Translations under genes and position numbers: made by a program
The notes under the pieces: generated by a model
What the model saw: only the letters and a program-made list of their open reading frames with translations
The model's database searches: none
What the model was told of the DNA's origin: nothing
Source of the DNA: Octopus vulgaris
Lineage: Eukaryota
Length of the DNA stretch: 64,000 nt
Reading direction: 5' to 3'
Assembly: GCA_951406725.2 (NCBI GenBank)
Contig: OX597815.1
Location: 32,240,001-32,304,000 of the forward strand
Shown: positions 1 through 64,000 of the stretch, piece by piece
Position numbering within the stretch: position 1 is the first letter of the stretch
How the letters are laid out: each line of letters begins with the position of its first letter

Positions 1-457
1 GTATCGCAACTTTTCATTATGTTATAACGTATGGATCCCTGTTACTAATTAGGGTTTCCATATTTGTGTTATGTATTTGGATTTAGCAGACCCGTTCAGT
101 GTATCCCACCCAACGTTATTTTTCAAAAATCTGTAAATCACCAGGATTTTGACGGTAAACCTTTAGCGTGGTTCAATATATTTCCATTAAAGATTGTTCC
201 CCTAGTCTAGTGCCAATTACACCTGAAATTCCACAAGGCAACCTAATTAGGCCAATACTGCTTCTAATTAATATGAGAAACATGCAAAATGTAATTTTCG
301 AAAAATTTGATATTGTTTGCAAATTATACAAAATTATAATTATCTTCTAATACAAACTTGACCGATATAAAAAAAAATTTTCATCTCCGGTGTGTGTTTT
401 TATGGGTTCAAGAAATGTAGTTGACTTTAACAATCTAAAAACGTTCGGTTTTACACC

Positions 458-756
458 CTCTTTACTCTTTTACTTGTTTCAGTCATTTGACTGCGGCCAT
501 GCTGGAGTACCGCCTTTAGTCGAGCAAATCGACCCCAGGTCTTATTCTTTGTAAGCCTAGAACTTATTCTATCGGTTTCTTTTGCCGAACCGCTAAGTTA
601 CGGTGACGTAAAAACACCAGCATCGGTTGTCAAGCGATGTTGGGGGGACAGACACAGACACACAAACACACACACACATATATATACATATATATAAGTG
701 CAAACAAGGGAGTCAGAGAAAGGCAGAATGCCACTTAAATCTGAACACTACTATAG

Positions 757-798
<42 letters not shown>

Positions 799-970
799 GA
801 CAGGCTTCTTTCAGATTCCGTCTACCAAATCCACTCACAAGGCTTTGGTCGGCCCGAGGCTATAGTAGAAGACACTTGCCCAAGGTGACACGCAGTGGGA
901 CTGAACCCGGAACCATGTGGTTGGTAAGCAAAGTAGTTTGGTAAGCAAACTACAGCCACTCCTGCGCCTA
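458..970 (-). mobile_element. tRNA-derived SINE family A with internal microsatellite
   Basis: Minus-strand head GGCGCAGGAGTGGCTGT...GGTTCCGGGTTCAGTCCC with pol III box-like motifs. Near-identical copies elsewhere in the window. Confidence 0.9.
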
Positions 971-1143
971 TGCCTGTTTAGGATATTTTAGAATGCGGGT
1001 GAATTCCTAAAATTTCTAAAATCTCTTATGTGGTAGTTTCTGTGAATGACGATCTCAAATATTCATTACATTGGGCTAAAAAGTTTAAGGTTTTCGAAGG
1101 TTAAGTTTTTCAGATTACATGCTTGATGATAAAATCTGTGTGC

Positions 1144-1183
<40 letters not shown>

Positions 1184-1533
1184 ATTTAGCAGTCTACCTC
1201 TGTCTGATCCAAATCAACCATTTGTCACCAATCAACTAGTGTGCCTTTACTCTCCTAATACCTATTATCATTTCATCTCTTTCGGAAATGTTGTTCTGCC
1301 CTAATATATTAGACTCTCCCCTTTACGGCTTTAAACGTGCTCTTTCCTGTATTTGAGCTATTCGTATAAAATATTAATGACGCAGAACAACATTAGTTTC
1401 TTTGGCTTACTACCTATAAATCCATGTATCTTTTAAAGGCAATCTAAACTTATCGCTGTATCTAGCTAGTTAGCTACATTAATGTTTGTCGGTTTATGAA
1501 ATCATGTTGCTAACTATTTTGCAAAATTGTTTA

Positions 1534-1743
1534 CTCTCTTTACTTGTTTCGGTCATTTGACTACGGCCATGCTGGAGCACCGCCTTTAGTCGAGCAAATC
1601 GAACCCTGGACTTATTCTTTGGAAGCCTAGTACTTATTCTATCGGTCTCTTTTGCCGAACCGCTAAGTTACGGAGACGTAAACACACCAGCATCGATTGT
1701 CAAGCGATGTTAGGGGACAAACACAGACACACAAACATACACA

Positions 1744-1809
<66 letters not shown>

Positions 1810-1970
1810 AATGTAAACGACGGGCTTCTTTCAGTTTCCGTCTACCAAATCCACTCACAAGGCTTTGGTCGGCCCGAGGCTATAGTAGAAGACGCTTGCC
1901 CAAGGTGCCACGCAGTGGGAATGAACCCAGAACCATGTGGTTGGTAGCCAAGCTACTTACCACACAGCCA
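1534..1970 (-). mobile_element. SINE family A copy
   Basis: Aligns with 458-970. Confidence 0.9.
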
Positions 1971-2440
1971 TTCAAAACAATTGATCTGTTTATTTACATA
2001 TATTTCTATCTAGCAACTTATATATCTATCTACTTAACCACTCTGTCACTCGATCAATCTATTTTATTTATTAGTCTATCAGCATTTCTAAACATCAAGC
2101 TGTCTATCTTATCTGTCGATTTATTTATATAAATATTTATTCAACATGTTTCGTACGTCGTAGTATCAAAAATACTTCTATATTTCAAGCACTCAAGTTA
2201 TATTTCTACATATGCGAATTATATATATATATATATATATATGAAAAAACAAGTCAAAATAGAAAATGCTAAAATAATTTTATAAAGAACATTTCAGTAC
2301 CGGTTTCGATCATTTTGAGACCTTTTCAACTGTAACGATTAAATAATTAAATTTAGAAAAATTAGTCTGAACACTATACAAATATTCCTTTAAAAAAAAC
2401 TTTTCTTCTAATTTTTCTAAATTTAATTATTTAATCGTTA

Positions 2441-2478
2441 CAGTTGAAAAGGTCTCAAAATGACCGAAACCGGTACTG
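2441..2478 (+). ncRNA. Minimal type-I hammerhead ribozyme motif, U3-A8 core variant; inverted copy at 2295-2332 (-)
   Basis: cag-TTGAAAA-ggtc tcaaaat gacc-GAA-AC cg GT-A-ctg. Stems I, II and III all pair. Confidence 0.7.
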
Positions 2479-3071
2479 AAATGTTCTTTATAAAATTATT
2501 TTAGCATTTTCTATTTTGACTTGTTTTTTCATATATATCAACTCGTGTGTTCCTTTTCACCCTTATACATATATATATATATATATCTGTCAATTAAACC
2601 AATCTATTTATCTCTACATCTATATCTCTACAGACTTATATATATAATCTTTTATTTTTGTTTTTAAATTTTCAGTTTTTATATCATGTCGCTCGCCGAC
2701 AGCTTATATTGTCGAGGAGATATAATATAGTTTATAGTGACTTTATAGCAATTTTGACTGCTATTTCTAGACATGTAAGGGTTTTTATAGCCCTCTCCGT
2801 TATAACATTGATTTATTCACAATTATACATTCTTCTTTTACGAAAAACTTTTTTGATTGCATGTTCTGGCCACTGATATATTCATAAATAATTTTGAATT
2901 GTTTACGATATAATCTGCGTAATGTATTTTTACATTCATTCCTCTTTTATGTATATGTGTATGTATATATGTATATATGTATGTATGTATATATGTATAT
3001 ATTTTATCAGTCCATCTATTCAAATCAATATCTATTTATTCATGAAGTTATGTATCTGTCTACTTCACATA

Positions 3072-3593
3072 CCGTAAATCCTCGAGTATAATACGCATTT
3101 TTTCCCAAAAATTTAACGGTTAAAATCCCTAGTGCCTACTATATACGAGGTTAAAAATGAAATATATATTTCTAAGCAATGTCCGAGTCTATATTTTCTC
3201 TCCGGCAATGTTTATTCAGACGCATTTTGTGATGTCGGGCGCGAAAATACCTTAAGCTAAGCCTGAAAGCAATGAAGTCATAAAAAAATCATTCATAACT
3301 CGCAGTAAGCAACATTTATTAAAATAAAAGTATTCAGAACACAGAATAACATGTAATAAAAACAATTTGCAAACATATTTACATTCCCATATAACAGTTA
3401 AGAACATCACCATTATTGTATTACGCATGCGCGGAAGTGTTTGTTCGACTAGGTGCTGCTGGCTTAATTATGCACGACTCAAGTTAGAGAAGGGGTGCGT
3501 ATTATACGCAAGGTTTAGGCTTTTCAGAAGTACAGCACCTAAAAATCCCCTGCGTATTATACTCAAGGGCGGGCTATACTCGAGGATTTACGG
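3072..3593. mobile_element. Tc1/pogo-type MITE
   Basis: Perfect TIRs CCGTAAATCCTCGAGTATA / TATACTCGAGGATTTACGG flanked by TA. Confidence 0.9.
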
Positions 3594-3681
3594 TATGTCA
3601 AACGAATTACTTATCTGTATAACTTTCAATATATATAACCTATATAATAAATCTATCGATAACTTCGTCATTCTATTTTAT

Positions 3682-3728
<47 letters not shown>

Positions 3729-3967
3729 CCTGTCTGTCTGTCTTTCTTTCTGTCTGTCTTTCTGAATATCTATCTATCTTCACTGTCCATTACTTTATAT
3801 GAATATCTTCATATACAAGAAGTTATATATCAAGCTATTTCACAAATATCTTTGTATATGTCAAATAATTAATCCATCTACATATATCTTTCTATCTAGC
3901 AATTTATATATCTCTATGTATTTAAACAATATATTTATTTGTCTATCTATCATCCTTTTCAATTTAG

Positions 3968-4127
3968 GGTTGCTGAAATAAATGAAAAATGCAAATCAAA
4001 TAATGAAGATAATCAAAAGAAAAAACTGAACGAAACGCCTCATATTCCCCCTTTTGTCGGAGCGTCATATGTGGGCACACGCAACATTATGGACGGGAAA
4101 CACCCATATTTGCAAGCATTAAAAGAG
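3968..4127 (+). CDS. Internal coding exon of gene A (uncharacterised large disordered protein); upstream exons not identified
   Basis: Acceptor cttttcaatttag|G at 3967/3968 and donor GAG|gtgggt at 4127/4128. Open frame VAEINEK...HPYLQALKE. Ends in phase 0, matching the next exon. Confidence 0.75.
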
Positions 4128-4292
4128 GTGGGTGTACTTGTGTGTATGCATATACATATAAACAACAAATACACACACATATACACATATATATACATAC
4201 ACACACACACACACACATATATATGTATATATATACGCATAAATATATATATATATATACATACATATATACATATATATATACATATATAT

Positions 4293-4339
<47 letters not shown>

Positions 4340-4502
4340 ATATTATATATATATATATTATATTATATTATTTTTTTATATATAGTATATTATTTATATA
4401 TATATATATAATTATAAATAATATAATATAATATATATATATATAATATAACATATATATATATACATATATACATATATACGCATATACACACACACAC
4501 AC

Positions 4503-4612
<110 letters not shown>

Positions 4613-4809
4613 TTCAATTTAGTTCAATCAAAGAAGATATACTCATTACAAGATATATGTTTTATATTTTCCTATTTTCATATTTTGATATTTGTATATT
4701 TTTATTTATTTATTTGATATATTTTGAGCTAAAAAATTTGAAACGAACAAGGTAAAAGGTCTTAAAATATGTATCAATGTATAAGTATATATGTGCGAGT
4801 ATCTCTCTT

Positions 4810-4931
<122 letters not shown>

Positions 4932-5307
4932 CGTATGTGTAGAATGAAAGCTTTTTGAGGTTCGTTTGTCGTAGGAAGAAGAGTACTTGATATTTCGAAG
5001 AATATTTTTATTTTTATCTCTCTACCTGTCTCCCAATCAGTTGCGCCATCTAGCAATCTTAACCTATACATTTTTGTCTCTTCCTAAAATTTAAAAAAAA
5101 AACTTTTCATTTCATTTTTATCTCTATTAATATTAGTTTCATTGACCTCACCTGCCATCCTGGGTAACTTAGATTCACTGCATAATCTCTTAACTTGTTA
5201 GAAACAACGGCCAAATTTCCTTCAAATTATATCAAGTCGTCTCAAAAAAAAAAGGGTTGCATGGAAAATATAAAAGAATACAGATCGGTCCCCGCTATTG
5301 ATCATAG

Positions 5308-5676
5308 GTGGAGGCGCAATGGCCCAGTGGTTAGGGCAGCGGACTCACGGTCATAGGATCGCGGTTTCGATTCGCAGTGTTTATTGAGCGAAAACACCTA
5401 AAATCTCCACGAGGCTCCGGTAGGGATTGTGGTGATCACTGCTGTACTCTTTCACCACAACTTTCTCTCACTCTTACTTCCTGTTTCTGTTGTACCTGTA
5501 TTTCAAAGGGCCGGCCTTGTCACTCTCTGTGTCACGCTGAATATCCCCGAGAACTAAGTTAAGGGTACACGTGTCTGTGGAGTGCTCAGCCACTTACACG
5601 TTAATTTCACGAGCAGGCTGTTCCGTTGGTTCGGATCAACTGGAACCCTCGTCGTCGTAACCGACGGAGTGCTTCC
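5308..5676 (+). mobile_element. tRNA-derived SINE family B
   Basis: Head GGAGGCGCAATGGCCCAGTGGTTAGGGCAGCGG...GGTTTCGATTC. 11 bp TSD attgatcatag at 5297-5307 and 5677-5687. Confidence 0.9.
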
Positions 5677-6085
5677 ATTGATCATAGACCATCTCGATTA
5701 GGTCTAACTTGGAGGTAAACTAAAACAGCCAGTCTGATAAAACATAAATAAGTTAATAATCACCGCAGACATAAATGTCGTGGAAACATTTAGAATACGT
5801 CTAAGTTATTGTTGTTCACATTGGTGCTGTTATTATTGTTGTTTAACTCAGGGACTTAACTTGTAACACTGACTGACAAGGCTTACAATCAAAACCGCTC
5901 CAGACATGGCCTTCCCATCTATTCTGAGGTATTACGCATTTAAGACAATATCATCCAGTGTGTCCCTCCCTATTTAAGACGGCAACGTATAATCTGAAGG
6001 AGATTTGGTTGCTATTTCTAAAAGACTGAGTGACCACTTAAAGATTCCCTCGTCGGTTTGTGAAAGTTCTTCGTATCTATTACAG

Positions 6086-6224
6086 CAAAAGAAGAAGAAA
6101 GAACCTGTAGTCAGAGACAAAGCAGCAGAAATAGCTGCCAAGAAAGATTTTTTCGACAGACTGAGTCAACCAATTGTTAGAACCGTAAAACCCGAACGCG
6201 AACGCCCTGTGAAGCCTCCGGCAG
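6086..6224 (+). CDS. Coding exon of gene A
   Basis: tattacag|CAA acceptor and GCAG|gtaaaa donor. Encodes QKKKKEPVVRDKAAEIAAKKDFFDRLSQPIVRTVKPERERPVKPPA. Phase 0 in, phase 1 out. Confidence 0.8.
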
Positions 6225-6577
6225 GTAAAACTCTATCCTTTGGTATATTTCTTTGATTTGCGATTTGCATGAAATATACATTTGCCTGTGTTACATTTGC
6301 ACCATATATATATATCTATGAAACATTTCACAATATCTTTTGAGATGTTAAACGTTGCAGTGAATGAAAGTTCTTACCGAATCGACTCCAAGACAAAGCT
6401 TTCTATTCAGTATTGGAATCACTTTAACTCTCATATGTCTCTAAAATACACCAACGTGAAAACTTCACATTCTTTTCTTGTATGAATTTATATAAACCAA
6501 TATGCTATAATTGAAATTTCGTCCTCTTGGAATTCCTCATTAATTTTTTTTGGGGGGGGGGGGTGAAGGAAGTAATA

Positions 6578-6718
6578 TTAGGTTGTCCCAAAAGTTCGTA
6601 AACACTTGCGAAAATTGAATTTTTACTCGCCAAGTACTAACAAAAACAACAAAAATTATTCCTCAAAATAAAGACTATTATTTTCCAAGACCTTCTACGA
6701 ACTTTTGGGACAACCTTA
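6578..6718. mobile_element. Small mariner-type MITE
   Basis: TIRs aggttgtcccaaaagttcgta / tacgaacttttgggacaacct. Confidence 0.85.
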
Positions 6719-6916
6719 TACTTTCATGTCTTGAGGTTTAAAGTATTATCCAAAATGTTGCCTTAGTTTGCTTGGTAGGAATTACTATGTTTAAGTCAAA
6801 CTCCAAACAAATTCTTGTGTTTTCTACCCTTTGCCGAAATTCGAAGCTTGATTCTGAAGCAGTACCGAAAGCATACTAAGTTTTAGTAATGCATAATTCA
6901 CTCATGCGTATGAATG

Positions 6917-7137
6917 TTTGAGGAAGTGCTGAAAAGTTCCTGGTTTTAAGCCTATCATGAAAAAGGCCAGGCTGGATGCCCAACCTTCCAAAGCTTTTTT
7001 CCAGGGCTTAGAAAAACTGAAGGACCGCTGCAATAAATGTATGAATCTGAGAGGGGGAATATGTTGAATGAAATCATAAATAACTGTTCCTCCTGTATTT
7101 TCTTTTACCCAAAACCTTGAATTTTTCAGCACCTCCC
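6917..7137. mobile_element. Mariner-derived MITE; other copies at ~17091-17298 and ~43488-43696
   Basis: TIRs gtgctgaaaagttcctggtttt / aaaaccttgaatttttcagcac. The three copies share internal sequence. Confidence 0.8.
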
Positions 7138-7172
<35 letters not shown>

Positions 7173-7800
7173 TGTGTCTGTGTCTGTGTGTATGCGTCTG
7201 TGTGTGTACATACTTATACATATTAACGCATTCTGGTTTACGTGACTCAGTGTACAGCAAATATATTTATATTGATAAACATTCCTTTCTTACTGACCAT
7301 CAATAAATTGATTTTTTTTTAAACTCATTTTCGTTTTACTGTTTTCTGTGTCACTGAAATATTCGTTGTTTCTCAAAGGCGTGTCTCATTTAAAATAATC
7401 GAAATTCTAAATATAATCTCGTATAAATTTGTTTTTTTCAATAGACTTTATTGAATTTAACTAAATACAATGCAAATATACGTAATTTTATTTCTTAGCA
7501 AGGTGTTGTGTAATCGAATGCTTGGAACAAATTCGAAAGGTTTTCAGCATTTTGTTGCACTAATACGACCGAGTTCTAATCGTTTCAGATTGGGTTTTAA
7601 AAACTTTGAGAAACTCTACTGAGTATCCCTTCGAAATTGATAGTTACGAAACAGAAGTAATCCAACAGTATTCAATATATGCACATATGAACATGGGTAT
7701 ACGCATGTGTGTGTGTTTGTGTGTGTGTACGTGCATATAAAATTGTATTCTTCTGTGACTGGTTCTAAGCTGTGTACACACACATGTACATATATACATG

Positions 7801-7859
<59 letters not shown>

Positions 7860-7954
7860 ACATATATATATGTACATGTATGTATGTATGTATGTAGTAC
7901 ATAAACATGTATATTTATATGCATGCAAGTACAGATAATTATACATTTGTGTGT

Positions 7955-9100
7955 AGGTGGTGCGTTCAAAAAGTACCCAACTTAATTTTTTCCCACCAAA
8001 AATAATGCCGCGCGGGCAAAATCCTTTAGGTGAGAGGTGACGCCACCCTTCCTGCGTATGCGTGAAAATTTTCGCACCGGTAAACCGCGTCAGTTCCCGG
8101 CGTTATGCATAAAGTAGAGGCGTATAGTGCGTGCTCGGCGGATTTTCGTGTTCAAGCAAGATGACTGAATGTATAGAGATGAGAGGATAAATCCATGACT
8201 CATCACCAATGAAGTCTGGGTCATGATTTGCACAGTCCAACATGTCCTGGGCGTTATCCATGCGGAGTTGCCTCAGCTGCTCCACCAGTACTTTGGGGAC
8301 GAATTTCGCCAACGCTCTCCGCATGCACAAATCTTTCATTAAAATAGAATGCACTAGAGTGCACTGATCTTGTGCTTATCCAACTTTGTAAACAATTTGC
8401 TGGATTTTTTATTATTTCTTTATTGCCTACAGGGGGCTAAACATAGAGAGGACAAACAAGGACAGACGAACGGATTAAGTCGATTACATCGACCCCAGTG
8501 CGTAACTGGTACTTATAAATCGACCCCGAAAAGGATGAAAGGCAAAGTCAACCTTTGCTGGATTGTTACACGACAGTCTTCCATGACTATTCGCCGAGCC
8601 TTCTCAATCGGCTCCTCGTTTCAGCTTGTGGATGGTCTGCTTGAGCGTGTCTCGCTTTCCACTTCGGTGCGACCATGTTTGAAGCGGTTGTACTACTTCT
8701 TGATCGGACTTTTGCCCATGGCCTCATTGCCAAAGGCCTGCTGAATCTTCTGTATAGTTTGTATCTGAATACCTATTTCTTTACTATACCTATTTGAAAT
8801 CAGAACGTAAAGACAAGGGGCCAAACACAGAGAGGACAAACAAGGACAGACAAACGGATTAAGTCGATTATATCGACTCCAGTGCGTAACTGGTACTTAT
8901 TTAATCGACCCCGAAAAGATGAAAGGCAAAGTCGACCTCGGCGGAATTTGAACTCAGAACGTAGCGGCAGGCGAAATACCGCTAAGCATTTCTCCCCGCG
9001 TGCTTAACGTTTCTGCCAGCTCGTCGCCTTTGTATCTGAATACCACCAAGCTCTTAGCAAAATTTGATGCAATATCTCTGTTCGATGCGTTCAAGGAAAA
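7955..9100 (-). mobile_element. Rearranged mariner transposon relic
   Basis: ORF 8103-8354 (-) contains AKFVPKVL and GDESWIY (WVPHEL-like and first catalytic Asp motifs). N-terminal relic near 8570-8760. Interrupted by SINEs. Confidence 0.8.
8413..9030 (-). mobile_element. SINE family C copies (8413-8560 partial, ~8770-9030) nested in a mariner relic
   Basis: Reverse complement of the 21384-21617 consensus. Confidence 0.85.
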
Positions 9101-9475
9101 CGACTGTGTTCTAAATGTATCTTTTTTATCAAGATTTTTTTTAATATTTTCATGTGTTCTGTGAAATTTGTTTGGGCAGTAAAGTTTTTATGACGTTGGT
9201 GAGAAACAATCTATTTACATTATCAACATTTCTAAGCCTTCGTAGTCTCAACGTCAAGATGAAGTGGTGTTAGAATGTGTTGCTGTCAATGTCATTTGCA
9301 CAAGCATTAGCGTTTCAATTTGAACTTCCGTATTTGGATCTATACATCATCAGTTATATGTTATTTTTGTCTGTGACCTAATGTTATCTGTGCGCTAGTT
9401 TTAGCATTGTACTGTGTAATGGAAATTGTCTATATCATTAATTTCTGGGGGAGGGGGTTGTAAAGTATGCGTGTG

Positions 9476-9536
<61 letters not shown>

Positions 9537-9682
9537 CACTCATTAAATTTTGTTTCTCTTGCTTAATCCACCAAACCTCTATGTGTGTGTTGTCTGCTAA
9601 TGTTTCGCTATCCAGTTTAGTTTCTGGGAGAGGGGGTTGTAAAGTATGCGTGTGTATATATGTGTGTGTGTATATGTATGTG

Positions 9683-9729
<47 letters not shown>

Positions 9730-9857
9730 CACTCATTAAATTTTGTTTCTCCTGCTTAATCCACCAAACCTCTATGTGTGTGTGTTGTCTGCTAATGTTT
9801 CGCTATCCAGTTTAGTTTCGCGTTTTGTGGTGTAGTACATTATTATCATTGTTATTG

Positions 9858-9912
<55 letters not shown>

Positions 9913-9984
9913 TACTACTACTACTATTATTATTATTATTATTATTATTATTATCATCATTATTATTATTATTATTGCTCCTTA

Positions 9985-10540
9985 TTATAAGTACATAGTA
10001 AATCGAATGGATGAGCGTCATATTTTTATGACCAACATAAATGCTGTTAGACTTGTGAATTTCGCAACTTTCACATTTACAATTCATATATTAACATTGA
10101 CCAATCATGGCCCGTTCTCGATTTTACTATCTGTGGTCTATTATTGATATGATGAATTTTAAATTTCGTGTATTTGTAGCATATTATTAGTATTAATTTA
10201 TGGTTCTGTGTAATGCACTTTGTGTCGGCTTTACGAGATTTTTATATGTTCATCTCTTCCAGTTAGTATTCACTAGATTCATATAATACACTTTATTCGT
10301 GGTTTCTGTATATTTAATGGATGTGGTGTCTGCTGGTTTTCATGTGTTGCATTTCTTATTGTGTCGTTTTATGGCTTGTTCTCCAGTTCGTTAGAATATT
10401 GGTTGTTGATTACTATTTGTTTTATTTTGGAAATTCTTTATCTGTTTTGCTTGTGGAGGAGAATCAAAATACTTTACTAAATAAAGCTTTTACCACTGAC
10501 ATTTTGTATCTGTTTCAACAGTCACTCTCTCCATGTAAGT
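9985..10540 (-). mobile_element. Decayed Penelope-like element: RT thumb/linker and GIY-YIG endonuclease relic
   Basis: Frameshifted minus-strand reading gives SVVKALFSK...DKEF.KIKQIVINNQYSNEL, then NV.IYEL.KCESCEIHKSNSIYVGHKNMTL. These fit the PLE motifs EL.rikqvLvNNgYs and vvY...C..C....YIG.T..tL. Confidence 0.6.
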
Positions 10541-10636
10541 ATATATATATATTATATTGTATTATGTTATATTGAATTACATATATATATATATATTATA
10601 TTATATTAGATAGATAGATATATATTTATATTATAT

Positions 10637-10693
<57 letters not shown>

Positions 10694-10711
10694 GTGTGTA
10701 TGTGTGTGTCT

Positions 10712-10746
<35 letters not shown>

Positions 10747-11198
10747 TATATAGAAGAAAAATGGGATTAAAACATCTTGGCAGATACCAACTGAGCACTC
10801 AATATAAAGAAACAAGGTTAAGTTTTCAACAAGCAGATACCAATAAATGTATGTAGAATACGAATCCCAGGTAAATCTTCATGTATGACAAGTAAATCCA
10901 ACAATTCTTATGCAGAACTTTAAGAAATTCAGAGTATTAACATCAATAAATAGTATGTACGAAGAAAATTATTTATTTCTTTGTGATCACATCTTAAAAA
11001 CCCAACAATTGTTTCAATTCCATTAATATATACATGTATATATATTCACACACACACACACACTAATACACACACACAGAGACACACATATATATATTTC
11101 ATCATCCCTAATTTTGTGGTTTTAGAACTTAACTGTTCTTTCTAGCGTGCTGAATCCCATGAGTGGATTCCTCTTATGTGTATAAATATACACTGTAT

Positions 11199-11237
<39 letters not shown>

Positions 11238-11624
11238 TAAGATTAATAATAATATGCACGAAAATTTATGTCAACACATTGTCAAAGTTATTCAAATTGC
11301 TGAAATTCTAACTGAACATTTGAAAAAGAAACACGCCAAACCAAATTTAACTTTAGACATTGATTCATTCAACCAAGATCGACGTCGTTGAATAACTAAT
11401 TTGGTTTATAAAAATAAAATATAAAAAATACCAAACTAATTACATATTTTTTGACAATTTGAAACCTACATAAAAAAAGCCTAACGTAGAAAACGAGTAT
11501 GTAGTTATCTACGAAAATTGATGACGTCATTGGATATCTAAAGAACGAAAATTTCAGACAAGAATTCAACATTATGCTCAAAAGATAACTAAAGAATAAA
11601 ACTACAGATAATAATTCTACGTAA

Positions 11625-12005
11625 TCTTTATATATAAAAGAGAGGTTGTGTGTCTGTCTCCTACGATTTAGATTCCTAACTACTCCCACATTTTGCGGTG
11701 CAGTTTAACCAAAACCGGGTATCTTATAGCCCTTCTGGATATTAGGGCGCGTCTACGCTGAGTCTACGATTTAAAAAAAAAAATTACCATCATTTTTTTC
11801 CATTTTAATGCATTTTTTTCGCTATTATATAAGGGAAGTAACTCTCTAAAAATGTCTACGATGAGTCAACGATTTTTTAAAAAAATTACCATCATTTTTT
11901 TTCCATTTTTAATGCATTTTTTGCTATTTTTGGCTATAACTCTCTAAAAATGCTTATATAGTTATTTCCCTTACAAACCCGTGCAACGCCGGGCGATACT
12001 GCTAG
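11625..12005 (+). mobile_element. Non-autonomous Helitron
   Basis: A|TC 5' end, 3' hairpin cccgtgcaacgccggg, CTAG|T end and no TSD. Second copy at 59119. Confidence 0.9.
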
Positions 12006-12069
12006 TGCTTAATAGAAATTTATATATTTACGTCACAATAATTAATTTCCTATTTAATAAAATAAACCC

Positions 12070-12580
12070 TGCTATAGGAATTAACCTTATTTTATAATAA
12101 CAGAAGAATTATTATAATCAACAACATATACAACCACTGGTTAATTAATAACTAAAAATTACAGAAAAGACAACCAAATATCTACTTATTCATTATAATA
12201 AACGCTTATATAGGAATTAACCTTATTATATATTAATTGAAAAATCATAATAATAAATAATAATATATACACTTATTGATGACTACGCTAGTCATAACGG
12301 ATAACATAATTAAATACCTATTTATTTTTATATTATAACCTTTTATAGGAATTAAGATTATTATACAATAATTGAAAAATTACTATAATTAATAATATGT
12401 ACAATCCTTGATGATCCCGGTGGATAATTAAAAGAATAAGAATTCTGCGTTATGCTCAATTGAAGCATAGATACTTTACATCGCTATAACTAATTACTTA
12501 CTCATTATATCAAGCTCTTTAATAGAAATTAACCTTATTATATAATAATTAGTTAAAAAATCATTATAATTAATAACTGA
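12070..12580. repeat. AT-rich minisatellite, about 4 units of ~135-175 bp
   Basis: An ataggaattaaccttatt-like motif occurs at about 12075, 12210, 12346 and 12522. Confidence 0.7.
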
Positions 12581-13018
12581 AATATTTGAATATCTTTCTA
12601 AATTTATGGCAACATCTTGAAGTTAATTGCCCATTAAAATTCAATAAAATTTATTTTGTTCTCTAGATATCCAGTGGCGTCATCAATTTTAGTTTATATT
12701 TATCAACTAAAATTTTATGCGTTAGGTTTTTTTATGCATATTTCATATTGTCAGAAAATATGTAATTAGCATGGTATTTAGTTTTTATAAACTAAATTAG
12801 TTATTCAACGACGTCGATCTTGGTTGAATGAATCAATGTCTAAAGTTGAATTTGGTTTGGCGTTTCTTCTTGATAGCATTTTTTAACAGCTAAAGTTTTT
12901 CAGATGTTCAGTTAGAATAATGTTATGTTGCCATAAATGTTCGTACATACTATTATTAATTTTAATAATATCATATATGTGTGTGTGTATGTGTGTGTGT
13001 GTGTGTGTATTTATTCTA

Positions 13019-13215
13019 TTCTTTTACCTGTTTCAGTCAATTTCTCTGGCCATGCTGGAGCACCACCTTTTAGTTGAATAAATCGATCCCTGCACTTATT
13101 CTTTGTAAGCCTGGTGCTTATTCTATCGGTTGCTTCTGCTGAACCACTAAATTACGGGACGTAAACACACCAACATCGGTTGTCAAGCAATGGTGAGGTG
13201 GGGAAACAAACACAG
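13019..13215 (-). mobile_element. SINE family A, 3' half
   Basis: Aligns with the ggccatgctggagcacc...ggttgtcaagc segment. Confidence 0.85.
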
Positions 13216-13228
13216 TATGTATATATAA

Positions 13229-13288
<60 letters not shown>

Positions 13289-13937
13289 AATTGAAACAAT
13301 TGTTGGATTTTTAAGGTGTGATCTAAAATAAAGAAATTATTTTCTTCGTGCATATTATTGATTGTTGTTAATTCTCTCAATTTCTTATAATTCTGCATTA
13401 GAATTGTTGGATTTATCTGTCATACGTGAGGATTTATATAAGATTTGCATTCTACATACATTTACTGGTATCTTCATATTGGAAATTTAAATTTTATTCC
13501 TTTATACTGAGTATTGATATCAGCCAAGATGCTTTAATCCCATTTTTTCTTCTGTACATGATATATGCGCGCGCGCGCGTGTGTGTATGTATGTATGTAT
13601 GTATGTATGTATGTATGTATGTATGTATGTATTGTTCATTTGGTGTAAACGGATTTGATGTATCTGATTTTTCTAGCTGAAAAGTCGATATCTTAAAATG
13701 GAATCATAGAATTACTACAAGTTTTATTTTTGCCATTCTAGATATTAGATATTTGTATAGAATTGTTTTCTGTGTCTTCTTTTTAATTCCTTAATATTCT
13801 TAATATGTGTCCATTACGCCAAGCAAGTATGTCAACGATACCTGGAATATTTCATATAGGTGTATATCTCGGTGCTATTTTATTTGCTATAGTGACCACG
13901 TAGAACTTCGCGATTGTTGGCACTGAAAACCTATAGC

Positions 13938-14000
<63 letters not shown>

Positions 14001-14141
14001 CAATTAAGATTCAAGTGAGTTCCAATGAATTCACATGAATGCGGTAATTAACTTAGATGCACCAGAAATCTATATGGTATTAACCATAAAATAATGTGAG
14101 GTGATTATAAACAAGAAAAAAGCAACAAGAATGGATTAGTT

Positions 14142-14232
14142 TTTCAGTACAATTGTTTCATACGAAGAACAGCTTTATTAAAAGCTGCAAATATTGCAGC
14201 AAATGCAAGTGTCCCGTACTCATCAGCCAAAA
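14142..14232 (-). ncRNA. Type-I hammerhead ribozyme motif, canonical core
   Basis: Minus strand: ttttgg-CTGATGA-gtacggg...ttcgtat-GAA-AC aatt GT-A-ctgaaa. Palindromic stem III and GUA cleavage triplet. Confidence 0.8.
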
Positions 14233-14486
14233 CACATATGAGTTCTCCAAACATCCTAGGGGGTGAGGCTACACTCATGAAGTATCGAAGAGAGTTCTAT
14301 AAAAAGCAAATTTAGATTGTAAGCAGACTTCTAAAGTTCTCTAATGATGCACAGTTTTATAAAAGGTTTTAAAAAAGCTTGTTAGCTTCACAGAAAAGGT
14401 AAATCCATCCATAATAATTTAACAAAGCTGTTCTTCGTATGAAACAATTGTACTGAAAAACTCATCCATTCTTGTTGCTTTTTTCT

Positions 14487-14558
<72 letters not shown>

Positions 14559-15117
14559 CATATCAAAGACAAATGGAAATTTATTAAAATTTACATTTCC
14601 AGTAGTCTAACCTGTAAAAAGATTTAGTCAAAAAGAATATATATTAGTCATACGATATAGTGTATATTTAAGCACATAAGGAATCCACTTATAGGGATTC
14701 TACACGCTAGAAAGAACAGCTAGGTTCTATAACCACAAAAATTTGGGGTAAAATTCGACAGGAATAAATTTGGAAATGAAAAACATTTACCATCTAGTTT
14801 CCTGGACCAATTGGTTTCTGATTTTCATTTAGAGAGTCAAGAACTCCCTAGGTTTGATCTCCTTCAGCAGTTCCAACCTAGGGTTAAACATATACACACG
14901 AGACAAATAAAACTACTCGTCTCGTGTTTATAGATACTAACTTTCAAATTTTACTGCGTAGTCGCAGTCCTTCGCTGGCCATAATAAAAACAATATATAT
15001 ATATATATATTGGACATTGCCGTACACTGATAATTTCTTTATGTTATCCGGTGCCATGAGTGATTTTAATGCTGGTTGTTTGTAGATATTATTTAATAAG
15101 GGAATGTCCCCAACCCC

Positions 15118-15595
15118 GTGAAGGCGCGTGGCTTCGTGGTTAGAGCATTCGGTTCACAATCGTAAAGTGGTGAGTTCGATTCCTGGCGGCGCGTGAGCAA
15201 GACACTTTATTTCACGGTGTTCCAGTTCACTCACCTGGAAATAGTGAGTAATACCTGTATAGTAACCCACGCCGTATCGCGGTTCACCTAAAATGCACTC
15301 AGTACATCGCGGATATATCTGGCTAATATACATTAAATTTATATCGCGGACTCCTCAGTATATCCGGGTTTCAGCAGCCGATAGGTATTTATATTTTTTT
15401 ATATTTTAATTATTTCTGTGTGAGGATTTGGAACGTAATACGCTCGATAGTCACGGGATTACTGTATTTCAAAGGGCCAGCCTTGTCACATTGTGTGTCA
15501 TACTGAATTTCCTTGAAAACTACGTTAAGGGTACGCATGTCTGTGGAATACTCGGATCAACAGGAGCACTCACCGTCGTAACTGATGGAGTGCTA
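15118..15595 (+). mobile_element. SINE family B-like copy interrupted by a MITE
   Basis: tRNA head at 15118. Body matches 5490-5670 on both sides of the insert at 15260-15464. Confidence 0.8.
15260..15464. mobile_element. Tc1/pogo-type MITE inserted at TA within a SINE
   Basis: Imperfect TIRs (t)agtaaccc / gggattactg flanked by TA. Splits the SINE sequence cctgta|tttcaaagggcc. Confidence 0.7.
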
Positions 15596-15833
15596 GTTTA
15601 ATGTTTCCTACTTGTTTTCTGAGAACTTTAGGAACTCTTTAAATGACCGTACACTGTTTTTCTCCGGTAAGTAGAATTACTAATTATTTAGCAATCCTAT
15701 ATACACGGCGAAAAGATCTGTTGTTGTCTCTGGCTCATTTCTATCGTATAATCTAGCGTGTACCTACTCCTGTGTGCGTGTGTGTGTGTGTGCATATATA
15801 TGTGTGCGTGTGTGTGTGTGCGTGTGTGTACGT

Positions 15834-15879
<46 letters not shown>

Positions 15880-15894
15880 AATATATATTTTCTA

Positions 15895-16415
<521 letters not shown>

Positions 16416-16470
16416 TTTGTGGTTAGTATATTTGTGTGGTGTGTAAATATTAAAAGTAATATCCATTTTT

Positions 16471-16542
16471 CCGCAAAGCATAGTTTCGATCTACAGAGCT
16501 CTAGGTTATTGACCCATCATGCGTCCACTGCGCCATTCTGCT
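16471..16542 (-). pseudogene. Initiator tRNA-Met pseudogene
   Basis: Reverse complement AGCAGAATGGCGCAGTGGACGCATGATGGGTCAATAACCTAGAGCTCTGTAGATCGAAACTATGCTTTGCGG aligns over 72 nt with eukaryotic tRNAi-Met, including the diagnostic GATCGAAAC T-loop. Anticodon CAT is changed to AAT and stems are broken. Confidence 0.8.
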
Positions 16543-17297
16543 CATAAAAAAAAAACAATATATGCATTCATAGATATTCATACATACAAACATACATACA
16601 TTCATATTTTTTACACAAAAATATATGTAAATGAATAACTAATTGAATTAACCACTTTATTCTCTTCACAATCATTATACATAAACATCGACCTCTATAC
16701 TCAACCGTTCCTTATTTTATCGATCTCGAAAAGATTAAAGGATCTCGGCGAAATTTGAACTCAGAACGTAAAGACGGGCGAAATGCGACTAAGCATTTAG
16801 CCCAACGTGCTTACGATTCTGAATATAACGTAAGGTAATGTTAACATAAAAATTTTAAGATGTATTCTTTGTAATTGTATAGAATTTATACTCCCGAAAA
16901 TATTCATAATCCAAGGAAACGAACCCAGATTTACTCATCAGAAGAATTACAGAGGGATTGCCCACACTAAGAGACCATCGGTGTTTATTACTACTTGATG
17001 TGGTTAGCCGGAACCTGGAATATACCTGAAAGTTATTACGGGACCCAACTAGTTAATTTATCTTTATATACTCATCTTATAAATGTGTGTGGAGGGGTTG
17101 AAAAGTTCCTGGCTTTAGGTAAATACAGGATGATCAGTTAATTATCATTTTATTCAACATATCCCCTTCTCAGATCCATACACTTATTGCAGCAATCCTT
17201 CGGTTTTTCTAAGCCCTATTAAAGAATTCGGAAGGTTGGGCCTCCAACCAGGCTTTTTGCGATACCCTTAAAGCCAGGAACTTTTCAATAACCCCTC

Positions 17298-17369
<72 letters not shown>

Positions 17370-17604
17370 GTCAGTGCATAGACAAATGCTGTTTTGCGGA
17401 TCTGGCTCTCTATATATAGACAAATGCTGTTTGCGGATCTAAGGCTCTCTGACATACATATGTCAGTGCATAGACAAATGCTGTTTTGCGGATCTAAGGC
17501 TCTCTGACTCTCATTTCTAGCAAGGTAGGTGCTACCCTGCACTTTCAGTCACAATTGAATTTTTCCATTTGGTTTTATATTGTGTATAGCCGCCTTCGTT
17601 GTTT

Positions 17605-17674
<70 letters not shown>

Positions 17675-17703
17675 TAGATATATATAGATATAAATGTATA
17701 TAG

Positions 17704-17791
<88 letters not shown>

Positions 17792-19505
17792 CATAAATAT
17801 ATGTACACGCACATACGCGCGCGCACGCACACACACACACAAACACACATATTTATATATATTTCTCTTGAAAACAACAACAAATCTCATCTAAGATTCT
17901 TTTCTTCAAACGTCTTGGCTAGTCCTGGTCGATTAGAACTTTTTTTTTCTTTTCCACTGATTCATTTTTTTTCTACTTCTGATTTTTTTCCTCTTGTACT
18001 CCTCTTCATTATATACGTTATTTTTCCTCTTCTTCCTTCTCCGTTCCTACTGCAATCTATCTATCATTTTATGTTTATTTTGTTTTCGTCTTTATTTTGT
18101 TTATTTTATTTCATTTTATTTACATGTTTACATTTACTTTAACGATCATGTGATGTATCCTGAGCTGCGGGCAAGTATCAACCAATCGATGTTCAATATT
18201 TGTTTTGATTGGTGCATATGGTTGCCATTAAATATTCTTCCAATGGTCTGTTTACTTCATTTCTGCTGTATAACGATTTAAGAAGTTTTCAGCTTTCAAC
18301 TAAAATCTGATGTTTCACTATGCTTTTAGTAATTAATACACTGTTCAATCTTTCTTGTTCGTATCTATGCCATTCTATGCAACGAACACACACACACATA
18401 TCGCCATTAGTGTATCACACTAAATGCATATACACCGTTAAAAGGCATGATGCAGTCTAATTATCTGAGGTTAAATCTTCGGATAGAACTGTGTTACAAA
18501 CACAATATATCATCAGGTCGAGACAAAAATTGTCCGCTGCTGTGACTCATGAGAACGGCAGACGTGTTTCATGTTTCTGGAGGCTTTTCAACGCCAGGCA
18601 CCCGATTGTCGCCTGCTTAAATGAAATTTGCGCCTCGATGTATAGAAAACAATGGATTAAATATTCACTGATGTTGCGGAAGCTTGCCGGGCTGAAGAAA
18701 AACTCGGCGTACGCAACTGAAATACCACTAAATTAATATCACACACACGCGCGCGCGCACGTACGCACGCATGTATATTTGGACTGAAAGCTTAAGAGGA
18801 GCGCAATTAAATGTCACATGGCATTTTAACGGCGCTCGACCGATTTTGTTACGAAATAGTAAAGCATACGACAATGTGACAAATATTCTTGTCGGAATTG
18901 GTTTGGGGAACATAAATCGTGGTATGCAGTCACTGAGTCTAGAATGGAAACGAACATAATGGAGAATTTGATACAAAACAAAATGAACAAACAGAAAATA
19001 AATATTCATGTTTCATACTGAGAAAGAGCAATAATTATTCGGTAACACAATATCTACATTTATTTTATAAATAATAACATGTTTAGAAATCAATATATGA
19101 AAATAATACAGAAATCTGCTATCAACAAGCTTTTTTTCTGGGTTTTTTTAAATCAAATTAAGTCTTTTCGAAATAATAAATTATTATAGTTCTGCTTTTT
19201 CAATATATTCAAACCGGGGACACGCTCTTTTTGAATTCACTCATTTTTATGTTAAATTTTATATTTCATTTTTTACTGGTCATGCTGGGGCCCTGCCTTG
19301 AATTTCTACTAGTCATGCTAGAGCACTGCCTTGAATCACTAATGTGTATACAAGTAATTTATTTAGGCAGCAGTAATTTATTTAACAGTTGCTGCTGCTC
19401 AAATAAATTATTTGTATACATACATTAGCGATTCGCTAAATCACCCATGGATTTCTATGGCGTAGACATATATGCTGAGAGTGATCGTCGTCCGGATTCA
19501 GTCAA

Positions 19506-19576
19506 GTCGGGCTGATCCCATTGAAGAGGCTACGGCGAAAGCTGAAACTGACCGATCGGTCAGGGAATATCCCGAC
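19506..19576 (+). ncRNA. Type-I hammerhead motif with extended stem I (C3U)
   Basis: gtcggg ctga tccc a-TTGAAGA-ggct acggcgaa agct-GAA-AC tgaccgatcg GT-C-a ggga atat cccgac. Confidence 0.65.
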
Positions 19577-20259
19577 CGCTGCATGTATGTATATAATTAT
19601 GTACTTTTTGACTGCAGCATTAGAGCGTTTAGCTCTTATTTCTAGCAATGTAAGTGTTTATAATACCCTCAGTCACAATGATGGTTATAGTCCTTCTTGT
19701 TGGTACATATTTGCTTACTGCTGCCTAAATAAATTATATATATATACCCTAGGTATGGTAGATAGGTTCAGTAAAATTTAGATTGAGATGAATATGATAC
19801 TTAAGTTGAAGGCGCCAGAATTTAGTATGGTATTATTAATATAATTTAAAATAAGGTGATTATAATCAAAATAAGAAACAAGGATATCCAGAGGTAATGC
19901 AGTACGATCGTTTCATGTGACTCCATTTAATTGAACAAGGCAAACATTACATCAATTTAAAATGTAGAGCAATCTTCATATTTTTATGCAGCTGAAGATT
20001 GCTCAACATTTTAAATTGATGTAATGTTTGCGTTGCTACAATTTTTAGTTATTGTTAATGACAAGACGTAAACAGAATCACGGAATAGAAATGTTTTTAA
20101 AAGAAAACAATGGTATCTAATTATCAAACTATGAATAATCAACTAGCTAAAGATCATCATTAGTTACTTGAGGGAAAATAATGAAGATATTTTCATGAGA
20201 GTAGGAAATAGTGTTTACTTGCTGGTCGGTCAGTGAAGATGTGCCGAAAAACTGTCAGA

Positions 20260-20317
<58 letters not shown>

Positions 20318-20728
20318 GCGTGTGTGTGTGTGTGTTTTCCATTGGTAAGTAGTAACTCCTGAGTTGAATGTTTCGTTAGTTCTTACACAGTGTCAACTTT
20401 AATTCTAACCTGTGTGTCGGAATGACGTCCAATCCAAGGAAAGATTTCTTGAGAGACTAGATTTATAGACTGACACTATGGATCCGTTGTACGAAAATGA
20501 ATGATTTAAATGGAATAAATGCAACTCATAGATATAATTAAAATACGGGGTGAGTGTGCCATGCGGTGATAAGTAAAAATGCAAGGATAATACCAGTTCG
20601 AATATGGTAAAAGAATGTTCGGATATGTAAACAAACCATGCAGTGTTTTGTCATGGATAAAATTTCTCGCTGTAGACATTATGGTGTAGATACACCTAAA
20701 TCAGCTCACAGTGCCACCTATCCAGACA

Positions 20729-20772
20729 GTGAGATGCAAGCATTTCGAAGTAGTTATCTCTTCTTCAGTCAC
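20729..20772 (-). ncRNA. Type-I hammerhead motif, canonical core
   Basis: Minus strand: gtga-CTGAAGA-a gag ataactac ttc-GAA-ATGC tt GCAT-C-tcac. AUC triplet. Confidence 0.75.
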
Positions 20773-21383
20773 AGAAACCGGGCGATGGCGCTGCGAACCA
20801 GTGAGAGAGAGAGACAATCTCTTTTGTTTTCCCAATCGATAGACGTCGGCTGGTAGCGCAAATCGACGGTTCATCTTAATTAAATTATGGGGTGAGTGCG
20901 CTAAGCGGTTATAAGTAAAAATGCAACGTTAATACAAGTTCGAATATGCTAAGCAAGAAATTTTCTCCATGACAAAACACAGTGAATGGCTTGTTTACAA
21001 GTCCGAACGTGCTTTTAGCATATTCGAAGAGGTATTAACATTGCGTAGATATAATACACATTTAGAATGTTAATTGCGTGTGTATTAGTTTCGGTTTGGG
21101 CCGTAAATTTAGGACAAGCTTAAACTTAGTATGTGATTCATTTTATATCGATAATCTATACTTTTGTTAGACTCTATATAATATCTTCTAATAACATAAA
21201 ACGAGTGCTTCATACAATGTTAACAGCTGGTGGCCTAGTCCATTGTTGGTGGCCTAGTCCATTCTTTATTTTTGCTCTTTCGAATTTGTGCAGCAAGGCT
21301 GAGGATTTCTAAAGTCTTCCATTGAGTGGACATTTTAAATGTATTTTGCCCAGCCTTTCTATAGTATTTATATATTCTTTAAT

Positions 21384-22155
21384 AAGGCGGCGAGCTGGTA
21401 GAAACGTTAGCACGCCGGGCGAAATGCGTAGCCGTATTTCGTCTGCCGTTACGTTCTGAGTTCAAATTCCGCCGAGGTCGACTTTGCCTTTCGTCCTTTC
21501 AGAGTCGATAAATTAAGTACCAGTTACGCACTGGGGTCGATATAATCGACTCAATCCGTTTGTCTGTCTTTATTTGTCCTCTCTGTGTTTAGCCCTTTGT
21601 GGGTAGTAAAGAAATAGGTATTTCGTCTGCCGCTACGTTCTGAGTTCAAATTCCGCCGGGGTTGACTTTGCCTCTCATCCTTTCGGAGTCGAATAAATAA
21701 GTCCCAGTTACGCACTGGGGTCGATATAATCGACTTAATCCGTTTGTCTGTCCTTGTTTGTTCTCTCTGTGTTTAGCCGCTTGTAAGTAGTAAAGAAATA
21801 GGTAGTTCGTCTGCCGCTACGTTCTAAATTCAAATTCCGCCGAGGTCGACTTTGCCTTTCATCCTTTCGGGGTCGATTAAATAAGTACCAGTTACGCACT
21901 GGAGTTGATATAATCGACTTAATCCGTTTGTCCTCTCTGTGTTTAGCCCCTTGTGGGTAGTAAAGAAATAGGTATTTCGTCCGCCGCTGTGTTCTGAGTT
22001 CAAATTCCGCCGAGGTCGACTTTGCCTTTCATCCTTTCAGGGTCGATTAAATAAGTACCAGTTACGCACTGGAGTCGATATAATTGACTTAATCCGTTTG
22101 TCTGTCTTTATTTGTCCTCTCTGTGTTTAGCCGCTTGTAAGTAGTAAAGAAATAG
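21384..22155 (+). mobile_element. SINE family C with one head and four tandem body copies
   Basis: Head ggcggcgagctggtagaaacgttagc. Units start at 21434, 21618, 21802 and 21972. 20 bp TSD gtatttatatattctttaat at 21364-21383 and 22156-22175. Confidence 0.92.
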
Positions 22156-22775
22156 GTATTTATATATTCTTTAATGTGTTCTTTAAACAGTATCACTCCA
22201 AAATGCCAAAATTTCACTTATTAAAGACGAACAATTGTTTTCTGAGCCGGAATGATTAAGGCCACAACTTTTCAATGTGGTTGTTAGGTTGTCTTCATTT
22301 CGCTTCCGTTTGACTTCCTTGTAGTTTGTTTGTTTGTTTTTGTTTTTGTTTTGTTTGTTTTTAAGAACAGATCCTTCAGAATATTAAAGTAACTCATCTA
22401 CACTGAGTGAGATGCCTGTTTGATTTCGCATGCAACGGAGAAGTAGCCAGCTTACTCTATGCAAGACCTGTAGATTTGTGACTTTTCTCTCTAAGTTACG
22501 AGCTTGTTATAACAGGTTAGAATCTCCTTATTGATCATGTCAGCGATCAGTCATTTTAATGCTCAGATCTAAAGCAAGGTCCTCGAATTCTCTGTCAAAA
22601 TTACAATTGGCTTTTTTAGTTTGATTCTAATCTGGAGTGCATAGGATAAATAGTTTACAATACAACCTTAGATCGTGTATCAAGCTCATTATATACCGGT
22701 ATATTATGGTAGATCAATAGATTGATCTACCATAATGTTGATGATGACCCAGCTTTATTCACCGGCTTGCTCTCT

Positions 22776-22806
<31 letters not shown>

Positions 22807-23451
22807 TCCTCTTTCTCCTCTCTCTCTCTCTTCCCTCTCTCTCTCTCTTTATTTCTCTCTCCCTCTCTCACTCTTCTGAATGTTCTTTGGAGGTCAAGGT
22901 GGGCGGAGGTCAAGGTGGATGGAGGCCAAGTAAATATCAATATCTGCTCGCGAGTACAAACACCTAAGACAACGAAAGCGTGGTAGATACCAGCAATTTA
23001 TCCCCGATTCCCGATGATGGGACTCTAGTCATAGCAGCGATAACATGATGGCAGTGAAACATAGCAAAGAGTGGCTTTTAACCATTGTTGCAAATGTGGA
23101 TCGGTTTTCCTATAGTATATTCCTGAACTAATCGCCGCCACCATCACCATGATCCTCATTTTGAAAATAGTTTTACAAAGTTTCTTTGATGTTATTGTAG
23201 AACAAATTTTAATTTGAACTTTTAAATTCATCTCTTGAAATCAATTCACATTAAAGAATCGCTTCATTCGTACGTAAAGTATAACTGACATACGAGTACA
23301 ATGCTTTATGTTTCTCAGATCTGGGTATTGCTATCCACAGTCAGAAAAACAGTGTCATTATTATAGAGAGTAATTAAATGCAGTATAGCTAATTAAACTC
23401 GACGCTTTTAACAGCAAGCTCATTCTTTTTTTTATTTTATTTTTTTACATA

Positions 23452-23858
23452 TACTCTTTTACTCATTTACTTGTTTCAGTCCTTTGATTGCGGCCATGCT
23501 GGAGCACCGCCTTTAGTGGAGCAAATCGACCCCAGGACTTATTCTTTATAAGCCTAGTACTTATTCTATCGGTCTCTTTTGCCGAACCACTTATTTACGG
23601 GGACGTAAACACACCAGCATCGATTGTCAAGCGATGTAGGGGGGGACAAACACAGACACACAAACATACACACACATACATATATATATATGTACATATA
23701 TACGACGGGCTTGTTTCAGTTTCCATCTACCAAATCCACTCACAAGGCTTTGGTCGGCCCGAGGCTATAGTAGAAGACACTTGCCCTAGGTGCCACGCAG
23801 TGGGACTGAACCCGGAACCATGTGGTTGGTAAGAAATCTACTTACCACACAGTCACGC
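23452..23858 (-). mobile_element. SINE family A copy
   Basis: Aligns with 458-970. Confidence 0.9.
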
Positions 23859-24221
23859 TTACTAAATATGTATATATTTAGTCCAAAAACGACGTATAGC
23901 TAGACTAGGGAACTTGAACATTTATTTATAGGCAATGCCTGTGAGGAAAATGTGGGTACTGAAGGAACCAATTGGAGGAAGGAATGATTAAGCGAAATGT
24001 TTACAATGGGATCTGCGAGATTGAGACTGCAGAAATAACGATCACCGTTGTAAATCAATAACCAGGATGTGGATGATATTCACAAAGCTAAATTAGTCTT
24101 CGATGGTAACCCAACGATATATTTGGGATTGTAGAACATTTAAATTTTTCATTATATTTCAGAAAAAGGTGTTTTTTCATCACTTCATAAACATGTTTTT
24201 TGATCAAATTTATTTGTTCAG

Positions 24222-24383
24222 CAAACTCGAACCGATCTGATCAAAGATTTGAGGGAACTCCTAATAAGAGTGAAGTGACACCTTCTACACAAAATAGGTT
24301 TGGTTATAAAAAACCAGTCCCTTCACCTCGAATAACAAGGACTAAAAATGTCCCCAAAGAAACAACTGGAGATAAAAACGTAT
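24222..24383 (+). CDS. Coding exon of gene A
   Basis: tttatttgttcag|CA acceptor (phase 1) and T|gtaagt donor at 24384 (phase 1). Encodes (A)NSNRSDQRFEG...GDKNV. Both phases fit the neighbouring exons. Confidence 0.8.
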
Positions 24384-25677
24384 GTAAGTAATAATTCAAT
24401 ATTTTTGTATTGTTTTTGATCAGGGATCACCGGAAAATAATGTCATTTTTTTTTCTTCTAAAGAGAAGTAGGACCTTGTTTAGGAAATAGAATTATCATA
24501 AGTTCTCTGATGAAAAAAAAATCATCATTTTAACAATAATCTGGGCTTTTTCATTTGCAATGCCTATACCACAAGTCGAAAGCCTCTTGAATAAAAATAA
24601 ATCATTCAATTGATTTTGATAATCCCAGAATGTCTTAACAATAACATTTCCTTCCTTTAAAGGAATATTAGCTGAATGTAAACAAGTAGTTATCTGAAAG
24701 GATCGGATCAGGTGAATAGAAAAGATGATGTAATATCTCCTGAATCACAATTTCTTTACTTCTTTTGGATTATTTTGACAAACACTCCAGTTTTGTGGCA
24801 GTTTGCATTTTCTCCTCAGTAAAGTATTTTATTCACTTTATGTTCCTATAGAGTCTAGATGATGACTGTTATATACTACCTCCTTAAATAAATTTGCAAA
24901 TGTGTTAAAGTCAACAGAAATATTATATAAAATTAAGCACACAGCGGTCGTCCTCGATAATGAAGTGAAGAAACGATTAGCCAAATGTACAGGCAGGCAC
25001 ATGGATCCACTTCTGGCCCTAATATTTTTAGCGAAGAAGAATTAAGTTGCTAGGTGAATTTGTTTTAAGCTATTCTCATTGGAATCTGCTTCATAGACTT
25101 TATAATATATTGCTTCTTAGATTTCTTGATTATCGAAGTCAGTATTTCTTACCTGGAACTTATCAAAACACTATTGATATTACTGCGCATCTATACACAT
25201 TTTAATGAACATCAACATTGTTTCTGGAGAGAGAAAATAAAAAGAGTAATTTATTTTCTTATTGACGTCATGAAATTCCCTGAGCACGAAATGTCAAATA
25301 AGATATCAGACAATTTGTAGAAAATAAAGGATTCTTTTTAAAAGAAAACTAATGAATTAACTAAAAGGAAATTTATTTCACTTCTAGTAAAATTACAATG
25401 GCATTTTTAGCAGAGAACCAAATCTCTTCCAGCGAAAAAGGAAAAAAAGATATTATTTTCCGGTTATCTTAGCATTCTTTTTACTTGGCTTATGTATTTG
25501 GCTTCTTATTTTGAATTTAACAACTGAAAACAATAACTAAAATAAAGGCTTATATAATAAAGCTATTCAAGTTGCATAAGTTAATTTATCTTCTGTAAGG
25601 AAATTTAATAAAGAATTCTACATATATTACGGAGATATGCCATGATTAACATGTATTTTTGGAAAAATATACTTATG

Positions 25678-25995
25678 AATTCTGTTATGTCTGAGGAGAG
25701 TCATTTTCTTTTTGTGCCTTATAATGTAACACACTCACCGATAAAATTTCCACTTATTTCTTATTTTTATTTTCCTAAAATTTTCGTTGCGTCTTGCATC
25801 CTTTTCAATAGTCTTGACTCTGTCCGTTATTTACACTGCGTTCCCTTTTGTACGCATTGAAAATGTTACATGATGCAACGAAAATTTTAGGAAAATTTTT
25901 GGAAAATAAAAATAAGAAATGTGGAAATTTTACCGGTGAGTGTGTTACATTACAAGGCACAAAAAGAAAATTACTCTCCCCAGACACAACAGAAT
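25678..25995. repeat. Inverted repeat, ~130 bp arms
   Basis: 25678-25809 is the reverse complement of 25856-25995, with indels. Confidence 0.85.
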
Positions 25996-26270
25996 ATGCT
26001 TCAACACACGAACTCATATAAAGAATCTTGCAAACCAAATCCAAAAACGAAATACTTATGAATATATTTCTGATGAATCTCCATGAAAGCTTATATCTAT
26101 AAAACTTTCCATCGCTACTTACATATAATCCTAACCGATCCAATATCAAAAGATTAAAGTCTTTTCCTGTTGGTAGCTCCAGATATAATAATATAGCTAG
26201 CAACGAGTGAATACAATTATATCGGAATAAACGCGATCCTTCAATTGATTTTATGTTTTTCAACTTACAG

Positions 26271-29200
26271 CGGCACCTGTGTTGCGTCAGAGAGAAAGAA
26301 GTGTTTCCCAAAGCAGAAAACAATCTCGTACTTCTAGATCAATTTCTAGAGACCGACATATGGCAAATCCACTTGATGGTGGAAGAAAGCAGAGCCTTGA
26401 AAGTAAATCTCGAATACCCTTGTCCCATCAAAAACCAGTTAAATCAAACAATCCAAAAGAATGTTCGAGTCAGCCAGAAAAATATCATCCCAAAAGTGCT
26501 ATATCTCAAAGCAAACAAACAAAGTTGAGTAGCAACACCAAAACCAACTCGGATACTGTTGATACTAAATCAAATTTACCATGTACCATCAAAACTAATA
26601 ACAGGTCATCTTCACCAAAACGTTTGTCTCAGTCAAAGAGTAACAGCTCAAGAAAAATGGATCAGGACAAATGCTCTGAGACAAAAGGGCAAATATTTCC
26701 TGCAGAAAGTGTCTGTGATAGTAATCTCTACTTTTCCAACGACTATCAGGAAAGAGACGATTCCAAAACAGACTTAGTAAATTACAGCTTAGATCGAGCA
26801 GAAGAAAAAATGATATCTTATCGTACCCAATTAAATATGACGCCTACGGGATTTGGTGATTATACAAACTTCTTTATAAAACCCATTCAGCTGAATGTAA
26901 CACAGAAAGCAATCGAAAATGAAACCCTTAAAACAACCCCAAATAGTGAAGATAACATTTTACCAAGCATTACAAATTGTCAAAATGAGTCGGGGTCAGG
27001 TAACAAAAACAATTATTCAGATTTAATCGGAACTAATGAAGATAAAGTTGGGAATTCTTATTCTGAGTCGAAACATAAACAGTACCCCACTCAAGATAGT
27101 CACAACACAAGTAGAGAATTAAAAGACTATAACCAGGCAGCAGACAGAGTTCTAAGAGTTAAAGATCCAAACGAAATAGTTGCCGATGTTGGAAATGACA
27201 CCCATTGGAATGATTCATGTTCTAATTTCGATATTCAAGAGAAGATTATTCCTCTTAATTCTCGTGAGGTTGCAAGCAGTTTTACTGCTGATCAAGCGTC
27301 AAAGAATGATCGTAAAAATGATGTCAATGGTGATGAATCGCGCATGATTAATAGAAAAAATATTCCAGACAACAACGGAATATTTGACCAAAATGTATCT
27401 AATAGTAAATTTACTGATCAATCAAACAAAACTATTTTAGAAGATGAGGGAACATATGGTTCTATCTCTTCAAACGATAATACCAATACACAGAATAGAC
27501 TCAATAATGCTCCTCTTATTAATTTAGAAAATTCTGAAGATGACCAAAAGGAGCAATCAGACGAAGATTCCTCTGAAAATCCAAAAGAAAATAAAAACTT
27601 TTTCAAAAATATCCGAAATAAAGTCAGCTCTGTTTTCGCAAAGGATTCTGACAATGAAGACAGTTCCAGTGAAATGGGTGTTTCACTTGACGATAGGAGA
27701 AAAAATGTTTCTGATCATAGTGAAGAAGAGACATCTGCAGACCAGCTGGAAGATTTACACAAAAATTCTTCAGAAAATTCGGACGAAAACAGAACACCTT
27801 TCAAAAATTTCCGAAAAAAAATCCGTCCTGCTTCCACAAAGGACACTGACAATGATGTTAATTTCAATGAAACCGATGCTACACTTGATGACACGCAAAT
27901 GGGAAATGCTTCTGATCATAGTAACGAGGAAATGCCCACAGACCAGCAGGAAAATTCGGACATAGATTCCCCTAGAAGTCCGAAAGAAAAGAGAAATCCT
28001 TTCAAAAACTTTCGAAACAAAGTCCAATCTGTTTTCGCAAAAGATTCTGACAATGAAGATAGTTCTAATGAAATGGATGCTACGCCTGATGCAAGAAAAG
28101 GTAACGTTTCTGATCAAAGTGATGAAGAAAAACCCACAGACCAGCAAGAAGATTCAGACAAAAATTCCCCTAGAAGTCCGAAGGAAAGCAGAAAACTTTT
28201 CAAAAACTTCCGAAAGAAAATCCGTCCTGTTTTCACAAAAGACTCTGATAATGAAGTTAGTTCCAATGAAATGAATGATACACCTGATGTAAAGAAAGGT
28301 GACGTTTCTGGTGATAGTGAAGAAGAAACACCTTCAGACAATCAAGGAGACGTAGAGAAAAATTCTCCAGAAAATCCCAGCGGTAACAGAAAACTCTTTA
28401 AAAACTTCCGAGAAAAAGTTCGTTCTGCTTTCACAAAAGACTCCGACAATGAAGATAGTTCCAATGAAATGGATTCTACATTTGATAACACAACGACAGG
28501 AAATGTTTCCGATCAAACGGATGAGGAAACGTCCACAGACCAGCATGAATCTTCTGACATAAATTCCCCAGGAGGTCCAAAAGAAAAGAGAAAACCTTTC
28601 AACAATTTGCGAAACAAAGTCCGTTCTGTTTTCGCAAAAGATTCTGACAATGAAGATAGTTCCAAAGAAATCGATGCAACAGTTGATGATTCAACAACAG
28701 GCAACATTTCTGATCATAATAATGAAGAAATGTCCACAGACCAATATGAACATTCCGACAGAAATTCGCCAGAAAATTCGAAACGAAAACAAACCTTCTA
28801 AAAGTTTCCGACACAAAATCCGCTCTGTTTTCACAAAAGGTTCTGATGATGAAGACAGTTCCAAAGAAATCGATGCAACAGTTGATGATTCAACAACAGG
28901 CAACATTTCTGATCATAATAATGAAGAAATATCCACAGACCAATATGAACATTCCGACAGAAATTCGCCAGAAAATTCGAACGAAAACAAACCTTCTAAA
29001 AGTTTCCGACACAAAATCCGCTCTGTTTTCACAAAAGGTTCTGACAATGAAGATAGTTCCAAAGAAATCGATTCAACAACAGGCAACATTTCTGATCATA
29101 ATAATGAAGAAACGTCCTCAGACCAACATGAACATTCCGACAGAAATTCGCCAGAAAATTCGAACGAAAACAAACCTTCTAAAAGTTTCCGACACAAAAT

Positions 29201-32200
29201 CCGCTCTGTTTTCGCAAAAGGTTCTGACGATGAAGACAGTTCCAAAGAAATCGATGCAACAGTTGATGATTCAACAACAGGCAACATTTCTGATCATAAT
29301 AATGAAGAAATATCCACAGACATGAACATTCCGACATAAATTCGCCAAAAAATTCGAACGAAAACAAACCTTCCAAAAGTTTCCGACACAAAATCCGCTC
29401 CGTTTTCGCAAAAGGTTCTGACAATGAAGATAGTTCCAAAGAAATCGATTCAACAACACGCAGCATTTCTGATCATAGTGATGAAGAAACGTCCTCAGAC
29501 CAACATGAACATTCCGACATAAATTCGCCAAAAAATTCGAACGAAAACAAACCTTCCAAAAGTTTCCGACACAAAATCCGCTCCGTTTTCGCAAAAGGTT
29601 CTGACAATGAAGATAGTTCCAAAGAAATGGATTCTGTACTTGATGACACGCAAACGGGAAATGTCTCTGATCATAGTGATGAGGAAACACCCACAGACCA
29701 GCAGGAAAATTCGGACATAGATTCCCCTAGAAGTCCGAAAGAAAAGAGAAATCCTTTCAAAAACTTTCGAAACAAAGTCCAATCTGTTTTCGCAAAAGAT
29801 TCTGACAATGAAGATAGTTCTAACGAAATTGATGCTACATCCGGTGATACAGTGGACGTTTCTGATCACAGTGATGGAGAAACACTCACAGACCAAGAAC
29901 GGTTAGACAAAACGTCCCCAGAAAGTCCGAACGAAAAGGGATCTTTCACAAATTTCCGAAATAAACTTCGTTCTGTTTTCACAAAAGATTCTACAAATGA
30001 AGATAGTTCCAGTGAAATAGATAATACACCAGAAGAAACGACAAGTAACGTTTCTAGTGCTAATGATCGAGAAACATCCGAAAGAAATGGCAAATCAGAT
30101 AAAAACAAGGCAGTAGATAACAGAGTCTTTGACCGTCATTTTAATGATCCTGATAAATCAATTACTTTCGAAGCATCTAATGATACTCAGAACCTAAATG
30201 CTGCTTTGCATTCGGTGAACAGAGGTACATTGAAATCAAACAAGGATATTGTTGGTGTAACCAAAGAAAAACCAGGTAACAACACCAAAAATTCATCTTT
30301 TAGAACTAAGAATGGCAAAACAGTCGAAGCTACCGAAAATTTCCAACCAAGCAGCAAAGTAGCCTTAGTAGATTCTACACTACCTGTTGATCAATATATG
30401 ACAGATGCAGCAGAAGTGCAGAAATGTCCACCAATTTATGCCAAACCGAATATAAAAAGTACTATTCTTGAACCCTCGACAGAACAGTATCCAGAAAACG
30501 GAGAATTCCAGAGCGAGTCAAGTTCACCTGAGAACAAGAAACGTGACAAATACAATAATGATTCTATTGTAGATTTGCTAGACAAATTAGACCCTGATCC
30601 ACAGAAGGCATCAGACGAAGAGAGTACCGACAGTAAATCAAATCTAAATTCTCCTGAAACGGAATCTGACAAAAAATCTTCTCCTTCACGTTCTACTTCC
30701 TTTTCACGCTTTCGCACAAAACTCTCTTCGATGTTCTCTTTCAAATCTGATAAAAAGAAAAATGATGCAAAGGAAAAGGAGGAAGCTTCAGATGTCCGCA
30801 ATGGAGATGAGAATGATGGTGATGGAACTGCTGATCGTAAAGATGGAGATGATAGTAGTAGCATTCTCGATAAATCTGAACCTTCTGATGGAGATGATAC
30901 AACGACCAGAAGAGATGTTCTGAAACCAGTAAAAAATATTTCAACTCATTCTCCAAATATTAATAGTAAGAAAAAGATAGAAAGGCGACAAAGCGACAAA
31001 ACTCTCAGTGAAGACTCAGAAGAAGAGTTATCTAAAGAAGAAAGATCTCATGATCGTGAAGACATAATTACGGGGGAAAGTGACGATAATGAATATAATC
31101 CTTTTGACAAGTTCTACAATACGAACAAAGGAAAACATCTGACAAACAGCAATGTTAATGATTTAAGTAGTGATGGCACCCAAGGAATAGATGAAGACAA
31201 ATACTACTCCGACGGGAAGAAGACATCAAATTTGAATTCGACATCTTCTTCTCCATCCACCTTTTACAAAACTCCACCACCATACATTCCATCAAAAAAT
31301 ATTCAAGAAGACAGTACAATTTATCAGAAACCAAATAACTATAATGAAAGTGAAGATAATGACTCATTGTTCGAAAGCAGCAGTCTCTACACAAGTTCAC
31401 AATTATCTGAATCAGAGTTCCCACCAGAGCAGAAGGATAATGCAGAAAGCACTACTCCCCCAATGTCAAGTGAAGCTGACAACAAAGAGAATGCGGTAAA
31501 AAAAACTGTCCCATGGTATAACAAATTTAGGGCTTTGTTCAGTCTTAAAAAGCCAGAGAAAACTCCTGTTAAAGATACCACCACAGATGATGGTGAATTT
31601 TCGCGAGCTGAGTCTTATCATCCAAAGATGCTTGATACTGATGGAGTTGATCTGGATACAGTTTCTAATTCTCCAAACTGGTCAGATATTATCGACGATG
31701 ACGTCGTGTCGGAAGATGTACAAAGGAAACTGGCAGCTCAAAACTCGAAACTAATTTTTAATAATGATGGTGATTCGTTCGTTCAGACTAAGCCTAAATT
31801 AAATTCGACAGAAAATATAAGTAGGTCGACATCATTTCCTGACACTGAAGATCAGAGAACCTCAAGTAAGCTCCCAACAAAAGGTCAGTCTCTCGATCAA
31901 GATAATACATTACAAGAAGGAAATTCTTTGAAACGCTGGCCACATTTAGGTGAGATCACGAACGTTGCTGATAATCCAATGTTTCAGCAAGAATATCCGC
32001 TCAGCAGTGAACGGTCGACTTCTAATGAATATCTAAGTGATGATTCACTAGAAACTGAACAAAAGGTACAAACTAATATTGACAGAAAGCCTTTAACTCA
32101 ATCAAGGACACTCAATGCTGAAACTTTCCTTGACTCAACAAATTCTCCCAAAACAGTCGTTGCATCAAAAAAATCTTCAAAAGTCCCGATAAGAGTTAAA

Positions 32201-32576
32201 AAAGCAAGTTTTTCAGGTAATAAAAGACCAGTTCTTTCGCCGTCGCAATCACGTTTGTTTGATTATCCTAACAATGAAGATACAATAAAGGATTCATCAA
32301 AAGGTACACATTTGAGGAAAAATGGCAATGACCGCACATCAACAGTATCGGGAAATGAATCGAATACTATGATCAAAAAACGGGCGAAGGAACCGATTAC
32401 TTTAGAGACAAGCAATGCTCACTTAGTAAGACGTAGTGGCAGGTCGCCGACAGAAACAAAGGATAGACGTGATGTTAAAAAACAAGTGGAATCTAAATAT
32501 AAGCCGATCGGTGATCAAGCTGCTGACGGTCGTCGTGTTTTACCGAAAGGAGGTAAAAAAACAAAGACAACTTCAT
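26271..32576 (+). CDS. Giant (~6.3 kb) coding exon of gene A: Ser/Asp/Asn/Lys-rich disordered region with tandem repeats and two internal frameshifts
   Basis: ttttcaacttacag|CG acceptor (phase 1) and TCAT|gtgagt donor at 32577. Covered by ORFs 26279-28801, 28650-29339 and 29627-32584, which share one repeat motif. Confidence 0.8.
27540..30060 (+). repeat. Coding tandem repeat, 13 units of ~183-201 nt (consensus ...SPxxxxExRxPFKNFRNKVRSVFAKDSDNEDSSxExDxTxDxxxGNVSDHSxEExxTDQ...)
   Basis: The F(K/S)xFRxK(V/I)RSVFxK motif recurs at about 27600, 27800, 28000, 28200, 28400, 28597, 28795, 28993, 29178, 29370, 29553, 29753 and 29943. Confidence 0.95.
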
Positions 32577-34466
32577 GTGAGTAGAAAACGTTGTTGTTAA
32601 CTTGCTGACAATGCTTCGCTTTCCGTTGGTCTACATGTTCAAACCCACCCCAAACAGCATGCATTTACTTCGTAATTTTTATTTATTTTCCTGTTGAATG
32701 CCTCACAGCATTTAGTTATATCTCTTTACATTCCCAGTTCAAATCCTGCTAGTACTGTCTTTCATCCCAGCTGACTACATCGCTTCCTTGTATTTTTCTA
32801 TCCAGTAAAACGAATTCTTTATACGTAAGCCAATCAACGTTTGTTGAGATAAGTGCACATTGTACAATGTCGCGGTCGCGACTCCCATTTGGAACTCTTC
32901 TTAGAAAACATGATGAACATCACAATATCCTATTTACTATATCTTTTGTGTGCTTGAAACATCACGTGTTTCTTTTACACTAGAATAAGTGACCATCTAA
33001 AGAAGTATAGGTCGCTGCGACATATCAGAGGTACCACTAAAAAATCAACGAGTGTTTCTTTAGTTTGCCATACTGACTCATCTCACCCTCTGGGGAAGCT
33101 TGGCCAACTGATTTGCTTTCACCGTACGAAGACAAAACTTTTAATGGCTCTTCTACGATTCAGTGAATTGTGCAGTTTACCACAAAGAGTGACAGTACAC
33201 AATGACTAAGATCTTGCCTGGACTCAGAGAGCATCTAATATGTGCGTGTGCGTATATGTGCGCGCGCTGTGAGTGTGTCAGTGTGTGAGAGAGAGGGAGA
33301 AATCAGTTGGCTCAAAATGTTAGATTCAAATCTTGAATCTGCGAATTAACTTTGAACCATATCTGCAAGAAAGATTCTGTTATAGCGCAGACTTGAGATG
33401 GACTTCGTTATGTGAACCAACTAACGAACACTCATTTAGTTTATTGTGCTCCAACTACCTGCAGCAGTGAATAGTTTTTACGCATGGCACTCATTTAGCA
33501 CTAGATAAACAGAACCATCAAGAAACGAATTGTTTGGGCCATGACCTCGACGAAGTGAGGGAGGAAAGATGTGAATTTTGTTAGTCCGATCGTTGATTAG
33601 ACCATTCAGAAAGCAGGAGTCTTTTTGAGCCTGTATATTTAATTCCATTTGCTTCTTTTGAGAAGTCAAAAGGAAGTCTAGTTAGTTGTATGCAACTTCT
33701 CTAAATGTGCAGGCGTTTATTCCCAACAGCACGTAGATTATAATACCCAGTCCAGAAACAAACGAAATACCAGCAATCGATTCGAACCGATGGACTATGA
33801 GCAGGTTGTTCAATACAATATCCTCTCGGTTATTTTGATTCTATTCTCAACCGACGATTCGATACGACATCGTTACGGTCATCAACAATTCCAGAATGTC
33901 TAGTAGACTATCACTCTTTCACCGATATATTTATTCATTGTAAGAGGTGAATGAAGCTTGTCTCGCCCTTTTCCGAAGAATTCTGTCCTTTCTGTCTGTA
34001 ATTTCTTACATAGCCTACAGTACGGACACAATATTGATAATCGCAAGTTTATTTTTGCCATGGTTAAGCTTTGACTGAGCAGACTTATGACCAAAGGTGT
34101 TCCAACTATGACCATCTGATCTATTTTAGGGTTATATATAAGAGAACATCATCCATTGTGTGCTTCCCTTTCCCTATAAAGTAGAATGTGATTTGTAAGA
34201 GATTTTACTGCTATTTCTAGCAGTTCTAGCACAGCATAAATGCCCACACTATGGCTCGGATAATTGCAGATATAAGGCATGAGTGAGAAACGATAATTGG
34301 GGTATAGAAGTAAAGGCTTTGCACTAATTCGTCTTCACTGTATTCACATCTGCTAATCCACGATATGAACGTTTTCCCTACATGTCTTCTATTGCTACTG
34401 CAACACGCTACAAATACTTTCCCAAAACCGCACTGTCTCCTCTTGCTGTCCTTCTGCACCTAACTT

Positions 34467-34500
<34 letters not shown>

Positions 34501-34799
34501 GCTGCTACTGCTGCTGCTTCCGCTTTTCTCACTAGTAAGCTGTACGCCATCAATATTCGGCATCCTCTATTGTGTTTCCATCACCCAAACCACACATTAA
34601 AAGGTTTTATTCATCCTTTCATCCTAGAGCTGCAGACCTCTGCAACTCTTCTTGCCAACGTTTTCCATGCGTATGTCCATGATGGAATATCTACTACAAA
34701 CACCGCTCCACAACCATCAATCCGAATATGGCAGGTGCCTGCAAAGGTCAAAGATGCTGGATCTTTTCTTGAGATTAAATAATAATAATAATAATAATA

Positions 34800-34853
<54 letters not shown>

Positions 34854-34952
34854 GTCTTTGCAGAGCTTCTAACGCTGGAGATGTACTGGTAGTGAACAGC
34901 TGACACCGTAGTACATCTCCAGCGTTAAAAGCTGTGCAAAGAAAGACAATAA

Positions 34953-35007
<55 letters not shown>

Positions 35008-35008
35008 G

Positions 35009-35542
35009 TAAATGCCTTGATGCAGTACCAGGCAGTGGTTCTCGTGGCTTCTGATCTTAACTGATTGGAAGTGTTATCATGTACATTGTTTTGTCTTGGT
35101 ATAAAAGATGGGCTACAGCAAATATTCTGCTCAATACCACAGATTTGCTTGTCAGTTGTTTGACCTTAACCAGTTAAGCATACCCCTTAGTGGCTGACGA
35201 TATGTGCAACTCTGATCACGAGCAGAAGTAGTGGGGGAGCATCATAGCCATGTGTTGAGAGTGATTCTTTGGGGTTTGAATAATTCACCTCTGAAAACAT
35301 GGGTGTTTCGTTCAACATCCTTAAACAGCCCTTATTCAGAGACCTTTTGAGCGGGATGGGTTACTCGACCAGAAGAAAGTTCTAACTGGGACCCACCTGT
35401 AACTGGGACCATTGTCACGCACATATGGTTGTGATGCATGTGCCTAGTGTACCCTTATCAGACGGGTAATCATGACGGGTATACTGGGCTTCGTATATTT
35501 TACCCCAGTGTCACTTTGATGGCTTGCACTGCTCTCTCACTC

Positions 35543-35620
<78 letters not shown>
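35009..35620 (+). mobile_element. Probable retroposon 3' fragment with (AAT)n tail
   Basis: ~530 bp of complex sequence bounded by (AAT)n runs and ending ctctctcactc(aat)n. Single copy in this window. Confidence 0.5.
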
Positions 35621-35626
<6 letters not shown>

Positions 35627-36127
35627 GATGGTCATGGGGGGAAGCTGCTTCGATGTTTATGAAGTCGTTCTTATGTTGTAATTCCTGCTAGGTGACCGAG
35701 TGTTACTAGCCTGACAACTAAGGGTTTAATTATACCATAGCATGTATAATAATACCCTAGATGTTCAGGGTTCACCTTTAACGATCGTACGATAGTGAAA
35801 GGTGTATCGTCATGTTTTACAGCTTAAGAGAGTTAATGGTTTTCAGTTTCAAGCTCCAAATGTAGAGCACCCACAGGACATGGAGAGCTTTTGGATTCGC
35901 TCTTCAATATTCTTGATAGGAGATCAGTAATTTGATACTTATATCGTCCTTATATCGTACTTTGCGTATATTGTGCTTATATTGTGCTTATATTTTGCTT
36001 GTATTTTGCTTGTATTTTGCTTGTATTTTGCTTAACGTTCTCAGCATTTTTCAATGGTTGTACTATGGTTTTAGGGAATCATTTTGGTGACTATTTTGCA
36101 CTATTTCAAAGCTAATTTTTTTTCTTT

Positions 36128-36181
<54 letters not shown>

Positions 36182-36455
36182 GTGCATTCGTTAATATATT
36201 TTCATGTTTATCTGTGAATATGAATGCCTGTAGAGATGTTAGTGCTTATATGTATATGTGTGAATGTGTGTCTGTGTCTGTAAATAATCATATATAAGCA
36301 ACCGTTATTCAGAAATCTTATATTTCTCCGGTGTTCCTATCCCTCTGTGTCAAGTACTGCTAGTTTGAACTCTCGGCCACATGCCCTTCAAATAGGGTTT
36401 CTTCTTCTCATAAGAACACTTCAACGTGGACTTTCTAGTGAGTAACATTTATTAT

Positions 36456-36760
36456 GTGGAGGCGCAATGGCCCAGTGGTTAGGGCAGCAGACTCGAGGTC
36501 GTAGGATAGCGGTTTCGATTCCCAGACCGGGCGTTCTGTGTATTTATTGAGCGAAAACACCTAAAAGCTCCACGAGGCTCCGGCAGGGGATGGTGCCGAC
36601 CCCTGTTGTACCCTTTTGCCACAACTTTCTCTCACTCTCTCTTCCTGTTTCTTGAATAACGCTGCGATGGACTGGCGTCCCGTTCAGCTGGGGGAAACGC
36701 ATACGCCACAGAAACCGGGAAACCGGGCCCATGAGCCTGGCTAGGCTTGAAAAGGGCCCA
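36456..36760 (+). mobile_element. SINE family B head with alternative 3' tail
   Basis: Same tRNA head as 5308. The tail matches the reverse complement of 46212-46330. Confidence 0.85.
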
Positions 36761-37915
36761 CGTTTATCGTTTTATCGTAAGATTTATTATAAATCATTAC
36801 GAATGCGCCTACAAACATTCGGGAAATATATATATTCATATATATATATATATATATAATATATATATACCACAGACTTGTTTAAAATGTCATGAAATAG
36901 AAACTATGGCAAAGGAATACGTCTTCTTTGAAATATTATTATCTCAGTGTCATCAAACTAGTAAACGCTTCATTAATTTTAGAAACTGAAAGGTACTGAG
37001 AGTCAGAAACAGTGGATACTGAACTAAAGTTATACACAACCAATATTTCTGACTCAGAGCATTTAGCTATGTTAAGTGTTTAAACCCTATTAGGATCTGA
37101 TTTTTCTCATGACATTTATTTCGATAGAAGTAAATATTGAATTTCTTCAGTGTCAATAAAATCGACTGCACCAATTCCCCTACTAGCTCGTAGCTTTGTG
37201 CCATTATGTCTAGAAATGCAATAACTACCATCATTTAAAAATATTTCTAGAAATATAAACATTTTTTTTTTTGTAACAGCTGCTATTTATTGTGCCTTGC
37301 ATGCTAAATTGTTTAAAAACATCCAATTATGTGTCCGTTATGTTATCGATTGACCTCGATTTTAAATGGCACAAATGTAATTTTCTTTTTCTAAAGTTAA
37401 ATTCTTTACTTGTAGCGTAATAGTTAGAAAAATAAGATATTAGAATTTAGGTTCGAGATTTGGTGTGAATTGTAGCTACCTGGTGGCAGTAACAACCAGT
37501 CATTACTACAATGTTGTAGTCTTTGAAATGAACTCAAGTAAATAGTTTACGTCCTCGAAAGGAAGTTTAAGAGAATGTGGTGACTTCATACACGGTTAAA
37601 TAGGCCTTCATACTCAGAACTTATATAGATGAATAGAGACGAGAGACGGATGTAAAAAGAAAAAAAGAATAAACAAAATTATGTTTGGAATTAAAATAAC
37701 TAACAAATAAAAATGGTCTTATATCATTTCCACAATGAATGAATGCCCCAGTATATAACATATTATGTTACTTCCTTTTGCTTTTTATGTTTTCTATGTA
37801 TCTATGAAAATATAAAAACCTTTCAAAATGTTATCCTTAACTAAACAATATAAGTTTCTATAGTATCTCCGTCTCTTTAGTAATCTTTCCTTCTGTCCTT
37901 CTCTCTTTCTCCTAG

Positions 37916-38007
37916 GCTTCATAAGCATGAACATTGTGCAACGATCTCGCCTTTCTCAGGAAGCACTTTCTAGTATCATCTTAAATAGATTAATGCTAAG
38001 TACATGA
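37916..38007 (+). CDS. Possible further or terminal exon of gene A
   Basis: Strong polypyrimidine tract ending ctctttctcctag|GC. In phase 1 it reads (C)FISMNIVQRSRLSQEALSSIILNRLMLST*. No homology support. Confidence 0.3.
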
Positions 38008-38064
38008 TTTGTAAACCAATGAACAAAAGAATCCGTATACTATATTTCCATTGTGAGATTGTGC

Positions 38065-38161
<97 letters not shown>

Positions 38162-38184
38162 TGTTCCTTTATCTGGTGATCAAT

Positions 38185-39605
38185 GCGGAAACGATGGATA
38201 GATGAGTGGTTGGTGAGAGCTTCTCTAAGCCATTGTTACATGGATGCTGCCAGTAAAGTGAGGGTTGATAATGAGTTTAGCAATGAATTTAGTGTACAGG
38301 TAGGAGTTCACCTAGGATCGGTTCTCAGCCCCGTCTTGTTAATCATAGTCCTCCAGGCCTTAACAAAGGAATTCAAGACTGGCTGCCACTGAGAGCTTCT
38401 CTAGGCTGATGATCTTGTTCTTATAGTTGAATCACTACCTGATCTAGAGAAGAAATTTCAGATGTGGAAGCAAGATCTGGAATCTAAGGACCTTAAAGTT
38501 AATGCAACAAAGACGAAATTCCTAGTAAGTAGGAAAACAGACAAATCACAAGTCCCTTCTCGATATGTAAGAAGGGAGATGGCTCTGCTCGATATGTAGG
38601 TAGAAATTCCATACGTTGTACCCAGTGCAAGCTTTGGACACAAGAAGTGTAGGAAGGTTAATAAAGAAAATAGTCCTTGTGCGTGTCAAATGTACAGGTA
38701 CAATAAGCACTAAAAATGCGCAGAGAATAGACTTCCTCAAGTGCTCAAAGGAATCCTTAAAAGTAGAAGATAGCTTCTGTTATCTAGTCGACCAAGTTAG
38801 CAGTGGAGGAGGAAGTTCTGAAAGTGTAGTTGCTAGAATAAGAACGGGCTAGGCAAAGTTCAAAGAGCTACTACCTTTGTTGGTAACTAAGAGCCTCTAC
38901 CTCAGAGTGAAAGGCAGATTCATGATGCCTGTGTACGTACATCTATGCTACATGGCTGTGAAACATGGGTTATGACTATAGAGGGCTTGCGAAAGCTTGA
39001 AAGAAATGAAACCAGTGTGCATATGCGACAGAATGTAAATAATTTTAAGAGGAAAACTGGGTATAAGAAGCATCGAATGTTGTGTGCAAGAGAGAAGACT
39101 ACGCTGGTTTTGTCATGGGATGCATATGAATGGGGACAATTGCTTAAAGAAGTGTCGATCTCTAATTGTGGAGGGAACCTGTGGAAGGGGTAAACCCAGA
39201 AAGATGCGAGACCAAGTGGTGAGAAAGGATCTTCAGACGCTGGGTCTCACTGAGATGATAAGGGACCGGGACTTGTGGTGGTTTGCTGTATTTCAGAAGA
39301 CATATCAAGCTAAGTCAAATTGCAACTATCCACATACACACAGGCATGTACTTTATGGCCATGCTCACACACCCTCTCCTGGATGAGAAGTCATTGTTTT
39401 GCAGATGCTACGTAAACGCATTCGTACCGGTGGCACGTAAAAAGCACCCAGCACACTCTGTAAAGTGGTCAGGAAGGGAACCTAGCCGTAGAAACTATAC
39501 CAGAACAGACAATTGGAACCTGGACAGCACTCCAGCTGGCCAGCCCCTGTCAAATTGTCCAACCTATACCAGCATGGAAAGCGGACGTTAAATGATGATG
39601 ATGAT
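38185..39605 (+). mobile_element. 5'-truncated, degraded RTE-like LINE (RT C-terminal half plus 3' tail)
   Basis: VQVGVHLGSVLSPVLLIIV...ELL*ADDLVL (YADD relic), MLHGCETW and RRLRWFCH. 3' end agcatggaaagcggacgttaaa(tga)n. Confidence 0.88.
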
Positions 39606-40375
39606 ATACATGTGTGTGTGTATGTGTGTGTGTGTGTGTGAGTGAGTGTGTGTGTGTGTGCATGTGCATGTGTGTGTGTATAATCATGTATTTGAAAAAA
39701 GAAAGGAAAACTGCAGCCAGTGGTAAATACTGCTTTAGTTCAGTGAAAATAACCGCACCAGCAGATAATCTCAACAGATATGTTACTATTAACTGGGCTT
39801 ATTCGATCAACTGTCTAGTTTCATGTATATACACTACCGTCAGAAATTAATTAGCACCCTTGATTTGCTCTTCACTCAAGGTATGTGCTGTCACCTAGTG
39901 GCCATATCTCGAACTATTGCTTTGTTGCGAGTTCACTATTGCGCAGAACGATGACGTAACTTTGTTTGCAGAGCAGTTTGAGAGTCTACAGCCTTATGAT
40001 GTTGACATAGCAGCGCAACAACTTGGAGTGCGGATGCAGACAAATCTTCCTTTGTTTAATAGATATAGGTAGCGCCTCGCAAGGACCGAAATCACACCAT
40101 ACTAAGTTTTCTCATCGCGTAAGACGTTTTGAACAGCTCATAGGTTAATTGAATTAACCTATTTAATGTAGAAATTTGAGAAGTGCTAATTAATTTCTGA
40201 CGCAAGTGTATTTTCATCGTAGCATTTTCCTGCTTTTCTGAATCTGCTCTCCCCTCGTTTGATCTTTGGTAACATACACTGAATAATTGGGTGTAAAAAC
40301 GTGCAAATGTTCAACTCTAATCAAAATCAGTTCAGCTTCTTATTGTTTCAGGATTAAAAAGTGTAATTTATAAAG

Positions 40376-40651
40376 GATCAAAAGAAGGCTAACAGCAACT
40401 ATCCTATTTTGTTATGGCTTAGAAAGCAGAGGTCCTTCTTCGGGGTTTCCGAGACTGGAGAGAAAAAAAGGAGAAAGTTATTCTCAAGTGGAAGACATAA
40501 CCTGAACGTCTGTAACAGTAAATTCTGCAGAAGAAAGCAGAATACTGGTTTTAAACTGCGTGATGGATTAAATCTAGACACTCCCACAAAGCAGAACGGT
40601 CTTCCTGAAGAGCTTCCACGCAGATTCCGTTTACAAAATTTCATTCAATAA
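40376..40651 (+). CDS. Possible terminal exon or 3' UTR region
   Basis: Non-repetitive open frame DQKKANSNYPILLWLRKQ...QNFIQ* overlapping an AATAAA at ~40647. Acceptor-like sites at 40351 and 40375. Splice partner unclear. Confidence 0.25.
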   Translation, partial: DQKKANSNYPILLWLRKQRSFFGVSETGEKKRRKLFSSGRHNLNVCNSKFCRRKQNTGFKLRDGLNLDTPTKQNGLPEELPRRFRLQNFIQ

Positions 40652-41759
40652 AAGTATAGTTAATCTGAGCCCATGTCAGAAAATGCTGAACAGTGAAAAC
40701 CCCGTGCAACTGTACTTTTCTTTTACTTCTAGTTCAATATTTGAAGACACTAAGGCTGTACCGAAGTCAACAGGGTGTTGAACTAATCGCTGTCTCGGAG
40801 GTCCTGGAATAGATTATGGCCACTGCTCTTGCCACTCTGACCAAGCAATGTAAACAATAAATTTCAAATACACATTAGTGTTAACATACTTAATCACATC
40901 TAATGGTGGCGTAGCTAGACTGCCCACCGCCCTGGGCAGCCATTGAGTTTGCCGCCCCCTCCTGGGCCACGAAGCCTATTACAGGCTTATATAGCAGATC
41001 CAAAAATGCACATATCCTTAAAAGCGTTGCTCAGAGTGGACCGACCCTTAAAAGCGTCGCTTAGGGTGGACCGATCCTCGACAATCGCTAGCCATATTTC
41101 TGGCGCTTAATGTGTGATATTAGATCCCAAATTAAGGTGAGATCGAACGGACGTATAATCAAAGACATCACAGCGTTGGCAGCTCGGGCTTCGGACATGG
41201 TTCATCTCAGACAACAGAGTCTAATGTGAACTTCCTTTTTAAAAAAAGAAGAGAAAACATGGTAATGGTAACGTGTGCTTTGCAAAAGATTTTGCTCCTA
41301 TTTCTAGCAGGTCGAGCGACTACGCGAAAACACTCAGGGCTCGAAGGAACACCTATGTGATACCAGTAACGTGCTGCTGTAGTTTCAACCGTCTATACTC
41401 TTTTTCTACAAATGTGTACGTCGAAAACAGAAATCAATCATTAAAGTATTGACGTCAGTGCCGGAAGAAAAGCAAGGGAGTTCTGGATTAAACGCTTTGC
41501 AGTAATAAGCTCCGATAACACTACAAGTTCAAATACCGCTGCTATAAAAATTTCGTGTTTTAGACTCGATATATTAAATACTGGTAAATTCGATCAATAC
41601 CTATCCTTCAAATCTATAGACATATTGAATAATGTAGTTCTGACTACATCTTATCTGAAAAAAAAAAATCTGGAAGGTCGCAAACAGAATGACTTAGCTC
41701 TCGTAAGATCGATCAGATCTGACCAGGAGTTAAACAGCATACATACATACATACACACA

Positions 41760-41818
<59 letters not shown>

Positions 41819-41889
41819 CATACATATGTATATACATATATATACATATATATATATATATATACATATATACTATACTATACATGTAG

Positions 41890-41927
<38 letters not shown>

Positions 41928-41959
41928 TACATACAATACATATAGTATATGTATATATA

Positions 41960-43252
41960 CGAGAGGTATCAGAAAGTTCCCGGGTTAGTTGTGTTTGATA
42001 AAGCATAACTTATTCACCTAAGTTTTAATATCCTCTCCTTCGAAATAGTCCACCTTGCGCAACAATACATCGGACACTTTTGGAATCCGGCCTGAAATTC
42101 TTTTTCAATAACCGAGTCGAGGACATTCTGCGATTGGCTCTGGTTCTCGACAACAGTGTTTTTCATCTTGGGGAAGAGATGGAAGTCTGCAGATGCTAAA
42201 TCTGGCGAATAGGGCAGGTGTGGATGTGGTACCATGTTGTTTTGGGCGAGAAACTCACGGATGAGGAGATCTCGGTGACAGGGTAAATTATCGTCGTGAA
42301 GAATCCAATTCTTTGCACTCCTCAGTTCCAGTCACTTTCACCAAATGTCATCCCTCGAACGCTTCAAAACGTCTCCATAGAACTTTTGATTGATGGTCTG
42401 GCCCTGGTGGGGCGGGGGCGAATTCTCGATGCACAATACTGTGGATGTCGAAGAAAAAAATACGATGAGCATACTCTTGTTTGAGCTGCAGCTCTATCGT
42501 GCCTTCTACAGTCGTGGAGATGAAGGCTTCTTCCATTGTGGCGACAGCTGCTTCGTCTCAAGGTCGTACCCGTAGACCCAACTCTCGTGACCGGTGATGA
42601 TCCGTGACATGAAGGATGGGTCATCAGCGGCACGCTAACAAGAGATCTTGACAGACTTTGACGCGATGTTTTTTCTTCCCAGTGGTCAGCAGGCAGGGGA
42701 CAAACTTAGCAGAGAAATGCCACGTGTTCAATTCAGACGTTAGGATTTCCTGCAACGACCCATACGACAGACCAAAACATCAGCAAAAAAATCAGTCGTT
42801 GATTGTCCTCCGACGATCCTCATGCTCAAGCTGAGGAATTTTATCCACATTTCCGTGGGGTGGGAGCACTCGTGGTAGGTCTTCCGGATCGCTCGTCGTC
42901 TTCCAGAGACGTTCTTCCGCTTTTGAAGCGCCTGTGCCACTCGAAATATTGCATACGACCCATTACCTCGTCGCTGTAAACTTGCCAAAGCATGCTCAAT
43001 GCCTCTGTAGTAGACTCCCCAAGTTTAATGCAAAATTTCCCGTTGACTCTTTGTCCCATCTTCCTGTCCATGACAAAATTGCAGCCGTGATCACAAACGC
43101 ACAAATTTCAGAACTTGCGAAGTAAACACGGCAACGTCATTCGACACACAGCCTCATGAAGGTCACTGCTAGCTCTCACTGCGCACACAACCGTATGCTG
43201 CCATCTGTTGGCGCGTACAAAGCTAGTCTGGGAGCTTTTTGATACCATCTCG
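41960..43252 (-). mobile_element. Full-length (~1.29 kb) mariner with degraded transposase
   Basis: TIRs cgagaggtatcagaaagttccc / gggagctttttgataccatctcg flanked by TA. Fragments KFCIKLGES...FEWHRRFKSGRTSLEDDERSGRP, a TGDESWVY-like motif and HLPYSPDLASADFHLFPKMK. Confidence 0.93.
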
Positions 43253-43255
43253 TAC

Positions 43256-43356
<101 letters not shown>

Positions 43357-43743
43357 GTGCGCGCGTGTGTTTGAAGTGGTGTACAAGTTTTATATTGTAA
43401 GAAAAAGGAGGCAGTGAAAGTTTTAGCTAATTATTCATTTAACGCTTTCATCTCGTTTCAAAGATCCATATATATACATATATATATTTGCAGAAAAATT
43501 CCTGGCTTTGGGCAAAAGAAAATGCTGGAGGATCAGTTAATTATGATCTTATTCAACATATTCCCCTCTTAAATTCGCTCACTTATTGCAGTGGTCCTTC
43601 AGTTTTTTCTAAACCCTGTAAAAGAACACGGGAGGTCGGCCCTTCAACCAGACTTTTTTTGCGACACCTTTTAAGAACTTTTCACCAACCCCTCGTGATA
43701 TGTATATAATATACGCATACACATATACACATATTTATATATA

Positions 43744-43797
<54 letters not shown>

Positions 43798-43874
43798 TAC
43801 CCAGGTATCGGTTAAACGAATTATCCATAAAAAGATATTTCATTTTTCTACTCAAATATATATATATATATATA

Positions 43875-43912
<38 letters not shown>

Positions 43913-44017
43913 TACATATTTTCAGGAGAGGCAGACAGATCTGAAGCAGACGTGGAGTAGAGCGGGCATGTCATAAATGAAATCGCGAATGGCGAGGAAA
44001 AAACTTTGACAAAACTA

Positions 44018-44049
<32 letters not shown>

Positions 44050-44255
44050 GACCGAACGATTAATCAAATAATCGATTTCTTAAATGGTTTAATTTTTAAC
44101 TAATTGACTAATGATTCTAATAAAAAAAAAGTGAAATAGAACAAAAGCGTGTCTTGATTATTGGTGTAATGACCCTCCCCCATATACAACAAAGTCTGTT
44201 CCAACAGATGAGTTCACAGCAAGAATCTTGGAAACCGAATACAAAGACGAAATAG

Positions 44256-44306
<51 letters not shown>

Positions 44307-44461
44307 TAAATTAGAGATAAAACCACTATTAGGCAAATCAAACAGTGAAAATCATAAACCAATACATAGAAATAAAATTAATTAATAAAAAATATATAAA
44401 ATATAAAATTCAAAATTAAATTATTTAATATATATATACATAGACATGTATAAACATACAA

Positions 44462-44511
<50 letters not shown>

Positions 44512-44639
44512 GTTAAACTATTTATATTAAACTACATTAAACTATATTGACATTAGTTCGTGTGGTATTCCCACGTTTTGAATGCTACATATTTTTAGGA
44601 GCATTTTTTTAATTCCTTTACGATTACATTTTACTATGG

Positions 44640-44950
44640 AGAATTAGCTTCAAGATCGCCTTGATGGAACGTTCAGTAACTTTCTCATAAGGGCTCACAA
44701 CATCTCAGAAGTGAGCACAAGACCAAAGAGGAGATTTATGGACTCATTTTTGCTGGCCACTACTATCGTACTGAACACCAGGCCGTATTAGATGTGATGT
44801 TTTCGAGAGATTCCGCACCCTAATAATAGACGAAGACCATTCAGTTACATTGATGTCGTTGGCAAAGATACACCACACGAAACTAGAGACATACCGAAGC
44901 TAAAGTGCTACAGGAGTTCTGACTTGGTATGGTGAGACGCATCTCAGTTG
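44640..44950 (+). mobile_element. Old LINE C-terminal relic
   Basis: Degenerate reading LIRAHNIS...KTKEEIYG...FAGHYYR...RRPFSYIDVVGKDT, similar to RTE-like ORF ends. Confidence 0.5.
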
Positions 44951-46211
44951 CTGCCTCTTGGAGATATTGTGTCAACAGTAACTTGTACCCCAACCTTAAG
45001 ACGTAGTAAGATTGAGTTTCAATCCGTTTGGAATGGAATTTACCTTTCGTTCTTCTAAAGCTCGATAAAATAGTATTTGTTAAGTCCTAGAATTGATTTA
45101 ATCGATCCCTCCGTCAAAAAACTGTGCTGTTATGGAAAGTAGAAATGGTTTTGGTGGAAACCAGTGACATAGGTTGAGTGCGGGCTGTTCAGGACAGCCC
45201 TCGGGTTTGCTGTCACCGAAGCATTCCGCTATCATACAGTAGACCCATAAGTGCCGCCTTTATAAAAGCGAGGCGGACTACTCCCGTCTCCACACAGCAG
45301 ACTGCTCTCATCGCCAGCCCAACCGCCATCCAGCTACGTATCATATGTTTAGAGAGAGCAGAGCATTGGACTACATGTTTTCTGATATTCGTTTTAATAA
45401 AATGCTGATCAGTTCAGTATCTAGATCAACTCAATAAATCATTAAGTTAGCTTATGTGTTTGTGTTAAGTATTGAGTTTTTACAAAAATGTCTAAATAAA
45501 CATAGAAATAACATGTTGTAAAAGGTATTAAGCACCACAAACAGTAAGTGTTGGAGAAATCAATTGCAGTAAAGTAGGTTCATCGTTTAAACAAACTTTT
45601 GCGGTCAAGTGAGAGATGCAAATATCGTGGTGTGTGAAACTTCATTGCAATGGCTTTCAAATAAATCACGAAATCACACATTACCTTCGAACAAAGGATA
45701 ACTTTAAAACAGTTTACAATATGAAATAAATTTTTCGCCTTAAATAAAGAGGATCAGTCTAACCTTAGAGCAGGACCTTTTAAAATAGTTTCAATAATCC
45801 AATCATACAAGTGATATGAACTAAAAATAAAAGAAAATTAGTCAGCCAGATTTAAACACGCAGTAAATTTGGACGAAAACCAGTTAATAAGAAGGAGATG
45901 CCCCGGCATGACCACAGTCCACTAATTAAAACAAGTAAAAAATAAAAAATAATATTAACAATAAACAAAAATCACTAAATTTTTTTATTATTATTTCTTG
46001 TTATTGTATTTATCTGAACCGCTAATTATATAATTTTGTCTGTGAGTGTATTAAAATGTCACCTAAGGAATCATAGTACTGACCAAGTTATCGCTGAGAG
46101 GAAGATGTTTTGGACCGTGGGAGAAACTTATTTTAATTAATTTCTGTATGTCCTGATTTGACCGATATAAATTAATTTTGACACTGTCCATTTGCCTGGT
46201 GGTTGGATATG

Positions 46212-46520
46212 TTGTTGTGTTTGTTCCTTCTCGAGCCACGCCTGGCTCATAAGGGCCGGTTTCCCGGTTTCCTTAGCGTATAGATTCCCCACCTGGACGG
46301 GACGCCGGTCCGTCGCAGGTAAGCTGCAAGTTGCAGGAGGAAAGAGTGAGAGAAAGTTGTGGCGAAAGAGTCAGCAGAAGTTCGCCATTACCCTCTGTCG
46401 GAACCGCGTGGAGCTTAGGCGTTTCGCTCATAAACACATTCATCGTCCGGTCTGAGATTCGAACCCACGATCCCTCGACCGCGAGTCCGCTGCTCTAACC
46501 ACTAGGCCATGTGTCTCCAC
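46212..46520 (-). mobile_element. SINE family B-related copy
   Basis: tRNA head at the right end, (CAA)n tail, and 14 bp TSD ggtggttggatatg at 46198-46211 and 46521-46534. Confidence 0.9.
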
Positions 46521-46656
46521 GGTGGTTGGATATGCCTATGAGGCAGTGAAAATTCGTACCGCATTGCGAGTTCGTTTCATAAGTTTGTGATTCAAACTAT
46601 ATTGTCTGGAGAAGTGAATAAACACTAAATCTATTGCATGAAGTGCATAATTTTGT

Positions 46657-46704
46657 ATGTTGTATGAAATAAACGGTGTTTGTTCATCGAAACGTTCGTA
46701 ACAT
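46657..46704 (+). ncRNA. Decayed hammerhead motif
   Basis: atgt-tgtATGA-aataaac ggtgttt gttcatc-GAA-AC gttc GT-A-acat. Core and stem II are mutated. Confidence 0.4.
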
Positions 46705-46881
46705 TGATTTGACTTACCTTTTTCTCGGTTAAAATTATTGCTATTCACTCTCTGAGGATTATAATATGACTATTTGATATACCACATAGTAATCCGTATT
46801 GGATTACTGCGTGGTATGATAGCCTGCTCCGGGAGAGAAGCTTTCTGTGATAGCCACAGGATTTTATGAATCCATATTTCG

Positions 46882-46884
<3 letters not shown>

Positions 46885-46932
<48 letters not shown>

Positions 46933-46936
46933 CATG

Positions 46937-46969
<33 letters not shown>

Positions 46970-46972
46970 CAT

Positions 46973-47038
<66 letters not shown>

Positions 47039-47149
47039 GCATGTATATATATATAAATATATATATATATACATATATACATACGTACATACATACATAC
47101 ATACATACATACATACATACATACATACATACATACATACATACATACA

Positions 47150-47181
<32 letters not shown>

Positions 47182-47264
47182 CATACGTATGTATGTATGT
47201 ATGTATGTATGTATGTATGTATGTATGTATGTATGTATGTATGTATGTGTGTGTGTAGAGAGAG

Positions 47265-47343
<79 letters not shown>

Positions 47344-47345
47344 GG
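46885..47345. repeat. Compound microsatellite (TA)n/(TACA)n/(TATG)n/(GAAA)n, representative of dozens of such tracts in the window
   Basis: Seen directly in the sequence. Confidence 0.97.
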
Positions 47346-47627
47346 TTATAGGCCACCTGCCATTATGGTCTGAAGAGACGCTGTAAATCTAAGCGCTTTA
47401 TGGACGTGAAACTCTGGGTAACTCCATAGACCGGCCATTTCTGACTTTATCTAATTATACACACGCACACACACATATATGTATGTATGTATATATACAT
47501 ATATATGTATTGGAAAATGTGAGAGATTTTTGGTACAGTTAGGTATATTGGAAAAAAGAAACAGAATAACTTCACTGGTAGTTCTAATCAGTTTAATTTA
47601 TTATTTTTTAATGTTATATATATATAT

Positions 47628-47796
47628 GGAGTGGGTGTGTGGTAAGTAGCTTGCTTACCAACCACATGGCTCCAGGTTCAATCCCACTACGTAGCACCTT
47701 GAACAAGTGTCTTCTGGTCGACCTTGGGTCGACCAAATCCTTGTCAGTGGATTTGGTAGACGAAACTGAAAGGAGCCCGTCGTATATATATATGTA

Positions 47797-47858
<62 letters not shown>

Positions 47859-48070
47859 TATGTATATATATATATGTTCGTGTCAGTATTTGTCTCCCCA
47901 TCATCGCTAGACAACCGATGTTGGTGTGTTTACGTCCCCGTAACCCAGCGGTTCGGCAAAAGGGACCGATAGATTAGGCTTACAAAGAATAGGTCCTGGG
48001 GTCGATTCGTTCGAGTAAAGGTGATGCTCCAGCATGGCCGCAGTCAAATGACTGAAACCAGTAAAAGAAT
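47628..48070 (+). mobile_element. SINE family A copy
   Basis: Reverse complement of the 458-970 consensus. Confidence 0.9.
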
Positions 48071-48111
48071 ATATCATATACATATATATATTATACATCT
48101 ATGTACATATA

Positions 48112-48147
<36 letters not shown>

Positions 48148-48213
48148 CATTATACATCAATGTACATATATGATATGTATATATATATACATATATGTGT
48201 GTGTGTGTGTGTT

Positions 48214-48252
<39 letters not shown>

Positions 48253-48385
48253 TTGTAAATATGTATACATATATATAATATATACATATACATTTATATA
48301 TATACATATATGTATATGTATGTATATATATATATAAATATATATATATGTATATACATATATGTATACATTTATATATACATAC

Positions 48386-48434
<49 letters not shown>

Positions 48435-48506
48435 GTATACACATATATATATACATATAAGTATATATGTATATATACATACATGCATATGCATATATTT
48501 ACATAC

Positions 48507-48554
<48 letters not shown>

Positions 48555-49157
48555 TATGCACATGCATCAATGTGTCTATATCTTATAGATTTTCGGTATA
48601 TACACAAATCTTCTCCGATTTCTACAAAGTATTAAAGAAAATCAAAAATTTTCCTTAAGTATAGAAAAAGTCTAACAGAATGAAATTAATGATGATCTAC
48701 AAAAATCAGTTAATTTGTGAAATATGACATTTTGTATGCCCGTACCCGTGATGATTGGGGTGGATGGAGAATTATGTTCTAGCATTTTTTTGAAGAATCT
48801 AAAATTCGTTGAAACCATTCACCCGCATGCTGTTTTGGTGCAATGCGAAGATAGAGCCCAACCCCAAATGTCAGAAATACTTTTCCTCAAAGCATACGAA
48901 TTAATTTTCTTTTACATAATTCAGTGTAACCTGTTAGTGAAACTGAGGGTACAACAGAATATAACGGAAAAATGATTACCCTACCCAGTTTAGACTTTCG
49001 GTTAAAACTTTTTCTATTCATATTTAACCAATAATTTTTTCGGGAAACGAAGCAGTTTCGTTCTGCTTTGAAACGTGTGGCTTTATTCATCCCCCAGAAA
49101 AACTAACAATAACTATAAGGTTCTTCATACTTCATTATTAAAACCTTTCTACTAATT

Positions 49158-50360
49158 GCAGCGAGCTGGCAGAAACGTTAGCACGCCGGACGAAATGCGT
49201 AGCCTATTTCGTCTGCCGTTACGTTCGGAGTTCAAATTCGGCCGAGGTCGACTTTGCCTTTCATCCTTTCGGGGTTGATAAATTAAGTATCAGTTACGCA
49301 CTGGGGTCGATGTAATCGACTTAATAACTATGTCTGTCCTTGTTTGTCCCCTCTATGTTTAGCTTAGCCCCTTGTGGGTAATAAAGAAATAGGTGCCTGC
49401 CTTTAGGTTCTGAGTTCAAATTCCGCCGAGGTCGACTTTGCCTTTTATTCTTTCGGGATGGATAAATTAAGTACCAGTTGCGTACTGGGGTCGGTCTTAT
49501 CGACTGGCTCCCTCCCCAAAAATTTCGGGCCTTGTGCCTAGAATAGAAATGAATATTGTGAATTTATTTCAAAATAAACTTATCAATACACGATGACTAA
49601 AATCCTTTCTGACAGAAGTACAACGCCTGAAATTTTGGAGGAGGAGGGTAGTCGATTACATCGACCCCAGTGTTTCACTGGTACTTATCTTATCGAACCC
49701 GAAAGGATGAAAGGCAAAGTCGACCTCGGTGCAATTTGAACCCAGAATGTGAAGACGGATGAAATGCCTCGAAGCATTTTGCCGGTTCGCCGTCTTATAC
49801 AATAACTAAAATACAATGCTTTATTTGGAGAAGTAGAAGCGTGAATTTTATTTAGAGGTAGCTCTAAGTAATAATGATTTATGTTAAGAATGATGCCCTT
49901 CGGCAGAGCTAATGAGGAGACTAATTCATTTAACACTCAACTTTATTCTTGCTGTGATTTTCCAATTGAGTAATACATCGTGATTTTTAGTTATAGTACA
50001 ATGCAATAAATTTGTTGGGGGTGAGATAGTCGATAAAATCATTCCCAGTACTAGAAAGGATTAAAAGCTAGATCAACTCCGCCGGAATTTGAACTCAGAA
50101 TGTAAAGGGACGGAACTATATACTGCAAAGCGTACTGACAGTCGTTCTACTGACTTCTAATCCATCAATAAAAAACTATTGTTATTATGGGCGGCCAACT
50201 TCCGGCTTCTTTCTGGGTTCAAATTCTGCTGAGATTGACTTTGCCTTTCATTCTTTTGAAGTCGATGAAATAAGTATCATTTGAGCACTGGCAAGACATA
50301 ATTGGCTAGCATTCCTGCTTCCCACAAAATTGCAGGCTTTGTGCCTATAATAGAAAGGGT
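49158..50360. mobile_element. Cluster of SINE family C copies in both orientations; more at ~52638-52850, 58120-58990, 59620-59960, 60590-60800
   Basis: Shared core gttcaaattccgccgaggtcgactttgcctttcatcctttcggggtcgataaa. Confidence 0.85.
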
Positions 50361-50832
50361 TATGAGCGGTCATATTGCAGTATTCACTGAAGATGGCCGA
50401 GTCTATAGACTATTCCTAGACTTGACCATTCATCACTTTTAGAGTTGGTGAAATAGTGACTAGTAAGACAACGGGGATTAATAATAAACAGACTTTATAC
50501 TCTTTTCGTACGAATATGGACGTGTGCCAAATCAAAAGATTATTTGACGTAGCGTGTCTAAGATTGGCAAACGTCAAACTGTCCCCCACCACATCCAAAG
50601 AAAAAACACTCCGTTTCAATCTCTTTATTAATGAGAAGACAATGTAGATTTTGCGTCTATATAACTCTTGTATATTCCCCCATGATGTTGGACAAGTTTT
50701 AAAAAGTTGGAGACGATCTTAATTTTAGTTATATATTATTTTTTCCACCCCATTTTCAATCCTCATAGCCACCATCATCCCCATGTGAAACACTGGTATT
50801 AACATTAATAAAATGATATCGAACATTTTCAG

Positions 50833-50999
50833 ACGCAGATTCATTGGACGAGAACTTGTTAACCGAGATATTTAGTTTTCTAGATCAGAAAACTTTAATA
50901 TTCACTTTACCTTTGGTTTGTAAGAAATGGAAAAGAGCGAGTTGCCATCCTTCGCTATGGCAATTAGTTGCTTTTTCCCATGGTCGCATGACAACGAAC
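50833..50999 (+). CDS. FBXO41: F-box domain exon, FBXO41-like
   Basis: attttcag|AC acceptor (phase 1) and AAC|gtaaga donor. DSLDENLLTEIFSFLDQKTLIFTLPLVCKKWKRASCHPSLW fits the F-box consensus (LPxEILxxIFSFL...VCKxW). Confidence 0.85.
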
Positions 51000-53859
51000 G
51001 TAAGAAAAATATTTCTTTTTTTCTGCTTTATTTTTATAATTTGTTTTATTCTCGCTTGAGCTGTTTTTCTTTCGGCGATGTTTTGCTTCTTGATCCAGCA
51101 AGTCAAACTACTGAAGTCAGTCAAGACCGGCATAATAAAATCAAAGTAAAATAATATACGATTGTACTCGACCGAATCAAGCAGTGAAAACTGAGAGGAT
51201 ATTTTTATTTGAAATTAAAAATTTGAATTGACTGAATGGAATTATGTGGTAGGTGATGTTTTGAATTAATACAATGAACACTGAAAGTACAATTAACTTC
51301 TTTGTGCTGTTGGCATTAATTCATAATTCAGAGTAGGCAGTAATGAACCAATGCTTCAATCACACCACACATGTACGGACGGAAAAACTTGGAACTGTTG
51401 AGTATGCAACCAAGATCAAAGTATAGGACGAGATTCTGTCTTCACTGGGTCGCATATCGCATTGCTTTGCCTCATAAAGCTTATATATTAGTGGGCAGCA
51501 GCTGTCTACAAACAATATCTTGTGAAGTAGCTTGTCGATAAAGAAGCAATCGATAACTGGTATAATTGTTCAAGATATAGATATATATATAGATATATAT
51601 ATCAAAGGCATTTTTTAAGACACCAGATTTTAGAAGTACCAATTTGTTATGCAGGGTTTCTTTCGCTCTCCCTGCCGAGTTTCCGGTAAACAACATTTTC
51701 TGCCGACTTCAGTTGTTTCATTTCCAGGATCACCAAGTGAAACAAGGCCTTACTCTTTTTATATACTAGTAAATCGTTTGGGTTTATGTTCAGATTAAAA
51801 CCACAACTATTGTAACCACTAAACCTTTCATCTCACACCAATGAAAATGTATGCCCGAAGCAACGAGCTTCTTTTTTACTCGTGACATGTAATTTATTGT
51901 AATTAATTTGATTAGAATTCACTCAGGTGTGGTTCCATAGTCTGCTGTGTGTGTCAGACATTGCCATTAAACAGACACTAGAACAGAGTCTGTTTTTACT
52001 GTTTTCTAAAATAGTTGTAGAGTTAAATATAAATTTTAAAAATTCGAAAAAATTTATTTTCAAAAAAGCTTAGATTTATGAGACAGATGAACGTGTGTGC
52101 GTGTATGTGCACACGCGCGTGGTACAGGAACAAGCTTTCATTCAAACTCTACCAAATAATCTTGTTAGTCCGAGTGTACGATGCATTTGTGCTGTGTAAA
52201 AAATCTATTGAGGAAACCAACATTTTGCGATGCATTCTGGGTTCTTTGAAGAATGTGAGAGATTAGTGTGATTAAAAATGGCAATGGTGTGTATCATTCA
52301 TGAGTAGAAGATACAGAGTTTTTCATAAATAATTGGAATATATATTGAGCAAATTGCAATTTGAGCTAAGAGTTTATATTAGGTTAACAGAAACAACTGA
52401 ACACATCATTTAAAATGTAAAAGATGCACTCAATCGCTTTTGCCAAAACGTACTTGATCTTTTTACGTGTTCTGAGTTTACGTATTCGACTTTGTTTTAT
52501 GGTTTAAGGTTTAATAAAAAAAAAAAAATGCGTACCAGTAATGTATTAATGGGATTCAAGTATCCAACAACTTCTGTTCCGCGAAACAAATTGCTTCGTT
52601 ATTTCTAAGCCAAGTGAAATGAATATTTAATGAACAGAAGGCAGCAAGCTGGCAGAATCGTTAATACACCAGGCAGAATGCTTTGTAGTATTTTGTCCAA
52701 GGCTACGTTCTGAGGTCAAATTCTGCCGAGGTTTTTGCCGTCCATTCTTTCGGAGTCAATAAAATAAGTACCAGTTGAGCACTAGGGTCGGTGTAATCGA
52801 CTTATCCCGTCCCTCAAAATTACTGGCCTTGTGTCTAAATTTGAAACCAATATTTAATGAGCAGTAAATTAGGGATTATTTTCTGACCCGACAATACTAA
52901 ATCTGTAATATATTTGGTTAGTGTTTATATTGATATTGATAATGAGATTTCCTATTACTTGATGATATCTTATATATGAGGAACAAATATTTGGGCTGTA
53001 TTTGTAATGAATTTGTCCTAAGAGGATTTAACAGCCACAGCTTCCCCCTAAAACAGATCGGATTTGCGGCTGTGAAATACCACCACGCTGAATCCCACTG
53101 GGAGATTACATCAGCACAGAAAACTATATTTTACATAGTGTTTTAAGATTTAGTTTATCTAATGTAATCCCATCCATCACCAACTCTAGTCGAATTTACA
53201 AACACATGACACCCAACTAGAATTAAAACTGAATTGCTCATTTAATACTCTAGGAGTTAATTACTATTTTATAGTGTTCCTACATGAAAAAGCTGAGATT
53301 ACAAAATGTTTTAGTTGCTAAGGATTTCTGAGACATGTTTGGGGTAGCATTTTAAGGTTCAATGTCACGAATTTATAAGGAAAAGGAATAAAATTGTATG
53401 GCGTTCATGCCTTCTCCATGAGCTTTAGAGCAGAGTAATTGAAATGAAATAGCTTCAACTAGGAATAGAAAATGGTTTGTGAATTCGCCTTGCAGACTGA
53501 TTATTTTTTCACTGTGTAGTGTTTGCGTTCTAAACTGTTAAATATTTTAGGAAGCAAAGAAACGGGGTACTGTGAATTTGCTTCCTTCTTATTTTCTGTT
53601 ACTCGCTTTTACTTCATTCTTAATTAGTATTTCTAATGTTTGGGGAAAAGAAGCTAGTTCATATGTCAGGAGATACACTCCCTTAAATCGATTCGAGTAA
53701 ATTAATATATAGTCGAAGTCGACTTCAGATTTGAACTGATTTAAATTCAGAACTGTTAACGAATATCACTTTATTTTCTAAAGATAAAAAATGTTCATTA
53801 CTTTGATATCATTAAAACATCTTATTTTAACTTCAACTGTCATTGTTCTACTCATTTAG

Positions 53860-53914
53860 TTTCTGGAAAAATTCTCCCAGAGATTTACGAACCTGAGGGA
53901 ACTTTGTTTTGATA
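53860..53914 (+). CDS. FBXO41: FBXO41-like exon
   Basis: ctcatttag|TTT acceptor and GATA|gtaagt donor. Encodes FLEKFSQRFTNLRELCFD. Phase 0 in, phase 1 out. Confidence 0.8.
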
Positions 53915-55221
53915 GTAAGTACATTTAAAAACAATAAATCGTTTTGTTTGTTTCTTGCTGGGGTGAGTATCACTTTTCATTCGTCACTATCCGACCTGTG
54001 TCATTACTACAGTCACAATTTCACTCATCCTCTACCTTAAACCGTGTCATTCTCTAACTCTTCAGTGGCTTTTGATATCACAAATTACACTACCTTAGTC
54101 ACCCACTACCTAAGATTGTTTCACTAACTATGCTCTAACTTCAATGTGGTGTCTAATGGAAGGAATGAACTTCAACAAAAAAGGATAAATTAAATAGTTT
54201 GCCTTGGGTGTATTTGAATTGTGACATCGTAACGTACGAAGAATATACTAAATATGTCGTATTGTGACATTATGACATGTGACATACTAAAACTGCAGAG
54301 TTGTATCACGTTTAAGTTTTAGCAAAAGGAATAATAATTGTGGCTTTGTGTTGTTTGACGCACAAAAATTCTGCCACTTATGACTTTATTATTTTATGGC
54401 ATTGTGAGTTAAACAAAGTGTTTACAGTGCAGCAAAGTGAAATTTTAGCATTTATAATGTTCTATAACTGTAGTAATGAGGAGAACTAAATCACAGCCAT
54501 GGTGATGTAAAAATTGTGGTAATTTGTTATAGCAAACGTGATGTACTACAATTGAAGCAACTATGATGTAATAAAATAGTGGATTTATGTATTGTGATGC
54601 ACAAAACTTTATGGCAATAGTGTTCTAAAATTGTAGATATGGTGATGTAAACAACTTGTAATAGTGTGTTTATATTAAAAATTGTCATTGTGACGTATTG
54701 GTACTTTAGTATGAAGTACAAAGTTGCAGAATTATATAATATACTAGAACTGTGACGTTGTAATGCACTAAAATTGTGCAATTGTCCCGGATTAATATTA
54801 GGAAATAAATTGTGGTACTAAAATGGTGGTTGTGATTTACTGTTTTGCCATATAATAAATATGTGATATACTGTACACTAAACTTGTAGAATTTTGATGT
54901 TTTTTTTATCTTCTAAACTTGTAAACTTCGGAGGTTTCGTCATATATTAATTGTGATTTTGTAAGTTTAGGCACTATAATGCCATAAATCTACACTGTAA
55001 AGTTTTGGCATTATAATATTAAAATATACTGAAACTTAAGACGTTGTGCTATTTACTAGGATTGTTGATTATACCATAAATTGATCTATCAACTAGGTTT
55101 CGATAGAAAAATTAGGAAAGCTATAGAGTATGATATGTAGAAATTGGAATATACAAAACAATTTTTATTTTCAACTCAAGTATCTCTAAAAAAATAATCT
55201 TTCCTATTTGCTTTTCGACAG

Positions 55222-55282
55222 ATATACAAGGACGGCCAAAACGCCGGGGAGAAAGTGAGAAATTTTACCAAAAAGAGATACA
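55222..55282 (+). CDS. FBXO41: FBXO41-like exon
   Basis: cttttcgacag|AT acceptor and CA|gtaagc donor. (N)IQGRPKRRGESEKFYQKEI resembles the recalled vertebrate FBXO41 segment LKPRQRGKKESKEEY. Phase 1 in, phase 2 out. Confidence 0.8.
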
Positions 55283-55317
55283 GTAAGCAACCTCGATATA
55301 ATTCGCGCACGCGCATG

Positions 55318-55352
<35 letters not shown>

Positions 55353-55405
55353 ATGTATGTATGTATGTATGTATGTATGTATGTATGTATGTATATGTAT
55401 GTATG

Positions 55406-55475
<70 letters not shown>

Positions 55476-55478
55476 TGT

Positions 55479-55518
<40 letters not shown>

Positions 55519-55539
55519 ACGCTCGGAAAGTGAGAAAGT

Positions 55540-55575
55540 CTTTTACGTTTCGAGCCTACGCTCTTCGACAGAAAG
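55540..55575 (-). ncRNA. Minimal hammerhead motif with A6U substitution
   Basis: Minus strand: cttt-CTGTCGA-a gagc gtag gctc-GAA-AC GT-A-aaag. Confidence 0.6.
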
Positions 55576-55651
55576 GAACACAGAAATAAACGGAGAGAAA
55601 ATAGAAAAAGGTTTAGTGGCTAGCGATCTATCATGGCGAATGCCGGACAGA

Positions 55652-55712
<61 letters not shown>

Positions 55713-55849
55713 GTTGCAAAAAAGCACCTACAATTGCTAACTCGAACATCCACACAAAAGCACTAGCCTCATGAAGTATTCGGGACTGTGAGCAGCAAGC
55801 CACAGCTTTCTTTGGCGAGATACACTCACAGAATGAAGTAGTTTGATAA

Positions 55850-55891
55850 AACCTTATCACGTGATTTCGAAATTGTTTTTCGTCAGAGGTT
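55850..55891 (-). ncRNA. Type-I hammerhead motif, canonical core; degenerate inverted copy at 56193-56250 (+)
   Basis: Minus strand: aacct-CTGACGA-aaaacaatttc-GAA-ATCACGTGAT-A-aggtt. Perfect 5 bp stem I and palindromic stem III; stem II is weak. Confidence 0.7.
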
Positions 55892-56609
55892 TCCACAATT
55901 ACTCCAGGTTAAAAGAGATAGCCTGCCTCCCATTCGTTCATGATAAAAAAAAACCTTTGAAAAGCGAGCGCTAAAATTCAAAATGGTTAAAGTGTATAGT
56001 AACATACAATAAGATATTATAATAATATATCAAGATATATTAAATACATTGTAATACAGGTGTCTATAACGATTAAAACCAAAAAGGTAAAATGAATAAA
56101 CTGTTTTGAATTTTAGCGCCAGCTTTTCAACAGTTTTTTCTTATGAATGAATGGGAGGCAGGCTGTCTCTTTTAACGCGGAATAATTGTAGAAACCTCTG
56201 ACGAGAAAAAAGATCATCTTCATCAAATTTCAAAATCCCGTGATAAGGTTTTATCAAACTACTTTATTCTGTGAGTGTATCTCGCCAAAGAAAGAAATTG
56301 TGGCTTGCTGCTCGCATTCCCGAATATTTCATGAGGTTAGTGCTTTTGTGTAGCTGTCCGAGTTAAATTTTAGCTCTCATTTCTAGCAATTTTAGGTGCT
56401 ATTTGCACCCATGTTTATAAATTTTACCTTTTTGGTTTTAATTGCTATAGCCACCTATATTATAATGTATTTAATATATCTTAATGTATTAATATATTAT
56501 TATAATATTATATTGTATGTTACTATATATATATATATATTTACACACATATGCGATGGTTTTTGGTAAGTAGTGTCGATTTTTACAAATCTGTAAATGG
56601 TAATATTTT

Positions 56610-56912
56610 ATAAGCTTAAAGCTTACAAGCAATTACCGTGTACTGACGAACGAAAATAGTCTAATATTGGAGCATGTAAGCCCTCTACGGATAAAGCAGG
56701 GTCTCCTTATGCATGGAACTCGAACCCACAGCTCTTCGTTTTCTCGTCAAGTGTGTTACCATTACACACTTGTGAAAACAAAGAGCTGTCAGCTAGACTC
56801 CCATGCGTACGGAAACCCTGCTTTTTTCCGTCGAGGTCTTATATGCCCCGATATTAGACTATTTTTTGTAGTCAGTATGCGGTGAACTTTTGTAAGCTTT
56901 AAGCTTATAGAA

Positions 56913-56918
<6 letters not shown>
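56610..56918. repeat. ~310 bp foldback palindrome
   Basis: Arms pair imperfectly from taatattttataagcttaaagcttacaa inward to aagtgtgt-taccatt-acacactt. Confidence 0.88.
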
Positions 56919-56943
<25 letters not shown>

Positions 56944-57015
56944 AAAGAGAGGGAGAGAGAAGTCGAAAATGCACTGGGATTCGTTCAGATTTTTGGGGGT
57001 TTTTTTTATTTCAAA

Positions 57016-57056
57016 AACTTAACCGGTTTCACATATTTCTCTGATTTTCAAAAGTT
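57016..57056 (-). ncRNA. Degenerate minimal hammerhead motif (U3-A8)
   Basis: Minus strand: aactt-TTGAAAA-tca gagaaata tgt-GAA-AC cg GT-T-aagtt. Confidence 0.5.
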
Positions 57057-57916
57057 GATATTGAAAGATGTGGAGCTAGGCTACAACTTGCTTCTGGTTG
57101 GAATTTAAAAATTCTTTTGTTTTTTTTTTTTATAGAGAGGACATGGTTCAAATTAGCATCTGTTTTGGATGCGTTTTCATTGGTCGAGAATGATCATGTG
57201 ATCAGGTTAAGAAATTTTGGCTAGTGCTCCTCTACGTCCGTTTTTTAATGTCATGTGATAATATGTTTAGCGCCATTACTTAAAGCTGTTGTTGTTGAGT
57301 GAACACATCTAGTGACAATCCCTAACAATCAAAGCTGTCTGAATTTTATCTGTCAAATGCAATAGAGAAAGATCAGTTGGTTAGTAGTAATCTGAGAAAT
57401 TTTAGTAAGTTCCATAGTAAGTTCGTGCGTTAATATCATGTTTTTTGCGCCGAATATCAAGGCTGGCACTGTTGAGTGAACATGTTTCGTAACAGTCCCA
57501 AAATAAGGTTTTGTTGAGTGATAGAGTTGACAGGAGTCGGTTCTATGTTACCTGATGGTTAAATAGTTATGGTTTGTGTCTATGTACGCAGACGCCAAAT
57601 TTTGCTATTAAATGATTTTCGGCGCAAAAAATATACTCACATGATCTATCGGTCAGTCAGTTGGCTGGATGTTCGGTAGGTAGGAAGGTAGGTAGGTAGG
57701 TAGGTAGGCAGGCAGGTAGGTGCAACCCAGACCACTAGAATTTATTTATTGACAGCATTCATATATTAGCCTTAAGTTAATAGAAAGGTAGGTAGTTAAG
57801 TGTATGGATTGTACATATGTTTGTTTATTTCTTCTGCAAGTTTATCAAAAATCAAAGAGCAAGATACTTTAATTGTGGTAACACCCAAAATACATTTTTC
57901 TTTTAAATATTCACAG

Positions 57917-58015
57917 AGGCAGCTTGGAGCAAGGTCTGGAAACTGTCTTAATAAGTGCTGAAGGAAGTCTCCAAAAACTTACAATCACAAACTGTGGACC
58001 TGTATTTACAGAAAG
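57917..58015 (+). CDS. FBXO41: FBXO41-like exon
   Basis: tattcacag|A acceptor and AG|gtattt donor. GSLEQGLETVLISAEGSLQKLTITNCGPVFTE resembles recalled GCLEAGLESLLKAAGGNLLILRISHCPNILTD. Phase 2 in and out. Confidence 0.85.
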
Positions 58016-58170
58016 GTATTTTTATCTTACTTCTTTATTCTTCCTCTATCTTCTCTTTGTAAGAATTAAATTTAGGATTAAATTTATTATGTGACAACTA
58101 CAGCATTTCTTGCAGCTCACTATATCCTGAATTCCAATCCTGCTGACGTCAACTTTTCCTTTCATCTTTT

Positions 58171-58587
58171 GGATCTTTTCGGTTTGAACGGCAGTTTTTA
58201 ACATAATTTCTAGGTAACTAAAAAATTTCAAACTTCGTATACTGGTAGAATGTGTTTATAAAGCATCTTTTTCTCTTGGCTTTATTGAGAAAATTCTATA
58301 GTTTGTAAGATATTTGTTGTTGTTTTTTTTTTCTTAAATTTCTGCAATTTCAACCAATCAGTGACATCTATTGAGTTAAAACGCATTCTGTGCTGTAGGA
58401 ATATGTCCCCCGTTTAAGAAACAGATTGGATTTATTTACATTTGTGAAGAAAAAAAAAGATACCCTTCCCCCACCCCTAACCCTAAAAGAGATTGAAATG
58501 CAATAGATCGATTCTATGGTCATAATTATGAGTGACAATTTCATATGACACCGCTAGAAAAAACTGCCGTTCAAACCGAAAAGATCC
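58171..58587. mobile_element. MITE with 8 bp TSD (hAT- or Merlin-type) inserted in a SINE
   Basis: TIRs GGATCTTTTCGGTTTGAACGGCAGTTTT and its reverse complement. TSD catctttt / cacctttt. Confidence 0.88.
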
Positions 58588-59118
58588 CACCTTTTCAAGG
58601 TCAATAAAATTAAATGCCAGTCAAGTATTGGGGTTAACGTAATTGACTAAACTCCCCATCTCACTAAAATTGCTGGCTTTTTGCCAAAAATTGAAGTCAA
58701 GTCAGCGAGTTTGCAGAATCATTAGCGATTGAAACAAAATGCTTGGCAGCGTTTCTTCCAGCTCTTTATGTGCTAAGTTCAAATCCTGCCAACGTTAACT
58801 TTGCTTTTCATCCTTTCAAAGGTTGATAAAATAGTGTATTTGTCAAGTACTAGGATCACGGTAATAACTAACACCACACTACAAATTAAACAGCCTTGTG
58901 CCAAATTATAAAACCGTTATCATTGTTGAGCTAGCAGAACCGTTGGCACGCCAGGTGAAATGCTTAGCATTTCTCTGTCTTCACGACACTTAGTTGTGGA
59001 CAAACGAAGAATATTGTTTACAAAGAGGATTTGTAAAGATAGCACCATGAATGTGTTATATAAATGTTTACATATATATTGTTCGATAAGGTACACTGTA
59101 GTTTGGCACTATCAAAAA

Positions 59119-59516
59119 TCTTTATATATAAAAGTGAAGTTGTGTGTCTGTCTCCTACGATTTAGATTCCTAACTACTCCCACATTTTGCGGTGCAGTTT
59201 AACCAAAACCGGGTATCTTATAGTCGTGATTCATATCGAGCCCTTCTGGGTATTAGCGCGCGTCTACGATGAGTCTACGATTTAAAACAAAATTTACCAT
59301 AATTTTTTTCCATTTTAATGCATTTTTTCGCTATTATATAAGGGAAGTAACTCTCTAAAAATGTCTACGATGAGTCAACGATTTTTAAAAAAATTTACTA
59401 TCATTTTTTTTCCATTTTTAATGCATTTTTTTGATATTTTTTGGCTATAACTCTCTAAAAATGCTTATATAGTTATTTCCCTTACAAACCCGAGCAACGC
59501 CGGCCGATACTGCTAG
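59119..59516 (+). mobile_element. Non-autonomous Helitron, same family
   Basis: A|TC...cccgagcaacgccggc...CTAG|T. Near-identical to 11625-12005. Confidence 0.9.
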
Positions 59517-59984
59517 TAATGAATAAAAATAAGTGTATTACAACTTAAATTATCTCGATTTACACCCTGCTCTTATCACCCATCGTAGATGGGTAAGTTT
59601 GCTAGTAATGATAATCATAATAATCCTTTCTACTACAGGCACAAGGCCTGAAATTTGGGGAAGGGGACTAGTTGATTACATTGACCCCAGCACTTGACTG
59701 GTACTTAATTTATTAGAATTATTATCACAATTTATTAGATTTATTATCACAATTATTATGGTGATTGATGAATTTGGAAAATTTTAAGAATGTTCAACAT
59801 AATTCTTTGCAATATTTATTCAACCCTTTACATTCTGAGTTCAATCCTGCTAAGATCAACTTTACTTTTGGTTCTTCTGGAGTTTATAAAGTAAAGTGCC
59901 AATCAATTACTAAGATTGTTTTAATTGACTAAACCTTACCCCAAAATTTGAGTCTATGTTAGGAATCATTATTATTATTTATTA

Positions 59985-60453
59985 TCGAAATCAAACTCAG
60001 TGACTGGCAACCATTGCTAGTGGAGTGCTGAGAGTACCATACGAGTGAGATCGTTGCCAGAGCAACAAGCTGGCCTTCGTGCCGATGGCACGTTAAAAAC
60101 ACCATTCGAGCGTGATCGTTACCTGCATCGCCTTAATAGCACTTGTGCTGGTTGCACGTGAAAAAAAAAATTCGAGCAAGGTCGTTGCCAGTGCCGCTGG
60201 ACTGCCTCCTGTGCAGGTGGCACATAAAAAGCACCATTTGAGCATGGTCGTTGCCAGTACCACCTAACTGGCCCTTGTGCCGGTGGCACGTAAAAGCACG
60301 CACTACACTCTTGGAATAGTTGGCGTTAGGAAGGGCATCCAGCTGTAGAAACTCTGCCAGATCAGATAGGAGTCTGGTTCGCCAGACCTCAGTCAAATCG
60401 TCCAACCCATGCTAGCATGGAAAGCGGACGTTAAACGATGATGATGATGATGA
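59985..60453 (+). mobile_element. Retroposon sharing the RTE-like 3' tail; another fragment at ~61770-61927 (-)
   Basis: Internal ggtggcacgtaaaa repeats and the same 3' end as 39400-39605. Confidence 0.8.
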
Positions 60454-60835
60454 TAGTTTTGCTAACTGACAAAGGAACAAGTACCAGTGATGTAATCGAG
60501 TCGATCAAATTGACTCCACTCCACCTATGTACTTATCCAAAAAAATTTGAAATTTTTGTAGTTGTTATGTTGTTAATATTTTGTTGCTTTAAGGTGGTGA
60601 GCTGTCAGAATGGACAAAATTCTTAGTGGCATATCGTCCGTCTTTACATTCTGAATACAAATTCCCCTGAGATCAAACTTCATCCTCTCAGAGTTGATAA
60701 AATAAGTACTAGTAGAGCACTGGGGTTGATATAATTGACTTACCCCTCCCTCAAAATTGCTGGCATTGTGCCAAAATTTGAAATCAATATTTTGTTGTTT
60801 TAAAGGAAAAAATACAAACTACAATCTTATTTCAG

Positions 60836-60985
60836 GAGCTTGTGGCTTGTTTCTTGTTATGCTCGCCTATTGGAGGAGTTTACATATCACAGTGCCCTGC
60901 ATCCACCAACAGCTGAAGTACTCTGGGCCCTTGCCAGTGGATGTCGAGATATCACAAAGCTTGACCTTAGTCCAATCAACCCAAG
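60836..60985 (+). CDS. FBXO41: FBXO41-like exon; gene continues beyond the window
   Basis: cttatttcag|G acceptor and AG|gtaatg donor. RSLWLVSCYARLLEEFTYHSALHPPTAEVLWALASGCRDITKLDLSPINP resembles recalled RSLWLASCYCRALQAVTYRSATDPVGHEVIWALGAGCREI. Confidence 0.88.
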
Positions 60986-63006
60986 GTAATGAAAAGACAT
61001 TTTTCAACATAGCTTTCTAAAATACTAGAATAAGGAGCTAAGAATGTGCAATGAACAAAAATCAAAAGTAGATGCAAATTTATTTCATTTTTGTATTTGA
61101 TTTACAAGATTCTTGGTGTGAACACGTGTGTTGAAACATATTTTATTGTATCTCAGGAGGGTCATTGTGCCAATAATAAACATGCACTAGTTTTATTTCA
61201 CTTCTTTTATTACTATTATAAGTCAATTAGTTAACCATTTAACTAAGTGATTGCTTGATTAATCATTCAATTAAACAATCAGTCAGCTAGTTTTGCCAAA
61301 GTCTTTTCATGACCTTCTCACTGATACACCCACTCTGCTTCAGGTTTGCTTCAAATCTGTCTGTCTCCCAAACTGAATGACTGATGGTATGATGCTCAGT
61401 TTTATATAAAGTGTTATGTTGTGTCATTGGAATGAACTGTTTAATCTGCTTACTTCAATTTATTCTGCTAAAAATAGGTAATGTTGTTATTTCACAGTTG
61501 ATTAATTAGCAGCATTCATTTATATAAAGTATTCATTTTAGCAATTATTTTACAAATGTTCAAATTAACATATATCAAAGAACTATTCTTCTGTGTCTTC
61601 AACTCAATCACTTTAAGAAAATAGGTCTTGACACATGCAAATGAAGAGATGATTGTGCTGACTCAGGGCATGTCATGCGAGTAAACATGTGCTTCAATGA
61701 ACAAAAAAAGGAAAATAAGAGACAAATTCTGACTGTACCTAGCAGAGGAATAGTCTAAATTGGATCTTAAATCATCATCATTTAATGTCTGTCTGTCTGT
61801 CTTCCTTGCTGGACAGTTTGACAGGAGCCTGCAGACCAGAAGAATGTGCCAAGCTCCACTCTCTGCTTTGGCATGGCTCCTATAGTTGGATGCCCTTCTT
61901 AATGCCAACCACTTTGCAGAGTGTACTCAATTCTTTAAAATAAATTAAAGAGGGTATATTTCTAAATAAGAATAAACCTGGAGAACCCATAGAATAACGT
62001 CAAATAGGTAATAAACCTAACAAGTCTTTTATAAGGAATAATGTTTTGCAACAGCAAAAATATAATGTCTAAATAGCCTAAGGTACTGAACTGCTGATCA
62101 TATCATAATTAGCAATTCATGTACCCCTGGGCAGGACACATTTTATGACTTGTTTTAGTTGGCCAACTGATAAAGCACACACTTTCTACAACTGACAATT
62201 TCAGTTATTAAAACAACTGCACCAACAAAATCAACCCACCCATATTAACATAGCAAAATGAATGTAAAATAGCAAAAATATTTGTGAGATTGCATAGATA
62301 GAAATAGCTTGAGAGAACTGATAAAGATTTTAAAAATAATTAATTGATAGCATTCTAGAAGTCAATACAAATGGAAGCTGAGAATAGTAGCAGTAATAAT
62401 AAATATGATAATAATAATAATAATTGCAGCAGAAATTCTGTGGCTGCAGTCAAAATATTCTCTGGGGGTATTATTTGGCTGTGTTCCATAATCACTAGAA
62501 CTTTCCCAAAGTTGCTTCTAGTAATAAGTTATCAAGAATGTATTGATGTAGTATAAGTCTTTAAATAATAAATACAATGGAATCTGAACTGATGGGACTG
62601 ATAGATCTTATTTGCATGTGTGTGTGTGTGTGTGTGTGTGTGTTTGTTTGTCTCTGTAGCTAACTGTGAATATATTTCTGTGAGTGTTTGTATATTTTAT
62701 ATATTTGACACCTGAAATGTTTTTCCAGCGCCAGTTTTGGTATTAGCGAACATAGGAGTAGCTCACCAGCATTCATTATCCTATCTGTCAATTTTGGGGT
62801 GATCAGAAGCAATAAAGCTTTTAACTGTTCCATTACTTCCCAGTTGCCCTTCTTTGATTCCAGGGCTTAGAAAACACAATGTTGTTTTAAAAAAAAACAA
62901 TAAACAGATAAATAAAGGAACATATAAATACATGGATAAATGTTGTACAACACATGTACCAATAATAGGATGGTCAATAAGCTCCTAGTAAGTTAAGTTT
63001 GCTATA

Positions 63007-63425
63007 CTCTCTTTCTCTCTTTTACTCTCTTTTACTTGTTTCAGTCATTTGACTGTGGCCATGCTGGAGCACCGTCTTTAATCGAGCAACTCGACCCCAG
63101 GACTTATTCTTTTGTAAGCCCAGTACTTATTCTATCGGTCTCTTTTGCCGAACCGCTAATTAACAGGGACATAAACACATCAGCATTGGTTGTCAAGCAA
63201 TGTTAGGGGGACAAACACAGACACACAAACACACACACGCATATATATATATATATACATATATACGACGGGCTTCTTTCAGTTTCCATCTACCAAATCC
63301 ACTCACAAGGATTTGGTCGGCCCGTGACTATAGTAGAAGACACTTGCCCAAGGTGCCACACAGTGGGACTGAACCCGGAACCATGTGGTTAGTAAACAAG
63401 CTACTTACCTCACAGCCACTCCTGT
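63007..63425 (-). mobile_element. SINE family A copy
   Basis: Aligns with 458-970. Confidence 0.9.
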
Positions 63426-63699
63426 GTCTGGTTCAATTCTTTATCAAGCCATTTCACTTTACGTATTAATTGTACTAGAACAATCTGATCAAAATCATAG
63501 ACTAAGAGTATGGGAGTTTCTGCCAAACTTACCAATCCTTGATACACTACAGAAAGATATAAAGATAAGTCAAGGAAGAAATATTTAAGTGCTCACACAA
63601 CTTGCTAGAAATAGCAGCTAAATGTTGACTACACTCAAATATTTGTATGTAGCAAGGAGGCCTGTGTATGCATGCTTCTTCCTCCATAACTCTACCCAT

Positions 63700-63906
63700 T
63701 TAGAGTTCCTCTTGCATGTTTTCCCATCAATTACTAGCCCGCTTGAATCAAACAATCATTGCCAGTTATTCGTGTTTCAAAGTCTCAAGAAAAGCCAGAA
63801 AATACTATATACTTTTCTTGAGACTTTGAAACACGAATAACTGGCAATGATTGTTTGATTCCAGTGGGCTAGTAATTGATAGGAAAACATGCAAGGGGAA
63901 CTCTAA
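63700..63906. repeat. Inverted repeat, 95 bp arms with 17 nt loop
   Basis: 63700-63794 pairs with 63812-63906. Confidence 0.9.
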
Positions 63907-64000
63907 GTGCTTATTTTCCACTTCAGCTTAACAAATAAAACAATGACTTTTTTTTATCAGAGGAAAAAATGCAGAGTCTATGGCCTTTTGCAGGCCCTTT

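What the first reader, a model, noticed from the sequence alone, without database searches (positions are those of the whole stretch)
2241..2570. Young 125 bp-arm foldback in (TA)n with a U3-A8 variant hammerhead in both arms
Arms 2241-2365 and 2408-2532 are almost perfectly complementary around a 42 nt spacer, with a unique tail to ~2570. Each arm has the core UUGAAAA in place of CUGANGA. This is a compensatory change of the C3-G8 tertiary pair to U3-A8, a known tolerated covariation, which suggests selection on structure. A standard CUGANGA search would miss it. Transcription from either strand includes one ribozyme copy, although the long hairpin would compete with its folding.
Basis: partly seen in the sequence, partly recalled or inferred. 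Interest (0 to 1): 0.75.

Follow-up and report, generated by a model that had tools for sequence, protein, structure and literature searches.

The report
Inverted Penelope retroelement end with hammerhead
This hairpin is an ordinary stub of a young, very common Penelope-type jumping gene: two short copies of its tail end lie head to head in a TA repeat, each carrying an already published variant of a self-cutting RNA motif that is predicted to be shut off at this spot.

Summary
The foldback is real: arms 2235-2365 and 2408-2538, 131 nt, one mismatch. It is not a stand-alone foldback element. It is two 5'-truncated, head-to-head copies of the 3' end (pseudo-LTR, pLTR) of a young endonuclease-bearing Penelope-like retroelement (PLE). 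The 'spacer' is more pLTR; the 'unique tail' is the 34-nt PLE tail. The exact 38-nt hammerhead occurs 1,765 times in the genome; a full-length copy encodes RT plus GIY-YIG. U3 and A8 are fixed: 5 non-U3 and 4 non-A8 copies. U3-A8 hammerheads in PLEs, inverted 5'-truncated copies, one-ended tails and (TA)n targets are all published (PMC4209133, PMC8557442). At this locus the hairpin buries the ribozyme by about 60 kcal/mol, and U3 is predicted to pair with cleavage-site A17, like the inhibitory C3-G17 trap. Residual interest: paired arms are mostly one tailed plus one tail-less (27 of 32) and share one source (0.7% versus 8.8% discordance), which favours twin priming on one RNA. The scan noted this class before in the same genome (e1-9539494). 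Verdict: new member of a known kind; low interest.

The parts
2220..2242 (.). (TA)n target microsatellite, left side; its last 8 nt are shared with the element's TA-like short end
   Evidence: sequence
2235..2365 (-). Left arm: 131-nt 5'-truncated pLTR copy ending at the tail-less (short) 3' end
   Evidence: L011 is the window's own locus; 1,217 exact short-end junctions genome-wide
2295..2332 (-). Left-arm minimal type I hammerhead, U3 at 2329, A8 at 2324, A17 at 2298; G-U at stem II pair 10.2-11.2 from the variant at 2309
2365..2366 (.). Head-to-head junction of the two 5'-truncated arms, blunt, no microhomology
2366..2572 (+).
   Evidence: 99% to other copies over 2366-2566; 40 best genome hits of 2408-2566 at 99-100%
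2441..2478 (+). Right-arm minimal type I hammerhead: stem I 2441-2443/2476-2478; core U3 2444 to A9 2450 (A8 2449); stem II 2451-2454/2462-2465; palindromic helix III 2469-2474; predicted cut after A17 (2475)
2539..2572 (+). 34-nt PLE tail, ending in a second TA-like stretch; in the full element it runs on into ORF1
   Evidence: 30-40-bp tail described in PMC8557442
2569..2586 (.). (AT)n target microsatellite, right side; no target-site duplication can be read inside the repeat
   Evidence: sequence

Best explanation
The hairpin is two short, head-to-head copies of the 3' end of a young, high-copy Penelope-like retroelement lying in a (TA)n repeat, likely written there in one insertion event by the element's endonuclease and reverse transcriptase, and its hammerheads are inherited passengers predicted to be buried in the hairpin. 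Shown: family membership, RT plus GIY-YIG in full-length copies, two fixed 3' ends 34 nt apart that both end in TA-like sequence, one tailed and one tail-less end in most pairs, the same source for both arms. Inferred: the endonuclease cuts both strands of (TA)n; the two DNA ends prime on the element RNA at the two TA-like sites, most likely on one RNA molecule, with the rear polymerase displacing the front cDNA (about 50%); both cDNAs stop early (131 and about 207 nt here) and are joined end to end. The template was uncut or re-joined at the hammerhead, since arms span the cut site. In full-length transcripts the motif likely works, if at all, as a slow dimeric or protein-assisted ribozyme.
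For: 1,189 first-look candidates, 40 best at 99-100%; 1,765 exact 38-nt hammerheads. L032 holds an inverted arm + pLTR + ORFs + pLTR with a 4,381-nt unit; RVT_1 E 4.6e-08 and GIY-YIG E 1.4e-04; linker C-x4-C-x2-C, CxxC inside GIY-YIG and a pair of histidines. Ends: 983 tailed and 1,217 short exact junctions. Head-to-head neighbours on contig C1: 27 of 32 mixed against 50% expected, p 5.6e-05; 39 of 40 fetched pairs mixed. Arms share subfamily in 24 of 24 pairs; 7 of 1,042 polymorphic-site comparisons differ within pairs against 8.8% between same-subfamily loci. The A8C variant occurs twice genome-wide, in both arms of one locus. Hairpin -187/-197 kcal/mol, stem probabilities about 0. Literature: inverted 5'-truncated copy and one-ended tail (PMC8557442; PMC3846280); both strands cut and extended, two RT start sites bounding the tail, uncut RNA the main substrate, ribozyme protein-assisted (PMC11167929).
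Against: The steps of insertion are inferred from genomic footprints only. 5 of 32 C1 pairs are not mixed (3 short/short, 2 tail/tail; one of the latter is a nested locus). Two RNAs from one source element, or later conversion between arms, would give the same sharing; 36 locus-private variants lie in one arm against 7 in both. In the anole element the RT start site was not homologous to the cut DNA (PMC11167929), unlike the TA-like ends here. GIY-YIG scored 22.5 bits against a cut-off of 22.6.
Confidence: 0.9

Rival explanations
1. Same identity, but the two arms were copied from two separate RNAs held by a protein dimer (possibly an RNA dimer joined through hammerhead helix III), each priming one DNA end.
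For: Both arms exceed 800 nt in several pairs (L045, L059, L060), so two long 3' ends were copied. The hammerhead palindrome forms a 6-bp intermolecular helix (-10.3 kcal/mol). A protein dimer is predicted for the anole element (PMC11167929).
Against: Independent RNAs should give about 50% mixed ends; 27 of 32 are mixed. Arms almost never differ at polymorphic sites (7 of 1,042, near the 0.46% background), so both RNAs would have to come from one source locus.
Confidence: 0.3
2. Same identity, but the inversion arose by self-priming or fold-back on the first cDNA or on an antisense template (model of PMC3846280), or the arms were homogenised after insertion.
For: Explains shared private variants (7; A8C in both arms). 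Junction overlaps of 2 or more nt in 13 of 32 simple junctions.
Against: Fold-back at the junction should give a palindromic centre; here, and in most pairs, one arm carries unmatched upstream pLTR and 12 of 32 junctions are blunt. It does not by itself explain why the second arm stops at the short TA-like site.
Confidence: 0.15
3. One reading: a self-standing foldback (MITE-like or retrozyme-like) element whose U3-A8 ribozyme is under selection and active at this locus.
For: Near-perfect arms in (TA)n; U3 and A8 fixed; 3-8 complementarity kept across motifs in this genome (U-A in two related families, C-G in L037, L082, L084, L087).
Against: No fixed internal structure: every junction differs and arm lengths run from about 110 to over 3,000 nt. 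The sequence is the end of an RT-coding element. The ribozyme fold costs 58-66 kcal/mol in the hairpin. No second same-strand copy lies in the window for dimer formation.
Confidence: 0.04
4. Assembly or library fold-back artefact.
For: Near-perfect inverted repeat.
Against: Arms end at two different biological sites, differ at one base, and the same layout recurs at dozens of loci with different junctions.
Confidence: 0.01

Closest known systems
Inverted 5'-truncated insertions with one-ended tail of endonuclease-bearing PLEs (PMC8557442: abstract, introduction, passages; PMC3846280: passages)
   Same: Head-to-head truncated pLTR copies, 30-40-nt tail at one end, microsatellite target, hammerhead in the pLTR
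   Different: This locus has no coding sequence left; only 131 and about 207 nt of pLTR
Minimal PLE hammerheads with U3-A8, Schistosoma mansoni Cercyon (PMC4209133: parts 1-2 of 4, supplement 2 part 1 and search hits)
   Same: Type I, short stem I, palindromic helix III suited to dimers, U3-A8; one listed core is UUGAAAAA; opposite-strand pairs 100-700 bp apart were noted
   Different: The two listed U3-A8 examples have U17 or G17; this family has A17, which can pair with U3. It is highly uniform, like D. virilis Penelope, not heterogeneous
Neptune/Nematis clades of PLEs (PMC8557442)
   Same: C-terminal GIY-YIG, CX2-5CxxC linker, CCHH motif, (TA)n target
   Different: Clade not resolved by a tree; a 411-aa ORF1 overlaps the RT frame in -1, and the RT frame lacks its own ATG
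Poseidon of Anolis, PAc (PMC11167929: parts 1-2 of 4)
   Same: Two RT start sites bounding the tail, AT-rich target, copies spanning the hammerhead cut site
   Different: PAc has a C3-G8 core and start sites not homologous to the target; here both ends are TA-like
Metazoan non-LTR retrozymes (bioRxiv 10.64898/2026.07.22.740005: abstract start, passages)
   Same: PLE-related hammerhead in a non-coding repeat
   Different: Those are tandem non-autonomous units; this is a truncation product with variable junctions

Membership tests
Endonuclease-bearing PLE | RT with C-terminal GIY-YIG endonuclease in full-length copies | tested here: met
   L032: RVT_1 E 4.6e-08, GIY-YIG E 1.4e-04, 0.1 bit under its cut-off; RT frame open for 757 aa in 2 of 7 long copies
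Endonuclease-bearing PLE | pLTR repeats in direct and inverted arrangement | tested here: met
   L032 and L062 direct; 40 inverted pairs
Endonuclease-bearing PLE | 30-40-nt optional tail | tested here: met
   34 nt; 983 tailed and 1,217 tail-less ends
Endonuclease-bearing PLE | CCHH motif with CxxC inside GIY-YIG | tested here: met
   motif match at aa 609 and 637
Neptune/Nematis clade | CX2-5CxxC linker between RT and endonuclease | tested here: met
   aa 571
Neptune/Nematis clade | RT phylogeny with named references | not tested
   no named reference proteins among the 120 listed homologues
Naiad | N-terminal endonuclease, no canonical hammerhead | tested here: not met
   endonuclease is C-terminal; hammerhead present
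Minimal type I hammerhead of PLEs | Core nucleotides with complementary 3-8 pair, GAAA, UH | tested here: met
   U3-A8, GAAA, GUA
Minimal type I hammerhead of PLEs | Stems I and II paired, G10.1-C11.1 | tested here: met
   3 of 3 and 4 of 4 pairs; in the isolated MFE fold; z-score only -1.5
Minimal type I hammerhead of PLEs | Palindromic helix III for dimer formation | tested here: met
   6-bp self-complementary stretch; all dimer pairs are Watson-Crick
Minimal type I hammerhead of PLEs | Extra H nucleotide between 9 and 10.1 | tested here: not met
   absent in the young family, present in the older sister family; described as common, not obligatory
Minimal type I hammerhead of PLEs | Self-cleavage | not testable with these tools
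   no raw RNA reads offered
MITE / foldback DNA transposon | Fixed-length copies with conserved TIRs and internal sequence | tested here: not met
   junctions and arm lengths differ at each locus
Retrozyme | Tandem or LTR-flanked non-coding unit with same-strand hammerheads | tested here: not met
   opposite-strand copies, sequence belongs to a coding PLE

The most novel reading that the evidence does not exclude
This family's thousands of near-identical insertions record how PLE inverted repeats form: both cut DNA ends prime on one RNA, at two TA-like sites 34 nt apart, giving one tailed and one tail-less arm from the same template. Its U3-A8/A17 hammerhead carries a built-in U3-A17 lock that keeps the RNA uncut until protein or a partner RNA opens it. 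With intact two-frame copies in the genome, it would be a ready test system for the open question of PLE tandem/inverted structures.
Probability: 0.25. Interest if true: 0.55.

Novelty: new member of a known kind. Interest (0 to 1): 0.2.

Why it matters
As a locus it matters little: it is one of hundreds of such stubs. As a family it is a large, young, uniform data set. Arm pairs let one test models for PLE inverted repeats, which PMC8557442 names as unresolved, and the U3-A8/A17 core gives a clean bench question about whether PLE hammerheads are tuned to be slow or protein-gated. It also warns annotators: such stubs look like MITEs and are missed by CUGANGA searches.

Tried and rejected
Empty-site alleles: four DNA or unlabelled runs laid on 1980-2940 are contigs that break at the TA repeats; no piece spans the site, so no verdict. 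Expression and cleavage: no RNA holder listed on record; four guessed-RNA contig sets cover 25-30 of 30 bins of the element but cannot show ends, strand or level; no verdict. A spliced joint at the ORF1/RT-frame overlap was not seen, and contigs of two runs bridge it unspliced; weak. No stable structure behind the slippery heptamer (-2 to -3 kcal/mol). A canonical-core sister subfamily: only 1 copy genome-wide, L037; L082, L084, L085, L086, L087 and L089 show no PLE protein within 1.5 kb. Selection on the motif within the genome: not shown, because copies were picked by the motif and families are too close. Two-parent origin of arms (hint in e1-9539494): not seen in 40 pairs; its locus was not examined. 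Protein Atlas look-up of ORF1 was unavailable; ORF1 has no Pfam hit. Lunse et al. 2017 (PMC5785218) is not held and may already list U3-A8/A17 motifs. Rfam miRNA hits are below gathering scores and reflect the hairpin.

Full report
Observation. The inverted repeat is there: arms 2235-2365 and 2408-2538, 131 nt, 42 nt apart, with one mismatch at 2309/2464, between (TA)n runs at 2220-2242 and 2569-2586. Each arm holds a type I minimal hammerhead pattern, 2441-2478 (+) and 2295-2332 (-), absent from 100 shuffles and weakly hit by Rfam HH9 below its gathering score. Core: U3 2444, A8 2449; four-pair stem II; six-base palindrome; GUA ending at 2475. In the left arm one stem II pair is G-U.

What it is. 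The right arm has 1,189 first-look candidates in the 2.8-Gb genome, the best 40 at 99-100%. The exact 38-nt motif occurs 1,765 times. Upstream of other copies lies more shared sequence; the 42-nt 'spacer' is part of it. Locus L032 holds a whole element: inverted short arm, pLTR, ORF1, an RT plus GIY-YIG frame, a simple-repeat 3' UTR and a second pLTR, unit 4,381 nt. The protein has the CX2-5CxxC linker and CCHH motif that PMC8557442 gives for Neptune and Nematis; I built no tree, so the clade is open. 893 of 7,986 scored database proteins match at E 1e-50 or better, none of the 120 listed with a clade name. The host is probably an octopus; that is a recalled resemblance, not a tool result.

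Ends and pairs. Copies stop at one of two places 34 nt apart, both TA-like and both followed by microsatellite: 1,217 short and 983 tailed exact junctions. The window has one of each. On contig C1, 27 of 32 head-to-head neighbours within 6 kb are mixed against 50% expected (p 5.6e-05); 3 are short/short and 2 tail/tail, one of these a nested locus. Among fetched pairs 39 of 40 are mixed; 16 of these came from a query holding the tail, and 24 of 24 others are mixed. Those 24 pairs all share a subfamily, of three. Within 40 pairs, 7 of 1,042 comparisons at polymorphic sites differ, close to the background of 37 in 8,093 bases, against 8.8% for same-subfamily copies at different loci. Seven locus-private variants are in both arms and 36 in one; the A8C variant exists twice genome-wide, in both arms of one locus. 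Dropped rows: duplicate loci L010, L020, L021 and L041, and 3 of 126 copies too short to align.

The ribozyme. U3 and A8 are fixed: with the rest held, 5 copies lack U3 and 4 lack A8. An older sister family dominates the 156 hits of a relaxed U3-A8 pattern and has a weaker stem II. One copy, L037, is canonical C3-G8, and unrelated single motifs with the same palindrome are C3-G8. This is 3-8 covariation across families, but fixation inside a young family is descent and does not show selection. U3-A8 is published for natural hammerheads (PMC3088659, passages) and for about 1,300 PLE-type motifs in Schistosoma (PMC4209133), one with the core UUGAAAAA. Such minimal motifs cut poorly and only as dimers; the anole PLE ribozyme needs protein and uncut RNA is the main RT substrate (PMC11167929). 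Two results speak against activity here. The whole transcript folds at -187 (+) or -197 (-) kcal/mol with stem probabilities near 0, and forcing the ribozyme costs 58-66 kcal/mol; on either strand the antisense arm is made first. And U3 pairs with A17 at probability 0.83-0.87 in the isolated motif, against 0 in two natural C3 copies; the analogous C3-G17 pair is the proposed trap behind the NUH rule (PMC3884650, passages). The two published U3-A8 examples I saw have U17 or G17. The dimer form is geometrically possible. Arms that span the cut site were copied from uncut or re-joined RNA; my sample was chosen for whole motifs, so it cannot show whether other copies start at the cut.

Mechanism. 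Shown: identity, ends, pairing statistics. Inferred: the endonuclease cuts both strands of (TA)n, each end primes at one TA-like site, both cDNAs stop early and are joined. One RNA copied twice with strand displacement best explains mixed ends plus shared source (about 50%); two RNAs from one source (30%) and fold-back or later conversion (15%) remain.

Novelty. Inverted truncated copies, one-ended tails, (TA)n targets and U3-A8 cores are in print. I found no paper with this family's hammerhead, the U3-A17 point or a count of end asymmetry in 7 searches; the library lacks many papers, PMC5785218 was not held, supplement 1 of PMC4209133 could not be read, and figure 1 of PMC8557442 was seen only as a legend. 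PMC13282606 (passages) already counts recently active Penelope families in an octopus. PMC6765202 was read as passages. Verdict: new member of a known kind, interest 0.2.

Noticed in passing
L032 5874-7106 and 3579-5910 (-); also L046, L055, L056, L061, L062, L077: In 7 of 7 long copies the RT frame has no ATG before its conserved start and overlaps the end of ORF1 (411 aa in L032) in -1 over a U UUU UUA heptamer, which also looks like a splice acceptor; many relatives have Met at this place. Frameshift-separated ORF1 is mentioned for PLEs in the legend of PMC8557442 figure 1.
   Followed up: partly
pLTR, about 205-250 nt upstream of the short end (ruler 4111-4153): 25 of 64 arm 5' ends cluster here; may mark the transcript's 5' end or a strong RT stop.
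   Followed up: no
L037 1437-1694 (-): The only family copy with a canonical C3-G8 core; two independent point changes are unlikely, so a relic lineage or reversion.
   Followed up: partly
L084 about 1498-1540 (+); L082 and L087 about 1500-1545 (-): Canonical-core minimal hammerheads with the same palindrome and compensated stem II, no PLE protein nearby; L082 and L087 resemble each other.
   Followed up: partly
L064 3693-4056: A young copy lies head to head against a 78%-identical old copy, so not every inverted pair comes from one event.
   Followed up: no
window 696-762: A 67-nt fragment of the same pLTR, without hammerhead, between microsatellites.
   Followed up: no
window 26249-32584 (+): Very long open frames (850 and 1,092 aa) built from 183-198-bp tandem repeats, rich in S, D and N; likely a large repetitive exon with frame breaks.
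   Followed up: no
window 469-646/1539-1716, 773-938/1793-1958, 21434-22161: SINE-like dispersed repeats beside microsatellites and a 184-bp tandem array; the label is recalled.
   Followed up: no
L031 365-700 (+): Open frame resembling a Tc1/mariner transposase N-terminus; label recalled.
   Followed up: no
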